DNA from: an uncultured Candidatus Saccharibacteria bacterium
Lineage (GTDB): Bacteria; Patescibacteriota; Minisyncoccia; Phycocordibacterales; UBA918
Assembly: GCA_964608605.1 (NCBI GenBank)
Contig: CAZSOS010000001.1
Span: 117,888-181,887 of the forward strand
Direction: 5' to 3'
DNA length: 64,000 bases
Part shown: positions 1-64,000 of the stretch, in pieces
How the letters are laid out: each line of letters begins with the position of its first letter
How positions within the stretch are numbered: the stretch's first letter is position 1
Program-made: the position numbers and the translations under genes
The notes under the pieces: generated by a model
The model's database searches: none
Told to the model about the DNA's origin: nothing
What the model saw: only the letters and a program-made list of their open reading frames with translations

Positions 1-1643
1 ACGAATGTCCTTCTTGCAAGGGGGCGAGATTGCGACCGGAGGCTTTGCGCGTGTACTTGGGGGGCGATCCTAAAAGCGGGAAGAACATCGTCGACTTCAC
101 CGACATGACGGTGAATGGGGCCGCTGAATTCATCGCCTCTTTGAAGCTGACCAAGAAGCAGCAGGATATCGCCTGGCCGGCCCTGCGCGAGATCATCGAG
201 CGGCTGGAATTCATGCAGAACGTGGGTATCGAATATCTGACATTGAATCGCCGCGCCAACACGCTCTCCGGCGGCGAGGCGCAGCGCATCCGCTTGGCTT
301 CCCAGCTCGGAAGCGGCTTGGTCGGGGCGCTTTACGTGCTCGACGAACCGACCATCGGCCTCCATCAACGCGATAACGATAAGTTGATCGCCACTTTGAC
401 GAGTCTTCGCGACCTCGGCAACACCATCATCGTGGTGGAGCATGACGAGGACACCATCTACGCGGCTGATTATCTGGTGGATATCGGTCCGGGCGCGGGC
501 GTTCATGGCGGCAACGTGGTGGTGGCAGATTACCTGGATAAACTCTTGTCGGCCAAGAAGAACGAATCTGGCTCGATCACTCTTGATTATCTTCGGGGCG
601 AGAGGAAGATCGAAGTGCCTAAGCGGAGACAAAGCGAAAAAGGTTCCATCAAGATCCGCGGCGGCAAGGCCTTCAACATCAGGAATCTGAACGTGGACAT
701 CCCGCTCGGGCGCTTGATCGCCGTCACCGGCGTGTCGGGAAGCGGCAAGTCGTCCTTCATGTACGAGATCCTCTACAAGAATCTCCAGGCGCGGCTGGAA
801 CGCCGCTATCGCACCGCCAAGACCTACAACGTGGCTTCGATCGATGGCACCGAGTATCTGGGCCGGTCGGTGTTGATCGACCAGTCGCCGATCGGCCGCA
901 CGCCGCGCTCCAACCCCGCCACGTATACCGGCGCTTTCACACATATCCGCGATATGTTCGCTCATACTAATGAAGCGCGGGCGCGCGGTTGGAAGCCGGG
1001 CCGTTTCTCCTTCAACGTCAAAGGCGGGCGCTGTGAGGCCTGCCAGGGTAACGGAGAGATCGCGGTGGAGATGCACTTCTTGCCGACGGTCTTCGTCACC
1101 TGCGACGTCTGCGACGGCAAACGCTTTACCAAGGAAACTCTGGAGGTAACTTACCGTAATAAGAATATCGATGAGGTCTTGCACATGACCATCGAGGAGG
1201 CGCACGTGTTCTTCAATGACGTGCCGGCCATCGCCGAGCGCCTAAAGAGCTTGCTCGACGTGGGCTTGGGTTATTTGGAGCTGGGTCAAAGCGCCACCAC
1301 GCTCTCCGGCGGCGAGGCGCAGCGCGTGAAGATCGCTTCCGAGTTGTATCGCCCGCACACGCAGAAAACCATCTATCTGCTGGATGAGCCGACCATCGGC
1401 CTCCACTACGAAGATGTGAAGAAGCTGATCGAAATTCTGCAGGAATTGGTCAATCGCGGCAACACGGTGATGGTGATCGAGCACAATCTCGACCTGGTGA
1501 AGTCGGCCGACCATATCCTCGATATCGGTCCGGAAGGCGGCGAGGGTGGCGGCAACCTGATCGCCAAGGGCACTCCCGAGGAAGTGGCTAAGAACGAAAA
1601 GTCACACACTGGCAGGTATCTGAAAAAAGCGTTGAAGCGATAG
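1..1643 (+). CDS. uvrA: Excinuclease ABC subunit A (UvrA), C-terminal portion; 5' end lies outside window
   Basis: ORF 30..1643 open to window start; two ABC signature motifs LSGGEAQR, Walker B LYVLDEPT/IYLLDEPT, zinc-finger CEACQGNG typical of UvrA. Confidence 0.9.
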   Translation, partial: ECPSCKGARLRPEALRVYLGGDPKSGKNIVDFTDMTVNGAAEFIASLKLTKKQQDIAWPALREIIERLEFMQNVGIEYLTLNRRANTLSGGEAQRIRLASQLGSGLVGALYVLDEPTIGLHQRDNDKLIATLTSLRDLGNTIIVVEHDEDTIYAADYLVDIGPGAGVHGGNVVVADYLDKLLSAKKNESGSITLDYLRGERKIEVPKRRQSEKGSIKIRGGKAFNIRNLNVDIPLGRLIAVTGVSGSGKSSFMYEILYKNLQARLERRYRTAKTYNVASIDGTEYLGRSVLIDQSPIGRTPRSNPATYTGAFTHIRDMFAHTNEARARGWKPGRFSFNVKGGRCEACQGNGEIAVEMHFLPTVFVTCDVCDGKRFTKETLEVTYRNKNIDEVLHMTIEEAHVFFNDVPAIAERLKSLLDVGLGYLELGQSATTLSGGEAQRVKIASELYRPHTQKTIYLLDEPTIGLHYEDVKKLIEILQELVNRGNTVMVIEHNLDLVKSADHILDIGPEGGEGGGNLIAKGTPEEVAKNEKSHTGRYLKKALKR

Positions 1644-1653
1644 GCAGAGTCCG

Positions 1654-1662
1654 TGTTATAAT
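1654..1662 (+). promoter_or_regulatory. extended -10 box TGtTATAAT upstream of small ORF 1703
   Basis: gtgTTATAATct; identical 12-mer also at 3721 (ddl). Confidence 0.4.
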
Positions 1663-1702
1663 CTGTTTTTAGGAAGTTCCAAAGCAGGAGAGGGGTGTCG
1701 TC

Positions 1703-1891
1703 ATGAATGTCGAGAACCAGCGTCAACAAAGCCTGATCCATATCATCGAGGAGTATCTAAGCCGGTTAGCCGTTTACGGTCTGACCGAGACAGATCGAGT
1801 CGATATTCTGCGGGAGCATGTCGCGGCTTCGCAGCTCGCGCCCGATGACTTTCTCGATGAGGTAGCCAAGGTGAGGGGTTTGGCCGCTTGA
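1703..1891 (+). CDS. hypothetical small protein (62 aa)
   Basis: ORF with AGGAGAGG Shine-Dalgarno ~10 nt upstream; no recognisable domain. Confidence 0.4.
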   Translation: MNVENQRQQSLIHIIEEYLSRLAVYGLTETDRVDILREHVAASQLAPDDFLDEVAKVRGLAA

Positions 1892-1937
1892 ACCAGTGAG
1901 AGTGGCCGCGCGAGCATACGCGCGGCCAAGCTATTTT

Positions 1938-3293
1938 ATGACCAAAGAAGCCTTACAAAAAAAGAAGCTGCCTGACGCACCCGGGGTGTACTTTTTTCTG
2001 GGTGCCCGGAAAGAGATACTCTATATCGGCAAGGCCACTTCACTACGCAATCGGGTGCGCAGCTACTTCGCGCCGGACATCAAGGACAAACGCTCGGCCC
2101 TGATCGAAAAGATGGTGTCGGAGGCTAAGAGTGTAGAGTCGACCGTGACCGACTCGGTCTTGGAGGCGCTCATCCTCGAAACCAACCTCATTCGCACCCA
2201 CAAGCCAAGGTACAACACCATCTCCAAGGACGATAAGAGCTACAACCACCTCATCATCACCGATGAGGAGTGGCCGCGGGTTTTGGTGGTGCGCGGCAAA
2301 GACCTTGATGGTTATACCAGTCTGACTAGTATAAGAAATAATGTAAATACTAGTCAGACTGGTATAAGCTATCACTTCGGTCCGTTTCCAAACGGCCAGC
2401 TATTTCGCGAGGCGCTGAAGATCGTGCGTCGCCTGTTCCAGTTTTATGATACCAAAGAGCCGGTGGGCACGGAAAAGTCGAAACTAGTACGCGGCAAGAT
2501 CGACTTCAATCGGCAGATCGGCCTTTACCCCCACACCAACTTTTCCGTAGCGCCGGAGGCGCGTCAGTCTTCAAAGAAGACTGACAACGGAAAAGTTGGT
2601 GTGGGGGTGTACCTGAGCGAAGTCACGCAGGCGAAGAAGGACTATCAACGTACCATCCGCTATATCCGACTTTTCTTTGAAGGCAAGAAAGGACAGATCA
2701 TCAAAGAGTTAGAGAAAGAGATGAACGCCTTGGCCAAGGAAGAAAGGTTCGAGGAGGCTAACGTCATCAAGAAGAAGGTGTTCGCGTTGCAGCACATTCA
2801 GGACATCGCCCTTATCAAGGATGAGAGCCGCGTCTATCGCGACGAGAATTCTGTACGCATCGAGGCCTACGACGTGGCGCATCTTTATGGCAGCGACATG
2901 GTCGGCGTGATGACCGTGGTCGAAGGCGGGGAAATGAAGCGCTCTGAATACCGCAAGTTCAAGATAGAGAGCGTTACCGGATCGAACGACCCGGCGGCTT
3001 TGCGCGAGGTGTTGGAGCGCCGCCTGCATCACGTGGAGTGGCCCTTTCCACAGATCATCGCGGTCGATGGTTCGACGGCGCAGAAGAACGTAGCCGAACG
3101 GGTGCTTAGAAAGCGCGGACTGATGATACCGGTGGTGGCGGTCGTCAAAGACGACCGCCACCGTCCCGTCCGCGTCCTCGGCCCGGCCTCGCTTCTCAAA
3201 AAACACCACGACGCTATTCTCTTGGCGAACGCCGAGGCCCACCGATTCTCTATCGGTTTCCACCGTGAGCGACGCGGGCGGAGGTTAGGGTAG
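1938..3293 (+). CDS. uvrC: Excinuclease ABC subunit C (UvrC), GIY-YIG plus endonuclease domain, lacking C-terminal HhH; carries two in-frame palindromic insertions
   Basis: PGVYFF...YIGKATSLRNRVRSYF GIY-YIG motif, FGPFPNG, C-terminal EAHRFSIGFHRERR; ATG 1938 preferred over GTG 1896 by alignment to UvrC N-termini. Confidence 0.85.
   Translation: MTKEALQKKKLPDAPGVYFFLGARKEILYIGKATSLRNRVRSYFAPDIKDKRSALIEKMVSEAKSVESTVTDSVLEALILETNLIRTHKPRYNTISKDDKSYNHLIITDEEWPRVLVVRGKDLDGYTSLTSIRNNVNTSQTGISYHFGPFPNGQLFREALKIVRRLFQFYDTKEPVGTEKSKLVRGKIDFNRQIGLYPHTNFSVAPEARQSSKKTDNGKVGVGVYLSEVTQAKKDYQRTIRYIRLFFEGKKGQIIKELEKEMNALAKEERFEEANVIKKKVFALQHIQDIALIKDESRVYRDENSVRIEAYDVAHLYGSDMVGVMTVVEGGEMKRSEYRKFKIESVTGSNDPAALREVLERRLHHVEWPFPQIIAVDGSTAQKNVAERVLRKRGLMIPVVAVVKDDRHRPVRVLGPASLLKKHHDAILLANAEAHRFSIGFHRERRGRRLG
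2312..2368. repeat. Palindromic element type 1, copy A, in-frame within uvrC
   Basis: TTATACCAGTCTGACTAGTAT ... ATACTAGTCAGACTGGTATAA; ~20-bp perfect inverted repeat around AT-rich 14-nt loop; near-identical copy at 13028-13078. Confidence 0.85.
2526..2609. repeat. Palindromic element type 2, nested inverted repeats, in-frame within uvrC
   Basis: ACCCCCACACCAACTTTTCCGT (2527-2548) perfectly complementary to ACGGAAAAGTTGGTGTGGGGGT (2587-2608); inner palindrome GTCAGTCTTCaaaGAAGACTGAC (2563-2585). Confidence 0.8.
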
Positions 3294-3302
3294 GTGTATA
3301 AT
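3294..3302 (+). promoter_or_regulatory. extended -10 box TGtATAAT upstream of 3330 ORF
   Basis: gtgTATAATgg immediately after uvrC stop. Confidence 0.35.
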
Positions 3303-3329
3303 GGTTTTATCATTTAACTTGCCCTCCGT

Positions 3330-3641
3330 ATGATTTTGTCCTCACAAAGTCCTGTGGTAGAAAAACACTATTTATTTGTATCTATTCTACTTGGTCTCAT
3401 AGGTTTTGCTGCGGGCGATACGTGGTTTCGTACATACATATTTGAACTCAATTGGATTTTTGTCATAGCAGGTTTAGCCGGTACGATTAGTTTTCTTCTT
3501 GGGCTACGAGGATTGCTTAAAACCAAATATACAATCTTAGGTTTAATAAGCATCCTTCTTTCGGTGTACGGTGCGTTAGTTCCGGTTGTGTACGTTATAT
3601 TTTGGTTTGCGATTATAGTTTCGTCAGTCCTTCAGTACTAA
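3330..3641 (+). CDS. small hydrophobic membrane protein (103 aa), AT-rich locus
   Basis: ORF with 3 predicted TM helices by hydrophobicity; local AT-rich composition. Confidence 0.45.
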   Translation: MILSSQSPVVEKHYLFVSILLGLIGFAAGDTWFRTYIFELNWIFVIAGLAGTISFLLGLRGLLKTKYTILGLISILLSVYGALVPVVYVIFWFAIIVSSVLQY

Positions 3642-3719
3642 GCCACTAAATCACTCGCTCGGTAGTATATACGTCATTGAAAACTTGAGTAATTCTCATA
3701 ACTTTTAATTTGAGCGGAG

Positions 3720-3728
3720 TGTTATAAT
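3720..3728 (+). promoter_or_regulatory. extended -10 box TGtTATAAT 6 nt upstream of ddl ATG (leaderless arrangement)
   Basis: gtgTTATAATctccgtATG. Confidence 0.5.
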
Positions 3729-3734
3729 CTCCGT

Positions 3735-4697
3735 ATGAAAAACCTGCGGGTAGCGGTGCTTCGCGGCGGGCCGAGCGACGAGTATGACGTCTCGATGATG
3801 ACCGGCAGCGAGGTCATAGCTTCGCTCCGACGCCAAGGCGTCGATGTCGTCGACGTGATCATCAATAAGAAGGGTGAGTGGATGGTTCATGGCTTCATGA
3901 CCGAGCCCAAAGCTTTGGCGGTAGTGGCCGACGTGGCTTTCGTGGCGCTGCACGGGCAGTACGGTGAGGACGGCACGGTCCAACGTATCTTAGACAATGC
4001 CGGCATGCCTTATACCGGCAGCCGTGCGTATCCTTCGGCTTTGACGATGAATAAGATCCTTACTAAGGACGTGTTGCGCGCGGCCGGCGTGAAGACTCCG
4101 CCGCACTTGCGCGTCACTCGCGCCTCGACCGACGTGCGCCGCGTGGCCACCACCATCGAGTCGCTCTTTGGTCCCACCTACATAGTGAAGCCGATTAACA
4201 GCGGTTCGTCCGTTTCCACCTATAAGGCTAGCGGCGTGCACGAGCTGGTGCGCGCGCTCGCGAGCGCGCTTCGAGATCGCGATGAGGTCTTGGTGGAAAA
4301 ATACATCAAGGGTCGGGAGGCCACCGTGGGCGTGGTCGAAGGGCTGCGAGGGGAGTCGTTGTATCGCTTGCCGACGGTGGAGATCATACCACCGGCCTCG
4401 CACGGGTTCTTCGACCGCGACGTGAAGTACAACGGTGCCACCGAAGAGATATGTCCGGGCCGGTTCTCTCGTCAGGAAAAGCAAGATCTGGAGGAGGCCG
4501 CTTTAAAGGCTCACGGACTGCTCGGACTTTCACACTATTCTCGCAGTGACTTCATGGTCGCTGATGATGGTATCTATTTCCTGGAGACCAACACTTTGCC
4601 CGGACTCACGCGCGAATCACTGATCCCGAAAGCTTTGGCCGCTGTCGGACATTCTTATGACGACTTCATCATGCATCTCATCGAACGCGCGCGATGA
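3735..4697 (+). CDS. ddl: D-alanine--D-alanine ligase
   Basis: ATP-grasp family; N-terminal VAVLRGGPSDEYDVS, C-terminal FLETNTLPGLT motif characteristic of Ddl. Confidence 0.9.
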   Translation: MKNLRVAVLRGGPSDEYDVSMMTGSEVIASLRRQGVDVVDVIINKKGEWMVHGFMTEPKALAVVADVAFVALHGQYGEDGTVQRILDNAGMPYTGSRAYPSALTMNKILTKDVLRAAGVKTPPHLRVTRASTDVRRVATTIESLFGPTYIVKPINSGSSVSTYKASGVHELVRALASALRDRDEVLVEKYIKGREATVGVVEGLRGESLYRLPTVEIIPPASHGFFDRDVKYNGATEEICPGRFSRQEKQDLEEAALKAHGLLGLSHYSRSDFMVADDGIYFLETNTLPGLTRESLIPKALAAVGHSYDDFIMHLIERAR

Positions 4698-4752
4698 TTT
4701 ATGCACATGTTTCATCTGGACCGACCGAACGCTTCGTCTCATAATGGAATGA

Positions 4753-5397
4753 ATGAAGGAGACAACTACTAAAGAGAAGAAGAGCGTGACCACGAAGAAG
4801 CCGCGAGTTAGATCGGCCAAAGTGACTAGAGCAGAAGCGGCACCGGCTCACCAGGGCTCAAAAGGTGAGAATGAGAAAGCTATTCTGATATCGCTAGCTT
4901 ATCTGATCGGATTCTTGACGGCCTACATCGCCTTTTCTCTTAACGGCGGTACCACGGTCGAACATCAAAGATTGGCCGAGCATCGCCCTTATGCCCTGGC
5001 CGGATCCGAACAAGTAGCGGCGGCTAGTGGACGGGTCGGCATCCATAATGACGACGAGGGATTGTTCGTGGTCAATCATGGCCGTGAGCGCATCATCAGC
5101 GCCAAAATGAACGCTAGCGAATATGAACCAGGTTTTCACCGCGGCATCGCTTCCACCGCGGTATCGGGTGACGATAACTTCGTCCATTATTGCGCCATGA
5201 TGACGGTCTCGGATGATCAGTGTTCGCACTTCGTCTACGTGGTCGACGAGGACAAGGTCTATCGCGTGTCTCACGCTGGCGCGCCTCTCATTACCTCGAC
5301 CAACGAAGCTATGAACGCCGCCTGGTCCGACATCAATCTTCTCAGTGTTGGCGACCGAGTATCCGTGAACGCGGCCACCCCTTGGATCCTGGAGTGA
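4753..5397 (+). CDS. hypothetical membrane-anchored protein (Lys-rich N-terminus, one TM helix)
   Basis: ORF; no recognised domain. Confidence 0.45.
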   Translation: MKETTTKEKKSVTTKKPRVRSAKVTRAEAAPAHQGSKGENEKAILISLAYLIGFLTAYIAFSLNGGTTVEHQRLAEHRPYALAGSEQVAAASGRVGIHNDDEGLFVVNHGRERIISAKMNASEYEPGFHRGIASTAVSGDDNFVHYCAMMTVSDDQCSHFVYVVDEDKVYRVSHAGAPLITSTNEAMNAAWSDINLLSVGDRVSVNAATPWILE

Positions 5398-5445
5398 ATC
5401 CTTTGACTTTAAGGACATAAATCAGTAATATAGCGAGGTTCAAAA

Positions 5446-5518
5446 GGGCCCTTAGCTCATTTGGTAGAGCGTCGGTTTTGCACTCCGAAGGCGAGCGGTT
5501 CGAATCCGCTAGGGTCCA
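5446..5518 (+). tRNA. tRNA-Ala (anticodon UGC)
   Basis: cloverleaf folded by hand: acceptor GGGCCCT/AGGGTCC with G3:U70 alanine identity pair, D-arm GCTC-ATTTGGTA-GAGC, anticodon loop TTTGCAC, T-arm AGCGG-TTCGAAT-CCGCT, discriminator A; no encoded CCA. Confidence 0.9.
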
Positions 5519-5526
5519 CAGCGACT

Positions 5527-5555
5527 AAAAAACGACGCCTGCGCGTCGTTTTTTT
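5527..5555. terminator. rho-independent terminator hairpin after tRNA-Ala
   Basis: AAAAAACGACGCctGCGTCGTTTTTTT. Confidence 0.7.
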
Positions 5556-5556
5556 G

Positions 5557-5640
5557 TACGCCGTGGAAGCCGGAGCGATGTTTTTGTTTGAGCGAAGCGA
5601 AAGGCAAAAACCGCGAGGCGGGGTCGCAAAATTTTTCCGT
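5557..5640. repeat. Dispersed modular intergenic repeat, copy 1
   Basis: motifs GGAAGCCGGAGCGAT, GAGCGAAGCGAAAGGCAAAAACCGCG, CCGCGAGGCGGG shared with 5694-5790 and 54500-54625. Confidence 0.6.
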
Positions 5641-5693
5641 CAGGAAAAATATTTGTGACCACAAGTAAAAACAGCCCTTGTGGGCTACTTTTC

Positions 5694-5790
5694 ATAAGCC
5701 ATGGAAGCCGGAGCGTTAGCGAACGATTCTGCATAGTGATTCGTGGCCACGAATACGAAAGGCAAAACCCGCGCCGGTAGGCGCGGGTTC
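5694..5790. repeat. Dispersed modular intergenic repeat, copy 2 (overlaps 3' end of minus-strand ORF 5716..6216)
   Basis: GGAAGCCGGAGCGTT ... CGAAAGGCAAAACCCGCG. Confidence 0.6.
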
Positions 5791-6216
5791 AAGACGCAAG
5801 GTGGCGTCCATGATCTCTTCCATGAACTCTCTCTTTCCCACGGGATTCGGTAGGAACACGCAGAAGAAACGAAATTCATTCACTGGCCGTCCGAAAGAAT
5901 TCACTTCCGGCTGACGGCAGACATGGGCGCGGCCGTCAGGCGTATCGACGTAATACTTCTTCGCTTTGTCGGTATAGTGCCATTTTGAATCATCAGGCAG
6001 CAGGACTCGCGCGCCTCCGATGCCCAGGTCTTTGAAGTCCGCGACCGGGCCGCAGTCGTTGTTCTCTTTGTCGCAGCAGCCCCAGATACCAAGTTTTTCT
6101 TGGATGGTCTGGTACCAGTGGTGGAAGTGATGATGGCCGGGAGCCACGTACTTTTCTTCGCTATTGGCGGCATAGATGCCGGCGAGCAGGAACAGAATGG
6201 CTGAAAGCGTTCGCAT
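5716..6216 (-). CDS. hypothetical secreted protein with signal peptide (166 aa)
   Basis: N-terminal MRTLSAILFLLAGIYAANS signal-like; His/Cys-containing; C-terminal 20 aa encoded by repeat copy 2 so true 3' end uncertain. Confidence 0.5.
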   Translation of the reverse strand: MRTLSAILFLLAGIYAANSEEKYVAPGHHHFHHWYQTIQEKLGIWGCCDKENNDCGPVADFKDLGIGGARVLLPDDSKWHYTDKAKKYYVDTPDGRAHVCRQPEVNSFGRPVNEFRFFCVFLPNPVGKREFMEEIMDATLRLEPAPTGAGFAFRIRGHESLCRIVR

Positions 6217-6287
6217 TTCACCCTCCTTTCTGAGGTTCTAGGCGCAGACTATCATCGGGCAACGCTGATTTCAAGCTAGCGGAACGC

Positions 6288-6875
6288 TCACCCCCGAGCG
6301 GTCTTCAAAGCCTTGGTCCACCATCGGAGCTGCTCGATCATCGACTTGGCTTTTTCATCATAGGAATCGAAGAGCTCCTTGGCGTCAGCCTGACCGAAGT
6401 AGACGGGGAAGTAGCGTTCGCCGTTCATGTGGATGGCTTCCCGGATCGGGGCCATCTGCAGTTCGATGGCCGAAAGCCGCAGCTGCTCGACCGCTCGCGC
6501 GCCGCCGACCGAGCCATAGCTCACGAAGGCAACTGGCTTCTGGTTCCATTCTTGATATACCCAATCAAGAGCGTTCTTGATGACCGCGGAAGGACCGTGG
6601 TTATATTCCGGAGTTACTAGTACGTAAGCGTCGCCTTCGGTTATCTTCCCGGTAAAGCGGGCGACCGCCTCGTCTGCGTAGGGCGCGGTCTTCATGGATG
6701 GAGAAACAGCTTCGTTAAAGAAGGGCATCTCGTAGTCCTTGAGGTCGAGGATCTCGGCGTCGATATCTTCGAACTTGGATAATTCGCCGGCGATCCATTC
6801 GGCCGCTTTGAGGCTGAAGCGACCTTCGCGGGTGCTGCCAGCGATGACTTTCACGTTCAATTTTTGGTTTTCCAT
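6288..6875 (-). CDS. NADPH-dependent FMN reductase family flavoprotein
   Basis: KVIAGSTREGRFS ... VTPEYNHGPSAVIKNALDW motifs of NADPH-dependent FMN reductase fold. Confidence 0.75.
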   Translation of the reverse strand: MENQKLNVKVIAGSTREGRFSLKAAEWIAGELSKFEDIDAEILDLKDYEMPFFNEAVSPSMKTAPYADEAVARFTGKITEGDAYVLVTPEYNHGPSAVIKNALDWVYQEWNQKPVAFVSYGSVGGARAVEQLRLSAIELQMAPIREAIHMNGERYFPVYFGQADAKELFDSYDEKAKSMIEQLRWWTKALKTARG

Positions 6876-6940
6876 AAATACATTCTATCCGATGAGCCGG
6901 GTTGTGCAAAAAGCCGCTGGCGCTGACTAAGAATGTTATA

Positions 6941-7786
6941 ATGAAGGCGTATCCATTAAATCATCAAAGTATGCGTGGCCCTCTACAACTTTTTAAGGAT
7001 TCCATCGCGCTGGTAAAAGAAAACTACTGGTTATTTATAGGGATTTTGGCAGGACCGATGTTTTTGTCCTACTTGGCCACTTTGTTCATGCCGCCGGAGA
7101 ATACTGGAGTAGCTAATCCTGGTGAATGGCTCATATACTCTGTGCTAATGCTAGTTTCCATTATGGCGAGTATTTTCGTGGGAGCAGCCTTGACCCTTGC
7201 GTTGAATGACAGGTCACTAACAGTGAAGCAAGCTTACTCAAGCGCCTTCCCATTGTTTTGGCGTTACTTCGGGGTCTCAATGATCGTTGGGTTCATTACT
7301 GGTGGTGTTATGCTGGCGACCTTCATGGTCAGTATGATCGTGGCGACTGTCTTCACAGGAAGCGGCCCTGCCGGTTTCGCCATGTTTTTTGTATATCTAT
7401 CTCTATTCGCGGTATTGTCGACTCTGATAGGTATTGCTGTTTCGACGTGGTTCGTCTTTGCTACTTTCGTAACGGTTCTTGAAAATGATTCTGTCTTAGA
7501 CTCAATAAAGCGTAGTAGACAATACGTAAGGGGTCGTTGGTTCGGAGTCTTTGGTAGGATCATGCTTCTGGGCCTGTTCGTGATTTTGGTAGGCGCAATT
7601 TTGGGTGGGCTTGTAGAGCTCTTCTTGGCCAAGAGTGCCGTCTCTGAGTTTTTGGTTCTTCTCATAAATCTAGCGATCATTCCCGTATTTGCTGGCTACG
7701 TTTACCTGATGTATCAGGATGTCAAAGGCAGCCCGACCATGGGCGCTGTCGATCTGGCTCCTGCTTCCGCCGCGGGAGGGCAGTAA
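6941..7786 (+). CDS. polytopic membrane protein, hypothetical (start ambiguous: 6902, 6941 or 6971)
   Basis: 6-7 hydrophobic helices; -10 box TGtTATAAT at 6927-6936. Confidence 0.5.
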   Translation: MKAYPLNHQSMRGPLQLFKDSIALVKENYWLFIGILAGPMFLSYLATLFMPPENTGVANPGEWLIYSVLMLVSIMASIFVGAALTLALNDRSLTVKQAYSSAFPLFWRYFGVSMIVGFITGGVMLATFMVSMIVATVFTGSGPAGFAMFFVYLSLFAVLSTLIGIAVSTWFVFATFVTVLENDSVLDSIKRSRQYVRGRWFGVFGRIMLLGLFVILVGAILGGLVELFLAKSAVSEFLVLLINLAIIPVFAGYVYLMYQDVKGSPTMGAVDLAPASAAGGQ

Positions 7787-7797
7787 GCGGGAAGTTC

Positions 7798-7840
7798 GTG
7801 GGTATAAAAAGGCGGCCCAAAGGGCCGCCTTTTTATACCC
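7798..7840. terminator. perfect palindromic terminator
   Basis: GGGTATAAAAAGGCGGCCCaaaGGGCCGCCTTTTTATACCC. Confidence 0.75.
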
Positions 7841-7892
7841 GCCCAGACTTTAAAAGATCGCGTTTCCGTGCTAGAATGCCGCCGAATTTCTC

Positions 7893-8678
7893 ATGTTCGC
7901 AAAGACTGCACACGCGGCCGAAGGCCTCTCCATACACCTGGCTCCCGACACGGTCACCACTCTATTTGGCGTACCCCTTACCAATACTTTGATGACAGTG
8001 TGGCTTACCATGGCGGTATTGATAGGATTGGCGCTACTGGTACGTAGCCGCCTGTCGCTAGTGCCGGGCAAGTTGCAGAATTTTTTCGAAATGGTCATCG
8101 GCGGGGTCTATGAATACATGGCCGACGTGCTGGAAAGCCGCCCTTTGGCGCGCAAATTCTTTCCGCTGGTGATGACCATCTTTTTGTTTATCCTTCTCAT
8201 GAACTGGATCGGTCTCCTGCCGGGCGTGGATTCCATCGGCATCCATAAAGAAGTGGAATCGCACGGGGAAGTGGTGCAGAAGCTGATACCATTTTTCCAT
8301 CCGGCCGCCACCGACCTCAACATCACCATCGCCTTCGCGCTGGTGGCCTTCGTGGCCATCGAGTTGGCCGGGGTGACGCTCTTAGGTTTCTTCAAGTACG
8401 CTGGCAAGTTCGTCAACTTCTCGTCGCCTCTAGCGTTCATCATCGGCCTCATCGAGCTGTTGTCCGAGATCGCGCGGCTGATCTCCTTTTCGTTCCGTCT
8501 ATTCGGAAACATCTTCGCCGGCAAGACGCTCTTGATGGTGGTGATGTTCCTGGCCACGCCTTACTTGCTGCCGGTACCGCTCATTGCCTATGAGCTGTTC
8601 GTGGGATTCATCCAGGCGTTCATCTTCGCCATCCTGACCTTGTATTTCATCAAGCTGGCGATCGAAGAACCGCACTAA
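7893..8678 (+). CDS. atpB: F0F1 ATP synthase subunit a
   Basis: RLFGNIFAG motif with essential Arg, 5 TM helices; first gene of atp operon. Confidence 0.9.
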   Translation: MFAKTAHAAEGLSIHLAPDTVTTLFGVPLTNTLMTVWLTMAVLIGLALLVRSRLSLVPGKLQNFFEMVIGGVYEYMADVLESRPLARKFFPLVMTIFLFILLMNWIGLLPGVDSIGIHKEVESHGEVVQKLIPFFHPAATDLNITIAFALVAFVAIELAGVTLLGFFKYAGKFVNFSSPLAFIIGLIELLSEIARLISFSFRLFGNIFAGKTLLMVVMFLATPYLLPVPLIAYELFVGFIQAFIFAILTLYFIKLAIEEPH

Positions 8679-8821
8679 TCGTGATCAGACGGGAGTCAGG
8701 CTTCAGGCTTGGTTCCCGTCTGCTCGTGAGCAGATTATTTAATAGCACTTAGCACTTAGGTTTTAGCGGTTAGGTGTGCCAGCCAAGCTGGCACACCGTG
8801 CTAAGAACCAAGTGCTAATAA

Positions 8822-9064
<243 letters not shown>

Positions 9065-9226
9065 AACTCCCGAAATTGGCGGCCTCACGCCCGCTTCCCT
9101 CAGCGTTTCGGTCGCTGGACAATTTGTCCCGCTTCTCTCAACGCTTCAGTCCAGCGAGCGTGGTCCCATCCAATTTCGTAAGTTTAAGATCTATACGCTA
9201 TCAGCTATTCGCTAAACGCTAACCTT

Positions 9227-9670
9227 ATGGACTCCCTTATCCAAGCCTTCGGCATCGATGCTCGTCTCATCACCATCCAGGTGCTGAACTTCATCGTGCT
9301 GGCCGGTCTCTTGAGCTACTTCCTCTACAAGCCGGTCTTGCGGCTTTTGGAAGAGCGGGAGGGAAAGATCAAGCAGGGTCTTGAAGACGCCGATAACGCC
9401 AAGAAGGCGCTCGCGGGCGCCGAGGAGGAGAAGCGGGAGATCCTGTCGGTCGCGCAGTCCAGCGCTGCTGACATGGAAAAGCGCGCCGTGGCTCACGCCC
9501 GCGAAAGCGGCGCCGCCATCGTCGACGCCGCCCACCAGTCGGCGGCGGACAAGATCAAGCAGGCCGAAGCGCGAGCTAAGGCCATCGAAGCCGAGGCGCT
9601 AAAGCAAAGCGAAGCCGAGGTCGCCAAGATGGCGGTCCTGGCCGCCGAAGCCATCCTTAAGAAGTCATAG
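9227..9670 (+). CDS. atpF: F0F1 ATP synthase subunit b
   Basis: N-terminal TM helix followed by long Ala/Glu/Lys-rich coiled coil; position in operon. Confidence 0.8.
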   Translation: MDSLIQAFGIDARLITIQVLNFIVLAGLLSYFLYKPVLRLLEEREGKIKQGLEDADNAKKALAGAEEEKREILSVAQSSAADMEKRAVAHARESGAAIVDAAHQSAADKIKQAEARAKAIEAEALKQSEAEVAKMAVLAAEAILKKS

Positions 9671-9676
9671 TCAGAC

Positions 9677-10051
9677 ATGAACGCGCAACTAAAACGATAC
9701 GTCGAAGCCGCGGCCGCCCTTCTCAAGGAGGGGATGGCCGTCGACGTGGTCCTCCGGAATCTGCGCCGGATCATGGACGACCGCGGCCACGGCAAGATGT
9801 ACCAAGCGGTAGCGCGGGCGCTGGCTCGGACCTATCCTTCGATCGAACGCTCCGTAACCCCGCTGTTGACCGTGGCCAAGGAGTCGGACGCCGCCAAGTA
9901 CCGACAGCTCGTCGGCGACAAGGATGTGGAGGTCAAGATAGACCCTTCGATCATCGGCGGCTACGTTCTGACCGAAAACTTCACCCGCCGGGACAATAGC
10001 TATCGATCCAAACTGCTCACGTGGTATCGGTCGGCTATTGCCTCAAAATAA
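9677..10051 (+). CDS. atpH: F0F1 ATP synthase subunit delta (short, 124 aa)
   Basis: C-terminal IDPSIIGGYVL OSCP/delta signature; operon position. Confidence 0.7.
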   Translation: MNAQLKRYVEAAAALLKEGMAVDVVLRNLRRIMDDRGHGKMYQAVARALARTYPSIERSVTPLLTVAKESDAAKYRQLVGDKDVEVKIDPSIIGGYVLTENFTRRDNSYRSKLLTWYRSAIASK

Positions 10052-10117
10052 AAAAGTAAATGTCAAAATAAAAATATAGTCTTTTGACATTTGAGTTTTA
10101 AATTTTAAATTAACAAC

Positions 10118-11686
10118 ATGAGTACCAACATCGTAGAGAAATTGAAGCAGGAGATCGCCGGGCTCGCCGCCGAAGCGCCGGCCGAGAAGGTGGGCGTCGT
10201 TACGGCCGTTTCCGACGGTATCGTCGAGATCGAAGGCTTGCGAGCGGCCAAGATGATGGAGATGGTCTCGTTCGACCAAAGCGAAGGACGTGAACTCAAG
10301 GAAGCCTTGGGCCATTCCGGCGCGCTCTTCGGTTTGGTACTCAACCTCGAGGAGGATGGCGTCAAGGCGGTGGTCTTGGGAGACGCCACCAAGGTGAAGG
10401 AGGGAATGACCGTGCGCCAGACCGGCCAGCTTTTGTCGATACCGGTCGGCGAGGGGATGATCGGTCGCGTGGTCAGCCCTCTCGGCGAGGCCATCGACGG
10501 GCTCGGTGCGATCAAGGGCAATAAGGACATGCCGATCGAGCGCGTGGCTTACGGCGTGATGGACCGTTCGGCGGTGAACGAGCCGCTTCATACCGGCATC
10601 AAGGCTATCGACTCGATGATCCCGATCGGCCGCGGCCAGCGCGAGCTCATCATCGGCGACCGCGGCACCGGCAAGACCACCATCGCCATCGACACCATCA
10701 TCAACCAGAAGTACGAGCCGAAGGAGAAGCGCCCGATCTGCATCTACGTGGCCATCGGCCAGAAGCGCAGTAAGACCGCTAGCCTCATGGCTAAGCTGGA
10801 GGCTGCCGGTGCCATGGAGTACACCATCATCGTCGCTACTTCGGCTTCCGAGGCCTCACCATTGCTCTTCTTGGCTCCCTTTGCCGGCGCCGCCATCGGT
10901 GAATACTTCATGGAGCAGGGACGTGATGTCCTAGTGGTCTTCGACGACCTTTCCAAGCACGCCAACGCCTATCGCCAGATGTCTCTCTTGCTCCGCCGTC
11001 CGCCGGGACGCGAGGCCTATCCGGGCGACATCTTCTACTTGCATTCTCGTCTTTTGGAGCGCTCCGCCAAGCTCTCCAAGGAGCTCGGCGGCGGATCGAT
11101 CACCGCGCTGCCGATCATCGAGACCCAGGAGGGAGACGTGTCGGCCTACATCCCGACCAACGTCATCTCCATTACCGATGGCCAGATATTCCTGGAAGGC
11201 GATCTCTTCAACAAGGGCATCCGCCCGGCTTTGAACGTCGGCATCTCAGTGTCGCGCGTGGGATCGAGTGCTCAGACAAAGGCCATGAAGAAAGTGGCTG
11301 GCAAGATTCGTCTGGAGCTGGCGCAGTTCCGCGAGCTCGAGGCTTTCATGCAGTTCGCCTCCGATCTCGATGAGGAGACCAAGGCCCGCATCGATTCCGG
11401 CCGCAAGTACGTGGAGCTTTTGAAACAGAGTCAGAACGCGCCGGTGCCGTTCTACGAACAGGTAGTGGCCATCTACGCCGCCAACTCCGGGATCTTCGAC
11501 GGCACCACCCCGGAGAAGGTGCGGGAGCTGGAAGCCGCTTGGATCGCGTTCTTGAAGCGTGACCGCGATGATATCATCAATGATATCAAGACCGGCCGCG
11601 AGCTCACTGACGAAATAGTCGGCAAGCTGGACACCGCCATCGGGGACTTCAAAGATTCGCACCCGCAATTCTATGGAATCGTGTAA
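10118..11686 (+). CDS. atpA: F0F1 ATP synthase subunit alpha
   Basis: Walker A GDRGTGKT, full-length alpha homology. Confidence 0.95.
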
Positions 11687-11790
11687 TTTTGAGTTTCAAA
11701 TTTCGAATTAATTTCTAATGAACTAATTTTGAAACATTCGGTTATTCAAAATTGTATCGAAATTCGAAAGTCATCATTCAAGATTCGCTT

Positions 11791-12699
11791 ATGGCATTAA
11801 AGCAAGTTAAAAACAAAATAATCGCCACCAAGAAGACCGGGCAGGTGACCAAGGCCATGGAGGCCGTTTCGGCGGTAAAGATGCGCAAAAGCCAAGAGAA
11901 GGCTTTCGTTGGCCGGCCGTACGTGCGCTCGGCGCTGCGCGTCTTAGCGCGCCTGAGCGCCTCCGAGGAGGGCCTTTCGCACGCGTTTGCCAAGAAGCGC
12001 GTGGGTGAAGGGAAGCACCTTCTGGTGGTCGTGACTAGCGACAAAGGCTTGGCCGGTTCGGTGAACAGCGCCGTGCTGAAGAAGGTGGACGAACTACAAG
12101 CTCGGGGAGAGGAACTCGAGGTCATCGCCGTTGGCCGCAAGGCGGTCGAGCACGCTCTCCGGATCAAAGCGCCGCTTCATGGGGAGTATCTAAACGTCTC
12201 CGATGACGTAACCATCGCCGACACGCGAGCCATTTCGGAGACTATCTTCGAACTTTATGGGGATGAGCGATTCAAGAAAGTGTCAGTGGTCTATCAGAAC
12301 TTCCTGTCCACCTTCGAGCAGGCACCGACGGTGCGACAGATCTTGCCGCTTGATCCTTCGGAGATCGGCTACGTGATGAGTGGCATCAAGCCGAAAAGCG
12401 GCAAATGGAGCGAAGAGGCGGGTTCGGCCGAAGGCCGCGCCGACTACTTGATCGAACCGTCGGCGGAAACCGTTCTCGAGACCCTGGTGCCGCAACTCAT
12501 CAACATCATGGTCTACCACGCGCTCATCGAGAACAAGGCTTCCGAGCACTCGGCCCGCATGGTGGCCATGAAGAACGCCACCGACAAATCGAAGGAGGTG
12601 GTGAAGAGCCTGACCATCAAGTTCAATAAGGCCCGTCAGGCCGCCATCACCGCCGAAGTTTCCGAAATCACGGCAGGGGTCGAGGCGATGAACACTTAA
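11791..12699 (+). CDS. atpG: F0F1 ATP synthase subunit gamma
   Basis: MALKQVKNKIIATKKTGQVTKAMEAVSAVKMRK N-terminus and C-terminal ITAEVSEI helix; start at ATG 11791 rather than 11752. Confidence 0.85.
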   Translation: MALKQVKNKIIATKKTGQVTKAMEAVSAVKMRKSQEKAFVGRPYVRSALRVLARLSASEEGLSHAFAKKRVGEGKHLLVVVTSDKGLAGSVNSAVLKKVDELQARGEELEVIAVGRKAVEHALRIKAPLHGEYLNVSDDVTIADTRAISETIFELYGDERFKKVSVVYQNFLSTFEQAPTVRQILPLDPSEIGYVMSGIKPKSGKWSEEAGSAEGRADYLIEPSAETVLETLVPQLINIMVYHALIENKASEHSARMVAMKNATDKSKEVVKSLTIKFNKARQAAITAEVSEITAGVEAMNT

Positions 12700-12716
12700 A
12701 AATTAACTTTTAATAA

Positions 12717-14132
<1,416 letters not shown>

Positions 14133-14253
14133 CCTCATCTGCTTTGTTGCGCTTCGGAAAATAGTGCTCGCTGGACTGTCTTTGTCTCACTCACATTATT
14201 TTCCTTGCGCGCCTCGCATCTGAGGCCATCTAACCCCTTCAATCAAATACACT

Positions 14254-14496
14254 ATGAAACTACTCAATCTAACCATTTCCCGCGTCGACATGCCGTTGTT
14301 CGACGGCCCCGTAGCCTTTGTGACCGTGCCCGGTCTGGCCGGGGAAATGACCATCATGGCCGATCATGCCGCCCTGATCTCGCCGCTTAAGGCCGGCACT
14401 ATCGTGATCAGGCGGGAAGACGGGGAAGATGAGAGTCTCCAGATCGAAACCGGAACCCTCGAGATCAGCCATAACCAGGCGACGATATTGGTCTAG
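14254..14496 (+). CDS. atpC: F0F1 ATP synthase subunit epsilon (short, beta-sandwich only)
   Basis: operon position, 80 aa beta-rich N-terminal domain; lacks C-terminal helical hairpin. Confidence 0.75.
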   Translation: MKLLNLTISRVDMPLFDGPVAFVTVPGLAGEMTIMADHAALISPLKAGTIVIRREDGEDESLQIETGTLEISHNQATILV

Positions 14497-14521
14497 GTCG
14501 GTTGGAAACAGGCTTCGTTAT

Positions 14522-14555
14522 CAACGCCGCCGCCCGTAGGGCGGCGGCGTTTTCG
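14522..14555. terminator. rho-independent terminator after atpC
   Basis: AACGCCGCCGCCCgtaGGGCGGCGGCGTTTTCGG. Confidence 0.75.
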
Positions 14556-14556
14556 G

Positions 14557-14562
14557 TATAAT
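14557..14562 (+). promoter_or_regulatory. -10 box TATAAT 8 nt upstream of giant-protein ATG
   Basis: ggTATAATaaaagggtATG. Confidence 0.45.
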
Positions 14563-14570
14563 AAAAGGGT

Positions 14571-17500
14571 ATGCACCAAAGACGCGCCGCGTTTATCGGC
14601 GGTCTCAGTCTTTTTCTGTTAGTGTTGGCGATCTGCTTCTGCGTTGGCTTTGTTTTTTCAGCGCGTCAGACACCTGAAGAGAACGCGGTGAGTTCCGGTG
14701 TAGAAAAGGCAGAGCCGGTCTCGTTCTCTCCTTGGCGGACTCTCTTCTGCGGTCTGCGCTCGCTTGTCCTTTGGCCTTGTGCTGAACCGACTTCTCTCCC
14801 AGAACCTTCTATGCCCGCTCCAACCACTTCCATTGAGACGCGGCCGGTTCCGGCAGTCGATCTAGATGTCGCTACCACCTCTGCTTCAACCACGTCTTCT
14901 TCACCCTCCACCCAATACATAACTAACGAAACCATAGTCCGCCCCCTCGAACGCGAAATCATCCGCGAAATCACCATCCGCGACCAGGCCGTCGACACTT
15001 CCCGTTTCGTCACCCGTACTGAATATGATAGGCAAGTAGACGCGCTTCTGCGGTCCATTGAGAGTAAAGGTGGTAGTACCACTATAGTGGATCAAGGTGG
15101 CGGTGGAGGAGGTCCTGAAACCGACCCTGTCTTCATCGCTTCCGCCGCTTTTACCATTACTGGTGGTGATCTTTCTGATTGGAATCAGGCTTTTGGATGG
15201 GGTGATCACACCCAGGCTGGTTATCTAACTTCGTTCACCGAAAATGACCCACTTTTCTCCTCGTCCACCGCCGCTTCCATCACCAATACGGATGTCTCAA
15301 ATTGGAACCAATCTTTTGCTTCTTCAAGCGTGCTATCTATATCAGTGTCTGGTCTCATGGCGTCGTCGAGCGCTTGGGACCAGGCTTTTGGGTGGGGCGA
15401 CCACTCCCAAGCCGGATACCTCACTTCGTTCACCGAACTCGACCCCATCTTCAGCACCTCACCGGCCTTCGGCATCAGCGGCACCAATATCAGCAATTGG
15501 AATAGTACGTACACCACCGTCACCGCCTCCTCTTCACAGTGGGGAAGCGCGTACACCTTGGCCACTCTCTTGAACTCCGCTTCCTCCACCTGGAACCAAG
15601 CCTACTCCTGGGGCGACCACTCCACGGAGAACTACATCCAACAGAACACCGACGCCACTCTCGACAACGCCACCACCACCAACCTCACCACCAACACACT
15701 CACGCTCTCTGGAGCGCTCAAGACTGGTCTCTCAGACGGTTGCGTTGAAGTAGCTGGCGGTGTCCTCACTTCTCTGGGAGTGGCATGTGGCACTGGCGGC
15801 GGGGGACTGACAAACCTCAATGGCCTCACCTCTTCCTCGCAATCTTTCGCCACTTCCACTTCCGGCGGTCTTTCTCTTAACATCACCTCATCGGGAGGGG
15901 TACATACGTTTTCTGTGGGACTGCAGGCTGGTCGGACCCTGCCGCTTACCGCTAGTACCACTGAGTGGGCCAACATCAGGAACCTGGTCAACGCCTCCTC
16001 TTCACAATGGGGAAGCGCGTACACCTTGGCCAATCTCCTCAACAGCGCCTCCTCCACCTGGAACGCCGCCCATGCCTCCACCACCGCCCTCACGCCCTCG
16101 TACCTCCGCGGACTCTTCAATGCCGGTACCGGCCTCTCGTACGGCACCACCACTGGCACCTTCACCAACACCGGCGTCCTGTCGATCGGAGGGCTGAGCG
16201 GGAGCGTGGCGACGAGTTCGTTGGGGCTTGGTAACAATAGCTTCATCGGATTGTCCGACACCCCAGGTTCATATAACGCCGATCGCGTCTTGTTCACCAA
16301 TGCTGCCGGCAACGCTTTGACCGACTCCGCCAACTTCACCTATAACGGCAGCTCCGAGTTGCTGACGATCAGTGGCAACCTCGCCACCGGCTACGGCATC
16401 TCTTTGGGGTCTTCCGGAGGCATATATGCCAGTGAAGATATCCTGACCGCGGGCAACGGCATCAATATCATCGGTACCGAACACGCGGTTTTAAGGACCG
16501 GTAACGCTTACGTCTCTCTCACTGATGATGGAATCGATACTTTTGCCAATATTGCTGGTGATGGTGTCCAGCTCTACTCCCATTTTGATGACATCACCCT
16601 TCATTCCACTAATAACATCATTCTCACCGGCATCGGCAACGTCGGTATCGGCACCACCACGCCATCGCACAAGCTGACGGTGGCAGGAAACACTCTTATT
16701 GCTGGGAATGCCACTACTACGGGCAACCTAGTGGTGCAAGGGGCGGACATCGTGCTGGGAAACACTGGCATGGGTTACATAAGTAGTGCTTCAGGTGGAG
16801 TCTTGATCCTGGGGGGCGCCTCTAACGGTACCGGTGAAAATCTACGTTTTGATTTTGATATCAGTACTGGTCTTGATTTAGATGTGGTAACAGTAAGTTC
16901 TGGCACCGGTGCTAATCATTTGTTATTCCTCATGGGCCTGGAGACGATGGGAAATCTTAAGGTCGGCGGCAATATCACCGATGCTACCTGGCAGGGAAAT
17001 GATATCGACATCTCCGACTACACCAACCTCGGCGTCACCGCCACTGGTCTTTCTCTTTCTGGAGATAACATCGCTCTGACTGCTGGCTATTCCATACCAC
17101 TCACCTCTTCCACCTCAGAATGGACCACAGCGTATTCCTGGGGCGACCACGCCACGCAAGGCTACTTGACCGGCCTCGGCACTTCCACCTTCAACGGCAA
17201 CATTTCGATGGCCGGACATATCATTCCGGCGGCCGACATCACCTACGATCTCGGTTCACCCACTAGCATGTGGCGGGACGTCTACATCGGTCCGGGTTCT
17301 CTCTATATCAATGGCAAGAAGGTGTTGGAGGACGTGTCGGATACCATTACGTTGCGTACCGATCACAACCAGAATCTCGCGGTGCAGACCAGCGGTATCG
17401 GCAGTATTCATGTCAATGCTTCATCCACCGGCGGCATCACCATGGAGTCCATCTCAGGTAATATCAACATCACCTCCGCCTCTGGCAACCTCAACATCGG

Positions 17501-20500
17501 CACCACCGGCAGCGGTCAGCTCAACCTCGGCACCATTAACCAAGGCGTCTGGCACGGCACCGACGTCGACATCTCCGACTACACCAACCTCACCGTCTCT
17601 GCCACCGGCCTCACTTTGAACAACGACGCCATAGAGCTTGCTTCCGGCTATGCTATTCCACTCACCGCCAGCACCACTGAATGGATGAGCGCTCGCACTG
17701 ACGTGCTCGCGCTCACGGCCTCCTCCACCCTTTGGGATTCTTTCTACAACACCCCTTCATCCCGCCTCACCGCCGGCACCGGTCTCTACTGGAGCGGCAA
17801 TACTCTAAACGCTTCGTCGTCGGCTGACATCAACTACTGGACGTTGTCGGGAGGCAATGTTTATAGGGCTTCCGGCAATGTGGGTATCGGGACTTCCACT
17901 CCCGCTGCTAAGCTGGATGTTCAAGGTAGCTGGTTGCGTCTCCTTAATCCAAGTGGGGGATCGAGCATAACCTCGCAAAGCGTAGGAGGGGAGGCTATTT
18001 TCGCGGCGCGCAATTCGGCCAACGCTTGGACCTCCGGTGTAAACACCAGCGGACAGTATTTTATCTACGACGAGACCAATGCCAGCATACCTTTCCGTAT
18101 CTATCCTAGTTCTGCGAACAGTGTCATGTCAATCAATGGTAGTAATGTTGGTATCGGCACTACGACTCCGAACTCTAAGCTTCACCTAGCCGATGGATAC
18201 ATGCTTGTAACGCGCTCAGAGACCGCTAGTCAACCTAACTTTTATCAAGCCTTGAACTCCAGCGGCAGCGGCTTCGGTCTTAGATATACCGAGGATGCTA
18301 TCGGAAACATCCCGGCAGATGCCTGGCAGTTCAGATTATCCGGAACCAACGTCAGCCCGCTCATCTTCTCAACTTTCGACTCGACTCCGATCCTGACCAT
18401 GGCGACTTCCGGCAATATTGGCATTGGTACTACGACGCCTAACGCGGCGTTGGACATCAGTTCCACAGCTACGGGGGCTGTCACGGCAGCCTTCTTTAGA
18501 TCGAACCCAGGTGGTGCTGGGGCGGCGAATCAAAATACGATTGTGCTCGATAACCTGCAGGGTTCCGCTAACTTCAAAAATTCCATCCGACTCGCCAGTA
18601 ACGGGGCTTTGAAGTGGTCATTCGGAAATGATTACTACGGCGCTGGAGAGCAGAATTTCTTCATACATGACGCGGTATCCAACGCGGCGCGTCTCTTGAT
18701 AGATCCGGACGGCAACGTCGGTATCGGGACCACCAGTCCAAACAGTATCTTGAATATCAACACCGGCCTCTCCGGTTTTATGGGCCTTCCCGCACACGGC
18801 AGTGTAGGCTTCGGTAATTTCAGTTCTGGTAATACGGCACCTAGCATGATGGCCCGCTCGGATAATTCGACGGCCCTCCGTCTAATTAGCTTAGCAAGCA
18901 ATAGCAACACTGACGCCGACATGAACTTCGATGTCCGTGAGAACGACAACACCGACTTCGCCACCTTGACCAGTCAAGCGTTCAGCTTCAGCCGTTTTGG
19001 CAATAGCCTACTCACTATCCTACGCAGCGGCAACGTTGGCATCGGTACCTCGACGCCCAGTGCGAAGCTTAGTGTACAAGGCACCATTCGGGCAGAGAGT
19101 GTCTCATCCATTAGTACAGGGTCTGGCGTTGAAATCAACTACAACACCGGCACCGGACTCGGTAAGATCCAAGCCTATGATCGAGACGCAAGTACTTTTA
19201 AGGACTTGTGGCTAGATGGCTCTACGCTCACTCTCGCTACTGGCGGTGCTTCTCGCGTGACCATCCTTCCTTCTTCAGGAAATGTCGGTATAGGAACCAC
19301 TACTCCTCAAGCTACACTTCATCTCGGCACTTACGGCGCCACCCTCCGCCTCAATAGCCCAATAACTGGTTCTGGCATATACGGATACAATGACGCTAGT
19401 GGCGGTTTAGCTTACTCCTTCACGCGTCAATCCAACGACCTTCATATCACCGGCGCGACCGGCATCGGGTTCCAGTCTAACGCAGGTTCAGGCATAAATA
19501 CTGCTAGCACCTCGATGTATATCTCTTCCGCCGGCAACGTGGGCATCGGCACTACAACCCCAGCGAGCAGATTAAGCGTGTTTTCAACTGACAGCGTTAT
19601 CGCGGAATTCACCGCTTCGTCATCGGCAGCTACTCGAATGAAGCTAAATACCACAGGTTCCAATAAAAACGTGGGACTTAGTCTGGCAATAGACGGCATT
19701 ACTCGATGGACCAACGCCGCCTATCTCCCGAACGGGACTAACTATGACTACACGATATGGAATGACGCACTTAATAGTCCAGCCCTCCTCATTGACGGTG
19801 ACACGAACAACATCGGTATCGGCACCCTTAGTCCTGCATACAAACTCCATCTGGCCTCCGGCACGACGACGTTGGCCATGGTACCGTGGCAATCGGATGA
19901 TCTGGTAATACAAGGAGGTCTGGCAGAACAGAACGGCATCTCCATAGTCAACGGCTCCAATAAATACCTCACCTTCGTTGATGACAACATCGGCATCGGC
20001 CAGATCGGCTATTACTGGAACGGCAACATGAACTTCCTCACCGACGGCACGGAGCGAATGGTTATTAATGCCACCGGCAACGTCGGCATCGGGACCACAT
20101 CACCACTTACGAAACTCGACGTGAAGGGCTCGATCTTGATCGATCAAGGATCGAACGGACGTCTCATATTCAATAATTATACTTCTTTGTCAGATCATGG
20201 ACCATATATCGGCTACTCTACAGGTAACAATTCCATGGACATCGTGTCCGGAATGAACCCCAATGCCAATGGCGTTGGCACGGGTGGTATCCGCTTCGGT
20301 CGAGCCAGCGGTTCGTCGTGGGCCACGACCATGGTCATCGACGGCTCCGGATTGGTCGGTATAGGTACCTCAACACCTACACACAGTCTCACCGTAGGCG
20401 CGGTCAATTCGACCGTTGATCGGATTATCCGGGTCGTATCGCAAAATAACGTTGGCCTTATCCTTGAAGCCGATACGGATAATCTTACCGAGACACATAA

Positions 20501-21470
20501 CCCGTACGTGAAGATGTCGCAAGACGGTGGGGCGGTGGCTAGTATCATGGGTATGACCGGTGGTGCCAACATCGATCCTGAGGGTAATACCTTCACCGGC
20601 GGACACGATAATGCCCTGGTCTTGATCAACCAGTATGCCGGTTCAATACAGTTGGGTACTAACGGAGCTCCCCGGCTCTCTATCGTTTCTTCGGGTAATG
20701 TCGGCATCGGCGCCTTGTCTCCCTCCGCCCAACTCCACACCACCGGCACCGTCCGTTTCGCCAATTTCGGCGCCGGCACCCTCCAGACCGACGCCTCCGG
20801 CAACCTCTCAGTCTCCTCAGACACCCGTCTTAAAGACCTCGAAGGTACCTTCGACCGCGGACTCGAAGCCATCTTAGGCATAGAACCCATCATGTACCGC
20901 TGGAACGCCGCTTCCGGCTACGACCGTTCTACTCTATACGCCGGCTTCTCCGCCCAGAACGTGGAAGACTTCATCCCCGAAGCCGTGGGTACCAACCCTG
21001 ACGGTTTCCTCTCGTTGTCTGATAGACCGCTCCTGGCGGCGGTGATCAACGCGGTGAAGGAGATATACGGCCAATTGACGACTTTGTCCGATAAGATCGC
21101 TGGCTTTGCCGACAGCTTTATGTCCGCCAGCATCACCGCCACCGACAGGATCTGCGTGGGAGACACATGCGTTACCGAAGGTGAGTTGAAGGCCGTGTTG
21201 GATATGGTCGGTAGCAATGGTGGAGGCTCTAACGATGGAAATGGCAGCTGGGGCGGATCTTCCGGCGGCGGCGACACCACGACCGGTACTTCGACCGCCT
21301 CCACCACGCCGCCGGTTACCTCGACCTCGACACCGCCCGCCACTCCCGTATTAGGCTGTATGGACCCTCTGGCTTCGAACTTTGCTCCCGCGGCCACGGA
21401 GGATGATGGTTCGTGCGTATTTCCGCCCGCGCCGCCGGACGAGTCGGCCACCACCACTCCGGCGGAGTGA
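14571..21470 (+). CDS. giant secreted/surface repeat protein (2299 aa): N-terminal TM/signal, Pro/Thr-rich linker, tandem repeat modules, ~12 GNVGIGTTTP-type repeats, C-terminal phage tailspike-like intramolecular chaperone (peptidase S74-like) domain and Cys motif tail
   Basis: uninterrupted ORF; internal repeats visible at protein level; SSDTRLKDLEG...IMYRWNAASGYDRSTLYAGFSAQNVEDFIPEAV motif near C-terminus. Confidence 0.85.
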   Translation: MHQRRAAFIGGLSLFLLVLAICFCVGFVFSARQTPEENAVSSGVEKAEPVSFSPWRTLFCGLRSLVLWPCAEPTSLPEPSMPAPTTSIETRPVPAVDLDVATTSASTTSSSPSTQYITNETIVRPLEREIIREITIRDQAVDTSRFVTRTEYDRQVDALLRSIESKGGSTTIVDQGGGGGGPETDPVFIASAAFTITGGDLSDWNQAFGWGDHTQAGYLTSFTENDPLFSSSTAASITNTDVSNWNQSFASSSVLSISVSGLMASSSAWDQAFGWGDHSQAGYLTSFTELDPIFSTSPAFGISGTNISNWNSTYTTVTASSSQWGSAYTLATLLNSASSTWNQAYSWGDHSTENYIQQNTDATLDNATTTNLTTNTLTLSGALKTGLSDGCVEVAGGVLTSLGVACGTGGGGLTNLNGLTSSSQSFATSTSGGLSLNITSSGGVHTFSVGLQAGRTLPLTASTTEWANIRNLVNASSSQWGSAYTLANLLNSASSTWNAAHASTTALTPSYLRGLFNAGTGLSYGTTTGTFTNTGVLSIGGLSGSVATSSLGLGNNSFIGLSDTPGSYNADRVLFTNAAGNALTDSANFTYNGSSELLTISGNLATGYGISLGSSGGIYASEDILTAGNGINIIGTEHAVLRTGNAYVSLTDDGIDTFANIAGDGVQLYSHFDDITLHSTNNIILTGIGNVGIGTTTPSHKLTVAGNTLIAGNATTTGNLVVQGADIVLGNTGMGYISSASGGVLILGGASNGTGENLRFDFDISTGLDLDVVTVSSGTGANHLLFLMGLETMGNLKVGGNITDATWQGNDIDISDYTNLGVTATGLSLSGDNIALTAGYSIPLTSSTSEWTTAYSWGDHATQGYLTGLGTSTFNGNISMAGHIIPAADITYDLGSPTSMWRDVYIGPGSLYINGKKVLEDVSDTITLRTDHNQNLAVQTSGIGSIHVNASSTGGITMESISGNINITSASGNLNIGTTGSGQLNLGTINQGVWHGTDVDISDYTNLTVSATGLTLNNDAIELASGYAIPLTASTTEWMSARTDVLALTASSTLWDSFYNTPSSRLTAGTGLYWSGNTLNASSSADINYWTLSGGNVYRASGNVGIGTSTPAAKLDVQGSWLRLLNPSGGSSITSQSVGGEAIFAARNSANAWTSGVNTSGQYFIYDETNASIPFRIYPSSANSVMSINGSNVGIGTTTPNSKLHLADGYMLVTRSETASQPNFYQALNSSGSGFGLRYTEDAIGNIPADAWQFRLSGTNVSPLIFSTFDSTPILTMATSGNIGIGTTTPNAALDISSTATGAVTAAFFRSNPGGAGAANQNTIVLDNLQGSANFKNSIRLASNGALKWSFGNDYYGAGEQNFFIHDAVSNAARLLIDPDGNVGIGTTSPNSILNINTGLSGFMGLPAHGSVGFGNFSSGNTAPSMMARSDNSTALRLISLASNSNTDADMNFDVRENDNTDFATLTSQAFSFSRFGNSLLTILRSGNVGIGTSTPSAKLSVQGTIRAESVSSISTGSGVEINYNTGTGLGKIQAYDRDASTFKDLWLDGSTLTLATGGASRVTILPSSGNVGIGTTTPQATLHLGTYGATLRLNSPITGSGIYGYNDASGGLAYSFTRQSNDLHITGATGIGFQSNAGSGINTASTSMYISSAGNVGIGTTTPASRLSVFSTDSVIAEFTASSSAATRMKLNTTGSNKNVGLSLAIDGITRWTNAAYLPNGTNYDYTIWNDALNSPALLIDGDTNNIGIGTLSPAYKLHLASGTTTLAMVPWQSDDLVIQGGLAEQNGISIVNGSNKYLTFVDDNIGIGQIGYYWNGNMNFLTDGTERMVINATGNVGIGTTSPLTKLDVKGSILIDQGSNGRLIFNNYTSLSDHGPYIGYSTGNNSMDIVSGMNPNANGVGTGGIRFGRASGSSWATTMVIDGSGLVGIGTSTPTHSLTVGAVNSTVDRIIRVVSQNNVGLILEADTDNLTETHNPYVKMSQDGGAVASIMGMTGGANIDPEGNTFTGGHDNALVLINQYAGSIQLGTNGAPRLSIVSSGNVGIGALSPSAQLHTTGTVRFANFGAGTLQTDASGNLSVSSDTRLKDLEGTFDRGLEAILGIEPIMYRWNAASGYDRSTLYAGFSAQNVEDFIPEAVGTNPDGFLSLSDRPLLAAVINAVKEIYGQLTTLSDKIAGFADSFMSASITATDRICVGDTCVTEGELKAVLDMVGSNGGGSNDGNGSWGGSSGGGDTTTGTSTASTTPPVTSTSTPPATPVLGCMDPLASNFAPAATEDDGSCVFPPAPPDESATTTPAE

Positions 21471-21532
21471 TGTGGACAACCGCCTCAGGACCGCCACTAT
21501 AGGCGTTATCATGATCGTATAACCAATAAAAT

Positions 21533-22039
21533 ATGGAAATCGCATATATCATCAGCATGATCGTCATGTCCTTCGCGGTATCGCTGGGCGTGGGATGTTC
21601 GACTGTCGCCGTCACTCAGTTCTTCGCGGCCATCAAGGACGGCGGCATCAATGAGGCCGAGCGGAAGATGTTGGGCGTGGTGTACTTCCTGCTTAGGGTG
21701 GCCATGGCTGGCATCTTGCTTACCATGATCGCCCAGGGAGCGATCGTCTATTACATCTCCGGCAACTTCCTCTTTATCTCGCCGTTCTTCATGGCTCTGT
21801 ACACCGTGGTGGGCGTGTTGTTCCTCAACGCCATCGGTATGACCTGGCGCTTGATACCGAGCTCGCTCGGACCGGCCATTCAGGCCTCGAGCTGGTATTC
21901 GCTCGGCTTCCTCATGGCCCTGGTGCCGCTTGGGCTCACGGCCTTCACCTACACGCAGTTCCTGCTCGTATACGCCGGCGTTATGCTGATCACCATCGCC
22001 GCTCTCAATATATTGATGGGGTATCTAAGAAAGGACTAG
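21533..22039 (+). CDS. hypothetical membrane protein (168 aa, 4-5 TM)
   Basis: hydrophobic ORF directly downstream of giant protein. Confidence 0.55.
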   Translation: MEIAYIISMIVMSFAVSLGVGCSTVAVTQFFAAIKDGGINEAERKMLGVVYFLLRVAMAGILLTMIAQGAIVYYISGNFLFISPFFMALYTVVGVLFLNAIGMTWRLIPSSLGPAIQASSWYSLGFLMALVPLGLTAFTYTQFLLVYAGVMLITIAALNILMGYLRKD

Positions 22040-22050
22040 GGAAAGGATAG

Positions 22051-22086
22051 AAAAAGCGGCGGGGCCAGAGGCCCCGCCGCTTTTTA
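22051..22086. terminator. bidirectional terminator between convergent genes
   Basis: AAAAAGCGGCGGGGCCagagGCCCCGCCGCTTTTT. Confidence 0.8.
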
Positions 22087-22093
22087 TTCCTTG

Positions 22094-25000
22094 TTATTTC
22101 TTAGTGGCCTCTTTCGCCAAATGCCGGTATGACAGCAGCGGGATAAGCACCAGCGTGAGGAGGGTGCCGTAGATAAGGCCAAAGGCGATGGTGTACGCCA
22201 GAGGCGCCCACATCTCGGACACAAAGACCAGCGGCACCATGCCGATCATGGTGGTGATGGTGGTGAGCAGGATCGGACGCAGGCGGCTTTCGGCGGCCGC
22301 TAGCACGACCTCCTTCGGTCCGCGAGCCGATCCATCCGCCTGAAGATTGTTAAGCACGTCCAGAAGCAGGATGCCGTGATTGATAATGACGCCGCCGAGC
22401 GCGATGATACCGAGGAAGGCAGTCAAAGACAGTGGCTGTCCCATGAGGAAAAGTCCGATCAGGACGCCGGTTAGCGAGAGCGGAATGGCCAAGAGCAAGC
22501 GGAGCGTGGTCCGGAAGGCATTGAACTCCAGCACCAGCACCGCGAACATGAGCACTAGTCCGGCCACCAAGGCGACCATCATTTCGGTGAAAGTGCGTTT
22601 TATCTCCTCGTCGTCGCCACCGTAGGTGAAACGGACCCCTTCGGGAACATCGAGCGCCTCGATCTTGGCTCGGATCGCGGCCGTTACCTCGATGGCGTTG
22701 GCGCCTTCTTCCACTTGAGCGCTCACCGTACCGATGCGCTTACCATCCTCATGGCTGATAGCGGCGCTGGCCCGGTCAGCCGTGACGTTTATGAGAGAGC
22801 CGAGCGGTATGATGCCGCGAGCGGTGTTGATGGGCGCTCTGGAAACGGCGTCGATGTCGGCGATGCTGGCGTCTTCCGGCTGGATGTAGCCTGGATTTAA
22901 TCCCGCGATCACCCGGACCGAAAGATCGTCGCCCGCCACGCGGATCTTGGTGGCTTCGGTACCGGAGATGGCCGCGCGCAGGGCGAAGGCCACGTCCATG
23001 GCCGACAGACCGTATGACGAAGCTTTGGCCCGGTCGATATCGATCTGGATCTCGGTGCCATCACTGGAAAGGGAAGAGGTGACGTCGCGGGCTCCAGACT
23101 CGGCCGCCATCAGCCGTTCCACCTGCTCAGTGGCGGTGGCCAGCGTGGTGGCGTCGTCGCTCCAGACCTGCACCACAATGGGAGCGCCCGAAGGCGGTCC
23201 GCCGGCGGTCTCGGAGACGGTGACGCGCGCGCCGTTCATGCCCTGAAGCGGCGCTAGACGTCCGCGCAACCTATCGGCTATGGCCATCGAGGTCTCTTCC
23301 GTCTCCCGGTCTTTAGAAAGATTGACCGTGATATTAGCGATCTTGGCGCCAGAGTTGCCGCTGCCGCTGAAGGCGCTGCCGGCGCCGACGGTGGTGAGAT
23401 AGGACTCTACTGACGGCTCAAGGGCCACTATCTTCTCGATCTCGCGAGCGACGTCGTCGGTCTTAGACAGGGTCGAAGCCTGCGGCAATTCGATCTCGAT
23501 ATAGAAGAAATCCATGTCCGAAGGCGGAAACATGATCGACTTCAGCAGTCCCGTGGTCGGCAAGAGCAGGGCGGCGATAAAAGAGACCGTCAAAAAGGCG
23601 TAGAAGATCTTTTGCATGGGGCGGCTATCCAAGAGCCGTTCCAGACGTTCCCGGTACCAGCCGCTGACCGAGCGCCAGAGTCTCTCTCTCAGGGCGGCGA
23701 AACGGCTGACCTCATGCTTCATGACCCACATGGCGATAAGCGGCACGAAGCCAAGCGCCACGGCGATGGATGCCAAGAGGACGACGATGATGGTGAAGGG
23801 GATGGCCTTCAAGAATTGACCCATGATGCCGGTAAGGAAGAAGAGCGGCACGAAGACGGCCACCGTGGTCATGGTGCCGGCAATCAAGGGCCAAGCGAAC
23901 TGCCTGATAGCCTTTCGAGCGGCCGCAAGTTTGTCCAGGCCCTTTTCGCGGTTGGTATGGATGGCCTCCACCACCACGATGCCGGAATCCACCAGAATAC
24001 CGATGGCGATGACCAGCGCGAAGAGCGAGATGAAGTTGATGGAATTACCGGTGGCCCACATCCCCAAGAAAGCGATCATGAAAGAGAAAGGGATCGAGAG
24101 GGCTGACACAATGGCCTCGCGCAGGCCGACCGTGAGGAAAAGCACCAAGACCACGAGGATGATGGTGTCGCGACCGGCGTGCAAGAGCTCGGAAATGCTC
24201 TTCTTCACCTCCTCGCCGGCGTCGTAGATGATGACGTGATCAGAGCCAAGCAGCAGGGTATCGGAAAGCTCCTGGAGGCGTTCATGGACGCGCTCGCTGA
24301 CGGAGAGGATGTTGCCGCCGGAAGATTTGTAGACGTTGAGGTTCAGCGCGTAGGCCGGCTCTTCTCCGGCGTCGGAAAGCCGGGAGATGGTCATGGTGGG
24401 CGAAAAGCCGTCGACGATCCTGGCCACTTGATCGAGGCGGACCTCGCCGCTAGGAGTACGGACCGGTACGGCGGCCACTTCTTCGACGGACTTCAGGTCG
24501 CCGTTGAACTGCACCGGGTATTCGATCTCATCGATCCGCAAAGCGCCGGCGGGCACCGAGGCGTTGGCGCTTTGTAGGGCGGCGACGATGTTGGAGGTGG
24601 TGATGTTATGGGCCGCCAGGGCTTGCAGGTCGACGACCACTGAAACTTCCCGGGCGCGGGTGCCGGTAACGTCTACCTTGGAGACGTCCGGCAAGGTAAG
24701 CAGATCGTTCTGTAGATCCTGACCCAATTTGGTGAGGGTCTCTGGAGCCAGATCGCTCGAGATGCCGATCATGAGGACCGGTTGGTCCTGGAAGTCGATC
24801 TTGGTCACGGTCGGCACTTCGGCGTCGGACGGGAGTTCGCGCCGCGCGCCTTCGACGGCGTTGCGCAGATCTTGGATGGCGGTCTCGATGTCGGCACTGG
24901 CGATGAACTGGGCGGTGATCATCGACACGCCCTGGCGGGAGCTCGAGGTCACCTTGTCGATGTCGGGCACGTTCATCACGGCCGGTTCGAGCTTATCGGT

Positions 25001-25192
25001 CACCAGGCGCTCGATATCGGCGGCGGTGGCTCCAGGCAGCACCGTCGTTACTATGCCGATGGGGATGACCACTTCAGGCGTGGATTCCTTCGGCATGGAC
25101 AATATGGCCGCCGTACCCGAGGCCAGCAAAGCCACCATCAATAGGATGGTGAAGGCGCGGCGGTCAAGAAAGAAGTTCCAGAGGAAATACAT
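22094..25192 (-). CDS. RND-family efflux transporter permease (AcrB/HAE1-like), 1032 aa
   Basis: 12-TM architecture with two large periplasmic loops; typical AcrB-family conserved stretches. Confidence 0.9.
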   Translation of the reverse strand: MYFLWNFFLDRRAFTILLMVALLASGTAAILSMPKESTPEVVIPIGIVTTVLPGATAADIERLVTDKLEPAVMNVPDIDKVTSSSRQGVSMITAQFIASADIETAIQDLRNAVEGARRELPSDAEVPTVTKIDFQDQPVLMIGISSDLAPETLTKLGQDLQNDLLTLPDVSKVDVTGTRAREVSVVVDLQALAAHNITTSNIVAALQSANASVPAGALRIDEIEYPVQFNGDLKSVEEVAAVPVRTPSGEVRLDQVARIVDGFSPTMTISRLSDAGEEPAYALNLNVYKSSGGNILSVSERVHERLQELSDTLLLGSDHVIIYDAGEEVKKSISELLHAGRDTIILVVLVLFLTVGLREAIVSALSIPFSFMIAFLGMWATGNSINFISLFALVIAIGILVDSGIVVVEAIHTNREKGLDKLAAARKAIRQFAWPLIAGTMTTVAVFVPLFFLTGIMGQFLKAIPFTIIVVLLASIAVALGFVPLIAMWVMKHEVSRFAALRERLWRSVSGWYRERLERLLDSRPMQKIFYAFLTVSFIAALLLPTTGLLKSIMFPPSDMDFFYIEIELPQASTLSKTDDVAREIEKIVALEPSVESYLTTVGAGSAFSGSGNSGAKIANITVNLSKDRETEETSMAIADRLRGRLAPLQGMNGARVTVSETAGGPPSGAPIVVQVWSDDATTLATATEQVERLMAAESGARDVTSSLSSDGTEIQIDIDRAKASSYGLSAMDVAFALRAAISGTEATKIRVAGDDLSVRVIAGLNPGYIQPEDASIADIDAVSRAPINTARGIIPLGSLINVTADRASAAISHEDGKRIGTVSAQVEEGANAIEVTAAIRAKIEALDVPEGVRFTYGGDDEEIKRTFTEMMVALVAGLVLMFAVLVLEFNAFRTTLRLLLAIPLSLTGVLIGLFLMGQPLSLTAFLGIIALGGVIINHGILLLDVLNNLQADGSARGPKEVVLAAAESRLRPILLTTITTMIGMVPLVFVSEMWAPLAYTIAFGLIYGTLLTLVLIPLLSYRHLAKEATKK

Positions 25193-25277
25193 AAGTTAGG
25201 GTGAAGGGTATAGGGTAAAGGGTAAGTGGGGTTGGTGAGATCGGGGCGCGGCGGCTTCGCCGCCGCGCCCCGATCTC

Positions 25278-26600
25278 TTATCGAACCGTTACCGTGTCGC
25301 CGGCCTTGAGACCGCGCACGTCCTTGACTATCGTTTCGGTGCCGGTTAGACCGCTGACGCGCAAAGATCCGGCGGTGACCAACCCTGTCTCGACGGCCAC
25401 GCTATTCACCTTGCCATCCTCTCCCAATGTGAACACGAAGGCGCCTTCCGGAGTGTATTTGACGGCGGACAGCGGCAGGTCGAAATAGCTCTCGGTCTCC
25501 GCTCCGTTGTCAGGAACGATGATGGCGACGTCGGAACCAGGGTTGATGAAATCTCCGACGATGACGTTGAGGGAAGAGATCTCACCGGCAAAGGGAGCGC
25601 GGACCACGGTCTTGTTGTAGGCGTTCTGCGCGGCCCGATAGGCGCCAAGCGCTTGTTTTACCTGGGCGTCAGCGGCGGAGACGGCTCCGCCAGTGCCACC
25701 GATCTCGGCGCCTCGAAGATTCTCCTCGGCGCGGGTCAGGGACACCTGAGCGGCTTCCAGACTGGCCCGCTGCGCGTTTAGGGTGGCGCGAGCGCCAGCG
25801 AAGCTTGATTGCAGGCGACCCAACTCGGCGGTCGAGAAGACGGCGTCCGGCTTATGAAGTGGCAGCAAGGCGATGAACCCATCCACCAAGCGGATGAGCT
25901 GATCGACCCGGCTGATGCTCTGACCGAGGGCGGAGATGAGCGCGCTGCTATTCTGGTCGGCGCTGAGGCGAGCGCTATCGCGCTGCCAGACTTCGAGAGC
26001 TTGGCCCAGGGCGACCCTCTGTGCTCCCAGTTCGGTGGCGGCACCAACGGCGTCGATGCGCACGCCGGGGTTGCCGAGACGGGGATTGGAGAACAGCTCG
26101 TCGACGGTGTTGAAAAGCACCGAGTTCCAAGCCGTGAAAGCGGCCTGGTCGGCGCTGACCGCTCCTTGCTTGGCGGAGGTTAGGGCGGCTCCAGCGTCAT
26201 CGACGCCGATATCGCTGCGACGGGCGGCGGCCAAAGCGGCCTCGTAGACGCCCTCGGCTTGAAGTAAGGCGGCCCGCTGTGCCGCGTTGTCGATCTCGGC
26301 GATCACGGTGCCTTGAGCCACTCTGCCGGAACGGCCGACGCGATCCACGCGACCGCCGCTTTCGGCTCGTACCACGAAGGAACGTCCGTCAGCGGTAGGG
26401 GCGGCGATACCCAGGGCCCCGCTCTGATAGTCGGAAACGTTCAAGACCTCGACAGTTCGGACGGCCTCCTTGGCCTCTTCCTCGGATCCCTCGCCGCCGG
26501 TGAACAGCCAAGAGACGATCAGTACCAAGGCCAATCCTAAGATAAAAGCGACGGCCCAGACCGTCCTTTTTCCGAACCTCCCGTAAAGCTTTTGAAGCAT
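25278..26600 (-). CDS. efflux pump periplasmic adaptor (HlyD/membrane fusion protein family)
   Basis: N-terminal TM anchor, long Ala-rich coiled coil, C-terminal beta-barrel motifs; immediately upstream of RND gene on same strand. Confidence 0.8.
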   Translation of the reverse strand: MLQKLYGRFGKRTVWAVAFILGLALVLIVSWLFTGGEGSEEEAKEAVRTVEVLNVSDYQSGALGIAAPTADGRSFVVRAESGGRVDRVGRSGRVAQGTVIAEIDNAAQRAALLQAEGVYEAALAAARRSDIGVDDAGAALTSAKQGAVSADQAAFTAWNSVLFNTVDELFSNPRLGNPGVRIDAVGAATELGAQRVALGQALEVWQRDSARLSADQNSSALISALGQSISRVDQLIRLVDGFIALLPLHKPDAVFSTAELGRLQSSFAGARATLNAQRASLEAAQVSLTRAEENLRGAEIGGTGGAVSAADAQVKQALGAYRAAQNAYNKTVVRAPFAGEISSLNVIVGDFINPGSDVAIIVPDNGAETESYFDLPLSAVKYTPEGAFVFTLGEDGKVNSVAVETGLVTAGSLRVSGLTGTETIVKDVRGLKAGDTVTVR

Positions 26601-26741
26601 AAAATTATTCGATGAGTTTAACCGGGCAATATTACCACAAATTTGTCAAAAAGCAAGAGGTTTTGAGGCGGCGACCCTGCAACCTGCGCCAGGCTCCTTC
26701 TGGTGGTACACTGGCCCTCAGTCAGCTCTTAGGAGGCAAGA

Positions 26742-27416
26742 ATGTCGATGAAAGAGTATTGGGCCCAGGCCTTGGCTATCGGTCTAGTCGTGGCCGGCCG
26801 GATGGCCGTCGCTTACGGGCGCGTAGTGGTCGTGGGCCAAAGCCGGGCCGAGGAGGCTTTGAGGGCCGGTGGCGTGCTGGTTTTGTCCAACCACCCATCC
26901 TTGGCGGAAACGGTGGTGCTCCCGAGTCTATTCTGGCATTGGAGCACCGGCCGGTATGCCTCCAAGGTTCCGTGGAGCGTGGCCGACGACCAGCTCTTCG
27001 GCGATCGTCCGTGGATACTCCCGGCTTTCCGCTGCATTCCGATCAGCCGGCGCGACCCTAGCGCCTATCCGACAGCCCGGATCATGTACCAACGGCTGCG
27101 TGATGGCGGGAACGTCATCGTCTATCCGGAGGAAGGGAGAACCATCAAGGGGGAAGCTTTTGTAAAAAAAGGTGATCGCCGGGTGCGGCTTTGCCGTGAT
27201 AGCCCGTTGCGGGTGGCGGCGCTCGCTAGGGCTCTTATCCTTCCGGTTTGGATCGACCATCCGGCGGCCGACAGGCCGCGTTCGCTCTTTCGGGACTACC
27301 GACTCTTGTGGAGCGGGGCGACAATGAGGATCACTTTCGGTGTCCCTGTGCGGATCGGTCAGAACCTCGATGAATACGATGTCGCGGAGCTCTTGCTCGA
27401 TTGCGGCCGAGGCTAA
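26742..27416 (+). CDS. lysophospholipid acyltransferase (PlsC-like)
   Basis: VLSNHPSLAETV (HX4D/E block) and IVYPEEGRT block; AGGAGG SD upstream. Confidence 0.7.
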   Translation: MSMKEYWAQALAIGLVVAGRMAVAYGRVVVVGQSRAEEALRAGGVLVLSNHPSLAETVVLPSLFWHWSTGRYASKVPWSVADDQLFGDRPWILPAFRCIPISRRDPSAYPTARIMYQRLRDGGNVIVYPEEGRTIKGEAFVKKGDRRVRLCRDSPLRVAALARALILPVWIDHPAADRPRSLFRDYRLLWSGATMRITFGVPVRIGQNLDEYDVAELLLDCGRG

Positions 27417-27422
27417 AGATCA

Positions 27423-27455
27423 AAAGACCGGCGCGAAGCGCCGGTCTTTCTTTTA
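27423..27455. terminator. rho-independent terminator
   Basis: AAAGACCGGCGCgaaGCGCCGGTCTTTCTTTT. Confidence 0.7.
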
Positions 27456-27483
27456 GGTCGGGTTGAGCTATAATGCGAGGCAT

Positions 27484-27798
27484 ATGTTTGGAAATTTGAA
27501 GAACTTCGCGATGAGGAAGCTTTTAGAACGGCAACTCAAGAACGCGCCGCCGGAGCAGAAGGAGATGATCACCGCGCTTTTGGAGAAAGATCCGAAGCTC
27601 TTCGAACAGATCGCCAAGGAGATGCAGGAAGAACTCAAGAAGAACGGCAATAACCAGATGGCGGCCGCCATGAAGGTTTTACCTAAATATCAGACCGAGA
27701 TCATGGGCGCTATGACCCCGGAAATGCGAGAGAAGCTTCTTAAGATGCAGGGAGGAGCGGCCGGCCGCTTCAATCCGAACGGCACCATTCGACGCTAA
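27484..27798 (+). CDS. hypothetical helical Lys/Glu-rich protein (~104 aa); leaderless start after TATAAT at 27469
   Basis: ORF; gcTATAATgcgaggcatATG. Confidence 0.45.
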   Translation: MFGNLKNFAMRKLLERQLKNAPPEQKEMITALLEKDPKLFEQIAKEMQEELKKNGNNQMAAAMKVLPKYQTEIMGAMTPEMREKLLKMQGGAAGRFNPNGTIRR

Positions 27799-27910
27799 TT
27801 TGAGTATCAACAGGACCGCGTCATTGATACGACGTCTTTTCTGTTAGACTGTATTCATCGTTAATTTTGATTTCGAAATTGATTCAAAATTGAGAATTCA
27901 AAATTAGAAA

Positions 27911-28498
27911 TTGTTTCATATGTCTAAAAAAATCCTGGTGCTGCTCGGCCATCCCGACAAGGACACCTATTCCGGCCAGATGGCCGACCGCTACGAGCAG
28001 GCGGTCCGGGCCGCGGGTCATGAAGTTCGTCGAGTCAATTTAGGGGAGATGCAGTTCGATCCGATACTCCATAAGGGATACAAGGAGATCCAGGCCCTGG
28101 AACCGGATCTGGTAACGCTGCAGGAACAGTTCCGGTGGGCCGAACATATCGTTATCGTATATCCGAACTGGTGGAATACCATGCCGGCCCTGCTCAAAGG
28201 CCTCTTCGACCGCATGTGGCTCCCCGGCTTCGCCTTCAATTTTGACAAGGAGACCAAAAAACTGATCCAGCGTCTTGACGGCAAGACTGCCAGAGTGATC
28301 ATTTTGGCCGGCACGCATAGCCCATTCCAGACGTGGTGGAAGTTCGGCGACTACACCAACGAGATCCAATACGGCATCCTGGAGTTCGCCGGTATCGAAA
28401 CCAAGGTCTCGGCCTTCGGCCCTTGCGAAAAGGTGGACGGTGTCTGTCGCGAAAAGTGGTTAGGGCAAATCGAGTCACTAGCGAAAAGGGGTGCGTAA
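27911..28498 (+). CDS. flavodoxin-like NAD(P)H dehydrogenase (quinone) family protein
   Basis: KILVLLGHPDKDTYSGQMA ... YPNWWNTMPALLKGLFDRMW pattern of Flavodoxin_2/NQO-like proteins. Confidence 0.75.
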   Translation: MFHMSKKILVLLGHPDKDTYSGQMADRYEQAVRAAGHEVRRVNLGEMQFDPILHKGYKEIQALEPDLVTLQEQFRWAEHIVIVYPNWWNTMPALLKGLFDRMWLPGFAFNFDKETKKLIQRLDGKTARVIILAGTHSPFQTWWKFGDYTNEIQYGILEFAGIETKVSAFGPCEKVDGVCREKWLGQIESLAKRGA

Positions 28499-28527
28499 AG
28501 CCGGTTTTTCTGATACTCTCTGCCGTT

Positions 28528-29628
28528 ATGCAATTATCCGTAGGCATCGTGGGCCTTCCGAACGTGGGAAAGAGTACGCTTTTTAATGCTTTGACCCGCA
28601 GCAACGTTCTGATCGCGAACTACCCCTTCGCCACCATCGATCCTTCGGTGGGGGTGGTGGCCGTGCCCGACCATCGTCTCGAGACGCTCTCCAAGATCTC
28701 CGGCAGCGAGAAGATCATTCCAGCCGTGGTGGAGTTCGTCGATATCGCCGGCTTGGTGAAGGGAGCTTCGGCTGGCGAGGGTCTCGGCAACAAGTTCCTC
28801 CAGAATATTCGCGAGGTTTCCATGATCGCGGAGGTGGTGCGCATTTTCGACGACGAAGAGATCCATCACGTGGCCGGTGCCGTCGACCCCCTTGGAGATA
28901 TCGAGGTCATCAATTTGGAACTCATGATGGCTGACGCGGAAACTGTTTCTAAACGATTGGCTAATGTCGAGCGGGACGCCAAGCGGGGTGACAAGGCCGC
29001 TGCGGCGGAGAAGGAAGTCCTGGAGCGGATGTTGTCGCACTTGCAGGACGGCAAGCTGGCCAATTCCATGGAGATGACTGACGAGCAGCAGAAGCTCGTC
29101 AAGAACCTCCACCTGCTCACAATGAAGCAGTTTCTCTACGTCTGCAATCGCAAACAGGGAGCTTTCAACTTCGACGAACAGAACGATGATCGGTGGCAGA
29201 ATCTTCTGCACTTCTTTGAAAGTACCGGTTCCGAATACGTGGTGGTGGACGCCGGGATGGAGCATGAGCTTAAGGATATGGAAGAAGATGAGAAGCTCGA
29301 GTTTCGCCGCGAATATGGCGCGCAGGACAGCGGTATCGAGTCTTTGATCCGCGCTTGCTATCATCGCCTGGGCTTGATGTCGTACTTCACCACCGGTGAA
29401 AAGGAGACTCGCGCTTGGACGGTAGAGCAGGGTTCGACCGGACCGGAGGCGGGCGCGGCTATTCATACCGACTTCCAGACCAAGTACATCCGCGCGCAGG
29501 TGGTTTCTTTTGCTGATCTGGTGGCCGCTGGCTCGCTTGCGAAAGCTCGCGAGGTTGGTAAACTGCGCACAGAAGGCAAGGAATACATCGTCAAAGACGG
29601 CGATGTGATTGAGTTCATGGTCGGTTAG
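28528..29628 (+). CDS. ychF: ribosome-binding ATPase YchF (Obg-family GTPase)
   Basis: GIVGLPNVGKSTLFNALT G1 motif, C-terminal TGS domain FIRAQVVSFADL; start ATG 28528 rather than upstream-extended ORF. Confidence 0.9.
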   Translation: MQLSVGIVGLPNVGKSTLFNALTRSNVLIANYPFATIDPSVGVVAVPDHRLETLSKISGSEKIIPAVVEFVDIAGLVKGASAGEGLGNKFLQNIREVSMIAEVVRIFDDEEIHHVAGAVDPLGDIEVINLELMMADAETVSKRLANVERDAKRGDKAAAAEKEVLERMLSHLQDGKLANSMEMTDEQQKLVKNLHLLTMKQFLYVCNRKQGAFNFDEQNDDRWQNLLHFFESTGSEYVVVDAGMEHELKDMEEDEKLEFRREYGAQDSGIESLIRACYHRLGLMSYFTTGEKETRAWTVEQGSTGPEAGAAIHTDFQTKYIRAQVVSFADLVAAGSLAKAREVGKLRTEGKEYIVKDGDVIEFMVG

Positions 29629-29640
29629 AAGGAGGAAGTC

Positions 29641-29763
29641 ATGCAGTCGCATAGTCTGCTATTGAAAAGATTCGGAAAAGGAATTTTGTACGCCACCTTT
29701 TTCACTGGTGGTTTAGTCGGAGCGCTTATCGTCGCGATGAGAGTGACGCGTTTCTTGGTTTAA
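29641..29763 (+). CDS. small hydrophobic peptide (40 aa), not in supplied ORF track
   Basis: ATG 12 nt after ychF stop preceded by AAGGAGGAAGTC; single TM-like segment FFTGGLVGALIVAM. Confidence 0.45.
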   Translation: MQSHSLLLKRFGKGILYATFFTGGLVGALIVAMRVTRFLV

Positions 29764-29772
29764 ACGTTTAGA

Positions 29773-29804
29773 CGCGCCCCGGCCATCGGTCGGGGCGCTT
29801 TTTA
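29773..29804. terminator. rho-independent terminator
   Basis: GCGCCCCGgccatcggtCGGGGCGCTTTTT. Confidence 0.75.
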
Positions 29805-29902
29805 AATGGTATAATTCTGGGAGATGAAACGGCACGGAGGCGAAGCCGCCGTGCCGCCAAGACTACGTTCTACGTACTAATTACCACTAGCTAAATCTAT
29901 TT

Positions 29903-30799
29903 ATGGCAAAAAGTTTCGTGTTGCAGTTGGCGGCCTTAGCGACACTTTTCGTGTCCTTGCCCGCTTTTATCACGCTCTTGTTCTCCATCATCAACCTGCA
30001 GTTCCCGGATGCCACGGACAATTATTGGCAGATCGAAAGCGCCGAGTCGGCAATCCGCTACTCCATCGCCGTACTGGTCATCTTCTTCCCGGCTTATCTG
30101 GTCCTGACCCGGAAGGTGAACGAGTCCCGCCGTCATGAAGGTGAGCTCTACCACACGCTGACCCGCTGGCTCATCTACCTGGCCCTCTTGGTGGCCGGCA
30201 TGATCATGCTCGGGGACCTGGCGGTCGTGGTCTACACCTTCCTTAACGGCGAGATCACGGTCCGCTTCATCTTGAAGGCCGTGGCCTTGTTGCTGGTCAT
30301 CGGCGGAGCTTCCTATTACTACATGCTCGACGCCAAGGACCATTGGAAGAAGCGGGAAAGGATCTCGATGCAGATCGGCGGCGGGACTTTGGCCATCGTG
30401 GCGGTATTCGTCATCTATGGCTTCACTCTCATCGACGCTCCAAGCGTGGCGCGCGAGGTACGGCTGGATCAGACCCAAGTGAGCGATCTCCAGGATATCC
30501 AGTGGCGCGTGGAGGCTTATTATCAGGAGACCGACTCCTTCCCGGCCAACATCGACATGATCTACCGCGACTTGCCGGCCCCTAAGGCACCCGAAGGCCG
30601 AGAGGCGTACCAATTGCGGACCACTGGCCGCGATACTTACCTGCTTTGCGCCACTTTCGCCCATCCCACCCCGGCGAGCGATCGCATCGTGGTGAAGCCG
30701 ATCGGGTCCGGCAATGACGCCTATTTGCAGAATCAGAATTGGGAGCATGGAGCCGGAGAAAAGTGCTTCGAACGCAAGATCATCCCGCTGAATAATTAG
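29903..30799 (+). CDS. hypothetical membrane protein (4 TM N-terminal region plus C-terminal soluble domain)
   Basis: hydrophobic helices; competing minus-strand ORF is low-complexity. Confidence 0.6.
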   Translation: MAKSFVLQLAALATLFVSLPAFITLLFSIINLQFPDATDNYWQIESAESAIRYSIAVLVIFFPAYLVLTRKVNESRRHEGELYHTLTRWLIYLALLVAGMIMLGDLAVVVYTFLNGEITVRFILKAVALLLVIGGASYYYMLDAKDHWKKRERISMQIGGGTLAIVAVFVIYGFTLIDAPSVAREVRLDQTQVSDLQDIQWRVEAYYQETDSFPANIDMIYRDLPAPKAPEGREAYQLRTTGRDTYLLCATFAHPTPASDRIVVKPIGSGNDAYLQNQNWEHGAGEKCFERKIIPLNN

Positions 30800-30820
30800 A
30801 AATTGTGAAGAGCATAAAAT

Positions 30821-31306
30821 ATGAAAAAGTATTTGGTGTTGGCTGTAGTGGTTTTGGCTGGTGTTGTCCTAGCGTCTTACTTCATTAAAAGTAATGGAAG
30901 CTCTGTGCCATTGGTGAAAAATCAGGAAACTAGTGCCGCCCAGTTTTCTTGGGATGTTGTAGTGGACAGATCAGCATGCGATAGTCATATGTGCGACTCA
31001 GATCTTTACCTGAATTACGGTGAGCACCGTTTTCAAATCAATGACTACATCCGGTCAAGGATGATTGGGCAATGTGGGTCGTACGATGGTGCGTATGCTG
31101 ATTTGCGAGAACAGAATCCACGTTCTAATTTGCCAACCGAAGATAGCTTAGTAACCTACAAGGATTGTCTGGTTATGGGAGGAGGCAGCTTGTATTATGT
31201 ATTGGACCAAGGTACAGGGTATCAGGTGATGGAGAAAGAATTTAGCGATGCGGATTACTCTAGTGAACCAAGTAACCCAAGGGTCATATTTGTAATAGAG
31301 AAATAA
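30821..31306 (+). CDS. hypothetical secreted Cys-containing protein, AT-rich gene
   Basis: signal-like MKKYLVLAVVVLAGVVLAS; lower GC than surroundings. Confidence 0.5.
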   Translation: MKKYLVLAVVVLAGVVLASYFIKSNGSSVPLVKNQETSAAQFSWDVVVDRSACDSHMCDSDLYLNYGEHRFQINDYIRSRMIGQCGSYDGAYADLREQNPRSNLPTEDSLVTYKDCLVMGGGSLYYVLDQGTGYQVMEKEFSDADYSSEPSNPRVIFVIEK

Positions 31307-31397
31307 AGCGTTGCTAACGACCAGGTTGAACAATCATGATAATCACTGCATAATGACTTCCATATCGGAGGTCATTTTGCTTATATAGTCCTTAATT

Positions 31398-34214
31398 ATG
31401 CATAAAAAGTTCGATCATCAGGCCATAGAGAAGAAATGGCAGGAAAAATGGCGGGAGAGCGACCTCTATCGGACCGATGGCGATTCCGCCAAGGAGAAGG
31501 TCTACGTGCTCGACATGTTCCCGTATCCATCCGGCGAAGGCCTCCATGTCGGACACCCGAAGGGCTACATCGCCACCGACGTCTACTCACGTTTTAAAAA
31601 GATGAGCGGCTTCGAAGTGCTGCACCCGATGGGTTGGGACGCTTTCGGCCTGCCGGCGGAGAACTTCGCCATCAAACACAAAGTGCATCCGCGAGTAGCG
31701 GTGGAGAAGAACATCGCCAATTTCAAGGAGCAGCTGGCGCATCTGGGCTTCAATTACGATTGGTCGAGGGAGATCAACACCACCGATCCCGAATACTACA
31801 AGTGGACGCAGTGGATCTTCCTGAAGCTCTTGGAGAAAGGTCTGGCCTACGAGTCGCGCGAGCCGATCAACTGGTGTCCTGGCTGTCAGACGGGCCTGGC
31901 CAATGAGGACCTTGAAAGCGACGGTACTTGCGAGCGCTGCGGCTCGGTCGTCGAGAAACGGCCGATGCGCCAGTGGGTCTTGAAGATCACCGCCTATGCC
32001 GATCGGATGCTCGAAGATCTGGAGACGCTGACCGCCTGGCCCGAACACATCAAAGAAGCGCAACGCAACTGGATCGGCCGTAGCGAAGGCGCCGAGATCG
32101 ACTTCAAACTTACCAGCGGCGAGACCGTTACTGTTTTCACAACCCGGCCGGATACGCTCTTTGGCGCTACCTACCTGGTGCTAGCGCCCGAGCATGAATT
32201 GGTTGCTAGATTAGCGATCGAAAACAAAGACGAAGTGGCGGGGTACGTGCGAGCGACCGCCGAAAAGACCGAGATCGATCGCACCAACGCCGAGAAGGAA
32301 AAGACCGGCGTGGAATTAAAAGGCGTCAAGGCGATAAATCCAGGGAATGGCGAAGAAATTCCGGTCTTTATCGCCGACTATGTCCTCTCTCACTACGGCA
32401 CCGGTGCCATCATGGCCGTCCCGGCGCACGATGAGCGTGACGGCGCATTCGCGCGGAAGTTCGGTTTGCCGATTAAAGTGGTGATCGCACACGAATACGT
32501 CAACATCAAAGAAGGAGTAGAGACATTGGAGCGTGGTGATGTCGTCGATCTCATCATTGAGCACCCCACGAACGGTACCTTTTTGTTGCAACGTGAGAAA
32601 GATGAACATGGGCCAGATCATGTTCACTTTGTAGGCGGCGGTACGGAAGGGGAGTCGCATGAGGACGCCATTGCCAAAGAGTTAGTCGAAGAAACTGGTT
32701 TCCAGAATTTTGAGATCATTGGCACGCCAGTAAACGTGACCAACGCCTTCGCGTATCGGCACAATAAGAACAAGAATCAAAAAACCAGAAGTCACTTCTA
32801 CTATATAAAGCTGAAAAATCTGGACCAGATCCCTTCTGAGATCGAGGAAGGTAAACACACGATCGAGTGGGTATCGAAAGAACAGCTGGACAAGCTGATC
32901 ACTTGGGACGCGCACAGGGCCGCCTGGAATAATTTTATTGGCAAGGAATATCTGACCAAGAGTGGGATGCTGGTCTTTTCAGACGAGTTTTCTGGTATGG
33001 ATTCTGAAGAGGCCAAGAAATCTATTGTGGAGAAGGTGGGCGGACGGATGACGAATACCTACCGTTTAAATGACTGGGTGTTCTCACGCCAGCGGTATTG
33101 GGGCGAGCCCATTCCGGTGATTCACTGCTCCAATTGCGGCGTGGTGCCGGTTCCCTATGACCAACTGCCGGTGAAGCTGCCTGAAGTGGAACATTACGAG
33201 CCGACCGGTACGGGAGAGTCGCCGCTGGCGGCTATCGACGACTGGGTCAATGTGGACTGCCCGAAGTGCGGCGGCCCGGCCAAGCGCGAGACCAATACTA
33301 TGCCGCAATGGGCCGGTTCTTCGTGGTATTACCTCCGCTTCATCGATCCGAAGAACGACCAGGATTTGATAGACCCGGAGAAGGAAAAGAAATGGGCGCC
33401 GGTGGACGTCTACGTGGGCGGCGACCACGCCGTCAGGCACCTGATCTACGCTCGCTTCTGGCATAAATTCCTCTACGATCTGGGCGTGGTTTCCACCATC
33501 GAGCCTTTCATGCGGTTGGAGTTCCTGGGCTTCATCCTGGCCGAGGATGGACGCAAGATGTCCAAGCGCTGGGGCAATATCATCAATCCGGACGATATCG
33601 TGAAGCAGAATGGCGCGGACGCTTTGCGCGTCTACGAGATGTTCATGGGTCCGTTCGAGAACACGGTGGCCTGGAGCACCAATGGCCTTGTGGGAGCGCA
33701 ACGTTTTGTCGAGAGAGTGAACGGTCTTTCCGAGGACATCACGGAAGCTGAACCAGCCGAGACCTCGCGGCTGCTGCATAAGACTATCAAGAAGGTGCGC
33801 GATGACATCGAATCGTTCAAATTCAACACGGCGGTGAGCGCCATGATGATCTTCGTGAACGCGGCGGAAAAGAGCGGACTATCTCAGGGATCATACGAGA
33901 CCTTCCTGAAGCTCTTGGCACCCTTCGCGCCGCATCTTTGCGAGGAGCTGTGGGAGGCGGCCGGACACGGGACGTCGATCCATCTGGAAGAATATCCGAG
34001 CTTCGATGCCGCTTTGGCTAAGGACGATCTGGTGACCATCGGCGTGCAGATAAACGGCAAAGCCCGCGGATCCATCACCATCGCGCCGGAGGCGGATGAA
34101 GCGGCCGCGATCGCCGCCGCCAAGGAGGAACCCGGCTTGGCGAAGTATCTGGAAGCGGGGGAGTTGAAGAAGGTGGTCTATGTTCCGGGTCGCATCCTGA
34201 ACCTGATCGTCTGA
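31398..34214 (+). CDS. leuS: leucine--tRNA ligase with an embedded Nudix hydrolase domain (aa ~364-518)
   Basis: class I HVGHP (HIGH) and KMSKR motifs, editing-domain TTRPDT..HDERD; insert contains Nudix box GGGTEGESHEDAIAKELVEETGF. Confidence 0.95.
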   Translation: MHKKFDHQAIEKKWQEKWRESDLYRTDGDSAKEKVYVLDMFPYPSGEGLHVGHPKGYIATDVYSRFKKMSGFEVLHPMGWDAFGLPAENFAIKHKVHPRVAVEKNIANFKEQLAHLGFNYDWSREINTTDPEYYKWTQWIFLKLLEKGLAYESREPINWCPGCQTGLANEDLESDGTCERCGSVVEKRPMRQWVLKITAYADRMLEDLETLTAWPEHIKEAQRNWIGRSEGAEIDFKLTSGETVTVFTTRPDTLFGATYLVLAPEHELVARLAIENKDEVAGYVRATAEKTEIDRTNAEKEKTGVELKGVKAINPGNGEEIPVFIADYVLSHYGTGAIMAVPAHDERDGAFARKFGLPIKVVIAHEYVNIKEGVETLERGDVVDLIIEHPTNGTFLLQREKDEHGPDHVHFVGGGTEGESHEDAIAKELVEETGFQNFEIIGTPVNVTNAFAYRHNKNKNQKTRSHFYYIKLKNLDQIPSEIEEGKHTIEWVSKEQLDKLITWDAHRAAWNNFIGKEYLTKSGMLVFSDEFSGMDSEEAKKSIVEKVGGRMTNTYRLNDWVFSRQRYWGEPIPVIHCSNCGVVPVPYDQLPVKLPEVEHYEPTGTGESPLAAIDDWVNVDCPKCGGPAKRETNTMPQWAGSSWYYLRFIDPKNDQDLIDPEKEKKWAPVDVYVGGDHAVRHLIYARFWHKFLYDLGVVSTIEPFMRLEFLGFILAEDGRKMSKRWGNIINPDDIVKQNGADALRVYEMFMGPFENTVAWSTNGLVGAQRFVERVNGLSEDITEAEPAETSRLLHKTIKKVRDDIESFKFNTAVSAMMIFVNAAEKSGLSQGSYETFLKLLAPFAPHLCEELWEAAGHGTSIHLEEYPSFDAALAKDDLVTIGVQINGKARGSITIAPEADEAAAIAAAKEEPGLAKYLEAGELKKVVYVPGRILNLIV

Positions 34215-34295
34215 ACGGACGACGGTCGCATTGGACAATGTAGTTGACGTATTTGAAAGGTAGTGGTAGTATGCTGATATTCATTAATTCAAATT

Positions 34296-35324
34296 ATGAT
34301 CACCTTTAAACCGAAGCAGATAACCAAGAAGCTCTTGTCATCCCTTCCGGACCGGGCCCGCGACGTGCTCGAGAAGCGTTACGGACTGGGCGCTGACGCC
34401 GAAGCTTATACTCTAGAATCCATCGGCCAGGCCTACGGCATCACCCGCGAACGCGTGCGCCAGATCGAGGGTTACGGCATCGGTTCCATCCAGAAATCTG
34501 ATGCTTACAAGGAGTTCGCTCCGGTCTTCGAGGAGCTCCACCGGCTGATCGGAGAGCTCGGCGGCGGCGTCATCGCCGAGGATCATCTCTTGGACATGCT
34601 GGCCAAGGATCAGTCGACCCGCAACCACATCTTCTTCCTCCTGGTAGTGGGTGATCCTTTCTACCGTTCCAAGGAGAACAACTCCTATCTGCACCGCTGG
34701 TTCACCGAGAAGAAGATCGCTGACGCGGTCGAGAAGGCTCTCAAGAACGTGCATCAGTCCTTAGAGCGCGACCAGCTCATCACCGAAGAGGAGATCTTGA
34801 CCCGCTTCCGCGACCAGCTCATCGAGATCGCCGATCGTCATGACGAGGATATCTTGAAGCGGTGGCTCCTCATCTCCAAGGACATCGCCCGGAACCCCCT
34901 CGGCGAATGGGGTCATGCCACCAGCCCGAACGTGAAGGTGAAGGGCATCCGCGACTACGCTTACCTGGTGGTGAAGCGCCACGGTTCTCCCATGCACTTC
35001 CGCGAGGTGGCTAAGGCCATCGAAGAGCTTTTTAATCGCAAGGCCCACATCGCCACTACCCACAACGAGCTCATCAAGGACAAACGCTTCGTTCTAGTCG
35101 GCCGCGGACTCTATGCTCTCTCCGAGTGGGGCTACTCCGCCGGCGTCGTTAAGGACGTGCTGCGCGACATTCTCGAGAAGCACGGTCCTCTGACCCGCGA
35201 GGAGATCATCGACAAGGTCCGCAAGGAACGCTACGTGAAGGACAACACTATCATCGTCAACTTGCAGGACACCAATCTTTTCAAGAGACTGGGGAACGGC
35301 GCTTACACGCTGGTGACCGAGTAA
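34296..35324 (+). CDS. putative DNA-binding protein: sigma-70 region-4-like HTH followed by HARE-HTH-like modules
   Basis: AYTLESIGQAYGITRERVRQIE resembles sigma70 r4; HFREVAKAIEELF and LTREEIIDKVRK...GNGAYTLV resemble RpoE/HARE-HTH. Confidence 0.5.
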   Translation: MITFKPKQITKKLLSSLPDRARDVLEKRYGLGADAEAYTLESIGQAYGITRERVRQIEGYGIGSIQKSDAYKEFAPVFEELHRLIGELGGGVIAEDHLLDMLAKDQSTRNHIFFLLVVGDPFYRSKENNSYLHRWFTEKKIADAVEKALKNVHQSLERDQLITEEEILTRFRDQLIEIADRHDEDILKRWLLISKDIARNPLGEWGHATSPNVKVKGIRDYAYLVVKRHGSPMHFREVAKAIEELFNRKAHIATTHNELIKDKRFVLVGRGLYALSEWGYSAGVVKDVLRDILEKHGPLTREEIIDKVRKERYVKDNTIIVNLQDTNLFKRLGNGAYTLVTE

Positions 35325-35421
35325 GGTAGAGGCGCGAAAAAGGCGGATCATATGATCCGCCTTTTTCGCGCCCGGCGCTCACTTTGCCGAAAACAGGTGT
35401 GCTATCATTTAAAGACAAATT

Positions 35422-36876
35422 ATGGCCGAAAAGAAAAAACCGCCATCCTCTCTAGGTCTGCTGCTTGACGGCAAGTTCGTCAGCGATGATAAGAAGAAAA
35501 AGGTGCCGATCATCGGCGGCCCGCTTAATTGGATGAGTGGCAACGACATGGATATCGGCCCGGTGGTGGCGCTCTTGGCGCTGTCCCTGCTTCTTATCGG
35601 TCTCTTAGTCTTCGGTGTCTCCACCGGCCAGGTACTGTCGGTCTTCTTCGCGCTGACACCGATCTGGCTGCCGATCGTGCTGTTTTTGGTCTTCTTCGAG
35701 AAATGGATGGACATGGTGGGGGCGGCTTTCGCCCTAAGTCAAGGACGGGCCACGATGAGGCTGCGCCTGCCGCCGGAAGTGTTCAAGTCTCCCGAAGCGA
35801 TGGAATTCGTCATTTCGCAGATCCACAACACCGCCAACCCGGACAACCTCTTCCAAACCTACATCGATGGCAAGCGCCCGCTTAACTTCTCCTTTGAGAT
35901 CGTCTCCATTGGCGGCGAGGTGCGTTTCTACGTGAACACGCAGCGCAAACCGACCAAGGATGCCATCGAGGCCAACTTGTACGCTCAGTACCCCGGTATC
36001 GAGGTCATCGAAGAACCGGTCGATTACGCCGCCGAGATACCGCTTGATTTCGAGGACGAGTACGAACTCATGAGTTTCCACATGGGCAAAAAGAAGGATG
36101 GCGAGATGCCGATCAAGACCTATATCGACTTCGGACTCGATAAGCTGCCCAAGGAAGAGGAGAAATTGGACCCGATGACGCCGATGCTCGAGGTGCTTTC
36201 CACGATCAAGCCCTACGAGCGCGTCTTCATCCAGATCGTGGCTAAGTCCTTCAGGAAGAGCAGTTTCAAGAACGGCCAGTTGCAACTCAGCGAGGGTGAC
36301 GATTGGACCAAGGCCGCCGCCGCCAAGATAAACAAGATCATGAATCGCGATGGCGAGAAGAAGACGCCGCTCGGCATGAAAAGCGGCGGAGACGAGGACG
36401 ACGAGCGCGGGCAGATGGCCATGCTCACCATGGGTGAGAAGGACGACATCGCCGCCATCGAGCGCAACATGACCAAGTACGCTTTCAGCACCTCTATTCG
36501 CTGGGTCTATGTCACCAAGAAGGGCAAATTCAACGGCGCCATCATCAATCCGATCATTCGCTCCTTCAGCCAGTACGATATGATCGGGCGTAATGAGATC
36601 GGCGTGCGCTGGCGCACGGACATGGGTTACAAGGACTATATCCCTGGCCAGAAGAAAGCCATCGCCGGATTGAAGAAGCAGGAATGGAAGGAATATCGCC
36701 GCCGGGTCATCTATCCGAAGAACAAGGCCGGTGAGCCGAAGATCTTTACGGCCGAAGAACTGGCCACCATGTTCCATATGCCGGGTAAGGTGGCCTTGAC
36801 GCCGACCCTCGACCGCGTACCTTCGACTCGAGGCGAGGCCCCGGCCAATCTGCCGATCGGCGAATTGCCGCAATAA
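35422..36876 (+). CDS. hypothetical membrane protein (484 aa), Lys-rich
   Basis: 2-3 N-terminal TM helices then large soluble region; no domain recognised. Confidence 0.55.
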   Translation: MAEKKKPPSSLGLLLDGKFVSDDKKKKVPIIGGPLNWMSGNDMDIGPVVALLALSLLLIGLLVFGVSTGQVLSVFFALTPIWLPIVLFLVFFEKWMDMVGAAFALSQGRATMRLRLPPEVFKSPEAMEFVISQIHNTANPDNLFQTYIDGKRPLNFSFEIVSIGGEVRFYVNTQRKPTKDAIEANLYAQYPGIEVIEEPVDYAAEIPLDFEDEYELMSFHMGKKKDGEMPIKTYIDFGLDKLPKEEEKLDPMTPMLEVLSTIKPYERVFIQIVAKSFRKSSFKNGQLQLSEGDDWTKAAAAKINKIMNRDGEKKTPLGMKSGGDEDDERGQMAMLTMGEKDDIAAIERNMTKYAFSTSIRWVYVTKKGKFNGAIINPIIRSFSQYDMIGRNEIGVRWRTDMGYKDYIPGQKKAIAGLKKQEWKEYRRRVIYPKNKAGEPKIFTAEELATMFHMPGKVALTPTLDRVPSTRGEAPANLPIGELPQ

Positions 36877-37013
36877 GCCTAAAATGGCGAATTTCGTCGT
36901 TGTGCTGCGGCATTTCAACACTCGCTCTATGGCTCGTAGCATTCGTGTTAAAATCCTTGCACGTCCAGAATCTCATCCATTTTTAGACTTATTGTATCGC
37001 TAGATAGAATGTA

Positions 37014-37997
37014 ATGATCGAAACGTTTGAAGTACGGCGACCGCGGAGGTACGCGTGGGTGAAGGCGGGCGGGTTTGCCTTGTTTCTTTTGGTGGCTATT
37101 TTTAGCGCGCTCGCATGGCAAACCCGCCCGCCCGCCGACTTCCCGGTCAATGACGCGGTTGTGATCACTCGCGGTCTGTCGGCCTCGGAAATAGCCGATC
37201 TGATGAGCGAACGCTCCGTCACGCGTTCCAGCCTGTTCTTGTATCTGACCCTGGTCTGGCGACATGACCCGAACAACATCCAGGCCGGCACGTTCCTTTT
37301 CGATCGGCCCTTGAGCGTTTTTGAGGTGGCCGAGCGCATCACCACCCTTGGCGCCACCGAGAATCTGGTGGTACTGACCCTCCCCGAGGGCTACACCGCC
37401 AAGGAATTCGCTTATCTGGCGGAGGGATCATTGCCGAATTTCAATGAAGCTGAATTCGCCGCGACCGCCAAAAGCAAGGAAGGTTATCTTTTCCCGGACA
37501 CCTACTATCTGCCCGCCGATTTTACCAATGTCGAACTGCTGGAGCTGCTTTTAGAAACATATCAGCAAAAAACCGCGGGACTGCGAGAGAGAATGATCGA
37601 TCATCCTCTTGGTGAACGCGGAGTGCTCATACTGGCTTCCCTGATCGAGCGCGAAGCCAACACGGAGGAGTCCATGCGTTTGGTCTCGGGAATACTGCAA
37701 AACCGTCTCAACGAAGGCATGCGCCTCCAGGTCGACGCTTCCATGGAGTACGTGCTGGAGCGGCCATTAAACACTCTAGGACCGGAAGATCTGGAAAGTG
37801 ACACGCCGTATAACACTTACCTGTACGGTGGTCTGCCGCCCACGCCGATCGGCAATCCTGGTCTGCGCGCCATCGAAGCGGTGCTGGAACCCCTGGACAG
37901 CGATTATCTCTATTATGTCACGGACGCGGAAGGAAAGTTCTATTACGCCGAGACGTTCGACGAACATCGGGCAAATATTGCACGCTACTTGCGTTGA
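37014..37997 (+). CDS. mltG: endolytic murein transglycosylase MltG (YceG-like)
   Basis: N-terminal TM anchor, LASLIEREA and YNTYLYGGLPPTPIGNPG YceG signature. Confidence 0.85.
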   Translation: MIETFEVRRPRRYAWVKAGGFALFLLVAIFSALAWQTRPPADFPVNDAVVITRGLSASEIADLMSERSVTRSSLFLYLTLVWRHDPNNIQAGTFLFDRPLSVFEVAERITTLGATENLVVLTLPEGYTAKEFAYLAEGSLPNFNEAEFAATAKSKEGYLFPDTYYLPADFTNVELLELLLETYQQKTAGLRERMIDHPLGERGVLILASLIEREANTEESMRLVSGILQNRLNEGMRLQVDASMEYVLERPLNTLGPEDLESDTPYNTYLYGGLPPTPIGNPGLRAIEAVLEPLDSDYLYYVTDAEGKFYYAETFDEHRANIARYLR

Positions 37998-38017
37998 TCG
38001 TGTTATTATTTTAGGTA

Positions 38018-38611
38018 ATGAATACACTTATTTTCGTCTTGATTTGTGGTTTGGCATGGCTCGGCGTCTGGATTTTTACCACTTTTGTCCTTTGGCGTTT
38101 GGCGAATCGGATACTTAGAGCCAAACAGCTTTTATGGAAATTGGCCCTGATCGTTCTCTGCACCCTGTTTGCGTTTGTCTTGTCGCTAGTTCCTGTTTTT
38201 CTAGTGAAGGTATATATTTTAGAACCTTTCATTGTCGCTGGTAATACTATGGAACCTAATTACCGGAACGGAGATTTTTTGATCATCAATAAATTTCATC
38301 GTAACTTTGATCGTGGTGACGTTATTGTATTTTGGCATCCGACAAATTCGAGATATCACATCAGCCGTATCACTGGCCTGCCGGGAGAAAGCGCCGATGT
38401 CAGGCGCGTTACAGGAAATGGAATCATAGGGCTTAACACCCAAGATTACTCAATTACACTTGAGCATGACGAGTATTCAGTTCGAGCCGACAATCGTAAT
38501 TTTCCTTATGACGGAATTGATTGGGAAGTTCTGACGTTGCCTGCGGAAAACATTGTCGGAAAGATACTTCTTCAGGATAAGCTTAAACCTTTAAACCTCA
38601 ATTCTTTCTAG
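38018..38611 (+). CDS. lepB: signal peptidase I (S26 family)
   Basis: N-terminal TM, GNTMEPNY (SMxP box), GDVIVF box. Confidence 0.7.
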   Translation: MNTLIFVLICGLAWLGVWIFTTFVLWRLANRILRAKQLLWKLALIVLCTLFAFVLSLVPVFLVKVYILEPFIVAGNTMEPNYRNGDFLIINKFHRNFDRGDVIVFWHPTNSRYHISRITGLPGESADVRRVTGNGIIGLNTQDYSITLEHDEYSVRADNRNFPYDGIDWEVLTLPAENIVGKILLQDKLKPLNLNSF

Positions 38612-38645
38612 ACCAAACAATCGATATTTGGTAGGCTCGCAACAC

Positions 38646-39698
38646 ATGAAGAGACAAAAAGTATTCGTGGGCCTCTCCGGCGGCGTGGATTCATCCGTGG
38701 CCGCTTTGCGCTTGCTGAGGCAGGGTTATGAGGTGGTCGGCGTCTTCATCAAGGTGTGGCAGCCGGATTTTTTGAAGTGTGACTGGGAACGGGAACGCCT
38801 TGACGCCATGAGGGTGGCCGCGCATCTTGGCATCCCGTTTTTGACCTGCGACGCCGAAGCCGAATACAAACGGCACGTGGGCGATCACTTCGTGAACGAA
38901 TATCTGGCCGGCCGCACGCCGAACCCCGACGTGCTATGCAACCGTTTCGTCAAATTCGGCGCGTTTTGGAAGTTCGCCCGCGAAAGGGGCGCGGATTTCA
39001 TCGCCACCGGTCACTACGCGCGGACACTTAAGACCGAAGACCGTTTAGAGCTACGGCGCGGAGTCGATCAGGCCAAGGATCAGTCCTACTTCCTCTGGAC
39101 GTTGACCGAGGAGGATCTACGCCACGTCCTGTTCCCCGTTGGCGACAGCCCTAAGGCGGAGATCAGACGCGAAGCCGAGAAGGCCGGCCTGCCCACGGCC
39201 GTCAAGAAGGACAGTCAAGGCATCTGCTTCTTGGGACATATCGACATTCCGGAGTTCATCGGTCATTTCACCGACCTTTCGCCAGGCCAGGTGTTCGATG
39301 TTCATGGACAGGTGGTGGGGGAGCATCGAGGATCATTGGTCTACACGTTGGGACAGCGACACGGGTTCACCATCTTCGGGGAGAACGCCAAGCAACCGTA
39401 TTTCGTCGTCAGCAAGGATCTGGCATCGAACACGCTCATCGTCGACGTCAAACCTCCCTCGGTCGGAACGAAAAGCGATATCGAGCTGACCGAGGTCAAC
39501 TGGATAAGTGGCCGACCCGAAGGGGAGAATTTCACCGCCGTCTTCCGCTATCGGGGAGAGGCCGTGCCGGTAACTGTGGCGACGGAAGGGGGAAAGGAAA
39601 AGCTATCGCTAGGCGGCCAGACCGATAAGCCCGCTTCCGGACAATCGGTGGTTTTCTACCGTGATGAGGTTTGTCTCGGCGGCGCCGTGATAAGATAG
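38646..39698 (+). CDS. mnmA: tRNA-specific 2-thiouridylase MnmA
   Basis: PP-loop SGGVDSS, catalytic Cys context, full-length MnmA homology. Confidence 0.9.
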   Translation: MKRQKVFVGLSGGVDSSVAALRLLRQGYEVVGVFIKVWQPDFLKCDWERERLDAMRVAAHLGIPFLTCDAEAEYKRHVGDHFVNEYLAGRTPNPDVLCNRFVKFGAFWKFARERGADFIATGHYARTLKTEDRLELRRGVDQAKDQSYFLWTLTEEDLRHVLFPVGDSPKAEIRREAEKAGLPTAVKKDSQGICFLGHIDIPEFIGHFTDLSPGQVFDVHGQVVGEHRGSLVYTLGQRHGFTIFGENAKQPYFVVSKDLASNTLIVDVKPPSVGTKSDIELTEVNWISGRPEGENFTAVFRYRGEAVPVTVATEGGKEKLSLGGQTDKPASGQSVVFYRDEVCLGGAVIR

Positions 39699-39703
39699 TG
39701 TCA

Positions 39704-40660
39704 ATGCTGTGGTTCTACGGCCTGGCGGCCATCGTGGTGTCTAGCGCGCTTCTTTACATGGCCGGAGGCTTCTTGGTCGCTGGTCTGCTCCGGCTCTCCA
39801 GACACTTCAAGGTGACGGAGTTCGTGGTGGCCTTCTTCGTCATGGCCTTCGCCACTTCCTTGCCGAATCTTTTCGTCGGCGTCACTTCGGCCCTGCAGGG
39901 GATACCTGAGCTGTCCTTCGGCGACATCATGGGCAACAACATCCTGGTGATGACCGTGGCGGTGGCCTTAAGCGTCTTCTTCGCGCCGCGCCGCGAGCTG
40001 CCGGTCGAGACCGAGACCACTCTCGACACGACCTTCCTGACGGCGGCCGCGGCCATCCTGCCGCTCATCCTCATCTCCGACGGACTGATCTCGCGCAGCG
40101 ATGGTCTAGTGCTGATCCTCTTGTTCATCGGCTACGCCTACTGGCTATTCCTGCGGCGCGGTCGTTTTTCGCGCACGGTCACTGATGAGACCGACACTTT
40201 ATCTAGAGAAGCTGTCCTCCTCGACATGGTCAAGGTGATCGCCGGAGTGGCCCTCCTGACCCTGTCGGCGCAAGGTGTCGTTTATGGCGCCTCGCTCCTG
40301 GGGACCGCCATCGACATGCCGCTCGTGCTTATCGGTATCCTGGTCACCAGCCTGGGCGGCGCTCTGCCTGAGATATACTTTTCGATCATCTCCGCCCGGC
40401 GCGGCGAGATCGGCCTCATCGTGGGCGGCTTGCTCGGGGCGGTCATCATTCCGGCGACGCTGGTACTGGGACTGGTCGCCATCATTCATCCCATCCAGAA
40501 CGACATCTTGGCCTTTCCGGTCATAAACCGGCTCTTTCTGGTGGCCATCGCGCTGTTCTTCCTCTACGTCTCTCAGGCCCGCAGCGCCATCGCCTGGCGC
40601 GAGGCCGGCATCCTGCTGGGTTTCTATATTCTCTTCCTGTTGTCGCTTTTCCTGCTGTGA
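39704..40660 (+). CDS. Ca2+/Na+ antiporter family (CaCA/YrbG-like) membrane protein
   Basis: two alpha-repeat regions incl. GGALPEIYFS; ~10 TM. Confidence 0.7.
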   Translation: MLWFYGLAAIVVSSALLYMAGGFLVAGLLRLSRHFKVTEFVVAFFVMAFATSLPNLFVGVTSALQGIPELSFGDIMGNNILVMTVAVALSVFFAPRRELPVETETTLDTTFLTAAAAILPLILISDGLISRSDGLVLILLFIGYAYWLFLRRGRFSRTVTDETDTLSREAVLLDMVKVIAGVALLTLSAQGVVYGASLLGTAIDMPLVLIGILVTSLGGALPEIYFSIISARRGEIGLIVGGLLGAVIIPATLVLGLVAIIHPIQNDILAFPVINRLFLVAIALFFLYVSQARSAIAWREAGILLGFYILFLLSLFLL

Positions 40661-40681
40661 GTCGTGATAACATGAGCGCAT

Positions 40682-41512
40682 ATGCTTATCACCAAGGCCG
40701 ACGGCACCGTTGAGGAATTCGCGCCCGCCAAACTGAGGCGCTCGCTGAGGAGCGCCGGCGCTTCCGGACGTGAGATCGACGGCATCGTGCGGGAGATCGA
40801 AGCCACCGTGCGCGAAGGCACGCGCACGCAGGATATCTACAAACAGGCCTTCGCGCTCCTTAAGGGCGCGGAAAGGTCCGTGTCCGCTCGTTACTCGCTT
40901 CGTCGCGCTCTCTTCAACCTCGGTCCCACCGGCTTTCCTTTCGAAGCTTATCTGGGAAGACTTTTTAGACATCAGGGCTACGAGACGAAGACCGGCATCG
41001 TCATGAACGGTCGCTGCGCCGTTCACGAGATCGACCTGGCTGCTTACAAACCGGATCACGCTTTCATCGCCGAAGCCAAATTCCACGCCCGGCCCGGACT
41101 CAAATCGGACCTGCAAGTGGCCATGTATTCCTACGCGCGGCTGCTCGATCTGTCGGATCAGAAGATTTGCGCCGAGGACATCTGCGGCGTGAAGAACCTC
41201 AAGCTCATCACTAACACCAAGTTCACGCTGGCCGCCACCAAGTATGCCGCCTGCGTCGGCGTCGATCTATTGAGCTGGGATCATCCCCAGGAAGGGAACC
41301 TCTATGAGATGATCGAGAAAAGCAAGCTTTATCCCATCACGGTGCTCCAAGGCCTTTCGGTCAGCCAAAAACAGGCGCTGCTGTCGCAAAACGTGGTGGT
41401 CTGCCAGGATATCGTCAAAGAGCCGTCCTTGCTTTCCGGTCTCAACCTGGCCCCACGGCGGCTAGAGGCAGTACTTTTCGAAGCCCGTCAACTTTCACCG
41501 GAGAGCGTCTAG
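40682..41512 (+). CDS. ATP-cone domain fused to Mrr-like restriction-endonuclease-fold domain protein
   Basis: N-terminal ATP-cone-like ITKADGTVEEF..KLRRSLRSAG; C-terminal HEIDLAA...IAEAKFH D-(x)n-ExK; leaderless TGaTAACAT upstream. Confidence 0.6.
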   Translation: MLITKADGTVEEFAPAKLRRSLRSAGASGREIDGIVREIEATVREGTRTQDIYKQAFALLKGAERSVSARYSLRRALFNLGPTGFPFEAYLGRLFRHQGYETKTGIVMNGRCAVHEIDLAAYKPDHAFIAEAKFHARPGLKSDLQVAMYSYARLLDLSDQKICAEDICGVKNLKLITNTKFTLAATKYAACVGVDLLSWDHPQEGNLYEMIEKSKLYPITVLQGLSVSQKQALLSQNVVVCQDIVKEPSLLSGLNLAPRRLEAVLFEARQLSPESV

Positions 41513-41544
41513 CCTTATAATTGGCGGTATTATCATTACCGTAA

Positions 41545-42123
41545 ATGTTTGTTATGGCAGAAGAAAGCAACATGTCTGAAGAGAACAAGAAAACTATCAT
41601 CGCCTTCGTCGCCGGTCTGGTGGTCGGCGGTCTATTGGTCTTCGTCTTTGGCGGCACCGCGGCCGTGGTGTCCGACGAAGAGCGCGACACTGACGCGGAA
41701 GTATCGACGGAGATATCGTCCGAGCTAGAAGCGACGAACGAGGAAGAAGCTACCACCTCGATCGTGGTCCGGGAACCGGAAGCAGAGACGACTCGTCCGA
41801 CCGTCGAGGTCGGGGAGGGCCGCCTGTCGGTCGGCGATCAGCCAGCTGGATCGGTCGTGGCGTTCACTGACGCGGAGTTTCCGACCAACGAAGGCTGGGT
41901 GGCCGTCAGGGACTATCGCGACGGGCAATTGGCTGGCATCCTCGGCGCCGCCCGCTGGAACAAGTCGACCTGGCTGCTTCCCACGGAGGTGAAGCTGCTT
42001 CGGGCCACTGTCCCGGGAAATACATACGCTATCGTCTTCTACACCGATAACGGCGACCGGACCTTCAATCTGGCCACCGACGTGCAGATGTCGAGCGTCA
42101 TGGAGACCTTCAGGGCGGAGTAA
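41545..42123 (+). CDS. hypothetical membrane-anchored protein with acidic linker
   Basis: single N-terminal TM, Glu/Thr-rich segment, C-terminal beta-rich domain; terminator at 42126-42152. Confidence 0.5.
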   Translation: MFVMAEESNMSEENKKTIIAFVAGLVVGGLLVFVFGGTAAVVSDEERDTDAEVSTEISSELEATNEEEATTSIVVREPEAETTRPTVEVGEGRLSVGDQPAGSVVAFTDAEFPTNEGWVAVRDYRDGQLAGILGAARWNKSTWLLPTEVKLLRATVPGNTYAIVFYTDNGDRTFNLATDVQMSSVMETFRAE

Positions 42124-42172
42124 AGGAAAGCGCGGGCCGGCCCGCGCTTTTTCGAATGCTATAATCAGACAC

Positions 42173-42970
42173 ATGGAATTCGCCAAGAGATACAATCCCG
42201 ACCGTTCGCCCGATTGGAACTACGGCGGCCAGAAGTGGCGGCTGTCGCGTTCCAAGATCGATCTGTTCATCGAGTGTCCGCGCTGCTTCTATATCGACAA
42301 CAAGCTGGGGACCAAGCGTCCGGGCATGCCGTCTTTCAACCTCAACATCGCCGTCGACGAACTCTTCAAGAAGGAGTTCGACGTGCATCGGAAGAACGGC
42401 ACGCCGCATCCGATCATGACCAGGTACGGCGTCCAGGCCGTGCCGTTCTCACACCCTAAGATGGACGAGTGGCGCGATCCTTTCGCGGGCGTGTCGCATC
42501 TCCATGAAGCCACCGGGCTCGTGGTCTGCGGCGGCGTCGACGACCTCTGGCAGGCGGCCAACGGGAAGATCATCGTGGTCGACTACAAAGCCACTTCCAA
42601 GGCCGAGCGCATCGAGAAGCTCGGCGACTCGCCCTGGGAAAAGCAGTACCAGCGCCAACTCGGAGTCTATCGTTGGCTGCTGGAACACAACGGCTTCGAG
42701 GTCGAGGACCTGGGTTATCTGGTCTATGCCAACGCCTCAAAAGAAGAGGACGCCTTCGACGACAAGCTGACGTTCGAGACCACTTTGGTGGAATGTCCCA
42801 CCATGACCGACTGGATAGAGCCCACCCTGGCCAAGATCAAGTCCTGCCTCGAGGGTGACGCGATCCCGCCTTCGGGAGACGGCTGCGAATATTGTCCTTA
42901 TCGAGAGGCCTCGGGAAAGAAGCTCATGTCTTTGCATCTCCAGGCTAAGAAGTTAAAATCAAAAGGTTGA
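42173..42970 (+). CDS. Cas4-like/RecB-family PD-(D/E)XK nuclease with 4 Cys
   Basis: SRSKIDLFIECPRCFY N-terminal motif, GGVDDLW, IVVDYK, QYQRQLGVYRWLL (QxxxY), C-terminal CEYCPY. Confidence 0.7.
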   Translation: MEFAKRYNPDRSPDWNYGGQKWRLSRSKIDLFIECPRCFYIDNKLGTKRPGMPSFNLNIAVDELFKKEFDVHRKNGTPHPIMTRYGVQAVPFSHPKMDEWRDPFAGVSHLHEATGLVVCGGVDDLWQAANGKIIVVDYKATSKAERIEKLGDSPWEKQYQRQLGVYRWLLEHNGFEVEDLGYLVYANASKEEDAFDDKLTFETTLVECPTMTDWIEPTLAKIKSCLEGDAIPPSGDGCEYCPYREASGKKLMSLHLQAKKLKSKG

Positions 42971-42993
42971 TCAATATCACTTAAGTTCGCCAC

Positions 42994-43230
42994 ATGTCTA
43001 TTTCATCAATACAAGCCAAGATCGAAGCGGTGGAAAAGGATCTAAATAAGGCCGAAACCGCCGTTACCAGCAAACAGCAGGAAGTATCCGGCCTGAACAG
43101 TGAGATCACCGCTTTGGAGCGCTCCGTACATGACGCTCAGGGAAAGCTATTGGACCTGAAAGAGGAGTTGCGGAAGGCCGAGGCCGCGGCGGCGGACGAA
43201 AAAGCCCGACGAGAAGCCCGGACCAGTTAA
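42994..43230 (+). CDS. hypothetical coiled-coil protein (78 aa)
   Basis: heptad-rich ORF. Confidence 0.4.
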   Translation: MSISSIQAKIEAVEKDLNKAETAVTSKQQEVSGLNSEITALERSVHDAQGKLLDLKEELRKAEAAAADEKARREARTS

Positions 43231-43241
43231 CCTAGACTTTC

Positions 43242-43838
43242 GTGTACTCCTACCGCCTCGAGCAAGCCATCCGCGCCGCGGCCGTCCTGCACCAGGACCA
43301 GCGTCGGCGCGGCCGGGTACCGCTACCTTACGTGACCCACTTGGCGGCCGTGGCCTGGCTGGTCGGGGATTACACCAAGAACGAGAACGCCATCATCGGC
43401 GCTTGGCTTCACGATACGCTGGAGGACACCGAGTATTCGGCCGAGGAGCTCGAGGAAGATTTCGGCGAGGAAGTCAGGAAGATCGTCGAAGCGGTGACCG
43501 AGCCGAAGGAGAAGAACGGCAAGAAATTGAAGTGGGAGGACCGCAAAGCGGCCTATCTGGAGCGATTGAAGGTCGGACCTGAAGCCGCGCTCATCATCGC
43601 CGCCGCGGACAAGATCCACAACATGCGCAGCATCGTCGAGGAATATTACGACAACCATCAGGGCTTCATCAAGGATTTTTCAGGTTCGTTGGATGAAAGG
43701 GCCATGCGGTATCAGGAGCTTTCCAATCTGCTGAACCGCAAACTGTCTAATGATATAATCGCCGAATTCAATCACGTTTATTCCGAATATAAGAATTTTC
43801 TAGCCCATGTCAAAAGATCAGTCGAAGCCAAAAAATAA
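43242..43838 (+). CDS. small HD-domain hydrolase, RelA/SpoT-type (putative (p)ppGpp hydrolase)
   Basis: H..H ... AWLHDTLEDT HD motif. Confidence 0.65.
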   Translation: MYSYRLEQAIRAAAVLHQDQRRRGRVPLPYVTHLAAVAWLVGDYTKNENAIIGAWLHDTLEDTEYSAEELEEDFGEEVRKIVEAVTEPKEKNGKKLKWEDRKAAYLERLKVGPEAALIIAAADKIHNMRSIVEEYYDNHQGFIKDFSGSLDERAMRYQELSNLLNRKLSNDIIAEFNHVYSEYKNFLAHVKRSVEAKK

Positions 43839-45639
43839 GTCTTTTGACTATCGAGCCGTGAATACCATTCCCAAACTAGGAAAGTACAAGCTAGAATGGG
43901 ATCTCAAAGGAATCTACTACAAAAGCGCTAAAGATCCGCGCATCGAGTCCGACTTAAAGAGCGCGGAAGCGGCTTATGCTGATTTTGCGAAAAAATGGTC
44001 AGATAAGGATCTGGCAGACGGAACGATCCTCTTAAAGGCTTTGACCGAATACGAAAGCTTGGCCGGAATGCCAGCTGTCACTCGTCCTGGTCGGTACTTC
44101 TCGTTTCGTAAGTGCTTAAACGTCAATGACGCGGAAGCTGATCGGGCACTGGCTTTAATGTCTAAGCGTTTGCGTCAGGCTAGTGATCAAATACTATTCT
44201 TCACTTTGAAACTGGGCAAACTGCCTACGCCTGAGCAAAAGCGTTTGCTTAAAGAAGATGCTTTAAAGCACTTCAGGTATTTCTTAGAAAGGATCTTCGA
44301 AGGCGCTAAGCATGATCTTTCCGAACCAGAGGAGCGGATCATCCGCTTGAAAGCCCGCCAATCTTCGGGCATGTGGCACGAGGCCGTGGAGAAGATCCTG
44401 AGTAATCGCAAGATAATTTTTAAAGGAAAGGAACTGCACTTGCCTGAAGCTATCGAAACGATCGACTTACTATCGGTAAAAGATAGGGTTAAGCTTTGGG
44501 ATTTGATCATTAAAGAGTTGAAACAGATCAGTGAAGTGGCTGAGCATGAGATGAACGCCATCATCAGCGACGCGCGGGGCGAAGATGAACTTCGCGGTTT
44601 CAAGAAGCCTTATAGCGCCACCGCTCTATCTTATGAACACGACGAGAAAAGTATCGAGAACTTGGTCGCGACGGTCTCCAAAGAAGGCTTTGAGCTCAGT
44701 CAGAAATTCTACAAGCTTAAAGCCAAGTACCACGGAGTTAAAAGCCTGCATTACACCGAGAAGTATCGCTCCATCGGCCAGGAACTCGATATCAGTTTCG
44801 AGGAAGCCATGGAGATTTGTCGTGATGTCTTTTACGGACTTAAGGTCGAGTACGGTGAGATCTTTGACAAGATGTTGAGCAATGGCCAGATCGACGTCTT
44901 TCCAAAGAAAGGAAAGCAAGGAGGGGCTTTTATGTCTGATCAGACCGGACATCCGGTCCACGTATTCTTGAATCACGTGCCTAATTTCAAATCGCTAGAG
45001 ACGTTGGCGCACGAGATGGGCCATGCCATCCATGCCAGTCGCAGCGCCCAGAACTCGCCTTTGTACGATGGACATTCTATCGTTACCGCCGAAACGGCCA
45101 GCACGCTGTTCGAAAATCTAGTGTTCGAGGCTATTTACGCGCAAGTGAACGAAAAGGACAAACTTACTCTGCTTCATGATCGGATCACCCGCGATATCGC
45201 CACTATCCAAAGACAGATCGCCTGCTTCAACTGTGAACTGGAATATCACAGAACTATTACTGAAAGAGGTGCCATGGCCAATGACGAGTTTCGGGAAATA
45301 ATGGTGAAGCATTTAAAGTCGTATCTAGGTCCTGGTGTTGATGTTTCCAGCGACGATGGTTACACCTATGTGTATTGGTCACATTTGCGTTATGGATTTT
45401 ACGTTTACTCCTATACTTTCGGTCTTTTGATGAGCACGCTGATGAGTCAAAGCTATAAAACAGATAAGAGCTATATCAAGCAGTTGGATAAGTTCCTATC
45501 TGCTGGCTCTTCCGACACCGTGGTGAATATCTTTAAGTCGATAGGCATAGACACCACCAAGGAGAACACCTTCAAGGAAGCGTTGAAGAATCAAGCCGCG
45601 GACATCGCCACCTTCGAGAAATTGATCAGTCGCCGCTAG
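43807..45639 (+). CDS. pepF: oligoendopeptidase F (M3B metallopeptidase)
   Basis: HEMGHAIH zinc motif, full-length M3B architecture. Confidence 0.85.
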   Translation: MSKDQSKPKNKSFDYRAVNTIPKLGKYKLEWDLKGIYYKSAKDPRIESDLKSAEAAYADFAKKWSDKDLADGTILLKALTEYESLAGMPAVTRPGRYFSFRKCLNVNDAEADRALALMSKRLRQASDQILFFTLKLGKLPTPEQKRLLKEDALKHFRYFLERIFEGAKHDLSEPEERIIRLKARQSSGMWHEAVEKILSNRKIIFKGKELHLPEAIETIDLLSVKDRVKLWDLIIKELKQISEVAEHEMNAIISDARGEDELRGFKKPYSATALSYEHDEKSIENLVATVSKEGFELSQKFYKLKAKYHGVKSLHYTEKYRSIGQELDISFEEAMEICRDVFYGLKVEYGEIFDKMLSNGQIDVFPKKGKQGGAFMSDQTGHPVHVFLNHVPNFKSLETLAHEMGHAIHASRSAQNSPLYDGHSIVTAETASTLFENLVFEAIYAQVNEKDKLTLLHDRITRDIATIQRQIACFNCELEYHRTITERGAMANDEFREIMVKHLKSYLGPGVDVSSDDGYTYVYWSHLRYGFYVYSYTFGLLMSTLMSQSYKTDKSYIKQLDKFLSAGSSDTVVNIFKSIGIDTTKENTFKEALKNQAADIATFEKLISRR

Positions 45640-45646
45640 TTGGCAA

Positions 45647-45925
45647 ATGATCGCCGTTCTGGTTAGATATGGTTTGGGAACAAAAAAGGAGGCGTCAGTG
45701 ACCTACGCGGTGGACTTCGAGAGGTACTACGACAAAGGGGACTTTCGTTACTGGCTGCGCCGCACGCGGGACGGCACGGTGGCGGTCAGGCAGCCGTTTT
45801 ACAGCCCCAAACTGTTGGACCACTCCTCCGGCGAGACATCGGTCGATCCCCGGGACCTTCCGGATGACCTGAAGGCTCCCTTCAACATCCTCTGCGCCGG
45901 GGGCATTCCCGCTGTCGACGCTTAG
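45647..45925 (+). CDS. hypothetical small protein (92 aa)
   Basis: ORF only; followed by two terminator-like hairpins 45935-45995. Confidence 0.35.
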   Translation: MIAVLVRYGLGTKKEASVTYAVDFERYYDKGDFRYWLRRTRDGTVAVRQPFYSPKLLDHSSGETSVDPRDLPDDLKAPFNILCAGGIPAVDA

Positions 45926-46018
45926 GACATTATAAGAGCGCTCGCGCTCTTTAAGGCCAAGTACCCTTTGGGGACTTGGCCTTTTATAAAATCTCAAGAG
46001 TCTGCTATATTAGCCGAT

Positions 46019-47902
46019 ATGTCAGGAAATGAGATCCGCGAGAAATACCTGAAGTTTATGGAAGCGCGCGGGCACGCCATCGTGCCTTCCTCGGCTCTGG
46101 TGCCGGAGAATGATCCGACCACGCTCTTTACCGGCTCGGGCATGCAGCCGATGCTGCCGTACTTGCTTGGCGAAACACATCCGAAAGGCACGCGCATTGT
46201 CGATAGCCAGAAATGCTTCCGCGCCGAAGATATCGATGAGGTCGGTGACAACCGCCACACCACGTTCTTCGAGATGTTGGGCAATTGGTCGTTTGGCGAC
46301 TACTTTAAAGAAGAGCAGATCGAGTGGATGTTCGAGTTTTTGACGAAAGAAGTCGGTATCGACCCGAGTCGTTTGTATATCACTGTCTTCGGCGGCGATG
46401 ACAAAAACAACTTGCCGAAGGACGAGGAAGCACCACGGATCTGGCAACGGTTGTTCTCTTCCGTGGGCATCGAAGCCGGAGTAGCTGATATCGGTAGCGA
46501 AGCGGCCGGCTATGAGCGCGGCATCAAGGAAGGCGAGCGCATTTTCTATTACGAAGCCAAGAAGAACTGGTGGTCGAGGGCCGGCGTGCCGGATAAGATG
46601 CCGATCGGCGAGCCGGGCGGCCCGGACTCCGAGATGTTTTATGATTTCGGCACGCCGCACGACCCCAAGTGGGGTGGACATTGCCATCCGAACTGCGATT
46701 GCGGCCGCTTCATGGAGATCGGCAACAACGTCTTCATGCAGTATGTGAAGACCGGTGAAGGGCAGTTTGAAGAACTCAAAAATAAGAACATCGACTTCGG
46801 CGGTGGAATGGAGCGTATGCTGGCGGCCGCGCTCCATAGTTCGCAAAACATCGATGATGTTTTCAAAACCGATGTGTTTACACCGATAATCCGTCAAATC
46901 GAGGAGTTGTCGGGTAAAAAATACGAAGAGGCGTTGACCGCTTTCCGTATCATCGCCGACCATATCCGCGGCGCGGTCTTTATGATCGGCGATGGCATTC
47001 TGCCGTCTAATTCCGAACAGGGTTATTTCGCTCGTCGGCTGTTGCGCCGAGCCGTGCGTTATGCCGATCAGTTGGGTGTGCCGGATGGTGAGTTGAAAAA
47101 CTTGGCAGAGGGGGTTATCCACATCTATAAGACGCCTTATCCCGATCTGTTGGACAAAAAGGACAACATCATGGATGCCATCGCCCGCGAAGAGGAGCAG
47201 TTCCGTAAAACTCTCGAGAAGGGCCTCAAAGAGTTTGAAAAACTGGCCGCTCAAGGACAACTCTCCGGTGATGACGCCTTCGTGCTTTTCACAACCTATG
47301 GCTTTCCGTATGAACTGACCGAGGAGTTGGCCCGCGATCGAGGTTTGACCGTGGATAAGGAGAGTTTCGAAAACAAGATGAAGGAACACCAGGAGTTGTC
47401 TCGTTCCGGGGCTGAACAGAAGTTTAAGGGCGGCCTGGCCGATCATTCTGAGAAGGTGGTGCAGTACCATACGGTCACGCACCTGATGTTGGCGGGCTTG
47501 CGTAAATACCTGGGCCACGGCGTGCACCAGGCCGGATCCAATATCACCGGCGAACGTTTGCGCTTCGATTTCACGCATCCGGATAAAGTCGAGCGTGAAG
47601 TGCTGGATATGGTTGAGGAGTTCGTGAATAGCGCTATTCAAACCGGTGGTGACGTAACGATCGAGATGGTGCCGAAAGCTCAAGCTGAGAACGATCCTTC
47701 CATCGAAGGTAGCTTCTGGGACCGATATCCGGACGAAGTTAAGGTCTATACTGTCACTGGCCGTAATGGAGAGGTCTTTTCCCGCGAGCTCTGCGGCGGT
47801 CCGCATGTGGAGCAGCTTGAGGACATCAAAGGCCGGTTCAAGATCGTAAAGGAAGAATCCTCTTCGGCCGGAGTGCGACGGGTGAAAGCGGTACTGGAGT
47901 GA
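46019..47902 (+). CDS. alaS: alanine--tRNA ligase, short form (catalytic + tRNA recognition + editing, no C-Ala domain)
   Basis: N-terminal class II AlaRS motifs, editing-site HxxxH...CGGPHV; leaderless after gcTATATT at 46005. Confidence 0.9.
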   Translation: MSGNEIREKYLKFMEARGHAIVPSSALVPENDPTTLFTGSGMQPMLPYLLGETHPKGTRIVDSQKCFRAEDIDEVGDNRHTTFFEMLGNWSFGDYFKEEQIEWMFEFLTKEVGIDPSRLYITVFGGDDKNNLPKDEEAPRIWQRLFSSVGIEAGVADIGSEAAGYERGIKEGERIFYYEAKKNWWSRAGVPDKMPIGEPGGPDSEMFYDFGTPHDPKWGGHCHPNCDCGRFMEIGNNVFMQYVKTGEGQFEELKNKNIDFGGGMERMLAAALHSSQNIDDVFKTDVFTPIIRQIEELSGKKYEEALTAFRIIADHIRGAVFMIGDGILPSNSEQGYFARRLLRRAVRYADQLGVPDGELKNLAEGVIHIYKTPYPDLLDKKDNIMDAIAREEEQFRKTLEKGLKEFEKLAAQGQLSGDDAFVLFTTYGFPYELTEELARDRGLTVDKESFENKMKEHQELSRSGAEQKFKGGLADHSEKVVQYHTVTHLMLAGLRKYLGHGVHQAGSNITGERLRFDFTHPDKVEREVLDMVEEFVNSAIQTGGDVTIEMVPKAQAENDPSIEGSFWDRYPDEVKVYTVTGRNGEVFSRELCGGPHVEQLEDIKGRFKIVKEESSSAGVRRVKAVLE

Positions 47903-47945
47903 ACAAAGAGCGCGGGGCCGAAGGCCCCGCGCTCTTTGTTCAAAA
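47902..47945. terminator. rho-independent terminator after alaS
   Basis: AAAGAGCGCGGGGCCgaaGGCCCCGCGCTCTTT. Confidence 0.8.
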
Positions 47946-47986
47946 CTCGCTTCGTGTTTTCGCCATCACCCCGCTATAATAGGGGC

Positions 47987-49093
47987 ATGTTTTTCGCGGG
48001 TGCCAAAAGGAAGGCGGCCGATGACCTCGGCGTGCTGCTTGATATCGAGAGTAACGGCGTCACCATAGCCATAGCGCTCTCAGGCGAGCAAAGCGGCCAG
48101 CTCCGCGTCCTTTGGTCCTACAAGGAGGAAGTGCCCGTCACCGATCCGGGCCTGCTCGAGCGTCGGCTGTTCGTGGCCATATTGAACGCCTTTACCGAAC
48201 TAGGCAGCCAAGGCCTGCCGAGCTTGCGCAAAGAGGGCCGTTTCGACCTGCCGTCATTGGTGCAAGTATCGATGGCGGCGCCCTTTGCCTATACGGTCGG
48301 TCGCAACGTCTCCCTGAAGGACGAAAAGCCCTTCCGGATCACCCGCAAACTGGTCAAAGAACTGGAAAAAAAGGCTATCGACGAAGTGCGGGCTCAGGCG
48401 GAGAGCGAGCTGTTCTCCAAGAATCTCAAGCTGGCCGTACTATCGGACTCGACTGCCGCCCTTAGCGTCAACGGCTATCCAACCTACTTTCCTTTTCGGA
48501 GCACGGCCAGGGAGATCACGCTTTGCCAAGTGGTGGCCATCGGCCAGAGCGACATAGTGGAGCACGTCAAACGGTGTCAGGAGAAGATCCTGCCCGAAGC
48601 CAAGATCGACATCGACTCTTTCATGTCTTTGTATCTGCGAACGGTGACGGAGCTGGCACCGAAGGCCGATGACATGTGTCTGGTGGCGGTGGGTGACCAC
48701 GTGACCGAACTGCTGACCCAGCGTGACGGGTTGCCGCAAAGCTCCGTCTTCATGCCTTTTGGCGACGCCGATCAGGCACCGCGAGGAGGGAGTGCCAAGA
48801 CGGATTACCAAAGCGAGCTGGCTAAGCTCTTCGCGCGGAACAACGACGGATTGTCGCTCCCTAAGAATGTCTATCTGTTGTCCGACAAAGAGGTCGGGCA
48901 CTCCATCGCTCGGATCGCCCAAGCCGCCTCCAGGGAGGCCACGGGGACGCATCACCAGATATTCTCGGTGGCGGCCGCGTTCTTCAGCCGGCTCAACATA
49001 CAAGATGCGCGGCTCTGTTGTTTGGTTTTCGCGTACGGCCGCAAGCTGTATGAGGATCGGCATCTGACCGAATTAGAGGATATGATAAAATAG
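47987..49093 (+). CDS. hypothetical protein, possibly actin-fold (PilM/FtsA-like) ATPase
   Basis: LGVLLDIESNGVTIAIAL N-terminal motif reminiscent of PilM/FtsA phosphate-1; leaderless after TATAAT 47975-47980. Confidence 0.4.
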   Translation: MFFAGAKRKAADDLGVLLDIESNGVTIAIALSGEQSGQLRVLWSYKEEVPVTDPGLLERRLFVAILNAFTELGSQGLPSLRKEGRFDLPSLVQVSMAAPFAYTVGRNVSLKDEKPFRITRKLVKELEKKAIDEVRAQAESELFSKNLKLAVLSDSTAALSVNGYPTYFPFRSTAREITLCQVVAIGQSDIVEHVKRCQEKILPEAKIDIDSFMSLYLRTVTELAPKADDMCLVAVGDHVTELLTQRDGLPQSSVFMPFGDADQAPRGGSAKTDYQSELAKLFARNNDGLSLPKNVYLLSDKEVGHSIARIAQAASREATGTHHQIFSVAAAFFSRLNIQDARLCCLVFAYGRKLYEDRHLTELEDMIK

Positions 49094-49100
49094 TTCGCAT

Positions 49101-50390
49101 ATGGATAAGAAGTGGAATCTGCAGGACATTAAACCGTCTGAAAAAAGACGGACGACCTTAAGACCCTCGCCGCGGCAGGCGGAGCGGAGGAGCGAAGAGT
49201 CGCCCACTGTTTCCGAAGCTGGCGAAGCCAAAAGACGCCCGGCCGCGAGGAAAGAGCGTCGAGGATCGAAGAAAGGGATCGCGTTGGCCGCACTAGCGGT
49301 GGTCTTACTGGCTTTCGGCGGCGTTCTTTTCTCGGCTCTGACCAGCAAGACCGTCGTGACTGTCTTCCCGCGCTGGCGCGAACCGACTGTGAACGCCGTC
49401 TTCGAGGCGAAAAGGGACGCGTCCGGTACCGAGTTGGCCTATGAGATCATGTCTCTAGAGGCCCAGGGAGACCGTGAGGTGACGGCCACCGGACAGGAAG
49501 AGGTGGAGGAACAGGCCACCGGACGAGTTACCATCTATAACACCTCCAACGCCTCCCAACGGCTTATCACCAACACCCGTTTCGAGAGCGCTGGCGGACT
49601 CATATTCAGGATCAAGGATTCGGCCGTCGTACCGCCGGCGGCCGGCGGTACTCCTGGTTCCATCTCCGTGGAGGTATTCGCCGATCAGGCTGGACCGGAG
49701 TATAACCTCCCGGCCAACACCCGTTTCACCGCTCCCGGACTTAAAGGGTCGGACCTTTATGAATCGATCTATGCCGAGAATCCCGCGGCCATATCCGGAG
49801 GTCATCGCGGCCCTAAGTTCATCATCGATAACGCCGAACTGGAATCGGCCACGGCCTCCTTGCGTTCGGAGCTGCAGCAGGCCTTGGCCGGACGAGTAGC
49901 TTCGGAGAAGCCGGCCGGCTTCGCTACCTTCGACGCGGCCATCCGATACGCCTTCGAGGCTCTACCAGCCGAGGACCTCGGAAACGGCAAGGTCAAGATC
50001 CGGGAGAAGGTGACCTTACAGCTGCCGATGTTCAAGAACGAGGATTTCGCCTCCTTCATCGCTGCCGCCACCGTGCCCGGCTACGAAGGGGAGCCGGTGC
50101 GGATCGAGAATCTCTCGGTCTTCACCTTCGAATATGCTGGCGAACCCGATCTTTCGGCCGGAGAGCCCATCACCTTCAAATTGCTAGGTCGACCCAAGGT
50201 CATCTGGGCCTATGACGCCGAGCAGCTGAAGCGTGATTTGGCCGGAGGCGCCCAAACCGCCCTCAACACCGTGCTGGGTGGCTATCCGGCCATCGAAAAG
50301 GCCAATGCCACCATAAAACCCTTCTGGCGGAGGTCCTTCCCGGAGGATCCGGCCGGTATTACCGTGGTCGAAAGCCTTACGACCGAATAA
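49101..50390 (+). CDS. hypothetical membrane-anchored protein, Arg/Lys-rich N-terminus
   Basis: ORF with one TM helix and large extracytoplasmic region. Confidence 0.5.
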   Translation: MDKKWNLQDIKPSEKRRTTLRPSPRQAERRSEESPTVSEAGEAKRRPAARKERRGSKKGIALAALAVVLLAFGGVLFSALTSKTVVTVFPRWREPTVNAVFEAKRDASGTELAYEIMSLEAQGDREVTATGQEEVEEQATGRVTIYNTSNASQRLITNTRFESAGGLIFRIKDSAVVPPAAGGTPGSISVEVFADQAGPEYNLPANTRFTAPGLKGSDLYESIYAENPAAISGGHRGPKFIIDNAELESATASLRSELQQALAGRVASEKPAGFATFDAAIRYAFEALPAEDLGNGKVKIREKVTLQLPMFKNEDFASFIAAATVPGYEGEPVRIENLSVFTFEYAGEPDLSAGEPITFKLLGRPKVIWAYDAEQLKRDLAGGAQTALNTVLGGYPAIEKANATIKPFWRRSFPEDPAGITVVESLTTE

Positions 50391-50432
50391 TAACTTGACG
50401 TTTGTGGATACTTTTGCTAAACTCTTCCCCGT

Positions 50433-50654
50433 TTGATGCCGGGACAACAAAACGAAAACCTCGTCTACGGAGTTGTGGAGGAGGCGCTGCCTAACGCGCT
50501 CTTTCGGGTTGTGCTCGACGATACCAAGGAGACGATGCTCACGTATCTTTCCGGTAAGATGCGGAAGTTCCGTATCCGCGTACTCGTCGGCGACAAAGTG
50601 GCCATAGTGCCAGACCCGTATGGAGGCAAGGGCCGGATAACCAAACGAATGTAG
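50433..50654 (+). CDS. infA: translation initiation factor IF-1
   Basis: S1-like OB fold; FRVVLDD...[10 protein letters not shown]...GDKV signature. Confidence 0.9.
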
Positions 50655-50665
50655 AGCTATAGAAT

Positions 50666-50782
50666 ATGAAAGTAAAATCTTCCATCAAAAAACGCAGCCC
50701 CGACGATATCATCGTTCGTCGCCGCGGCAAGATCTACGTCATCAACAAGCGAAAGCCGCGCCATAAGCAGCGTCAAGGATAA
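50666..50782 (+). CDS. rpmJ: 50S ribosomal protein L36 (38 aa), not in supplied ORF track
   Basis: [38 protein letters not shown] matches L36 family; sits between infA and rpsM as in canonical cluster. Confidence 0.85.
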
Positions 50783-50788
50783 ATTTCT

Positions 50789-51166
50789 ATGAGAATTTCA
50801 GGTATCAACATCCCAGATAACAAGCATCTCTCGTTCGGACTGACCGCCGTTTACGGCATCGGTCGTACCCGCGCCAAGGAGATCCTGGCCGAGCTTAAGA
50901 TAGACCAGTTCGCCAAGCCGGCCGACCTGTCCCCGGAATTGGAGAACTCCGTTCGCGAGAAGGTGGAGTCCTTCACCATCGAAGGCGAATTGAAGCGCAA
51001 GGTGTCCTCTGACATCAAGCGTCTCAAGGACATTCAGTCTTACCGCGGATCGCGCCATCAGAAGCGCTTGCCGGCCCGCGGCCAGCGCACCAAGACCAAC
51101 GCCCGCACCTTGAAGGGCGTCAAGAAGACGATGGGTAGCGGACGCCGTAAGCTCGAGAAAACCTAA
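50789..51166 (+). CDS. rpsM: 30S ribosomal protein S13
   Basis: MRISGINIPDNKHLSFGLTAVYGIGRTRA. Confidence 0.9.
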   Translation: MRISGINIPDNKHLSFGLTAVYGIGRTRAKEILAELKIDQFAKPADLSPELENSVREKVESFTIEGELKRKVSSDIKRLKDIQSYRGSRHQKRLPARGQRTKTNARTLKGVKKTMGSGRRKLEKT

Positions 51167-51239
51167 AAGTTGAAACTTGAAATCTCAAAATGGAAAATTT
51201 TCAACTTTGAGATTTCCACTTTAAATTTACAAATTTCCT

Positions 51240-51671
51240 ATGGGTAAGAAAAGAATCATAAAAAAAGGTGGAGGATCGGACGTGGCGGGTACTTCTCGCG
51301 CGCTTAACCGCGTGCCTAAGAAGAAGGTCGTCTCCGGCCGCCTCAACATCCTGGCCACCTTCAACAACACCATCGTCACTCTGGCCGACCAGAAGGGCAA
51401 CACCCTGATCGCGGCTTCCTCTGGAGCCATCGGTTTCAAGGGTTCGCGCAAGTCGACTCCGTTCGCCGCCGCCAAGGCTGGTGAGGTCATCGGCGAGAAG
51501 GCCAATCAGATGGGTATGCGCGACGCCGAGGTGATCATTCGCGGCATCGGCGCCGGTCGCGAGTCGGCTCTCCGGGCTTTCGCCGGCAAAGGCATCTCCG
51601 TCACCAAGATCATCGACATGACCCCGGTGCCGCACAACGGCCCGAGGGCTAAGAAGCCGCGCCGCGTCTAG
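51240..51671 (+). CDS. rpsK: 30S ribosomal protein S11
   Basis: ATFNNTIVTLADQKGNTLIAASSGAIGFKGSRKSTPFAA. Confidence 0.9.
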   Translation: MGKKRIIKKGGGSDVAGTSRALNRVPKKKVVSGRLNILATFNNTIVTLADQKGNTLIAASSGAIGFKGSRKSTPFAAAKAGEVIGEKANQMGMRDAEVIIRGIGAGRESALRAFAGKGISVTKIIDMTPVPHNGPRAKKPRRV

Positions 51672-51697
51672 TCAGCTAAATCGTTTACTGTTTACTT

Positions 51698-52309
51698 ATG
51701 AAAATCGGTCCAAAATTCAAGATAGCCAAACGCCTCGGAGCTCCCATCTTCGAGAAGACGCAAACCCAAAAGTTTGCGGCTTCGGCGGCGCGTACCGGCG
51801 ACAGAAAGAAGAAGAACGTCCGTCCCGGACAGATGAGCGACTACAAACGTCAGCTGATCGAGAAGCAGAAGATGCGTCTTACTTACGGCATCACCGAGAA
51901 GCAGCTGCGCAAATACGTGGACGAAGCGCTTCAGAAGAGCGAGCAGCCGGTTCAGTTCTTGATGTCCCGCTTGGAATCTCGTTTGGACAACGTGGCCTAT
52001 CGCCTCGGACTCGCTAAGACCCGCCGCCTAGCCCGCCAGATGGCTTCCCACGGCCACCTGACCGTCAATGGCCGCAAGTTCACCATCCCGTCGCACCAGC
52101 TCCGCGCCGGAGACGTGGTTTCCGTCCGCGAAGGCAGCCGCAACTCCGTGCTCTTCACCGATCTTTCCGAAAGACACTCCGGAGTCGTCCCAACCTGGCT
52201 GAAGTTCGATATGAAGAAGCTGGAAGGAAAGATGGATGGCCAGCCGGCCTATGAGCCGGCGGAGACTTTGTTCGATCCCGAGCAGGTGTTCGAGTTCTAT
52301 AGCCGCTAG
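51698..52309 (+). CDS. rpsD: 30S ribosomal protein S4
   Basis: S4 domain; RLDNVAYRLGLAKTRRLARQMASHGHLTVNGRKFTIPSHQL. Confidence 0.9.
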   Translation: MKIGPKFKIAKRLGAPIFEKTQTQKFAASAARTGDRKKKNVRPGQMSDYKRQLIEKQKMRLTYGITEKQLRKYVDEALQKSEQPVQFLMSRLESRLDNVAYRLGLAKTRRLARQMASHGHLTVNGRKFTIPSHQLRAGDVVSVREGSRNSVLFTDLSERHSGVVPTWLKFDMKKLEGKMDGQPAYEPAETLFDPEQVFEFYSR

Positions 52310-52357
52310 AACGGACGCCTTTCTGAAATTTATTAAAGGACCTTTAACATCACCACT

Positions 52358-53311
52358 ATGTTAGAAACCAACGTCACGCTACCGAGCAAGCCTCGCGTCG
52401 TCAAAGAAGAAGAATTTCAGGGGATCTACGAGATCGACGGCCTTTACCCGGGATACGGCCACACTCTCGGCAATAGCCTCCGCCGCATCATCCTATCCTC
52501 ATTGCCCGGAGCGGCCGTGACCCACGTCAAGATCGACGGCGTCAAGCACGAGTTCGACGCCATCGACGGCGTTCGCGAGGACGTCATCACCATCCTCCTC
52601 AACATCAAGCGTGTTCGTCTGGCCCTTCATGGCGAAGAGCCGGTTACCATGACCTTGAAGGCTGACAAGATGGGCGTGGTCACCGCCGGTGACATCAAGG
52701 CTCCTTCCCAGATCGAGATCCTTTCGCCGGAACAGCCGATCGCTGAGATCACCGCCAAGGGCGTTTCTTTGGATATCGAGATGACCGTGGCCCGCGGACT
52801 CGGCTACGTCCCTCGCGAAGTGCACCAGAAGGAGAAGATGGACATCGGCGCCATCGCCATGGACGCGGTCTTCACTCCGATCCGCCGCGCCAACTACGAG
52901 GTAGAGAACATGCGCGTCGGCGACCGCACCGACTACAACCGTCTGCGTCTCTTTATCGAGACCGATGGCACCATGAGCCCCAAGGAAGCTCTGGAAAAGT
53001 CCGTCGAGATCATGATCCATCAGCTGAAGGCCGTGACTGGCTTCAAGGAGATCAGCGAGGAATCGGCTCCGGCCGAGACCGCCGCCGACACTTCCTCTGA
53101 GGTCGATCCGGACGTCCTCAAGACCCGCATCGAGAACCTCGAACTGTCGGCTCGCACCATGACCGCCCTCGGCGACGCTTCGATCCGGACCATCGGCGGA
53201 CTTGTGAAAAAGTCAAAGGATGATATCCTCTCGCTTGACGGAATCGGCCCTAAAGGTCTTGATGAGATCGTCTCGCTCTTGAAGGAGATGGGTCTGTCCC
53301 TGGCCGAGTAA
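52358..53311 (+). CDS. rpoA: DNA-directed RNA polymerase subunit alpha
   Basis: NTD dimerisation motifs and C-terminal HhH domain LELSARTMTAL. Confidence 0.9.
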   Translation: MLETNVTLPSKPRVVKEEEFQGIYEIDGLYPGYGHTLGNSLRRIILSSLPGAAVTHVKIDGVKHEFDAIDGVREDVITILLNIKRVRLALHGEEPVTMTLKADKMGVVTAGDIKAPSQIEILSPEQPIAEITAKGVSLDIEMTVARGLGYVPREVHQKEKMDIGAIAMDAVFTPIRRANYEVENMRVGDRTDYNRLRLFIETDGTMSPKEALEKSVEIMIHQLKAVTGFKEISEESAPAETAADTSSEVDPDVLKTRIENLELSARTMTALGDASIRTIGGLVKKSKDDILSLDGIGPKGLDEIVSLLKEMGLSLAE

Positions 53312-53334
53312 GTTAAAAAGTTCAAGCAGTTACC

Positions 53335-53688
53335 ATGAATCACGCGAAATCAACCAGAAAACTCAGCCGAACCCGCCGCGGGCGCACCGCTCTTTTGCGT
53401 GGTCTGGCCGCTGACCTGATCTTGAAGGGCAAGATCAAGACCACCGAGGCTAAGGCCAAGGAACTTCGGCCTTTCGCCGAGCGTTTGGTCACCTACGGCA
53501 AGCGTTCCACCGTGGCTTCCCGCCGCCTGGCCGCCAGCGCGCTTGGCGAGCCGCGCGAGGCCGTCATCAAGAAGCTGTTTGACGACGTGGCCGCCAAGTA
53601 CCAGGACCGCCAGGGCGGTTACACCCGCATCGTCAAGATGGGACGCACCGAGGCCGGCCGTGACGAAGCGGTAATCGAATTTGTATAA
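53335..53688 (+). CDS. rplQ: 50S ribosomal protein L17
   Basis: LLRGLAADLILKGKIKTTEAKAKELRPFAERLVT. Confidence 0.9.
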   Translation: MNHAKSTRKLSRTRRGRTALLRGLAADLILKGKIKTTEAKAKELRPFAERLVTYGKRSTVASRRLAASALGEPREAVIKKLFDDVAAKYQDRQGGYTRIVKMGRTEAGRDEAVIEFV

Positions 53689-53689
53689 T

Positions 53690-54052
53690 ATGGAAAAGGA
53701 AACCACTAACAACGAGTACGTGATCGACGCCGCCGGCAAGCGCCTCGGTCGCGTGGCCACCGAGGCCGCCAGCGTGCTGCTCGGCAAGAACTCTCCGGAC
53801 TTCTCCAAGAACGAGATCGCGGACGTGACCGTGAAGATCGAAAACGCTTCCAAGATGGACATCCCGGAACATCGCGAGAAGGAGATCTACCAGAGCTATT
53901 CCGGCTACCCGGGAGGCCGCCGCACCGAGACCTTGGCCCACTTGGGGAAGCGTCTTGGATTCGCGGAGGTCCTGAAGCGCACTATCTCCGGCATGCTGCC
54001 GAAGAACAAGCTGCGCAAGCCGACCTTGCATAACCTAAAGATAACCGAGTAA
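53690..54052 (+). CDS. rplM: 50S ribosomal protein L13
   Basis: L13 family; ATG 53690 directly after rplQ stop (TTG 53681 alternative). Confidence 0.85.
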   Translation: MEKETTNNEYVIDAAGKRLGRVATEAASVLLGKNSPDFSKNEIADVTVKIENASKMDIPEHREKEIYQSYSGYPGGRRTETLAHLGKRLGFAEVLKRTISGMLPKNKLRKPTLHNLKITE

Positions 54053-54055
54053 TTT

Positions 54056-54466
54056 ATGTCAGCCACTACTAAAGAGCGATACAACGAAGGCATTGGCCGC
54101 CGCAAGACCGCGAGCGCTCGCGTTCGTCTGACTCCGGCGAAGTCGACCACCGTCACGGTGAACGATAAGAAGCTCGAGGACTACTTCAAGCATCAGGCGC
54201 AGATCAATCGCGTCATGGCGGTGCTTTCCACCAAGGAACTCGGCCTTGGAGATTACACCATCACCGTCCAGGTATCGGGTTCTGGTCTTTCCGCCCAGGC
54301 TGACGCGGTGAAGCTTGGTATCGCCCGCGCACTTTTGAAGGAGAGTGGTGAACGCCGCGGCACCCTGAAGAAGGAAGGTTTCCTTAAGCGCGACTCCCGC
54401 GCCGTGGAGCGCAAGAAGTTCGGCTTGCGGAAAGCCCGCCGCGCGCCACAGTGGTCAAAGCGTTAA
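54056..54466 (+). CDS. rpsI: 30S ribosomal protein S9
   Basis: GRRKTASARVRL ... KFGLRKARRAPQWSKR. Confidence 0.9.
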   Translation: MSATTKERYNEGIGRRKTASARVRLTPAKSTTVTVNDKKLEDYFKHQAQINRVMAVLSTKELGLGDYTITVQVSGSGLSAQADAVKLGIARALLKESGERRGTLKKEGFLKRDSRAVERKKFGLRKARRAPQWSKR

Positions 54467-54467
54467 G

Positions 54468-54494
54468 AAAAGAGCTCCGTTTGGAGCTCTTTTT
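54468..54494. terminator. rho-independent terminator after rpsI
   Basis: AAAAGAGCTCCgtttGGAGCTCTTTTT. Confidence 0.8.
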
Positions 54495-54499
54495 AGCTT

Positions 54500-54625
54500 T
54501 GACGGCCGGAGCGTTGTGATTTTGCGGCTAATTCCTGCCGCAAAATCACCGCGAGGCGGGCCTGCGAGCGCTTAGTAGAATTGGAACGAAGCGAACAATT
54601 ATACTTAGCGACTCGATGGGGAAAC
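54500..54625. repeat. Dispersed modular intergenic repeat, copy 3, with 13-bp stem hairpin
   Basis: GCCGGAGCGTT, GTGATTTTGCGGCtaattcctGCCGCAAAATCAC, CCGCGAGGCGGG, GAACGAAGCGAA shared with 5557-5790. Confidence 0.55.
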
Positions 54626-54633
54626 GCTAGAAG

Positions 54634-54658
54634 ATAAAAGCCCCAAAGGGGCTTTTAT
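54634..54658. terminator. bidirectional terminator
   Basis: AAAAGCCCCaaaGGGGCTTTT. Confidence 0.75.
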
Positions 54659-54677
54659 AAATTCGTTAAACTTTACT

Positions 54678-55076
54678 CTACACCAAATTAAAGAAAGTCG
54701 GTATAACCCTGATTATTCGAGTTCCTATGTCGACCTCTATCACGTTCTTTCTTTTATCTATACTTGAGATCTTGCCGGTAATCTTACCATCAGTGACCCT
54801 GTCACCAACCTTTAGCATCTTGGCTTCCAACAGCTGCGCCCGCTCCAACGTCTCCTTCTTTATTCTTTTGCGGACTTCAACAGCTGACAGCTGCCGCTTC
54901 TCGTCCTTTTCTTTATAAAGTCTCCCGTAGTTCGTCCCTATGTTCAGGACAGTGCCGGCGACCTTCAAATGACGTTTGATGCGCTTAAGATCCCTAGAGA
55001 CCATCAGATCCTCCTCAAGGTTCAATTCAAAGGATAAAATACCACGTTTGTTATTTTTGACAACAACGTTCTTCAC
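54678..55076 (-). CDS. hypothetical basic protein (132 aa), GTG start
   Basis: ORF; KOW-like GDRVTDGKITGKI segment; start very close to palindromic TTATAA -10 so true start uncertain. Confidence 0.4.
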   Translation of the reverse strand: MKNVVVKNNKRGILSFELNLEEDLMVSRDLKRIKRHLKVAGTVLNIGTNYGRLYKEKDEKRQLSAVEVRKRIKKETLERAQLLEAKMLKVGDRVTDGKITGKISSIDKRKNVIEVDIGTRIIRVIPTFFNLV

Positions 55077-55079
55077 CGT

Positions 55080-55085
55080 TATAAT
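55080..55085 (+). promoter_or_regulatory. -10 box TATAAT 9 nt upstream of grpE ATG; palindromic TTATAA core also reads as -10 for divergent minus-strand gene
   Basis: cgTTATAATgcgggagttATG. Confidence 0.4.
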
Positions 55086-55094
55086 GCGGGAGTT

Positions 55095-55643
55095 ATGGAG
55101 GAAAGAGATGATATAGACATGGAGATGACGGAAGCGGAAGAAGCCCCCATCGAAGACACTGAATTGGAAGAGGAAGAGGCCATGTCGAAGGACAAGCTGA
55201 AGCGACTGAGAGACAAACTGAAACGAGCCGAGGAGGAGAAGATGACCGCGCTTGAAGACCTCGCTCGGGCCAGGGCCGACTTCCTCAACGCTCGTCGCCG
55301 GATGGACGAAGAAAGGATATCCGACCGGGAGCGTACCAAATTAGGATTCGTGGAGGATCTGCTGCCGCTTTGCGACAGTTTCACCATGGCCCTCAAGGAC
55401 GCGGCTTTCGAGGCTTTGCCGGACCATCTCAAGAAAGGCATCCTCGGCATCAACATGCAGCTTTCTTCCATACTTAAAGGCTATGGAGTTGAGGAGTTCG
55501 GAAGCGTCGGCGACGAGTTCGATCCGAACCTCCACGAAGCCTTGGCGAACGACGGTGACGGACTGGTCTTGAAGGAGATCGTACAGAAAGGGTACAAAGC
55601 TGGAGAGAAGGTGATCCGTCCGGCCAAAGTCATCGTCAGCTGA
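55095..55643 (+). CDS. grpE: nucleotide exchange factor GrpE
   Basis: acidic N-terminus, long helix, C-terminal GYKAGEKVIRPAKVIVS beta domain. Confidence 0.85.
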   Translation: MEERDDIDMEMTEAEEAPIEDTELEEEEAMSKDKLKRLRDKLKRAEEEKMTALEDLARARADFLNARRRMDEERISDRERTKLGFVEDLLPLCDSFTMALKDAAFEALPDHLKKGILGINMQLSSILKGYGVEEFGSVGDEFDPNLHEALANDGDGLVLKEIVQKGYKAGEKVIRPAKVIVS

Positions 55644-55685
55644 CAAACTTACTAAGAGCTAATTGCTAATAACTAAGAGCTATCT

Positions 55686-57536
55686 ATGGCAAAAATAATC
55701 GGTATCGACCTGGGAACGACCAACTCGGCAGTGGCTTTCATAGAGGCTGGCGAGCCGAAGATCATCGAGAACGCCGAAGGCGGACGCACCACCCCTTCGG
55801 TGGTGGCCATCTCCAAGACCGGAGAACGCCTGGTGGGCCAGATCGCCAAGCGGCAGGCCGTCACCAACCCCCAGAACACCATCTACGGCATCAAGCGCTT
55901 CATGGGCCATTCCTTCAAGGAAGAGGCGGTGCAGAAAGATAAGGCTATCGTGCCTTACGAAGTGAAGGACGGAGCCGACGGAGGAGTTCTGGTCAAGATG
56001 AGCGACAAGGACTACCGTCCGGAGGAGGTATCGGCCATGATACTCACGAAGCTCAAGGCCGACGCCGAAGCTAAGCTCGGAGAGAAGGTGACCGAGGCGG
56101 TCATCACCGTCCCGGCCTACTTCAACGACGCTCAGCGCAAGGCTACCCAGGACGCCGGCAAGATCGCCGGACTGGAGGTCAGGCGCATCATCAACGAGCC
56201 GACCGCGGCAGCGCTCGCCTACGGTTTCAATAAGAAGAAGGACGAGCAGCTGGTGGTCTTCGACTTTGGCGGCGGCACCTTCGACGTCACGGTGCTCGAA
56301 GTGGGCGACGACGTGGTGGAGGTGAAATCCACCGATGGCGACGCGCACATGGGCGGCCGCGACATCGACCAGGAGATCGTCCGCTGGTTGATCGCCGAGT
56401 TCAAGAAGTCCGAAGGCATCGACCTCGGCAACGACAAGTTGGCCCTTCAGCGCCTGGATGAGGCCGCCGAAAAGGCCAAGCTTGAGCTCTCATCTTCCAT
56501 GGAGACTGAGATCAACATTCCGTTCGTCACCTCCGGTGCGGACGGGCCGAAGCATCTTTTGATCAAGCTGACCCGCGCCAAGCTCGAAGAGCTGGCCCAC
56601 GAGTACGTCGATCGTGCCATGGAGATCACTAAGCGCGCCTTGGAGGCCTCTCCGTTCAAGAAGGAAGACATCGACGAGATCATCATGGTCGGCGGCCAGA
56701 CCCGCATGCCGATGATCGTGCAGATGGTGAAGGAATTCTTCGGCAAGGAACCGAACAAGTCGATCAACCCCGACGAAGTGGTGGCGCTCGGCGCCGCCAT
56801 CCAGGCCGGTATCTTCCAGGGCGACGTGCAGGACATCACGCTGGTGGACGTCATTCCGCTGTCTTTGGGCATCGAAACCATGGGAGGGGTCAACACCAAG
56901 CTGATAGAGAAGAACACCCACATCCCCACCGCGAAGTCCCAGGTGTTCTCCACGGCGGCCGACAACCAGACCTCGACGGAGATCCATATCGTCCAGGGAG
57001 AACGAGCTTTGGCCGCCGACAACAAGTCGCTCGGCCGCTTCATCCTCGACGGTATCCCGCCGGCTCCGCGCGGCGTGCCGCAGGTGGAGGTTACCTTCGA
57101 CGTCGACTCCAATGGCGTTCTCAAAGTGACCGCCAAGGACAAGGCCACCGGCAAAGAGCAGTCTATCCGCATCGAAGCTAGCTCCGGACTCTCGACCGAC
57201 GATATCGAGCGCATGAAGCAGGATGCTGACGCTCACGCGGCCGAGGACGCCAAGAAAAAGGAGACCGTGGAAGCCCGCAACTTGGCCGACCAACTCATCT
57301 ATACCGCCGAAAAGGCGCTTAAAGACCATGCCGAGAAAGTGTCTGATGAGATAAAGACCGGCATCGAAAGTAAGATAACCGACCTTAAGAACGTCAAGGA
57401 CAAGGATGACGCGGCCGCCATCAAATCAGCTACCGAAGCCCTTTCGACGGAGCTCGGCAAGATCGGCGAGGCCATACAGCAATCGGGACAACCAGAAAAT
57501 CCCGCGTCAGAAGACACAAGCGATAAAAAGGAGTAA
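55686..57536 (+). CDS. dnaK: molecular chaperone DnaK (Hsp70)
   Basis: [18 protein letters not shown], full-length Hsp70. Confidence 0.95.
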
Positions 57537-57603
57537 GATGCAAGCAATGCGTGGCGGCGAAGCCGCCACGCCACTCAACCCTGAACCCTAATCCCTTTAC
57601 CCT

Positions 57604-58677
57604 ATGCCCAAAGACTACTATCAGATCCTAGGAGTTGAAAAAGGCGCTTCCAAGGAAGACATCAAGAAGGCTTTTCGCAAATTGGCGGCCCAGTATCATC
57701 CGGACAAGAAGACCGGGGACGAATCCAAGTTCAAGGAAGTGAGCGAGGCCTACGCGGTCCTGGGAGACGAGAAGAAGCGAGCCGAGTACGACACCTATGG
57801 ACGAGCCTTCAATAACGGCGGCGGAGGTTTCGGCGGCTTTGGCGGTTTCGATTGGTCGCAGTCCGGTCAGATGGGCGGCATGAACTTCGACATCAACGAC
57901 ATCTTCGAGAATTTCGGTGAGATGTTCGGTGGCGGCTTCGGCGGCCGCCGATCGCGGCGGGGCAACGATATCTCGATCGATATCGAGCTGCCCTTCCGGG
58001 AATCGATCTTCGGCACCACCCGCACCGTGGTATTGACCAAGCAGAACGTCTGCGACACCTGCAAGGGCAGCGGCGCCAAGCCCGGGGTCGGCACGGTCAA
58101 ATGCCAGACCTGCAACGGTCAAGGCAAGATCCGCGAAGCCCGCCAGAGCATACTCGGGAGCTTCACCACGGTTCGCGAGTGTTCCGATTGTTTCGGCCGC
58201 GGCGAAGTACCGAAGGAGAAATGCCAAGACTGCGCCGGACATGGCGTGAAGCGCTCGCAAAGCGAGATCGTCATCAAGGTGCCGGCGGGCATAAACGACG
58301 GAGAGGTGATCCGCATGGCCGGCCAAGGCGAGGCCATGCCGGGAGCCCAGTCGGGCGACCTCTACGTCAAGCTTCACGTCCGGCCCGACGCTCACATCAG
58401 ACGAGAAGGCTCCACCTTATACCGGGAACTGTCCATCAAGCTTTCAGACGCGCTCCTCGGGGCCACCTACGGCGTCGAGACCTTGGACGGCACCGTGGAT
58501 ATAAACGTGCCGGCTGGGGTAGAGCATGGCGAAGTGCTCCGCATCAAGGAGAAGGGAGTACCGGTCTCTGGAAACCGGCGCGGAGATTTCAACGTTAAGA
58601 TCGTGCTGCAGATGCCGCGCAAACTCTCGCGTCGAGCCAAGAAGCTCATAGAGGAATTGAAAGAGGAAGGGATCTAG
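57604..58677 (+). CDS. dnaJ: molecular chaperone DnaJ
   Basis: J domain HPD (YHPDKK), Gly/Phe-rich region, four CxxCxGxG zinc-finger repeats. Confidence 0.95.
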
Positions 58678-58717
58678 CAAAATAGGGAAGAGGGTTCAGG
58701 GTGAAGGGAGTAGGGAA

Positions 58718-58744
58718 CAAGGCCGGCGCGAAGCGCCGGCCTTG
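58718..58744. terminator. terminator hairpin after dnaJ
   Basis: CAAGGCCGGCGCgaaGCGCCGGCCTTG. Confidence 0.6.
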
Positions 58745-58800
58745 TGGTTATCAACCCTACTTTACCTTCTCGTCACTTCGCGGATGCTAAAATTCCTAGC

Positions 58801-59286
58801 ATGGAAATAGACGCGGTGCTCTTGCTGCTTCGGGGCTGGGCCTTCATATTGATCACCTTCGGAGTGGCCCTGGGGTTCGCCATGTTCAAGGGCCGCCAGA
58901 ACCTCATCAACGTCATGATGGGCGCCTATGTCGGCTTGCTCCTGTATCAACTTTTTCCTTTCAAAGACCGGCTTACCGAGTCCTTGGGCAACACTGAAGC
59001 CGAGGCCGGTGCCCTGATCGCCGTCTATGTCATCTTCGCCGGTCTCGGCACTTGGCTATTCGCCAGGCTCATGCCACGAGAATATTTCGAGTCCACCTTC
59101 GAGACCATGGGAAAGAAGCTGCTGCTAGCCTTTGGCGCCACCGTGTTGGTCATGACTCTATGCCAGCACTATCTGCCCGTCAGCGAGATCCTCAACACCG
59201 GCACGCCTCTTCCAGCATTCCTCCAAAACACCGACCTCGCCTACCTCTGGCTCCTTCTCCCGCTAATTGGTCTTTTTATTCTCTAA
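58801..59286 (+). CDS. hypothetical membrane protein (~160 aa, 5 TM)
   Basis: hydrophobic ORF; ATG 58801 preferred because GTG 58744 overlaps terminator hairpin. Confidence 0.5.
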   Translation: MEIDAVLLLLRGWAFILITFGVALGFAMFKGRQNLINVMMGAYVGLLLYQLFPFKDRLTESLGNTEAEAGALIAVYVIFAGLGTWLFARLMPREYFESTFETMGKKLLLAFGATVLVMTLCQHYLPVSEILNTGTPLPAFLQNTDLAYLWLLLPLIGLFIL

Positions 59287-59381
59287 AGGCCAATTACCAC
59301 ATCAAATGACAGGTTGCATTACTGGAGCTAAATAAGGTACATTAGCTATAGATTGACATATGTGGGAGAAGGAGTGCTCAG

Positions 59382-59564
59382 ATGAACTTTTTCACATGGA
59401 TCAAAAAGGTTTTTCATGGCTTTGTCAGATACTTAGCCCAAAATAAGGTTGAGTCGGTGGATGCCTATTTGGAGCACGGTGAGTGTTTTGAGGAAGATGA
59501 TGTGATGCAGAAGGTTGATACCTACTACGATGAAGATATCCGCCCGAAACACTTCAAAATCTAA
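59382..59564 (+). CDS. hypothetical small protein (60 aa)
   Basis: GAAGGAG SD 7 nt upstream; AT-richer accessory region. Confidence 0.4.
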   Translation: MNFFTWIKKVFHGFVRYLAQNKVESVDAYLEHGECFEEDDVMQKVDTYYDEDIRPKHFKI

Positions 59565-59673
59565 CCAGGAAATAACCCCTCTTGAGAGACTATTGTACAA
59601 ATTATTATCTTGTGTTATGGTCCTATCCGGAGGGGTTTTGCATCCTCAACATCCATGAGTGGGAGAAAACAAC

Positions 59674-60222
59674 ATGAACGCGCAGTTTCTAACTGATGGC
59701 AACACGAAAGTGGTCGCCGTTCTCGATCCGACGCTCATGGACAAGGTCCTGGGCTATCAGAATCCCGAGTTCATCGAGCGGCTCAAGCACAAGCTCGGCC
59801 TCTCGCACGAAGACGCGGAGGTGCTGTTCCACGACATGAAGCAGTTCCTCTACCTCTGCGGGACCCGACCGGGCGTATGGAGTCCGACCGAGCAGATCGA
59901 CGCCGCCTGGCACGAGTTCATTCTGTACACGAAGGACTATGCCGAATTCTGCAAGGAAATATTCGGCAAGTTCGTCCATCATGTGCCCAACTCGTACCTC
60001 ACGAAGGAGGCGCAACTCGTCGGCAATACCTGGCGCACCTACAAGGTTGCCTTGCATCACTTCGGCGAGCTCAGCTCGAACTGGCACGTGCCGGAAGCAC
60101 AACGGCCGAGGGACAAGCAGAAGTTCGATAATGTCGCTGTTCTGGAGTCCGACGCCTGCGATTCATGTGGTTGCAATTCCTGCAATTCCTGCGGGGGAGG
60201 CAACGGTTGCAGTTCGGACTGA
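59674..60222 (+). CDS. hypothetical protein with C-terminal Cys/Gly-rich tail
   Basis: GGGAG SD 9 nt upstream; tail CDSCGCNSCNSCGGGNGCSSD. Confidence 0.5.
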   Translation: MNAQFLTDGNTKVVAVLDPTLMDKVLGYQNPEFIERLKHKLGLSHEDAEVLFHDMKQFLYLCGTRPGVWSPTEQIDAAWHEFILYTKDYAEFCKEIFGKFVHHVPNSYLTKEAQLVGNTWRTYKVALHHFGELSSNWHVPEAQRPRDKQKFDNVAVLESDACDSCGCNSCNSCGGGNGCSSD

Positions 60223-60244
60223 TCTGCACCCAATTCGAGTTCTT

Positions 60245-60271
60245 GGCGGGGAGTGAATCTCCCCGCTTTTT
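60245..60271. terminator. rho-independent terminator
   Basis: GGCGGGGAGtgaatcTCCCCGCTTTTT. Confidence 0.75.
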
Positions 60272-60296
60272 CTATGATAAAATCCTGTTTAAGAAT

Positions 60297-61070
60297 ATGC
60301 TGAGTATTAAAAATGTTTCTTTAGACCGATTAACTCTAAAGCTCGAAGATGACCAGGTACAAAAAGGTCTTCTGGTGATGGATCAAATCAGCGGCAAAAA
60401 AAAACCGCTTGTTGTGTACATCCACGGACACGACTTTAGAGGCTCTTGGTCAGGATTGTCATCACCGCTTCGCTTTAAAGTATTTTCTGGTGAGTATCAC
60501 TTCCTATTTCCAACCCAAATGGGTTATGAAAATTCTGGTGACCCCGATTTCTGTGGGCCACAAACTGTGGGGAGGATACAAAAATTGGTAAAAGACTTAG
60601 TAACGAAGTACGAGTCTAGTATAGACCTAGAGAATATTTACTTAGTGGGAGTGTCGCGGGGGGCCATAGTAGCAGCCATGCTTGTCTGTCGCTTCCCGGA
60701 CACTTACGTAAAAGCGGCATTGATAGCTGGAGCTTATGATCTGGAAGTCGATTATAGGTGGGAGCAAAAAGATCCTGCGATAAAAAAGAATATGGAAACG
60801 GAAATGCGGACACTGAATTCGACTGCTTTTGCAGAGCGAAGCGCATTGTATAATGCTGAGTCAATACAAACACCGTTGCTTATAATGCATGGTACAGAGG
60901 ATACGACGATTGATTCTCAGCAAGCGGTTAAATTTGGTGAGCAACTGACGCTCCTCGGGAAAGATCACAGTCTTGTGTTAGTAAATGGCGCCGATCACGG
61001 AGTAGGGAACCCAGCAACTTTTAATGCTCATATCTGGCCGTTTTTCGAGAAACAGAAAAAGGGTGGGTAA
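60297..61070 (+). CDS. alpha/beta hydrolase (esterase/peptidase S9-like), markedly AT-rich gene
   Basis: GVSRG nucleophile elbow, C-terminal GTEDTTID and NGADHG catalytic Asp/His context. Confidence 0.7.
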   Translation: MLSIKNVSLDRLTLKLEDDQVQKGLLVMDQISGKKKPLVVYIHGHDFRGSWSGLSSPLRFKVFSGEYHFLFPTQMGYENSGDPDFCGPQTVGRIQKLVKDLVTKYESSIDLENIYLVGVSRGAIVAAMLVCRFPDTYVKAALIAGAYDLEVDYRWEQKDPAIKKNMETEMRTLNSTAFAERSALYNAESIQTPLLIMHGTEDTTIDSQQAVKFGEQLTLLGKDHSLVLVNGADHGVGNPATFNAHIWPFFEKQKKGG

Positions 61071-61094
61071 ATCAAACCCACCCTCCTAATTTCG

Positions 61095-62282
61095 TCATAG
61101 CCGATCTTGAACTCTGGCCAAAAATGCTTCCAGATTGTTCATCCCATAAGCATAATGGGATGTGGCATCCACGACCGGCTCTTGAGAGAGGCGATGCATT
61201 TCTTCCATACGACCTGGGAGACCTGATAAGACCTCACACAACTCATCGGGAACTACCGGATTCAGTTCCAATATCGCCGCTGACTTGCTATTAATTATAT
61301 GAGGGTATTTGGCCGCTATCTCTCTCGTAGTTATGAGTAGTCGGCCACACGCCATCACTTCATAAGGAATTACCGGCGTATGGATACCGATTCCAAAACT
61401 GTTCTCTAAATAGAGAACAGCATGTGAATCTCGGATGGTGTCTGCGATCTGCCAATGCGGTACGTAGGATGTTGCGTTGACGGTTTTCTCCAATCCGAGG
61501 GATTCAATTCTTTCCCGGTACTTTTGGAAGTATCTCCCGCCCCAATGTGCCGTCAAAGATATCGAAATATCTTTGACCCGAAACCGATTAATTGCTTCGA
61601 TCACTTGCGGCGTTCCTTTGTGGCGACCAGTTTTTCCATAAATTGCCAGACGGACAGTTCTGTCAGGCTTGGGTAAAGGGGTAGCAAAGAAAACGTCTGG
61701 CGGATAAGGGCGAAACCCCACCATTGCAAGCCGGTCTGCTTTCACTCCGACAGATGTGAAGTAGTCGTGATGACTGGGACGAGTGGCCACCAGGACAGCT
61801 TCAGAGTACACCCGCTGATGTAGAGTACGCATCTGCGGCATCAAGCCGAGTTTGCCAAGATCACTGCCTGCATGCCTGATAACAAAGGGTACGCCAGTGA
61901 GCTTTGACAGCATAAGTGCGGTCACGCCATAAGGCTCCATATAGTGGGCGTAAATGAAATTCGGCTGAAACTCCTCTACCAGCTCGAGCCCTAGGCTAAC
62001 AAGTTTGGTTGTATATGGCTTCGATTGAGGAATGAATATTTCTTCGACATCGGCCTTGGTAGAGATCACCCGGACAGTTCTCGGCTTATGATAGCCAGAG
62101 AGGCGAGGTTCATTACCTTCGGCCAAATGAATTCGAAACTCATCCTCCACCTCGTCCGCGTTTGTTAACACCACAACACTATGCCCTAGAGCACTCATCG
62201 CTTGCGCCAGCCAATAATTCTGAACGCTCACTCCCCCCTGGATAGGGAGATACTTCGTTATCATCAGGATGCGCATCACCAT
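61095..62282 (-). CDS. glycosyltransferase family 1 (GT4-like)
   Basis: N-terminal RILMITKYLPIQGGVSVQNYWLAQAMSALGHSVVVLT GT-B fold start; length and overall pattern. Confidence 0.7.
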   Translation of the reverse strand: MVMRILMITKYLPIQGGVSVQNYWLAQAMSALGHSVVVLTNADEVEDEFRIHLAEGNEPRLSGYHKPRTVRVISTKADVEEIFIPQSKPYTTKLVSLGLELVEEFQPNFIYAHYMEPYGVTALMLSKLTGVPFVIRHAGSDLGKLGLMPQMRTLHQRVYSEAVLVATRPSHHDYFTSVGVKADRLAMVGFRPYPPDVFFATPLPKPDRTVRLAIYGKTGRHKGTPQVIEAINRFRVKDISISLTAHWGGRYFQKYRERIESLGLEKTVNATSYVPHWQIADTIRDSHAVLYLENSFGIGIHTPVIPYEVMACGRLLITTREIAAKYPHIINSKSAAILELNPVVPDELCEVLSGLPGRMEEMHRLSQEPVVDATSHYAYGMNNLEAFLARVQDRL

Positions 62283-62486
62283 GTTCCTTCTAGTGTGTAG
62301 AACTAAACCTTTCTAAATAAACATCAATGTAAGTAATAAGTCAATAGCTAGTGGGGAAGCGGTCTGGAAATAAAGAAAATTATACCTCCGTTATGGGGAT
62401 AACATCCTCGGAATAACCCCTTTGACTTTTATAGGATCGATATGTAGAGTGTGTATCGGTATCAACCTTTCTCACGGAGAAAAGAG

Positions 62487-63224
62487 ATGCGTACTTTGAT
62501 AGCTTATTTCAAGCTCGCTGGCGTCGCTTTGGCGCTGGCGGTTGGTCTGGCCTTCGTCCATACCTCTGTCGCGGCTCCGCTCAAACAACGCGACGCGGAC
62601 CGGGAAAGGCACACTTCCTTCGTCGAGGATATTCAGGAGTCCCTCTACATTCTCAATTACCTGAAGATCGACGACGTCGACGGCACGGCCGGCCCCAAGA
62701 CCGCGATCGCCATCCGCCGCTTCGAGTCCGACCATGGTCTCGTCGCCTCAGGCCGACTGACCGACGAGTTGCGTCAGCTTCTCATCGACATGGCGTTCCC
62801 GGATCTGCCGACAAACCTCGAACTCGTCGGCGCGATCAGTGTCGCGGGTGACGGCAAGTGGGGAGCGGCCTTCGGCCGTTATTCCACGGAAGTGGCTAAG
62901 GCCTCAGCCATCCGGCGTTGCCAGCAAAGGTCCCGCTTTTCCAAAAACTGCGCGACCCATGTCGTGGTCACTGCCGGTTTTGACTGGTTGGCAAGCGTCA
63001 GTTGTGGCCGACTCTACGCATCGGCGACTGGCAAAACCCGAGAAGAAGCTGAAAGGGAAGCCGTGACCACGGCCAGGGAAGGTGGCAGTCGTAGCAACTG
63101 CAGTCTGATCGTGCTAGTCAACGCCACCTTCGGCGAGATCATCGATACCGAGGAGGAGTACCTGCTCTCTCGGCCCGTGGTGAATGTTCCGGCACCGACC
63201 CCGCGTTCTCGCACCGGCATCTGA
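62487..63224 (+). CDS. secreted protein with peptidoglycan-binding (PG_binding_1-like) domain and C-terminal Cys-containing domain
   Basis: signal peptide LAGVALALAVGLAFVHTSVAAP; LNYLKIDDVDGTAGPKTAIAIRRFESDHGLVASGRLTDEL PGBD-like. Confidence 0.6.
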   Translation: MRTLIAYFKLAGVALALAVGLAFVHTSVAAPLKQRDADRERHTSFVEDIQESLYILNYLKIDDVDGTAGPKTAIAIRRFESDHGLVASGRLTDELRQLLIDMAFPDLPTNLELVGAISVAGDGKWGAAFGRYSTEVAKASAIRRCQQRSRFSKNCATHVVVTAGFDWLASVSCGRLYASATGKTREEAEREAVTTAREGGSRSNCSLIVLVNATFGEIIDTEEEYLLSRPVVNVPAPTPRSRTGI

Positions 63225-63384
63225 GCAAATGCCGGCGCGTCCCAAATAACGGCCTGGAAATCCTTTTTCCAGGCCGTTTTTCGTTCCAGCGGGGATAATT
63301 CCTTGCGTTTTTATCCATTTTGTGCTATAATGGAAGAAGTACGGCTCGCAATGGTGCGAGCCTAGTTAGAACAGGAGACCCAGA

Positions 63385-64000
63385 ATGGTCGCCGATTTCT
63401 TCACTCACCTTCAGGATGAGTTGTCGATCGCGCTGGCCTTTGGGTCAATCGCGTTCGTTTTACATATCATTGGGTACACGTGGTATTCCGTGGAGATCCT
63501 GCGCGGACATACCCGTCCCAACGCGGCAACATGGATGATGTGGCTTCTGGGTGCCTGGGTTGAATGGTATACCTATGACGCCATTGAATCCCACTGGTCC
63601 ACGTCGGCACTACCACTAGCCTGTCTGATAGGAGTCTGTTCGGTCGCTCTTGTGACCAGCATGCTTCAGTTCAGGGTCTTGCTACGGAATGAAGAGAATG
63701 TCATCTTTGAACCATCTGATCCACGCGACTATTGGCTGGTCGGGGCAGATATCGGAGCTCTCATCTTCTACTTCCTGACCGAAGAGGCCTTCTGGGCGAA
63801 CTTCATAGCGGTCTCAACCACGATCGTGACCTTCTGGCCGATCTGGAAAACCACTCTGAAGAACGGTTATGAACGTCCAGGTCCCTGGGTGGTGTGGTGT
63901 TTGGCCTACTACTTCATGTGGCTGGCGGTTCTGGCCGAGGAGAACAAGACAGCGGATCTGGAGCTTCAGTTCTACCCGCTGTATTATCTTCTTCTGCACG
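63385..64000 (+). CDS. hypothetical membrane protein, 3' end beyond window (not in ORF track)
   Basis: ATG with AGGAGACC SD, open frame to window end, 5+ hydrophobic helices; TATAAT at 63335. Confidence 0.55.
   Translation, partial: MVADFFTHLQDELSIALAFGSIAFVLHIIGYTWYSVEILRGHTRPNAATWMMWLLGAWVEWYTYDAIESHWSTSALPLACLIGVCSVALVTSMLQFRVLLRNEENVIFEPSDPRDYWLVGADIGALIFYFLTEEAFWANFIAVSTTIVTFWPIWKTTLKNGYERPGPWVVWCLAYYFMWLAVLAEENKTADLELQFYPLYYLLLH

Follow-up and report, generated by a model that had tools for sequence, protein, structure and literature searches.

Palindromic repeats within uvrC and atpD

The window (the whole 64-kb stretch of DNA that was analysed) carries uvrC and atpD, the latter encoding the F1 beta subunit, and the reading frames of both genes contain palindromic DNA:

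1935..3293, + strand, host gene uvrC, 451 aa from ATG
2312..2367, no strand assigned, REPIN-like doublet in uvrC, encodes YTSLTSIRNNVNTSQTGI
2527..2608, no strand assigned, second in-frame palindromic insert in uvrC, encodes about PHTNFSVAPEARQSSKKTDNGKVGVGV
12726..14132, + strand, host gene atpD (F1 beta), 468 aa
13027..13078, no strand assigned, REPIN-like doublet in atpD, encodes a 16-residue peptide

An original prediction, made from the sequence alone, had described complementary arms around an AT-rich loop in uvrC and a further copy in atpD, and both descriptions hold. The uvrC arms (2312-2332, TTATACCAGTCTGACTAGTAT, and 2347-2367) are 21 nt long, 100% complementary and separated by a 14-nt loop (2333-2346). 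The atpD arms (13027-13048 and 13057-13078) are identical to them and again 100% complementary, with a shorter loop of 8 nt. Each arm is also a near-palindrome by itself, with the 21-nt unit consensus TATACYAGTCWGACTRGTATA, so that both elements have the REPIN architecture of two inverted units and a short spacer. In uvrC the left unit (2313-2333, TATACCAGTCTGACTAGTATA) and the right unit (2346-2366, AATACTAGTCAGACTGGTATA) are separated by a 12-nt spacer (2334-2345); in atpD the units lie at 13029-13049 and 13056-13076. The near-palindromic nature of each arm had been missed by the original prediction, as had the second uvrC insert (2527-2608).

The elements have a GC content of 29% compared with 55% for the genome, and their loops are AT-rich. 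The 16-mer CCAGTCTGACTAGTAT has eight matches at up to three mismatches against 0.21 expected (0/100 shuffles), and the core AGTCWGACT occurs four times against 0.42 expected, confined to the arms in uvrC and atpD. RNA folding of the uvrC and atpD copies gives -36.4 and -34.6 kcal/mol (z = -9.8 and -9.5, respectively); as DNA, single units fold at -3.4 and -6.4 kcal/mol and the dimers at about -21 to -22 kcal/mol. The four units of the window form two doublets, both intragenic and none intergenic, a density far below that of classical REPs. A DNA uptake sequence was rejected, the density being far too low. Outside the palindromes the flanking dinucleotides are GG and GC in uvrC and GT and AG in atpD, with no direct repeat and no shared motif.

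The repeats lie in the only open frame, between domains of the host proteins

Both copies are in frame, the uvrC copy in the context ...DLDG-YTSLTSIRNNVNTSQTGI-SYHFGPFPNG. On either strand the doublet has one stop-free frame, the other two of the three containing stop codons, and hence only copies in the open frame would survive. Both copies occupy this sole frame, in line with the earlier description of an insert without a stop codon. The antisense strand gives the same arm peptides (YTSLTSIYIISYTSQTGI and the 16-residue peptide) and a different loop peptide. Since the unit is nearly palindromic, either orientation encodes the same Ser/Thr-rich peptide arms (YTSLTSI...TSQTGI); the claim that the same peptide is read in both orientations holds for the arms. 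Preservation of the frame argues for translation of the element and against its excision. Removal as an intein, as an intron or by a bulge-helix-bulge mechanism was rejected: the element lacks catalytic features and is much too short for any of these.

The Pfam domains of UvrC are GIY-YIG (residues 16-94), UVR (255-286) and an RNase H-like domain (305-440). Both inserts fall between domains, the first at residues 126-143 and the second at approximately 198-225, and the UvrC model has a pLDDT of ~52-58 over the first and < 50 over the second. In AtpD the insert (residues 102-117) follows the beta-barrel domain (6-72) and precedes the nucleotide-binding domain (142-356). It is a gap in the alignment with 2qe7_D, and the 13 extra residues have no counterpart in solved F1-beta chains; an AlphaFold model of AtpD calculated from the single sequence, without an alignment, was unusable (pLDDT 32). 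The expected tolerance of the insert in a loop is in keeping with its positions between domains, in linkers modelled with low confidence or in a variable loop. Transcription and translation of the surviving copies would add 16-18 residues to the UvrC linker or the F1-beta loop, and the insert is probably near-neutral for the host.

Filled and empty alleles

Comparison with orthologues bears out an insertion: the uvrC element is missing in 117/120 UvrC orthologues and the atpD element in a syntenic close relative (L012). Measured against the nearest orthologue, uvrC has gained 15 codons net and atpD 13, instead of the 19 put forward originally, and in three filled/empty comparisons the element substitutes for three codons of the empty allele, so the insertion is not a clean addition. 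Neither a target motif nor a target duplication could be defined from the filled and empty alleles. The empty uvrC site of L012 contains TTAC and both empty uvrC sites contain GACT, which may be coincidence.

The same uvrC codon position is filled in three non-sister lineages. Carriers of the insert were monophyletic in 0/100 bootstraps, and the insert-free sister lineages were recovered in 80/100 (P0001 with P0003) and 100/100 (P0005 with P0027). The element is present in three independent assemblies (the NCBI window, Logan SRR33696243 and ENA ERZ27311181) with different loops, and one of the three carrier lineages has a single-unit form that cannot make the long stem. The copies in L002 and L003 are intragenic, like the two window copies, which lie inside uvrC or atpD. 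When the uvrC copy of the window is set against that of L002, 41/41 arm positions agree, compared with 7/13 (54%) in the loop, 240/300 (80%) in the flanks and 60/100 at third codon positions; the probability of such arm conservation by chance is ~5e-5.

Distribution of the unit

A scan of metagenomes with the unit identified eight loci; sample Ga0102931 has five units on four contigs. The metagenomic single units seem to be intergenic in that they lie outside the long ORFs found (ORFs at the other loci were not annotated by homology). With identical arms in two unlinked genes, in the uvrC of another organism and in these apparently intergenic single units, the element is a dispersed repeat, as had been proposed. 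The original prediction had named, as the outcome that would speak against it, residues ancestral in all orthologues and no other copies of the palindrome; neither applies, since the residues are not ancestral throughout the orthologues and the palindrome has further copies.

A profile built from four window-derived translations found no further in-frame doublet among 1.84 billion representative proteins, its only matches being four leucine-rich or repeat proteins with no relation to the element. A synthetic profile of 42 columns whose flanks were randomised gave 27 candidates, none of which scored (33-45 bits were predicted); carriers were probably missed by the word index. The scanned viral contigs gave 0 matches, blastn against plasmid and phage collections left the element unmatched and Rfam returned merely sub-threshold matches to generic hairpins (miRNA). 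A Clostridiales MAG with a GC content of 31% has one unit, which encodes YTSQTGI within a 1453-aa surface protein. It was treated as a chance match because ~4 chance matches were expected in the 19-nt-arm scan of genome contigs, a collection that does not include the source genome, and one was found.

Palindromes of the same family flank Y1 transposase genes

On one metagenomic contig (L005, taxonomy unproven), a palindrome that equals the window arm at 20/21 nt flanks both ends of a 232-aa ORF: one unit lies 2 nt past the stop codon and a copy with one mismatch 7 nt ahead of the ATG. The ORF matches Pfam Y1_Tnp [PF01797, 32.8 bits (cut-off 23)]. Its protein scores 29.3 bits with the NCBIfam RAYT model NF047646, far under the cut-off of 80, and its only match to PDB profiles is a weak one, to ISDra2 TnpA (E = 0.17). 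It has more than 600 homologues, and those that bear names are called Patescibacteria transposase or RayT.

Five more independent loci (L013, L014, L015/16, L017/18 and L019/20), picked by protein similarity and not by DNA motif, have palindromes to either side of the gene, as single units or as dimers. Their core is AGTCWGACT (variant AGTCAGGCT in L017), and in L013 and L017 the REPIN dimer architecture itself flanks the transposase gene. Core-type palindromes thus flank the Y1 gene in 6/6 independent loci examined. At its foot the hairpin carries neither GTAG nor CGTC as a tag; the feet read T(T)ATAC, TTTAAAC, CCCTT, ACACA or AGAG, GTAG being found solely inside the L017 unit, and the conserved part is the apex AGTCWGACT.

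The transposase family retains the HUH motif (NHFHL) and the tyrosine motif YxRYVxxYIxxKN. In L015 and L019 the gene occupies the same syntenic slot with 75% identity, compared with 50-97% for its neighbours, and a conserved syntenic slot is typical RAYT behaviour. In these relatives the gene therefore appears to be vertically inherited, like a domesticated RAYT and not like an IS. Tblastn and profile searches found no Y1_Tnp gene in the 64-kb window or in the fragments of close relatives, and in tblastx comparisons the metagenomic loci shared no genes with the window or L012. The link between the window elements and the transposase, drawn from the 20/21-nt match on one metagenomic contig and the core shared at five loci, is accordingly a putative one.

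Relation to known palindromic elements

The closest counterpart is the REP/REPIN-RAYT system. Shared features are the ~21-nt near-palindromic unit, dimers inverted around a short spacer, stems in which one strand allows G-T pairs and the other has C-A mismatches, and (at the loci of the relatives) a Y1/HUH gene that keeps its syntenic position and has the same palindromes, monomeric or dimeric, at both ends. In-frame copies of ~20 aa within genes, notably those of excision repair, are also common to both. Intragenic REPs are a documented minority; monomers and dimers in frame encode 20-30 aa and are enriched in uvrA/B/C, uvrD, polA and recBCD (Di Nocera et al., 2013; PMC3733652). There are also differences. 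The GTAG/CGTC foot tetranucleotide is missing and the apex AGTCWGACT is conserved instead; classical REP stems are rich in GC, the present element in AT despite its GC-rich genome; and the enzyme family, at ~230 aa, falls far below the NCBIfam RAYT cut-off. REPs are mostly extragenic and dispersed in tens to hundreds of copies per genome; the 64-kb window has four units (two dimers, both intragenic). The searchable REP/RAYT literature does not cover Patescibacteria, and we found no paper that links RAYT or REPIN to the candidate phyla radiation.

Rickettsia palindromic elements (RPEs), reportedly described by Ogata et al. in 2000 and 2002, resemble the window elements in behaviour, and the original comparison with them was apt in this respect. 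Both are in-frame palindromic repeats in essential genes of a reduced-genome bacterium, apparently tolerated in loops and patchy among orthologues. RPE families have Rickettsia-specific consensus sequences, with RPE-1 roughly 100-150 bp long, whereas the element here measures 51-57 bp and occurs in another phylum. RPEs have no known transposase, whereas the present family is associated with Y1 transposase genes. The palindromes flanking these genes place the element nearer to REP/REPIN than to an RPE without an enzyme.

IS200/IS605 elements share with it the Y1 HUH transposase (PF01797) and the lack of an obvious target duplication. In these IS, DNA hairpins at the ends are the recognition signal, the left and right sub-terminal hairpins differ and the whole IS moves as one unit and is present in multiple copies; their non-autonomous derivatives include palindrome-associated elements of archaea. 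In the present family, by contrast, both flanks carry the same palindrome and the gene is syntenic in diverged genomes, as in domesticated RAYTs. MITEs, such as the Neisseria Correia elements, are likewise short, non-autonomous inverted-repeat elements, sometimes co-transcribed or translated with host genes. They have terminal inverted repeats derived from DDE-type IS and target-site duplications (e.g. TA), whereas we see neither a parent IS nor an unambiguous duplication, and the sole associated gene family is Y1, not DDE.

Origin and maintenance of the repeats

In-frame REPs in uvr and other repair genes, and the Rickettsia RPEs, have already been described (PMC3733652); the element is a new member of this known class of REP/RPE-type selfish palindromes tolerated inside proteins. 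The 20/21-nt match of its arm to the palindrome flanking the Y1 gene, and the AGTCWGACT-core palindromes at five further loci, lead us to consider it likely that the elements are REP dimers (REPIN-like) of a RAYT-associated family in bacteria of the candidate phyla radiation, kept only where they are in frame in tolerant linkers. By analogy, the Y1 transposase would mobilise them. The repeat family would flank a resident, putatively single-copy RAYT-like HUH/Y1 tyrosine transposase gene in Patescibacteria. The unit may form a hairpin in single-stranded DNA, as in the REP/RAYT and IS200/IS605 systems, and the transposase would recognise the apex (T)AGTCWGACT(A) and then copy or move the unit. 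Insertions into coding DNA would be filtered by selection, and a copy would survive only if it landed in the sole open frame, lengthened the gene by a multiple of three and hit a linker or loop that tolerates it.

The elements could instead be RPE-like selfish palindromes whose spread is unrelated to Y1 (by another transposase, template switching during replication or recombination), with the RAYT resemblance coincidental or secondary and the window copies perhaps immobile relics. The window does lack a transposase gene, the copy number is low and the insertion is unclean in that three codons are replaced. Rickettsia RPEs behave alike with no known transposase (PMC3733652), and the presence in the same uvrC loops of the 2527-2608 family and of a third palindrome in L021 suggests that it is the loops that are tolerant rather than a specific enzyme that is at work. 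We nevertheless regard this explanation as unlikely: it does not account for an arm that equals, at 20/21 nt, the palindrome bracketing a Y1 gene, nor for the same or a near-identical core on both sides of five more Y1 loci chosen on protein similarity alone, and relic status leaves the 41/41 identity of the arms, next to flanks at 80%, unexplained.

It is more improbable that the hairpin or its peptide has been exapted and is kept for a host function, for instance through a 21-bp dsRNA stem in the uvrC and atpD mRNAs at which RNase III acts or translation pauses, through binding of a protein to the DNA or as a surface loop of use to the host. Perfect conservation of the arms at synonymous positions across lineages while the loop drifts, the very stable predicted RNA hairpins, the filling of the same uvrC codon position in three non-sister lineages and the unexplained enrichment of intragenic REPs in repair genes (PMC3733652) would fit such a role. 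However, 117/120 orthologues, the nearest sisters among them, do without the insert, uvrC and atpD are functionally unrelated, the insert regions are of low confidence in the UvrC model and the single-unit lineage cannot form the long stem. Conservation of the exact sequence rather than of pairing fits a sequence-specific protein such as a transposase at least equally well. The absence of any real insertion, through an assembly or library artefact or an ancestral loop palindromic by chance, might be suspected from the metagenome-type source and from the 8-residue loop of distant UvrC clades with its Y-T...I pattern (e.g. EQYTDDEI), loosely like YTSQTGI, but is effectively refuted by three independent assemblies in different archives (loops differing, one single-unit), the frame kept in two genes, 21-mers identical between uvrC and atpD, which are incompatible with an ancestral loop, and plasmid and phage collections without a match.

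The RAYT-associated reading can be extended. The same uvrC codon filled in three non-sister lineages, together with the 41/41 identical arm bases, would suit a RAYT-REP system that repeatedly places or maintains dimers at defined codons within loops of essential genes, the repeat then being more than a passive passenger. Such sites might be deletion-proof safe havens reached by site-specific re-insertion, or the transposase or RNase III might act at the hairpin to couple repair and ATP-synthase expression to single-stranded DNA or stress. We hold this extension to be doubtful.

As RAYT-associated dimers, the elements would extend the REP/REPIN-RAYT association to the candidate phyla radiation, whose tiny, gene-dense genomes have hardly any intergenic room, and would provide a plausible enzyme for RPE-like protein-coding palindromes, the Rickettsia RPEs still being without one. 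With its unit of 21 nt, an enzyme family of 230 aa and alleles defined in both filled and empty form, the system is a compact test case, usable for the filtering of selfish hairpins by reading frame and protein structure, and one that lets the recurrence of excision-repair genes as hosts, noted previously (PMC3733652), be tested. For annotation, a low-GC insert of 15-30 residues in a conserved protein from this group can stem from repeat DNA and need not be a lineage-specific feature of the protein.

A second palindromic family in uvrC

The insert at 2527-2608 has perfect 22-nt arms (ACCCCCACACCAACTTTTCCGT) around a 38-nt centre with two small hairpins. It belongs to a different family from the 2312-2367 repeat and behaves in the same way. 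It occurs in 4/120 UvrC orthologues, and the L003 and L021 copies at the same site show compensatory changes in the arms. In L021 a third small palindrome occupies the same uvrC loops.

Palindromic doublets in uvrC and atpD

The main element occurs in the window as two copies, each a pair of inverted arms around a loop.

2312–2332 and 2347–2367: uvrC copy, arms of 21 nt each, 100% complementary, 14-nt AT-rich loop
13027–13048 and 13057–13078: atpD copy, arms of 22 nt each, 100% complementary, 8-nt loop

The arm 16-mer has eight matches in the window at ≤ 3 mismatches (0.21 expected) and the 9-mer core AGTCWGACT is confined to the four element arms (0.42 expected). The predicted RNA folds have energies of −36.4 (uvrC) and −34.6 kcal/mol (atpD), with z-scores of about −9.5 to −9.8, and the GC content is 29% in the elements against 55% in the window. 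Because of these counts, z-scores and the GC contrast, the element is not a product of chance. Both copies keep the reading frame of their host; only one frame per strand is free of stops, the remaining frames holding TGA, TAG or TAA. Translation bore out the original observation that the antisense strand reads the same arm peptides, a mechanical consequence of the symmetry.

Insertion into the host proteins

The window UvrC (P0001) has 451 residues compared with 406–411 in typical orthologues, the extra length being due to two inserts (net +15 and +30 residues in the orthologue alignment). The doublet is found at its uvrC position in two of 120 orthologues, P0001 and P0002 (encoded by L002, from another assembly), and a single unit, read as EYTSQTGIS, at the same position in one (P0005). 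For atpD the comparison is with L012, a close relative syntenic with the window (gene order uvrA-uvrC-ddl...atp operon), whose AtpD is very similar over the alignment shown (78% nucleotide identity) and lacks the element: GKEKIKNAPLRAIH against GKEPV[16 aa]KRRAIH. The 13 extra AtpD residues are also absent from solved F1-beta chains. As judged from these alignments the doublet is an insertion in both genes and not ancestral sequence, as had been proposed; most of the 120 UvrC orthologues, the L012 AtpD and the solved F1-beta chains are all without it.

The inserts of both proteins are placed between Pfam domains. UvrC comprises GIY-YIG (16–94), inserts at 126–143 and about 198–225, and UVR (255–286); AtpD comprises a beta-barrel (6–72), the insert (102–117) and the nucleotide-binding domain (142–356). 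In an AlphaFold model of UvrC (84 orthologues in the alignment, mean pLDDT 77), pLDDT is about 52–58 in insert 1 and < 50 in insert 2. The alignment gap relative to solved structures, taken with general knowledge of F1, suggests that the AtpD loop is surface exposed. Judged by the names of UvrC homologues at 66–69% identity, the organism belongs to the candidate phyla radiation and is of the Parcubacteria/Kaiserbacteria kind.

In a neighbour-joining UvrC tree (100 bootstraps) the carriers P0001, P0002 and P0005 are monophyletic in 0 of 100 replicates, and they pair with insert-free sisters (P0001 with P0003, 80/100; P0005 with P0027, 100/100; P0002 with P0021, 49/100). This distribution requires either several insertions at the same codon or many losses of the element. 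Filled and empty alleles were compared for window uvrC and atpD against L012, and for the uvrC locus L003 against L022. In all three, exactly three codons that the empty allele has at the site (YDC, YDY and KNA) are exchanged for the element, and no target motif or target duplication is visible in them. Such a replacement is not a clean addition and, on these comparisons, does not fit simple cut-and-paste. TAY-GACT is present in both empty uvrC sites and may or may not be meaningful.

Each arm is a near-palindrome

Taken singly, each arm is nearly palindromic (TATACYAGTCWGACTRGTATA), with one C-A mismatch in the left arm and the complementary G-T pair in the right; the element thus consists of two units in inverted orientation, a dimer. 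L003 uvrC has one unit only, TATACTAGTCAGACTGGTATA, at the codon occupied by the window doublet. In aligned columns P0002 and the window UvrC share 84% amino-acid identity. Between window and L002 uvrC the arms are identical at 41 of 41 nucleotides and the loop at 7 of 13, with 80% identity over 300 flanking nucleotides and 60% at third codon positions; at the identity rate of the flanks, arms this similar would arise with a probability of about 5e-5. Recent transfer of the uvrC segment does not account for this arm identity, since flank identity is not elevated beside the element. Conservation of the exact arm sequence, and not of pairing alone, fits sequence-specific recognition by a protein or recent independent insertion, either of which, if true, would imply an active system.

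The unit flanks a RAYT-like transposase gene

A scan of JGI metagenomes with a degenerate unit gave eight loci (four from one sample), every one with a perfectly symmetric single unit that, where checked, lies outside long ORFs and is apparently intergenic. One contig, L005, has three units around a 232-residue ORF.

Unit 1: starts 2 nt past the stop codon of the ORF
Unit 2: one mismatch, ends 7 nt ahead of the ATG of the ORF
Unit 3: 780 nt upstream

The window arm matches the L005 flanking unit at 20 of 21 positions. Against Pfam PF01797 the ORF reaches 32.8 bits, above the cut-off of 23, and by this profile match it is a Y1/HUH transposase; against the NCBIfam RAYT model it reaches only 29 bits (cut-off 80). 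It has > 600 homologues, which where named are ‘transposase [Patescibacteria group bacterium]’ or ‘REP element-mobilizing transposase RayT’. For the metagenomic loci, taxonomy was taken only from these names.

Five further independent transposase loci were retrieved by protein identity alone, and in all five, palindromes of the same apex (variant in L017/18) stand on either side of the gene.

L013: 46-nt dimers containing ACACAAGTCTGACTTATGT directly followed by ACATAAGTCAGACTTGTGT
L014: CCCTTAGTCTGACTAAGGG
L015/16 and L019/20: TTTAAACTAGTCWGACTAGTTTAAA
L017/18: dimers with the variant apex AGTCAGGCT

The one-sided C-A/G-T asymmetry is common to the window element and the dimer units flanking transposase genes. 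Two motifs are conserved across the family, NHFHL (HUH) and YxRYVxxYIxxKN, and in two diverged genomes the gene is found at the same syntenic position (75% identity, compared with 50–97% for its neighbours). Bracketing palindromes, an HUH family and a conserved slot together form the signature of a REP/REPIN system with its RAYT. Searches of the 64-kb window (tblastn and profile) found no such transposase gene, and a census of element-bearing proteins, by profile search of 1.84 billion representative proteins, was empty.

In one lineage a RAYT-like gene with flanking dimers (L017 9615–11851, L018 1035–3271) lies directly upstream of atpD, which also hosts the element in the window. The 21-nt palindrome or one arm occurs once each at L008 1882–1902 (GC 46%), L010 3414–3434 (29%) and L001 5406–5424 (31%), contigs of clearly different base composition; one occurrence is inside a Clostridiales surface-protein gene and reads YTSQTGI. 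These occurrences are near chance expectation, yet all metagenomic matches are perfectly symmetric, and the unit may have a wider distribution or have spread horizontally.

Relation to known repeats

The Rickettsia RPEs are a known case of palindromic repeats lying in frame within essential genes. On the best-supported reading, the present element is a dimer of REP units from a RAYT-associated family of the candidate phyla radiation. If RAYT and IS200/IS605 enzymes are a guide, the dimer would be mobilized as a single-stranded DNA hairpin, and selection would retain only copies whose length is divisible by three and which fall in the single open frame, within a linker or loop that tolerates them. 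Intragenic REPs, as monomers or dimers that encode 20–30 residues, have been catalogued; they are notably frequent in uvrA/B/C, uvrD, polA and recBCD, and RAYT genes carry REP monomers or dimers on their flanks (Di Nocera et al., 2013; PMC3733652). Unlike known REPs, the window element is AT-rich, lacks the GTAG/CGTC tag and is very low-copy and intragenic within the window; the enzyme, of about 230 residues, belongs to a distinct subfamily. A literature search found no REP/RAYT reports for the host phylum.

Other palindromes

uvrC contains a second palindromic in-frame insert, unrelated to the main element.

Window 2527–2608, L003 1213–1280 and L021 614–679: second uvrC insert

Its perfect 22-nt arms, which start CCCCCACACC, enclose a centre with two small hairpins, and the whole folds into a Y shape at −66 kcal/mol. 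The three copies lie at the same codon in different lineages and keep arm pairing through two fully compensatory changes, one pair appearing as A-T, G-C and C-G. The insert is present in 4 of 120 orthologues, and these carriers are non-monophyletic. The UvrC loop where other lineages carry the main element is occupied in the uvrC of P0007 (L021 413–436) by a third, small type of palindrome (CCTGCCT accggac AGGCAGG, peptide PTGQAGL). Several families of hairpin insert seem to accumulate in this loop.

The stretch 37064–37132 of a YceG/MltG-family gene (37014–37997), in the part for the N-terminal membrane anchor, holds a perfect inverted repeat of 16 nt (GGCGGGCGGGTTTGCC; spacer of 37 nt; about 0.001 expected by chance), which may be another coding palindrome. 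A perfect 42-bp palindrome without spacer, with halves GGCGCGAAAAAGGCGGATCAT and ATGATCCGCCTTTTTCGCGCC, lies between two genes at 35331–35372. The window has many other hairpins that are GC-rich, have a loop of 3 nt and stand downstream of genes (7800, 22051, 25237, 47900); these are probably terminators. Hairpins of 13–15 bp with 3-nt loops occupy the same place inside a KsgA/RrnaAD methyltransferase gene in two diverged genomes (L015 16777–16805, L019 16897–16929), with arms of different sequence, a hint that genes of candidate-phyla-radiation bacteria contain further hairpins, conserved or recurrent. A 13-bp perfect hairpin at 3134–3162 (GGTGGCGGTCGTC aaa GACGACCGCCACC) in the UvrC segment VVAVVKDDRHRP is probably a by-product of codon choice, since nearly all the orthologues examined conserve the protein sequence of this segment.

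Follow-up and report, generated by a model that had tools for sequence, protein, structure and literature searches.

The palindrome at positions 2528-2607 in the uvrC gene of the DNA studied here (a stretch of 64 kb, in the following called the window) is, with a probability of roughly three in four, a copy of a mobile repeat family dispersed among Patescibacteria: a MITE-like element which duplicates 4 bp of its target and has inserted in-frame into uvrC. We class it as a bacterial MITE whose in-frame insertion resembles those of the Rickettsia palindromic elements (RPEs). The family is apparently an undescribed small mobile DNA hairpin of CPR genomes, and a search of the literature on MITEs or palindromic repeats in Patescibacteria/CPR and on the arm sequence returned nothing relevant. 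The features discussed below are the following (those other than the gene carry no strand):

1938..3293, plus strand: host gene uvrC, short CPR-type (Parcubacteria-type), 451 aa including both inserts (ORF list, Pfam, protein match)
2312..2367: separate palindromic element with arms TTATACCAGTCTGACTAGTAT, outside the family of the repeat at 2527-2608 (repeat search)
2524..2527: left target-site duplication TTTA (codon view, family-wide register of the 4-bp direct repeat, empty site in L057)
2528-2607: whole element, 80 bp
2528..2548: left terminal inverted repeat CCCCCACACCAACTTTTCCGT (repeat search, pairwise covariation over 52 copies)
2549..2586: interior with two hairpins, bordered by a single unpaired A at 2549 and at 2586 (folds)
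2550-2562: hairpin 1, GCGCC-GGA-GGCGC (folds, recurrence in other copies)
2563-2585: hairpin 2, GTCAGTCTTC-AAA-GAAGACTGAC (folds)
2587..2607: right terminal inverted repeat ACGGAAAAGTTGGTGTGGGGG (repeat search)
2608..2611: right target-site duplication TGTA, identical to the left copy at 3 of 4 positions (codon view, empty sites)

The UvrC protein of the window carries GIY-YIG, UVR and UvrC RNase H-like domains (Pfam PF01541, PF02151 and PF08459) and is matched at 100% by the database protein P0001. Its relatives are thousands of proteins of 406-411 aa from Parcubacteria- and Kaiserbacteria-type MAGs. When aligned with E. coli UvrC, these CPR-type proteins lack the C-terminal helix-hairpin-helix domain.

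The perfect 22-bp inverted repeat described in the initial annotation is exact: ACCCCCACACCAACTTTTCCGT at 2527-2548 is followed, after a 38-nt spacer, by its reverse complement at 2587-2608, with all 22 nt complementary. Within the 64-kb window these arms have no other match with up to 3 mismatches, so that the evidence for multiple copies comes from other genomes. The arms did not occur in any of 100 dinucleotide shuffles, in line with the earlier judgement that an origin by chance is very unlikely. Between the arms, the inner inverted repeat that had been reported at 2563-2585 is present, and a second inner hairpin at 2550-2562 had been missed. RNA and DNA folds agree on a long stem bearing two adjacent small hairpins. 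A 96-nt stretch folds as RNA with -67.1 kcal/mol (z = -13.3, none of 200 shuffles as good), and the same stretch reaches -43.4 kcal/mol as DNA (z = -13.1).

The length added to uvrC is exactly 84 nt or 28 codons, corresponding to the 80-bp element plus one 4-bp copy of the duplicated target; the two target copies TTTA and TGTA differ by a single mismatch at a synonymous position. Translated in the uvrC frame, the arms read PHT-x-F and KVGVG and the whole insert is free of stop codons, encoding the 28 residues HTNFSVAPEARQSSKKTDNGKVGVGVYL; a tryptic peptide spanning the insert would be VGVGVYLSEVTQAK. The insertion point lies within the Leu and Tyr codons of the invariant motif FNRQIGLYP. The TA of the target and the CCCCC of the element together give TAC CCC, which restores the invariant Tyr-Pro of GLYP upstream of the insert; the original Tyr stands after it. 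With a length of 84 nt and an open frame, the insertion left uvrC intact. The insert is thus predicted to be translated, probably as a disordered loop of 28 residues which UvrC would tolerate.

As known bypass elements feature strong hairpins in coding regions, the insert might instead be removed or skipped, by an intron-like excision or by translational bypass, or might be an assembly artefact. We regard this as extremely improbable. In all four uvrC genes carrying an insert (see below) its length is a multiple of 3 and its frame free of stops, neither of which is needed if the insert is removed; intron and ribozyme models gave no match at the element, and the insert stands at the same site in four independent assemblies (NCBI, Logan, ENA).

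We compared the site with the 120 best UvrC homologues. The spacing from FNRQIGL to IRHI is 13 residues in 113 of them and 43 residues in the UvrC of the window, which supports the in-frame insertion of about 28 codons proposed beforehand. P0003 and P0002, the two closest relatives among these homologues (88% and 84% identity), lack the extra segment, which is therefore an insertion. Their genes show the empty site, TTG TAT CCC in L004 (P0003) and CTG TAT CCC in L057 (P0002), with one copy of the tetranucleotide each. In the alignment with E. coli UvrC the insert falls on ...QIGRCLGPC..., the Cys-rich motif, so the position had been correctly placed at the Cys-containing loop of other UvrC proteins; none of the four cysteines of the E. 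coli motif is present in the CPR UvrC proteins. A search of the PDB found no solved structure spanning UvrC residues ~103-300. An AlphaFold (AF2) model built from 48 homologues gives residues 169-228 as coil with a pLDDT below 50; it is compatible with the insert lying in a loop and, at this low confidence, hints at the suggested surface loop rather than establishing it.

The uvrC site is filled in 4 of the 120 close homologues and lacks the insert in the other 116. Besides the window copy, the carriers are P0005 (L002), P0007 (L001) and P0105 (L003), all with the insert at the identical position. L001, L002 and L003 share the plan of a long stem with two inner hairpins; the ends are nearly identical and the interiors differ. 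Differences in the stem are compensated in the opposite arm: where the window copy has CCAAC/GTTGG, L001 has CCCAC/GTGGG and L002 CCGAC/GTCGG, and both arms of L003 show, in mirror image, a C-to-G change and a deletion of 3 nt. The interior is common to L001 and L002 and unrelated between this pair, L003 and the window copy. Neighbour joining of 119 UvrC proteins, after removal of the insert columns, gave a tree in which each carrier is sister to non-carriers. Between L001 and L002 identity amounts to 85% in the insert, 72% in the whole gene and 44% at third codon positions, and the peak of identity ends at the borders of the insert. As the peak is limited to the insert, we ruled out that a larger piece of uvrC had recently passed between carriers. 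The arms of the window copy are perfect (22/22), while third positions of the gene agree with those of the sister L004 at only 47%.

These data bear on the history of the uvrC copy, irrespective of its membership in a repeat family. The insert could descend from one ancient insertion that was inherited vertically and precisely lost many times, the palindrome being kept by selection or by hairpin-templated correction. Such a history would fit the identical codon in all four carriers, the common interior of L001 and L002 and the lack of other deep intragenic sites among the copies sampled; slippage between 4-bp direct repeats on either side of a hairpin is moreover a known route to precise loss. 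We consider it possible, yet clearly the less probable course of events. With carriers scattered over the tree, each beside non-carriers, it requires many independent precise losses. The interiors are unrelated across carriers even though the ends match a dispersed family, the raised identity (85%, compared with 44% at third positions) does not extend beyond the insert, and the arms have stayed perfect despite a saturated neutral divergence from the sister. Taken together, the scattered carriers, the unrelated interiors, the contrast in identity and the perfect arms are read as insertions younger than the splits between the host genes. We infer that the uvrC insertions are recent or recurrent and do not go back to one ancient event. 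Recurrent insertions would have occurred at a good target, a core of TATA, TTTA or TGTA in invariant codons, and selection would then have filtered for a rare site that tolerates the insert. Four occupancies of one uvrC codon are, however, more recurrence than a loose YWWR preference predicts.

To find further copies, one genome per species was scanned with the two-arm pattern CCCACACCNNNTTTTN{20,50}AAAANNNGGTGTGGG. This yielded 47 loci in other genomes, and two additional complete copies were found within them; in addition, the sequence of the insert is not conserved in distant UvrC proteins. The outcome which the initial annotation had named as refuting its reading thus did not occur. All but two loci are labelled as Patescibacteria-type lineages, the labels including Yonath-, Nomura-, Kaiser-, Zambryskii- and Buchananbacteria, Paceibacterota, Minisyncoccia and 'Saccharibacteria'. 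More than one copy, on different contigs, is present in several genomes: CAZTRC01 contains 8, MHUW01 4, and DCYR01, JBAQCU01 and JANLIM01 3 each. An all-against-all comparison of the 315 ORFs from the loci grouped them into gene families occurring in at most 4 loci each; since the neighboring genes differ between loci and no ORF family exceeds this number, the contexts are unrelated and no gene travels with the element. Simple ORF calling places 22 copies between genes, and a further 19 touch no more than the end of an ORF. The apparently intragenic copies in L006, L020, L031, L035, L038 and L045 were discarded as such, being located either ahead of the true start codon or in antisense ORFs that are spurious, and uvrC is the only deep intragenic site among the approximately 50 sampled copies. 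A scan of metagenomes with the A-variant arms of the window copy returned 3 copies, all intergenic and none with the interior of the window copy.

The consensus ends of the family are CCCCCACACC-T-A-C-TTTTT and its complement, with the variants CCCCCACACC(T/A/C/G)A(C/T)TTTT, and extend over ~21 bp. Elements are 55-83 bp long with a mode of 68-70 bp. Where the search pattern did not fix the bases of the arms (positions 11-13 and 18-21), Watson-Crick pairs are formed in 36-52 of 52 copies, with 2-4 pair types at each position. Roughly one third of the copies contain a pair of inner G...C hairpins, whose loops are often AAA; the remaining copies have a single hairpin or an interior rich in A/T. 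GCGCC-NNN-GGCGC is found at the same place in L010, L017, L021, L025, L028, L045, L046, L047 and L051; due to this recurrence of hairpin 1 in nine other copies, the interior of the window copy is taken to be homologous to a common subfamily. The description of the uvrC palindrome as nested thus applies to the presence of an inner palindrome and not to the insertion of a second element into the first, which we ruled out because a stem with inner hairpins is recurrent family architecture.

A 4-bp direct repeat abuts the CCCCC.../...GGGGG ends. It is perfect in 36 of 53 copies, compared to 6.8 expected from random re-pairing of left and right flanks. TATA-type cores are A/T-rich and often self-complementary, so that direct and inverted flank repeats look the same in those copies; among the copies with a core other than TATA, 23 of 37 have a perfect 4-nt repeat. 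The duplicated tetranucleotides are TATA (13), TTTA (6), CTTG (5), CAAG (4) and others. The occurrence of both CTTG and its complement CAAG is expected for one target that was entered in either orientation. Overall the target approximates G|YWWR|C, with G favoured before the repeat and C after it. The 4-bp duplication points to a transposase with a 4-bp staggered cut that acts in trans. According to this mechanism, the element would be mobilised by such an enzyme and each insertion would duplicate 4 bp of a target with the consensus G|YWWR|C. The element itself is short, 80 bp in uvrC, and has no coding capacity for a transposase. In the ~360 kb of fetched loci we detected neither a transposase or autonomous element with the same ends nor unpaired distant arms.

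The same copies can be viewed as single-strand hairpin elements of the REP/REPIN type or derived from IS200/IS605, of which an HUH tyrosine transposase (RAYT or Y1) would recognise the folded T-shape and not inverted ends in double-stranded form. In support of this, the entire element folds as one hairpin with compensated stem changes, as is the case for REPINs; many copies have the two inner G...C hairpins with AAA-type triloops, GTAG occurs in the right arm of the major variant, copies are mostly intergenic, and a weak Y1_Tnp gene fragment lies 10 kb from the uvrC copy in L003. To our knowledge, however, HUH/Y1 transposition causes no target duplication, whereas a variable 4-bp direct repeat flanks 36 of the 53 copies. 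The GTAG position furthermore varies freely with compensation (GTTGG, GTGGG, GTCGG, ACAGG), and in the fetched loci a Y1 gene does not recur beside the elements. We therefore judge this origin unlikely and prefer mobilisation as a MITE-like element.

About equally unlikely is a CPR-specific mobile hairpin which moves via a folded, T-shaped single-strand intermediate, or prefers, in a homing-like manner, the GLYP codons of uvrC as its target, or both. The mirrored substitutions and indels of the arms, as in L003, are compatible with a fold-back or hairpin intermediate and equally with cut-and-paste transposition. A T-shaped single-strand intermediate would, if real, explain the symmetry of substitutions and indels from arm to arm. 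A homing-like element would have recolonised one uvrC codon in separate lineages, and its translated loop would replace the lost Fe-S motif. The T-shaped interior with its arm symmetry and the repeated occupancy of a single uvrC codon are the two unusual traits of the family.

The stability of the fold also raises the idea of a cis-acting structure of the uvrC mRNA or DNA that is maintained by selection, for instance an RNase III site or a translational pause tuning UvrC, instead of selfish DNA. The perfect 22-bp stem with -67 kcal/mol, its preservation among the uvrC carriers with compensated changes and the conserved synonymous positions within the arms speak for this. We nevertheless consider it very unlikely, given that the structure is absent in 116 of 120 close UvrC homologues and that its ends recur in other genomes at about 50 unrelated sites, most of them intergenic, which accounts for the conservation of the element. 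Searching Rfam 15 at the gathering score gave no match at the element, a tRNA-Ala being the only match in the window, and between 2250 and 2700 only generic hairpin (miRNA-model) matches far below threshold appeared. An intrinsic terminator was ruled out, as there is neither a T-tail nor a terminator-like call at the element. In the mRNA, such a perfect stem of 22 bp might still invite cleavage by RNase III or delay ribosomes.

Further searches were directed at mobile replicons and proteins. No two-arm match was found in viral contigs, where one lone half-arm is consistent with chance, and none in plasmids; phages gave one 27-nt match attributable to chance. A profile of the element peptides with two frames concatenated had one meaningless match in the protein search (E = 9.7), and a 63-aa query across the junction produced no candidate.

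The window's uvrC gene carries a second palindrome at 2312-2367, as noted in the initial annotation, and its arms TTATACCAGTCTGACTAGTAT are different. A second copy of this element is located in-frame in atpD (13027-13078), and a copy at the same site is present in P0002/L057. The earlier characterization of the two palindromes as unrelated is right for their sequence, with the reservation that they have similar borders: CC...GG forms the ends of both, and both lie between TATA-type tetranucleotides.

CPR bacteria (Patescibacteria) have tiny genomes. The presence of the family across many of their classes would mark past or present activity of a transposase, and its copies would cause assembly breaks and mis-called ORFs in metagenome-assembled genomes. 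The uvrC site may mark a part of UvrC where 24-28 additional residues are tolerated, at the very position of the Cys-rich motif with which the CPR lineage has dispensed. Together with Rickettsia, this would be the second natural case of selfish palindromes being absorbed into essential proteins.

RPEs are palindromic repeats located in-frame in housekeeping genes and read through as an extra peptide (PMC10969869). The uvrC copy resembles them as an in-frame palindrome in a housekeeping gene of a bacterium with a reduced genome. RPEs measure ~100-150 bp and about half of them are intragenic, whereas members of the CPR family measure 55-83 bp and are almost all intergenic; the CPR family is further distinguished by a clear 4-bp target duplication. 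RPEs also belong to another host phylum and are not known to be related to our elements in sequence. Because the host of the window copy is of the Parcubacteria/Kaiserbacteria type, we make no claim of membership among the RPEs.

REPINs and REP sequences share with the CPR family the nature of intergenic hairpin repeats, the compensated stem changes and, in the major variant, GTAG. They differ from it in that the CPR family has a target duplication and a variable GTAG, and no RAYT gene was found in the fetched loci. The inverted terminal repeats of parvoviruses (AAV) are T-shaped as well, with a long stem and two small hairpins side by side that have AAA/TTT triloops. This is an analogy of shape only, which holds for only about one third of the copies; the CPR element has no sequence relation to them, no Rep gene and no association with the end of a replicon.

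Bacterial MITEs have been described to form occasional in-frame gene fusions (PMC10969869). With Correia, RUP, ERIC and QMITE elements the CPR family shares its short, non-coding nature, terminal inverted repeats, a target duplication, a large number of copies dispersed in other genomes and a hairpin fold comprising the whole element. Compared to these MITEs it is among the smallest (mode 68-70 bp) and is distinct in its CCCCCACACC... ends, the 4-bp YWWR duplication, the T-shaped interior of many copies and its almost wholly patescibacterial hosts; no parent insertion sequence was found for it in the ~360 kb of fetched loci. Bacterial MITEs are thus the closest structural class, and RPEs are the closest functional parallel.

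We compared the UvrC protein encoded at 1938-3293 (+) of the window with that of E. coli (L056). Without their inserts, UvrC proteins of the CPR (Patescibacteria) type comprise 406-411 aa. The stretch linking the UVR domain to the RNase H-like domain is about 100 residues shorter in them than in E. coli UvrC, the four cysteines of the Cys-rich motif in E. coli are all missing, and the C-terminal helix-hairpin-helix domain is absent. In one UvrC homologue of 572 aa (P0004), encoded on a 3.8-kb contig, about 150 residues are duplicated internally and the C-terminus is scrambled; this protein probably reflects a misassembly.

Besides its copy of the mobile hairpin family, uvrC carries a second palindromic element, which also occurs in the gene for ATP synthase beta:

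2312-2367: second palindromic element in uvrC, in-frame
13027-13078: second palindromic element in atpD, in-frame

Both copies consist of arms TTATACCAGTCTGACTAGTAT around a short A/T loop and add 15 residues in uvrC and 13 in atpD. In the uvrC gene encoding P0002 (L057), the second palindrome is found at the same site with identical arms and a different loop. At L002, another uvrC locus, the right arm alone is left of it. The second palindrome shares with the hairpin family the CC...GG ends and TATA on either side, a target duplication being indistinguishable here from an extended inverted repeat.

Downstream of uvrC, a segment located before ddl (3294-3734) is low in GC (34-42%) and contains an ORF:

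3330-3641: hydrophobic ORF of 103 aa

This segment looks like a small inserted gene, because uvrC and ddl are separated by 18 bp in L004, a close relative. Both its edges bear TGTTATAAT-like motifs.

At locus L026, a family left arm (7217-7245) without partner immediately adjoins a tRNA-like sequence; it represents a truncated copy or else an insertion beside a tRNA gene. At L003, whose uvrC bears a variant family element, a gene fragment (1-219) interrupted by the end of the locus lies about 10 kb upstream of that gene and shows a weak Pfam match to Y1_Tnp (IS200/IS605-type or RAYT-type).

The window contains further palindromes:

7800-7840: perfect, intergenic
22051-22085: perfect, intergenic
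25237-25277: perfect, intergenic
35331-35372: perfect, intergenic, 42 bp, loop-free
47900-47942: perfect, intergenic
10045-10105: imperfect, A/T-rich, no open frame across
51156-51239: imperfect, A/T-rich, no open frame across

The two imperfect palindromes, with a complementarity of 74-79%, may represent regulatory or origin-like regions. The five perfect ones have arms of 16-21 bp; in several, one flank carries A-runs and the opposite flank T-runs, an arrangement resembling that of bidirectional terminators.

Follow-up and report, generated by a model that had tools for sequence, protein, structure and literature searches.

A widespread, apparently undescribed folded RNA-like element behind tRNA, tmRNA and housekeeping genes of Patescibacteria

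Several described systems place short or folded sequences next to tRNA genes or at the ends of other genes. REP/BIME elements are palindromes of 20-40 nt with a conserved 5′ tetranucleotide and a RAYT transposase in the genome. Islands bounded by attL and attR as well as CIMEs carry a direct repeat of the 3′ part of a tRNA gene, beginning in the T-loop or at the 3′ end, whereby the tRNA stays intact and tmRNA genes are used, too; C56 of the T-loop and the last nucleotide of the tRNA are the classic integrase sublocations in tRNA and tmRNA genes. The attC sites of integrons and the attP hairpin of the CTX phage are folded single-strand recombination sites, and class C group II introns insert after intrinsic terminators. 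On the RNA level, 3′ETS-leuZ of E. coli is a tRNA-linked non-coding RNA released by tRNA processing. The dicistronic tRNA-snoRNA genes of plants, which appear among the references of PMC12045711, belong to the same kind. For Patescibacteria, tRNA group I introns have been described at position 35/36 in the anticodon loop, and group II introns were not detected (PMC13011429).

In this study, we analyzed repeats in a window of 64,000 nt, i.e. the whole stretch of DNA under investigation, and searched for their relatives. The initial annotation had reported two partial direct repeats behind a tRNA-Ala and a third copy after rpsI. These repeats are three copies of one element, with copies 1 and 3 intact and copy 2 a decayed tandem copy, and the shared sequence blocks are the conserved base of a three-way junction. 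The element is widespread, strongly conserved and, apparently, an undescribed folded RNA-like element of the ultrasmall CPR/Patescibacteria. Its motif GCCGGAGCGWT is present exactly at 5569, 5707 and 54505, always intergenic and on the plus strand; three occurrences were observed versus 0.12 expected, and 0 of 100 shuffles reached three, which rules out the chance similarity that shuffling statistics might have revealed. Further, CCGCGAGGCGGG is found exactly at 5611 and 54549, GAAAGGCAAAAMCCGCG at 5599 and 5757 (0.05 expected), while CGAAGCGAA is common to copies 1 and 3 at different positions of the fold, namely the apex of P2 in the former and that of P3 in the latter. Read along the strand of the upstream gene, a unit is arranged in the order X_up, hairpin A, 5′ arm X′, three-way-junction core and X_down. 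Thereby, X_up comprises the last 9-26 nt of the upstream tRNA, tmRNA or coding sequence, X′ is antisense to the last 9-20 nt of the upstream gene, and X_down is a direct copy of the upstream end (4-26 nt). The following features were assigned in the window:

Unit extents: unit 1, ~5515-5664; unit 2, ~5667-5790; unit 3, ~54454-54634
5515-5523, plus strand: X_up of unit 1, TCCACAGCG, made up of the final 5 nt of the tRNA and a 4-nt piece of trailer
5527-5555, plus strand: hairpin A of unit 1, A6-CGACGC-CUGC-GCGTCG-T7
5559-5567, plus strand: 5′ arm X′ of unit 1, CGCCGTGGA, antisense to X_up (covariance-model alignment; arm analysis)
5569-5659, plus strand: core of copy 1, with P2 5569-5619, junction GGG 5620-5622 and P3 5623-5659
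5659-5665, plus strand: X_down of unit 1, CCACAAG, which briefly repeats the 3′ end of the tRNA in direct orientation (repeat CCACA) and is also the start of unit 2
5667-5692, plus strand: hairpin A′ of unit 2, AAAAACAGCCC-TTGT-GGGCTACTTTT, terminator-like in appearance
5699-5767, plus strand: degenerate copy 2, with 5′ arm and P2 5′ strand kept (GGAAGCCGGAGCGTT, 5703-5717) and the remainder rearranged or deleted
5716-6216, minus strand: convergent ORF of 166 aa with a signal-peptide-like N-terminus
5768-5790, no strand assigned: terminator-like hairpin CCCGCGCC-GGTA-GGCGCGGG belonging to the convergent ORF; its orthologue in the relative L122 stands separately behind an intact copy 2
54454-54466, plus strand: X_up of unit 3, the final rpsI codons and stop, GTCAAAGCGTTAA, complementary to 54495-54503
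54467-54494, plus strand: hairpin A/T1 of unit 3, GAAAAGAGCTCC-GTTT-GGAGCTCTTTTT
54495-54503, plus strand: 5′ arm X′ of unit 3, AGCTTTGAC, antisense to the rpsI end, with alternative pairing to 54622-54628
54505-54619, plus strand: core of copy 3, with P2 54505-54557 including a 13-bp hairpin, junction GGG 54558-54560 and a long P3 54561-54619
54620-54634, plus strand: X_down of unit 3, GGAAACGCTAGAAGA, which repeats the end of rpsI in direct orientation and has decayed
54636-54658, no strand assigned: hairpin T2, AAAAGCCCC-AAA-GGGGCTTTTAT, which closes unit 3

The upstream partner gene of unit 1 is the tRNA-Ala(TGC) already recognized in the initial annotation, which was confirmed at 5446-5519 on the plus strand (ARAGORN; Rfam RF00005, 64.4 bits) and is preceded by a promoter-like TTGACT-17-TAATAT (5403-5431). 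X_up of this unit is complementary to the 5′ arm at 8/9 positions. The hairpin at 5527-5555 with its CUGC loop had been taken for the terminator of tRNA-Ala and proved to be a conserved part of the unit; in the L122 orthologue the CUGC is kept and the stem is changed in a compensatory way. In P1, GUG 5563-5565 pairs with 5660-5662, and P2 reads GCC-GGA-GCG-AU-(7-bp hairpin)-CGC-GA-GGC. Copy 1 was matched at 5559-5667 (65.1 bits, E = 2e-11; MFE z-score −4.3) by R1, a covariance model built in this analysis from a seed alignment. The GTGAC-CACAAG junction of unit 1 is also found in L122 and L117.

The direct repeats reported behind tRNA-Ala are real (GCCGGAGCGWT at 5569 and 5707), but the units are longer than had been given, copy 2 is decayed, and the homology of the second shared block is doubtful because the hairpin at 5768-5790 corresponds in L122 to the terminator of the convergent gene and not to a P2 3′ strand. 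With R1, copy 2 reached 8.8 bits (E about 7); it has a z-score of −2.9 and lacks the family fold, and it shares 46% identity with the intact copy at this position in L122 (GCCGAAGCGAT...CGCAAGGCGGG plus P3). A terminator-like site listed by the scan (5673-5686) lies within hairpin A′. That copy 2 supplies C-terminal codons of ORF 5716-6216 holds true, since about 25 final codons are antisense to it. This ORF, for which no Pfam match was found, carries a 40-aa C-terminal extension; the conserved core of its family ends with ...FLPNPxx, where four of seven homologues stop, lacking the extension. Inside the extension, the hairpin at 5768-5790 is translated as PAPTGAG, and homologue P0002 has a similar extension with PAPLGAG. 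Decayed copies lead to spurious ORF extensions such as that of ORF 5716-6216.

After rpsI, the third copy was recovered together with its 13-bp hairpin (GCCGGAGCGWT at 54505; stem GTGATTTTGCGGC/GCCGCAAAATCAC, 54516-54549), here as part of a longer unit. Copy 3 covers 54495-54634, and R1 matched 54495-54594 (34.4 bits, E = 4e-5) with the long P3 handled as an insertion; the MFE z-score is −5.25, with P2 and P3 formed. The same type of P3 is found at L083, L129 and L140. Hairpins equivalent to A/T1, many with a CUGC loop, are present at the rpsI loci L013, L070, L133, L134, L138, L140 and L160, and counterparts of X_down at rpsI are GCAAGCGATAGA (L013, L032), GTAAACGATAA (L070, L177) and AAAGCGATAGAA (L138). 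The convergent ORF 54678-55076 probably makes use of hairpin T2 as well. Minus-strand ORFs come next at both window loci, and no promoter was found inside the unit at either of them.

Beyond the three copies of the window, R1 detected 109 copies in 88 loci or sources of Patescibacteria and Elusimicrobia-labelled origin, and a pattern scan found at least 120 loci; the dispersed non-coding repeat family postulated at the outset is therefore far larger than guessed. Copy density amounts to three in the 64 kb of the window and up to three per 8-kb locus. The element is short, non-coding, multicopy and dispersed, as are MITEs and small dispersed repeats. The fold, the antisense arm, the membership of the 'terminator' in the unit and the decay of copy 2 had been missed.

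The core is a three-way junction of 100-130 nt (whole unit roughly 150-200 nt) consisting of a variable stem P1 plus P2 and P3. The invariant base of P2, GCC-GGA-GCG ... CGC-GA-GGC, is followed by the GGG junction and then by P3, GUCGCG...UGUGAC with conserved G.U pairs, whose 3′ end abuts the first nucleotide of X_down without a linker. Junction strands measure 1-3, 3 and 0 nt. J1/2 lacks conservation; junction-proximal nucleotides are invariant among the 109 matches, i.e. conserved as strongly as in small ribozymes. In the seed alignment, 90.7% of the pair cells are paired versus 67.4% in shuffles, and the covariation score is 0.602 versus 0.196 (slid controls at most 0.142). Among the 109 R1 matches, pairing is 91.1% versus 65.0% in shuffles, and both partners have changed in 33 of 37 pairs. 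Which strand is folded is fixed by conserved G.U pairs, among them one in P3 that is G.U in 101 of 105 sequences. Different genomes carry identical P2/P3 'alleles' behind different tRNAs, some copies have UUCG-type loops, and tandem arrays and partial copies are present in the family. Diverged subfamilies are marked by GUC-GCA-GAC and by GGCGGAG.

Position and orientation of the element are constrained as well. A same-strand tRNA or tmRNA gene lies at most 260 nt upstream of 84 of the 109 copies; other upstream genes are rpsI, rpsR, ftsZ and topA. An element on the same strand follows 77 tRNAs, one on the opposite strand only 3, and 16 elements are located directly upstream of a co-oriented tRNA. 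Copies are also found between co-oriented tRNAs. At L012, the element ends about 20-30 nt ahead of the next tRNA, and its hairpin A has no U tract. Family-wide, a U tract is often absent from hairpin A and the CUGC loop conserved, 47 of the 90 hairpins ahead of family cores having this tetraloop; the window hairpins A show U tracts by eye, and the terminator scan lists only 5673-5686. Downstream genes are unrelated and often convergent. Among the 25 families reported for the 144 nearest flanking ORFs, which include TopA, SmpB and IF-2, there was no integrase, transposase (Y1 transposase included) or RT. Every copy is near its repeat partner, and none is far away.

The arms are locus-specific. 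About 25 copies carry an exact direct repeat of 17-26 nt starting from C56 of the T-loop and others one of 4-10 nt from the last nucleotide of the tRNA, the left boundary being fixed and the right one variable; tmRNA genes likewise provide cases of the direct repeat. Two arm types can be distinguished, type A (T-loop) and type B (tRNA end plus trailer), the latter being the arm logic of unit 1 and of L017, L058, L062 and L076. In 28 copies, the 5′ strand of P1, extended by 2 nt, complements tRNA positions 54-62 perfectly (9/9), and the P1 arm tracks T-loop variants (0 of 20,000 permutations matched the observed value). At rpsI loci, X′ follows synonymous codon differences, with an exact complement averaging 9.7 nt in matched loci versus 5.6 nt across loci (again 0 of 20,000 permutations). 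P1 arms vary by locus and covary with the neighboring gene. In the rpsI-linked arms, TTGAC is the complement of the codons GTC AAA. Since X′ can pair with X_up or with X_down, two mutually exclusive helices are available. The exact repeats of 17-26 nt are present even without a complement to the acceptor part and run into the non-functional trailer, which speaks for insertion or duplication as their origin and against selection for pairing.

Some further ideas on the arms were discarded. An acceptor-stem mimic (P0) is not a constant feature, as only about a third of the type A copies have it, and the CUGC loop showed no association with GCAG in the P2 loop that would point to a kissing interaction of the two (Fisher p = 0.48). 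At tRNA-Ala loci, the arm has an A opposite U70 (perfect complement) where the tRNA has G3, and it also pairs with the discriminator and the trailer; this G3.U70 test and the pairing to the trailer refute a degenerate tandem tRNA duplicate. Hairpin A weakly resembles a D-arm.

Gene order and sequence comparison speak for considerable age. The order rpoA-rplQ-rplM-rpsI-element-grpE-dnaK is common to the window, L013 and L070, and its rpsI-element-grpE-dnaK portion also to L032, at an RpsI identity of only 52-61% across these loci. At rpsI the element is patchy and absent in 6 of 20 inspected relatives. The core of copy 1 is 95.6% identical between the window and L122, compared with 66-73% for the flanking genes, and three of four changes interconvert Watson-Crick and G.U pairs; the copy 1 orthologue is under strong purifying selection. 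The best explanation is an ancient, multicopy module, structured at the RNA level, in Patescibacteria and some Elusimicrobia-labelled MAGs.

In Rfam 15, only tRNA passes the gathering threshold in the window, so the covariance-model check suggested in the initial annotation revealed no other family. When both window loci and the exemplars L037 and L099 were scanned by E-value, only sub-threshold noise appeared, and the best ribozyme match was Pistol at 5651-5685 with 14.7 bits against a threshold of 34.5. The units are not called as tRNA or tmRNA by ARAGORN and contain no acceptor copy of G3, which excludes a tRNA, a tmRNA or a tRNA pseudogene; group I and II introns were dismissed by the size of about 120 nt and the absence of an Rfam match. 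TIGR-Tas arrays, with 36-nt units bound by Nop-domain proteins, are unrelated, and REP/BIME does not apply to a three-way junction with no Y1 transposase among the families of the flanking ORFs. A full-text literature search found no description of the element, and a preprint from 2026 that deals with intergenic features is silent on tRNA. The two-block pattern was found in no viral contig. The 17-mer CGCGAGGCGGGGTCGCG is present in five, which were regarded as chance matches because none fits the covariance model or has a tRNA; likewise, pattern matches in GC-rich non-CPR genomes (Streptomyces, Alphaproteobacteria and others) lack a convincing P3 and flanking context and were attributed to chance.

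Three identities had been suggested for the repeats. Best supported is a small RNA, for which strand-specific covariation, conserved G.U pairs, the orientation behind transcribed genes and the location between co-oriented tRNAs argue. A MITE-like element fits loosely: copies are multiple, sometimes tandem, and flanked by direct repeats, but constant terminal inverted repeats are absent, as P1 arms differ between loci, and repeats of 4-26 nt are not a fixed short target-site duplication. Of the att-site scar, the direct repeat of the tRNA or tmRNA 3′ part from the T-loop remains, as in att sites and CIMEs; the element is not the scar of a larger island, because the repeat-flanked segment measures only 150-250 nt, no integrase is among the families reported for the 144 nearest ORFs, and no larger parent element was seen.

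We tentatively favor a co-transcribed RNA module with partner-swapping arms. The unit would be transcribed as trailer or spacer of a strongly expressed upstream gene, and X′ would at first reach back over hairpin A and zip up with the 3′ end upstream of it. As soon as X_down is made, X′ could swap its partner and close P1, thereby freeing the upstream RNA and yielding a compact, nuclease-resistant three-way-junction RNA, which, we infer, is released by tRNA-processing nucleases or RNase III. The invariant P2/P3 base, the tandem G.A loop and the conserved G.U pairs might form a platform for a presumed protein partner, and the module may mark the point where stable-RNA and housekeeping transcripts end at their 3′ side and insulate this boundary. 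The family would originally have spread by duplicative insertion copying the 3′ end of the target, and single copies such as copy 2 would decay freely. In units 1 and 3 and many others, a hairpin resembling a strong intrinsic terminator separates the upstream gene from the core, so that core transcription may be rare in many units. Moreover, tandem arrays, partial copies and the patchy presence at rpsI look like selfish repeat behavior, and G.T pairs and compensatory changes would also persist in a folded single-stranded DNA site.

These points bear on the main rival, a non-autonomous mobile DNA element, which we consider unlikely, though worth serious attention. Its folded top strand would be a recombination or insertion substrate (attC- or CTX attP-like) or a mini CIME-like element inserting at the T-loops or 3′ ends of tRNAs and at gene ends; the insertion would have left X_up and X_down as att-like or target duplications, and after excision as a single-stranded circle X and X′ would pair into a single stem, with hairpin A closing one end and P2/P3 the other. 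Such an element accounts well for repeats of 17-26 nt starting at C56 or the last tRNA nucleotide with variable right ends, for tmRNA genes among the targets, for tandem, partial and patchy copies and for the same P2/P3 'alleles' behind different tRNAs, and the order X, hairpin, X′, core, X would fit a one-strand exchange between folded circle and target. It is harder to reconcile with the absence of integrase, transposase and RT from the families reported for 144 flanking ORFs, with the lack of a convincing copy in viral contigs, with locus-specific arms, owing to which an incoming element would need new programming for each target, with positions orthologous across deep lineages, with the wobble-neutral changes in a 95.6% identical orthologous core, and with copies inside co-oriented tRNA clusters. 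Rather improbable, and bolder, is an RNA-guided entity without protein genes, whose 5′ arm would recognize the 3′ end of a stable RNA or of its gene (for type A the near-universal T-loop, for type B the tRNA end plus trailer) and whose core would catalyze or recruit capture of this end by ligation, template switching or strand exchange, so that antisense and direct copies arise together; tRNA genes throughout the Candidate Phyla Radiation would then have been colonized by RNAs of a new class that propagate or process themselves and may be circular.

A self-processing or RNA-mobile element is improbable, too. There, the core would be a new ribozyme or an RT/ligase handle, the X repeats would mark the ends of units cut to unit length from a read-through transcript and possibly circularized, and a tRNA 3′ fragment captured on X′ would make new copies. 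The two identical X sites flanking each unit, either of which can pair with X′, the P3 end abutting the first nucleotide of X_down, the small-ribozyme-like conservation next to the junction and the multimeric arrays would suit it, yet no Rfam ribozyme family matches, J1/2 is not conserved, cleavage at X_up would destroy the tRNA, and no RT was found nearby. We regard as quite improbable a cis-regulatory switch (attenuator or insulator) in which X′ pairing decides on read-through into downstream genes: mutually exclusive helices and hairpins on both sides of the core are what it would use, but the downstream genes are unrelated and often convergent (minus-strand ORFs at both window loci), no junction conserved like a ligand pocket is seen, and the terminator-like hairpin precedes the switchable arm. 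An att-site scar left beside a tRNA by a larger, now decayed island is hardly credible, and so is chance similarity; the direct repeat of the tRNA 3′ end and the visible decay of copy 2 would agree with this reading, but not 109 structured copies with covariation, the shuffling statistics, a uniform segment of 150-250 nt and copies behind rpsI, rpsR, ftsZ and topA.

If RNA, the element would be among the most widespread uncharacterized bacterial RNAs, directly tied to tRNA, tmRNA and ribosomal-protein transcripts in organisms with little-known RNA processing; if mobile, it would be a gene-less element copying the 3′ end of its target in both orientations, for which we know of no mechanism. Patescibacteria keep many unit copies, yet their genomes are below 1 Mb, and normally only rRNA or tRNA reaches the degree of conservation that the core shows. 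For annotation, recognizing 'terminators' after tRNAs as parts of the unit is an improvement, and R1 can be used as a lineage marker.

Compared with known systems, the element resembles class C group II introns in lying, co-oriented, directly 3′ of hairpins that look like terminators of housekeeping genes, but has only ~120 nt, no intron domains and no RT. Like 5S rRNA-like and xrRNA-like three-way junctions, it has ~100-130 nt, a terminal stem, two arms and G.A-rich internal loops; it differs by junction strands of only 1-3, 3 and 0 nt and has no Rfam match to 5S or others. With integron attC and CTX attP it has in common a strand-specific fold, a structure that partly outlasts sequence and one stem arm coming from flank or target, whereas its core is highly conserved and without R and L boxes, and copies lie within tRNA operons. 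As in attL/attR islands and CIMEs, there is a direct repeat of the tRNA 3′ part, use of tmRNA and an intact tRNA; in contrast, the flanked segment comprises only 150-250 nt with no integrase seen nearby, and it contains an internal antisense copy of the repeat, RNA-type covariation and sites at protein genes. Like tRNA-snoRNA genes and 3′ETS-leuZ, the element lies directly behind the tRNA and might rely on the promoter of the tRNA and on RNase P/Z cleavage for its expression, but it is multicopy with one conserved core and arms mirroring the tRNA end, and also occurs behind mRNAs. Finally, with REP/BIME, ERIC/IRU, Correia, RUP and MITE-like elements it shares being short, gene-less, multicopy and located at gene 3′ ends, as well as hairpin formation, presumed transcription with the neighbors, and copies that decay and are absorbed into ORFs. 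Unlike these repeats, it has locus-specific arms, a flanking repeat of 4-26 nt that copies the upstream gene end, a three-way-junction core conserved across the superphylum, a fixed orientation and a strong association with tRNA and tmRNA genes.

The window has a single tRNA gene, tRNA-Ala(TGC) at 5446-5519, and the direct repeats reported in the initial annotation are present and real. GCCGGAGCGWT occurs exactly at 5569, 5707 and 54505, every time on the plus strand, against 0.12 matches expected; none of 100 shuffles gave three, which rules out chance similarity. CCGCGAGGCGGG was found exactly at 5611 and 54549, and GAAAGGCAAAAMCCGCG at 5599 and 5757 (0.05 expected). In copies 1 and 3, both conserved blocks border a hairpin of unrelated sequence, of 7 bp and 13 bp, respectively; the latter, at 54516-54549, is the 13-bp stem described before. 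The two blocks also pair with each other, as GCC-GGA-GCG-WU-(hairpin)-CGC-GA-GGC. The window was scored with filters off using R1, the covariance model built here.

Copies of the element in the window (R1 score; MFE z-score)
5559-5667, plus strand: copy 1; 65.1 bits, E 2e-11; z-score -4.3
5697-5797, plus strand: copy 2; 8.8 bits, E about 7; z-score -2.9
54495-54594, plus strand: copy 3, with a long P3 extending to 54619; 34.4 bits, E 4e-5; z-score -5.25

Further repeats were seen in the window. A near-perfect palindrome of ~60 nt (TTATACCAGTCTGACTAGTATAA / ATACTAGTCAGACTGGTATAA; family D15) forms a second dispersed repeat at 2307-2367 and 13023-13077, ~10.7 kb apart. The 31-nt repeat CTAAGARCYAAKTGCTAATAACTAARAGCTA (family D19; 87% identical) lies at 8801-8831 behind atpB and at 55652-55682, stopping 3 nt short of the dnaK start codon; it may be a leader or operator common to both. 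From about 15300 to 21400, a very large repetitive coding region carries a motif encoding ~GN(V/I)GIGT every 250-320 nt and longer internal repeats of 84-91 nt (families D1-D8, D11, D13, D14).

For other genomes, the pattern GCCGGAGCGWT-N(10-40)-CGCGAGGCGGG was scanned in one genome per species and matched at least 120 loci. Among the matches listed, the majority were Patescibacteria (Saccharibacteria, Paceibacterota, Kaiser-, Yanofsky-, Nomura-, Adler-, Giovannoni-, Lloyd-, Falkow-, Taylor-, Moranbacteria and Minisyncoccia) and a few were MAGs labelled Elusimicrobia; the remaining matches, in GC-rich genomes and without the flanking context, were rejected as chance. Typical copies behind bacterial-type tRNAs were also seen in MAGs with non-CPR labels (L107, Nanoarchaeia; L009 and L066, Gammaproteobacteria; L021, Bdellovibrionales). 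These labels are probably binning or labelling errors; the host range may also be wider than CPR. Genuine members have a third helix, GUCGCG...YGUGAC, after the motif and a stem of variable sequence closing the whole. The three-way junction was written down from the seed alignment A2, comprising 33 members of similar length.

Features of the three-way junction besides the conserved P2 blocks
P1: 7 bp of variable sequence, followed by a 1-3 nt linker and P2
Junction from P2 to P3: GGG
P3 apical module: two G.A pairs, a 2-bp stem and a tetraloop

In A2, standard pairs fill 90.7% of pair cells (67.4% shuffled), with a covariation score of 0.602 compared to 0.196 shuffled and at most 0.142 for slid partners. 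The R1 search yielded 109 copies from 88 sources, in whose alignment 91.1% of cells are paired (65.0% shuffled) and 33 of 37 pairs show two-sided changes, among them the 'invariant' base pairs of P2. Within P3, one pair is a G.U wobble in 101/105 sequences. Since such wobbles would read as A.C mismatches on the opposite strand, the fold belongs to the strand carrying GCCGGAGCG. Diverged rpsI-linked subfamilies (L129, L125, L126, L134, L138) have a compensatorily swapped P2 base (GUC-GCA-GAC...GUC-UA-GAC, as in L129, even at an 'invariant' position; GGCGGAG...). Neither R1 nor the search pattern detects them. The figure of 109 thus under-counts the family, which is wider than the pattern captures and patchy in its presence.

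The strand-specific fold follows transcribed genes for stable RNAs and housekeeping functions, with its orientation fixed. A same-strand tRNA or tmRNA ends at most 260 nt upstream of 84 of the 109 copies, and 77 of the 139 tRNA/tmRNA genes in family loci have a same-strand element just downstream, compared to 3 with an opposite-strand one. Almost all tRNA identities occur as upstream partner, and 16 elements are closely followed by a tRNA gene of the same orientation, which places them within tRNA clusters. About 8 of the remaining 25 copies are at the locus edge with the upstream gene outside the sequence; others follow rpsI (four, including window copy 3), rpsR, ftsZ or a ~750-aa protein (four), identified by Pfam as topoisomerase I. 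The 144 ORFs closest to the elements encode ordinary housekeeping functions, e.g. TopA, SmpB and IF-2. No convincing copy was found in 2.9 million viral contigs.

Each element carries a locus-specific antisense arm (X') and sense arm (X_down). X_down, immediately 3' of P3, repeats the 3' end of the upstream gene (X_up) in direct orientation, and X' is the antisense counterpart of those nucleotides. In ~25 tRNA-linked copies X_down is exact over 17-26 nt, starting exactly from C56 of the T-loop and often reaching several nt into the trailer; the other class copies 4-10 nt from the last tRNA nucleotides (CCACA in window unit 1). In type A (28 copies), the P1 5' strand and the first two 'junction' nucleotides are a 9/9 complement of tRNA positions 54-62 and track T-loop variants, GGACTCGAA occurring with TTCGAGTCC and AGATTTGAA with TTCAAATCT; the observed complementarity was not reached in any of 20000 permutations. 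Type B arms run antisense to the tRNA's final ~5 nt together with ~4 nt of trailer, as in window unit 1 (CGCCGTGGA at 5559-5567 against TCCACAGCG at 5515-5523, 8/9 complementary). A derivation of the arm from the tRNA's own 5' strand was rejected: at tRNA-Ala loci it places an A across from U70, the partner of which is G3 in the tRNA, and it also pairs to the discriminator and trailer. Only about one third of type A copies have an extra complement to the acceptor part; hairpin A, the hairpin between X_up and X', separates it from the remaining arm. The direct repeat is complete even in copies without this complement and therefore seems to have arisen by a copying mechanism, not through selection for pairing alone.

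Of the hairpins preceding the core, 47/90 have a CUGC and 7/90 a CUUC tetraloop; downstream of the core, CUGC occurs in just 6/43. The structure at 5527-5555 (A6-CGACGC-CUGC-GCGTCG-T7), previously read as the tRNA-Ala terminator, is the hairpin A module. Its orthologue in L122, a relative with the window's gene order, has a compensatory stem change and keeps the loop. Stem and loop at 5533-5548 are identical to those behind rpsI in L134, which suggests that modules may be exchanged between units.

The order rpoA-rplQ-rplM-rpsI-element-grpE-dnaK is common to the window, L013 (Kaiserbacteria) and L070 (Paceibacterota), and its part from rpsI onwards to the truncated locus L032 (Kaiserbacteria); RpsI identity across the four is just 52-61%. 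X' varies with the synonymous codons that each species uses for the final three residues (S-K-R-stop).

X' at rpsI loci and its complement at the rpsI end
Window: X' AGCTTTGAC; complement GTCAAAGC
L070: X' TATCTCTTTGAC; complement GTCGAAGAGATA
L032: X' CGTTTGCTC; complement GAGCAAACG

Among 15 rpsI-linked loci, matched pairs have a longest exact complement of 9.7 nt on average, versus 5.6 nt across loci (0/20000 permutations). X_down is here a decayed copy of an rpsI end, (G)YAAACGATAGA. R1 detected the element in just 4/80 metagenome rpsI loci. By eye, 11 of 20 inspected loci contained a recognisable homologue, 3 a different small structured insert with the same arm logic, and 6 a terminator followed by the grpE promoter and nothing else. 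The close relatives L123 (1890-2040), L127 and L128 have smaller structured inserts 3' of rpsI whose initial arm is complementary to the last rpsI codons, in L127 as two tandem copies. A perfect sigma-70 consensus promoter (TTGACA-17-TATAAT) at 55057-55085, directly upstream of grpE, overlaps the start of the minus-strand ORF 54678-55076.

Copy 1 is under strong purifying selection. Its core is 95.6% identical between the window and L122 (87/91), where neighbouring genes are 66-73% identical at the DNA level; three of the four changes swap Watson-Crick and G.U pairs, and one is in a bulge. Individual copies decay. Copy 2 is intact in L122 (GCCGAAGCGAT...CGCAAGGCGGG and a long P3), followed by a separate hairpin, CCCGCGCC-GAGC-GGCGCGGG; in the window it lacks the P2 hairpin, the P2 3' strand and most of P3, and the hairpin at 5768-5790 is the counterpart of L122's separate terminator. 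The convergent minus-strand ORF 5716-6216 is translated through this hairpin. Copy 2 had been said to supply its last ~20 codons, and the overlap is real: the final ~25 codons of a 40-aa extension run antisense to copy 2. The protein family ends in ...FLPNPxx in 4/7 homologues; it looks secreted, has conserved HH..H and CC..C motifs and gave no Pfam match. In the window lineage and the homologue P0002, the ORF runs through its own terminator-like hairpin, giving an extension of 26-40 aa absent from other homologues.

We tentatively favour a transcribed trailer or spacer RNA module with a partner-swapping X' and a protein-binding P2/P3 base. The unit would be transcribed as trailer or spacer of the upstream gene, and X' would pair back across hairpin A onto the upstream 3' end. 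Once X_down is made, X' could switch to it and close P1, freeing the upstream RNA and leaving a compact RNA whose invariant P2/P3 base may bind a putative protein. The main rival, a non-autonomous mobile element with the folded DNA strand as substrate, accounts for the att-like boundaries of the repeats as well as for the tandem arrays and the patchy presence, and the order X-hairpin-X'-core-X would be the outcome of integrating a small folded circle. However, the families reported for the 144 closest ORFs include no integrase, transposase or reverse transcriptase, and we consider mobility rather unlikely. That the element is a ribozyme or circular RNA seems improbable, and that it is a switch regulating downstream genes still more so. 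A scar or chance origin of the repeats is excluded.

A covariance search of the window loci, as had been proposed for these repeats, and of the exemplar loci L037 and L099 gave no matching family in Rfam 15, and no published description was found in the full-text literature, a coverage outside which much subscription literature lies. Small dispersed repeats and integrase att sites bear some likeness to the element, and tRNA-linked small RNAs have other features in common with it, but it fails the tests that define each of them. We rate it as a structured dispersed intergenic element, unusual in that the 3' end of the upstream gene recurs within every copy in both inverted and direct orientation.

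Follow-up and report, generated by a model that had tools for sequence, protein, structure and literature searches.

The sequences closest in kind to the AT-rich spacers described here are the intergenic heptanucleotide repeats (PMC4692102) and the IVS elements (PMC4990558). Bacterial intergenic DNA is enriched in heptameric repeats, an excess attributed to polymerase slippage; examples are the STRR-type repeats of cyanobacteria and the units GGGAATC of Xanthomonas and GGGGAYT of Nostoc (PMC4692102). The 23S rRNA IVS of Coxiella, Leptospira and Salmonella are sporadic elements of ~100-450 nt, with or without a PF05635 four-helix-bundle (S23p) ORF that is prone to decay and has heptameric repeats upstream of it; their terminal inverted repeats form a stem, 28 bp long in Coxiella, at which RNase III cuts (PMC4990558). 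A heptamer-repeat hairpin, (ATCTTTC)n, is also an RNase III target in the 5'-UTR of hmw of H. influenzae (PMC12721329), and at least 90% of CPR genomes have kept the gene rnc (PMC12641178).

The four spacers resemble the heptanucleotide repeats in several respects: 7-nt units stand in tandem in intergenic or intercistronic DNA, some of them are paired in inverted orientation and can form stem-loops, related genomes differ in the length and sequence of the repeats, and each genome has its own flavour of unit (PMC4692102). Here, however, only 3-6 degenerate units occur, which consist almost entirely of A/T instead of being G-rich; they adjoin start codons in operons and, together with inverted duplication, build up palindromes that run from end to end. 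The spacer between atpA and atpG is like an IVS in having two arms and an apparent ATG...TAA relic. Unlike IVS, the spacers lie between protein-coding cistrons and not in an rRNA helix, their stems are A-U-rich and imperfect, a direct link to S23p is found only in other genomes (the loci L108 and L053), and RNase III cleavage is putative here. The likeness to hmw lies in a heptamer repeat in a leader that may serve as an arm of a long hairpin modulating expression, but the hmw repeat is long, perfect and phase-variable and belongs to a pathogen adhesin gene, whereas the repeats of the spacers are short, degenerate and situated in housekeeping operons (PMC12721329).

The four AT-rich spacers and their counterparts in relatives

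The spacers were brought forward by a sequence-only reading as an AT-rich family in a GC-rich genome, and all four were found where that reading had located them. They are named sp1 (atpH-atpA), sp2 (atpA-atpG), sp3 (upstream of a Flavodoxin_2 gene) and sp4 (rpsM-rpsK), and their coordinates are given in Table 1 together with those of the other features. The stretch of DNA analysed, referred to as the window, is 64 kb long and is the visible part of the genome; genome and window have 55% GC, the spacers 17-26%. With AT-rich islands scored over 30 nt at GC<=0.27, the four are the longest islands of the window, with 99-114 nt as opposed to 76 nt for the next-longest. According to Pfam, the flanking genes are atpH/atpA for sp1, atpA/atpG for sp2, an unknown ORF and Flavodoxin_2 for sp3, and S13/S11 for sp4, the neighbouring genes being assigned to ATP-synt_B, OSCP (delta), alpha, gamma, beta, Flavodoxin_2, S13 and S11.

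Table 1. Coordinates of the spacers, their internal features and related elements; positions refer to the window unless a locus is named.
Feature	Position	Strand	Remark
sp1, atpH-atpA spacer	10052..10117	+	66 nt, 17% GC
sp1 perfect direct repeat TCAAAATAAAAA	10043-10054 and 10063-10074 (10043..10074)	+	12 nt
sp1 perfect hairpin AAATGTCAAAA / TTTTGACATTT	10058-10068 / 10082-10092		11-bp, 13-nt loop
sp1 sigma-70-like site TTGACA-16-TAAATT	10084..10111	+	ends 6 nt before atpA ATG
sp1 heptads TTTGAGT TTTAAAT TTTAAAT	10090-10110	+	overlap sigma-70-like site
sp2, atpA-atpG spacer	11687..11790	+	104 nt, 26% GC
sp2 left arm AATTTTGAGTTTCAAATTTCGAATT	11685..11709		pairs with right arm 11761-11785
sp2 centre ATG-AAC-TAA	11718..11726	+	
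sp2 central hairpin AATTTTGAA / TTCAAAATT	11725..11753		9-bp, perfect
sp2 right arm AATTCGAAAGTCATCATTCAAGATT	11761..11785		ends 5 nt before atpG ATG
sp3 extended -10-like box TGTTAGACT	27842..27850	+	upstream of AT-rich block
sp3 AT-rich block upstream of Flavodoxin_2 gene	27862..27919	+	
sp3 arms	27862-27880 / 27888-27906		84% complementary
sp4, rpsM-rpsK spacer	51167..51239	+	73 nt
sp4 end-to-end imperfect palindrome	51156..51239		42-nt arms, 74% complementary
sp4 perfect pair GAAATCTCAAA / TTTGAGATTTC	51179-51189 / 51206-51216		11-bp
sp4 direct repeat	51199-51217 / 51220-51238		19-nt, spaced 21 nt
atpB-atpE spacer	8679-8836		GC-rich hairpin, then long heptad-arm hairpin (8740-8836) ending at atpE ATG
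dnaJ arms	57577-57603 and 58684-58716		ACCCT-type just before ATG, AGGGT-type just after stop
TATAAT-like boxes near ATG, examples	3723-3737, 4740-4755, 6875-6890 (- strand), 42160-42175		
PF05635 (S23p) genes between atp genes	L108 4913-5394 and 6750-7236; L053 6517-6992		

The AtpA relatives place the window in Patescibacteria/Minisyncoccota, among Paceibacteria/Kaiserbacteria-like MAGs. Its AtpA is at most 85% identical to any other full-length sequence, a value reached by the syntenic relative JGI Ga0604629_0000048, and a metagenome scan with AtpG gave no match closer than 69% identity. Loci from relatives are cited by L-numbers such as L003, L108 and L169, those of the syntenic relative being L165/L169. 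At the junctions of sp1 to sp4 the window has 66, 104, 121 and 73 nt, the syntenic relative 24, 8, 59 and 33 nt, and only the last ~9-10 nt before the ATG can be aligned between the two. The atpA-atpG spacer measures 9 nt in L084 and 8 nt in L081, the closest relatives available, 8 nt in L169, and 13 nt as a median across 124 loci. The sp4 junction is 29-33 nt long in relatives, which have in common with the window only the last ~9 nt (ATTYCCT before ATG), and the AT-rich block of sp3 is missing from L169. In these alignments the four spacers thus appear as lineage-specific expansions relative to other genomes.

Several other features were seen in the window and its relatives. A 2299-aa repeat-rich ORF (14571-21470) lies between atpC and the next gene and is absent there in L081 and L169, and at the atp junctions of many other relatives there are small ORFs for membrane proteins. 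The atpD-atpC spacer (14133-14253) holds a non-coding element of ~110-120 nt with a long stem and a central hairpin (z -4.2), which has no Rfam match and recurs at atpD-atpC or atpG-atpD in L028, L029, L016, L008, L023, L013, L090, L088, L031 and L032 (Paceibacteria). GC-rich, near-identical hairpins of the GGCGCGGCGGCTTCGCCGCCGCGCC type, a sequence common to several loci, stand at the gene ends 25245-25269, 29831-29855 and 57549-57572 and look like terminators. One perfect palindrome with 20-nt arms TATACCAGTCTGACTAGTAT occurs in frame both in uvrC (2307-2367) and in atpD (13023-13078, with 22-nt arms at 13027-13078), where it adds ~13-15 residues missing in relatives; it resembles the Rickettsia palindromic elements, and no copy was found among the 170 loci examined. 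A second perfect palindrome of uvrC (2527-2608, 22-nt arms ACCCCCACACCAACTTTTCCGT / ACGGAAAAGTTGGTGTGGGGGT) falls on an insertion of 30 residues that the syntenic relative lacks.

Seven-base repeats, inverted arms and the question of a common motif

The strongest autocorrelation in each spacer is at lag 7, with z values of 3.5, 2.6, 2.9 and 5.0 for sp1 to sp4, and this period of seven is a robust property that the four have in common. The degenerate 22-mer core proposed by the sequence-only reading can itself be written as three heptads, TTTGAGW TTYNAAW TTYRAAT. Tandem 7-nt periodicity of the STRR-like kind is thus present in all four spacers, with degenerate and imperfect units, and so are the intergenic site and the length variation between related genomes. 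Other leaders of the window show the period in units of another kind, those upstream of atpE, atpF and dnaK being of the GCTAA type and those upstream of dnaJ and an AcrB-like gene of the ACCCT type, and the period extends through the clade in the atp operon (z 4.6 in 84 spacers, z 5.2 in 73 atpE leaders). Tandem heptads directly upstream of atpG were also seen in the atpA-atpG spacers of three distant, GC-rich and probably non-Patescibacteria loci, L143 (3430-3477), L133 and L113, their units being TTTCGAA x4, GAGCACT x6 and AAATCGT x3, respectively.

Besides the heptads, the spacers contain direct repeats at spacings of 14, 20, 21, 32, 40 and 61 nt, of which 14 and 32 nt are those within the sp3 block. 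The direct repeat TCAAAATAAAAA of sp1 is a copy of the last atpH codons and the stop, its second copy reading ATG-TCA-AAA-TAA. The inverted repeats quoted by the sequence-only reading, AAATGTCAAAA/TTTTGACATTT in sp1 and GAAATCTCAAA/TTTGAGATTTC in sp4, do exist, and the inverted arms take in native sequence, namely the atpH stop region, the end of rpsM and the start context of rpsK. The sp4 palindrome begins in the stop region of rpsM and reaches the conserved start context of rpsK. Terminal inverted repeats of the IVS-like kind bracket sp2 and sp4 and are partially developed in sp1 and sp3. Palindromes arise automatically wherever units that are their own reverse complement, for instance TTCGAA and AAATTT, stand in tandem.

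The 22-mer had been taken as the signature of a family, and it is present exactly in sp1 and sp2 and with 2 mismatches in sp4; in sp3 it appears with 3 mismatches and solely on the other strand. Its estimated chance occurrence is a circular figure, as these very spacers had supplied the motif and the shuffles were made from the GC-rich window. Three of the six spacer pairs are more similar than dinucleotide shuffles of the spacers in Smith-Waterman (SW) comparisons, sp1-sp2 with z 4.5, sp1-sp4 with z 5.4 and sp2-sp3 on the reverse strand with z 4.2, but nhmmer with each spacer against the window and 84 loci gave no cross-family match among the four at E<=10, its sole match being that of sp2 to L003. 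Hexamers common to at least three spacers number 7 as against 2.5 +/- 1.8 expected. TCAAAAT, AAATT and TTTGAR recur among the spacers, TCAAAAT being the only word in all four, and the exact word TTCAAAATT has four occurrences in the window, all within sp2 and sp3. All of these similarity statistics are to be read as values for short, low-complexity AT-rich sequences. No Rfam family matched the whole window at the gathering score, and at E<=5 three regions returned only generic hairpin (miRNA-precursor) noise. The spacers do not align with each other beyond their composition as a single conserved cis-regulatory RNA or DNA motif family would, and one shared functional motif behind the four is not supported by these comparisons.

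The atpA-atpG spacer and S23p cassettes

Of the four, sp2 has a homologue. The Minisyncoccia MAG L003 (AtpA 79%, AtpG 68%) carries a 116-nt spacer at the same atpA-atpG junction, and 81 of 103 positions (79%) are identical to sp2 (nhmmer E = 6.5e-6), the right arm being the best-conserved block. The C-terminus of AtpA is shortened in both. All 15 pairs of the consensus of the two spacers are kept, four of them with changes (one compensatory, three one-sided). The four-fold sites of atpA and atpG are 28-39% identical between window and L003, sites adjacent to the spacer included. As a point against a neutral sp2, 79% identity at such saturated divergence would need constraint or lateral spread, both of them hypothetical. 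With 5/21 and 12/31 of the adjacent four-fold sites identical, saturation holds right beside the spacer, and a recent lateral transfer of the sp2 region with its flanks was rejected on this ground. It is unlikely that sp2 hides a small ORF or extends the N-terminus of AtpG, since the in-frame TTG at 11752 is countered in L003 by an in-frame TAA within the conserved block. Nor do the heptads place stops in all three frames, since the last 35 nt of sp2, checked by eye, are free of stop codons.

A possible origin of sp2 is indicated by L108, which has a PF05635 (23S_rRNA_IVP, S23p) gene between atpG and atpD. The two flanks of this cassette repeat each other in inverted orientation (z 4.2, against -0.1 for direct orientation) and correspond colinearly to the left and the right half of sp2 and of the L003 spacer (z 2.6-4.4, with at most 9 of 300 shuffles reaching the score), and the left arm of sp2 is similar to the spacer preceding the 23S_rRNA_IVP gene. 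In this alignment the start and stop codons of the cassette fall on the sp2 centre ATG-AAC-TAA, whose counterparts are ATG-ACC-GAA in L003 and the ORF start ATG-ACT-GAA in L108. The flanks of the second L108 cassette are inverted as well (z 3.4); for the L053 cassette, inverted complementarity of the flanks was below significance. The resemblance is suggestive: sp2 is probably an ORF-less relic of a small S23p cassette flanked by inverted arms, and ATG-AAC-TAA may be what is left of the start and stop of the deleted ORF. This link is drawn from two cassette-bearing loci (L108, L053), low-complexity alignments, modest z values and an nhmmer E of 0.007. A PF05635 gene was not found in the window, and sp1, sp3 and sp4 contain no clear remnant of such an ORF. 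Neither was any rRNA found in the window; the junctions concerned are those of atp and ribosomal-protein cistrons and not an rRNA helix.

Function or tolerance of the spacers

The genes behind the spacers indeed start without a Shine-Dalgarno (SD) sequence, as the sequence-only reading had noted, but since 41 of the 46 window genes with a confident ATG do the same and five have an SD-like sequence, the absence of SD does not mark these spacers. A TATAAT-like box of the leaderless type stands 6-9 nt before the ATG in 10 of the 46 genes, which implies that leaderless mRNAs may be frequent, and the leaders of the remaining genes are G-poor and A/T/C-rich. The starts of atp genes in relatives (n=381) have 2-15% G at -15 to -1, 40-53% A at -12 to -3 and T at -1 in 67%. 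A search of the literature yielded nothing specific on Shine-Dalgarno sequences, leaderless mRNAs or the initiation of translation in Patescibacteria. In this setting the spacers could be regarded as A/U-rich translational enhancers or standby sites that make up for the missing SD, which would agree with their place immediately 5' of SD-less starts, their G-poor, A/U-rich composition and the A-rich, G-depleted start contexts of the clade. However, the SD-less start is the rule, and in relatives 8-33 nt of spacer precede the SD-less starts of the orthologues. The blocks are moreover self-complementary rather than unstructured, and the four start regions are not predicted to be uniformly accessible (ranks 6, 17, 34 and 41 of 46, with the atpG start sixth lowest). 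These points speak against the standby-site or S1-binding role that had been proposed, and we consider an enhancer function quite improbable. The spacers might instead be internal promoters, possibly with UP-like A/T tracts, which drive leaderless or short-leader transcripts. The sequence-only reading had argued against a promoter, and for sp2, sp3 and sp4 this holds, as they lack a sigma-70-type match or a TGnTAnAAT box. The exception is sp1, where a site close to the ATG (10/12 positions match) is the most promoter-like one in the atp region, and the leaderless-type boxes elsewhere in the window would fit such transcripts. Against this, the typical promoters of the genome are the TGnTAnAAT boxes that the spacers lack, comparable sites in the right place are missing from sp2, sp3 and sp4, and chance hexamer matches are expected in AT-rich DNA. 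In sp3 the AT-rich block follows a conserved -10-like box and would thus sit in the 5'-UTR; inspection by eye brings this box, TGTTAGACT, close to TGCTATACT of the relative, which there precedes the ATG by 10 nt, while MAFFT puts gaps in the latter part of the box. A promoter role would be credible for sp1 only, and as an account of the spacers, which would mainly concern sp1, it is very unlikely.

An RNase site is the suggestion of the sequence-only reading that has survived best, and by analogy with described systems a site for the double-strand-specific RNase III is plausible (PMC4990558, PMC12721329). Taken further, the spacers could be functional RNase III processing stems whose inverted heptad arms are selected for cleavage, which would split cistrons and create 5' ends beside SD-less starts. 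The neighbouring atpB-atpE spacer points in this direction, as it is well structured in the window (z -5.6) and in L169 (z -5.0) and keeps the architecture of a long hairpin with heptad arms while the sequence is replaced, the arms being AGCACTT / AAGTGCT in the window and GAGGTTC / GAACCTG in L169, both complementary. Similar hairpins were observed in L003, L001 and L091. In addition, dnaJ is bracketed by complementary heptad arms with a predicted duplex of -37 kcal/mol (z -4.1), the S23p genes of L108 are bracketed likewise, the pairs of sp2 are kept in L003, and the precedents named above (PMC4990558, PMC12721329) are joined by the conservation of rnc in CPR (PMC12641178). The arrangement around dnaJ, which is absent in L165, resembles an rRNA/IVS processing stem placed around a whole cistron. 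However, the four spacers fold only slightly more stably than shuffles (z -1.3 to -2.1), the antisense strands of sp4 and of the L003 spacer fold equally well or better, which leaves no signature of selection on sense-strand RNA structure, and the absence of the spacers from close relatives means that they are not required. The perfect stem of sp1, with 11-12 bp, is short for RNase III, and a pairing of sp1 with sp2 that would bracket atpA received no support (duplex z -0.3). We therefore regard selected processing stems as unlikely. The wider proposal, in which inverted heptad arms form an IVS-like, RNase III-dependent cistron-excision system of Patescibacteria mRNAs, is decidedly unlikely; it would have the arms bracket whole genes, as in the L108 S23p cassettes and the window dnaJ, or fold as ORF-less hairpins, with cleavage leading to 5' ends beside SD-less starts and leaderless-like translation, and the four spacers would be young or weak members. 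Short palindromic intergenic insertions such as REP/BIME, RUP, Correia and the Rickettsia palindromic elements are tolerated in operons and can affect mRNA processing or stability, and they form multi-copy families with a recognisable consensus, unlike the four spacers, which have none. If the spacers were nevertheless copies of one MITE-like mobile palindromic element family inserted at four sites, their terminal inverted arms, the 5-bp direct repeats at the edges of sp2 (TATGG) and sp3 (TTCAT), the other small palindromic insertions of the genome, even in frame in uvrC and atpD, and AT-rich spacers of like flavour at other junctions in L003 and L108 would find an explanation. But nhmmer shows neither full-length similarity nor near-identical copies among the four, the arms include native gene ends, and TATGG and TTCAT are already present at the empty sites of relatives, so there are no clean target-site duplications. 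The combination of near-identical copies, terminal inverted repeats and target-site duplications that characterises a MITE is thus not found, which makes this origin highly improbable.

The explanation to which we incline, at a little less than even confidence, is that the spacers are recent, degenerate heptamer-repeat expansions that arose by slippage and inverted duplication, that sp2 is a cassette relic, and that they are tolerated by folding out. Slipped-strand and template-switch events would have duplicated native AT-rich sequence by the stop and start codons, both directly and inverted, whereas sp2 would derive from the S23p cassette with inverted arms after loss of its ORF. The setting would be intercistronic or 5'-leader DNA that is presumably transcribed. 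Each block, self-complementary over its full length although with a weak predicted stem, could fold into an A-U-rich stem-loop in the mRNA, looping out the extra sequence so that the upstream stop or the leader stays near the next start and the SD-independent initiation context of the clade (A-rich, G-poor, T at -1) is left intact. Because the blocks would fold out of this context, the spacers could be tolerated as nearly neutral sequence. The longer stems, in sp2 and sp4, are plausible RNase III substrates, and cleavage there would uncouple the stabilities of the neighbouring cistrons; any effect on expression would be modulatory and not essential.

Although modest, the finding removes a candidate regulatory motif common to the spacers and puts a mutational explanation, heptamer repeats with inverted duplication, in its place. 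It also describes a lineage of Patescibacteria in which almost all genes start without SD and long AT-rich intercistronic insertions are tolerated, and in which operon junctions, those of the atp operon above all, are hot spots for hairpin and small-gene insertions. The S23p/IVS-type cassettes with inverted arms between protein-coding genes hint that IVS biology extends beyond rRNA. If the arms are RNase III sites, they would provide a simple means of segmenting operon mRNAs in organisms that have RNase III, RNase J, PNPase and few other RNases.
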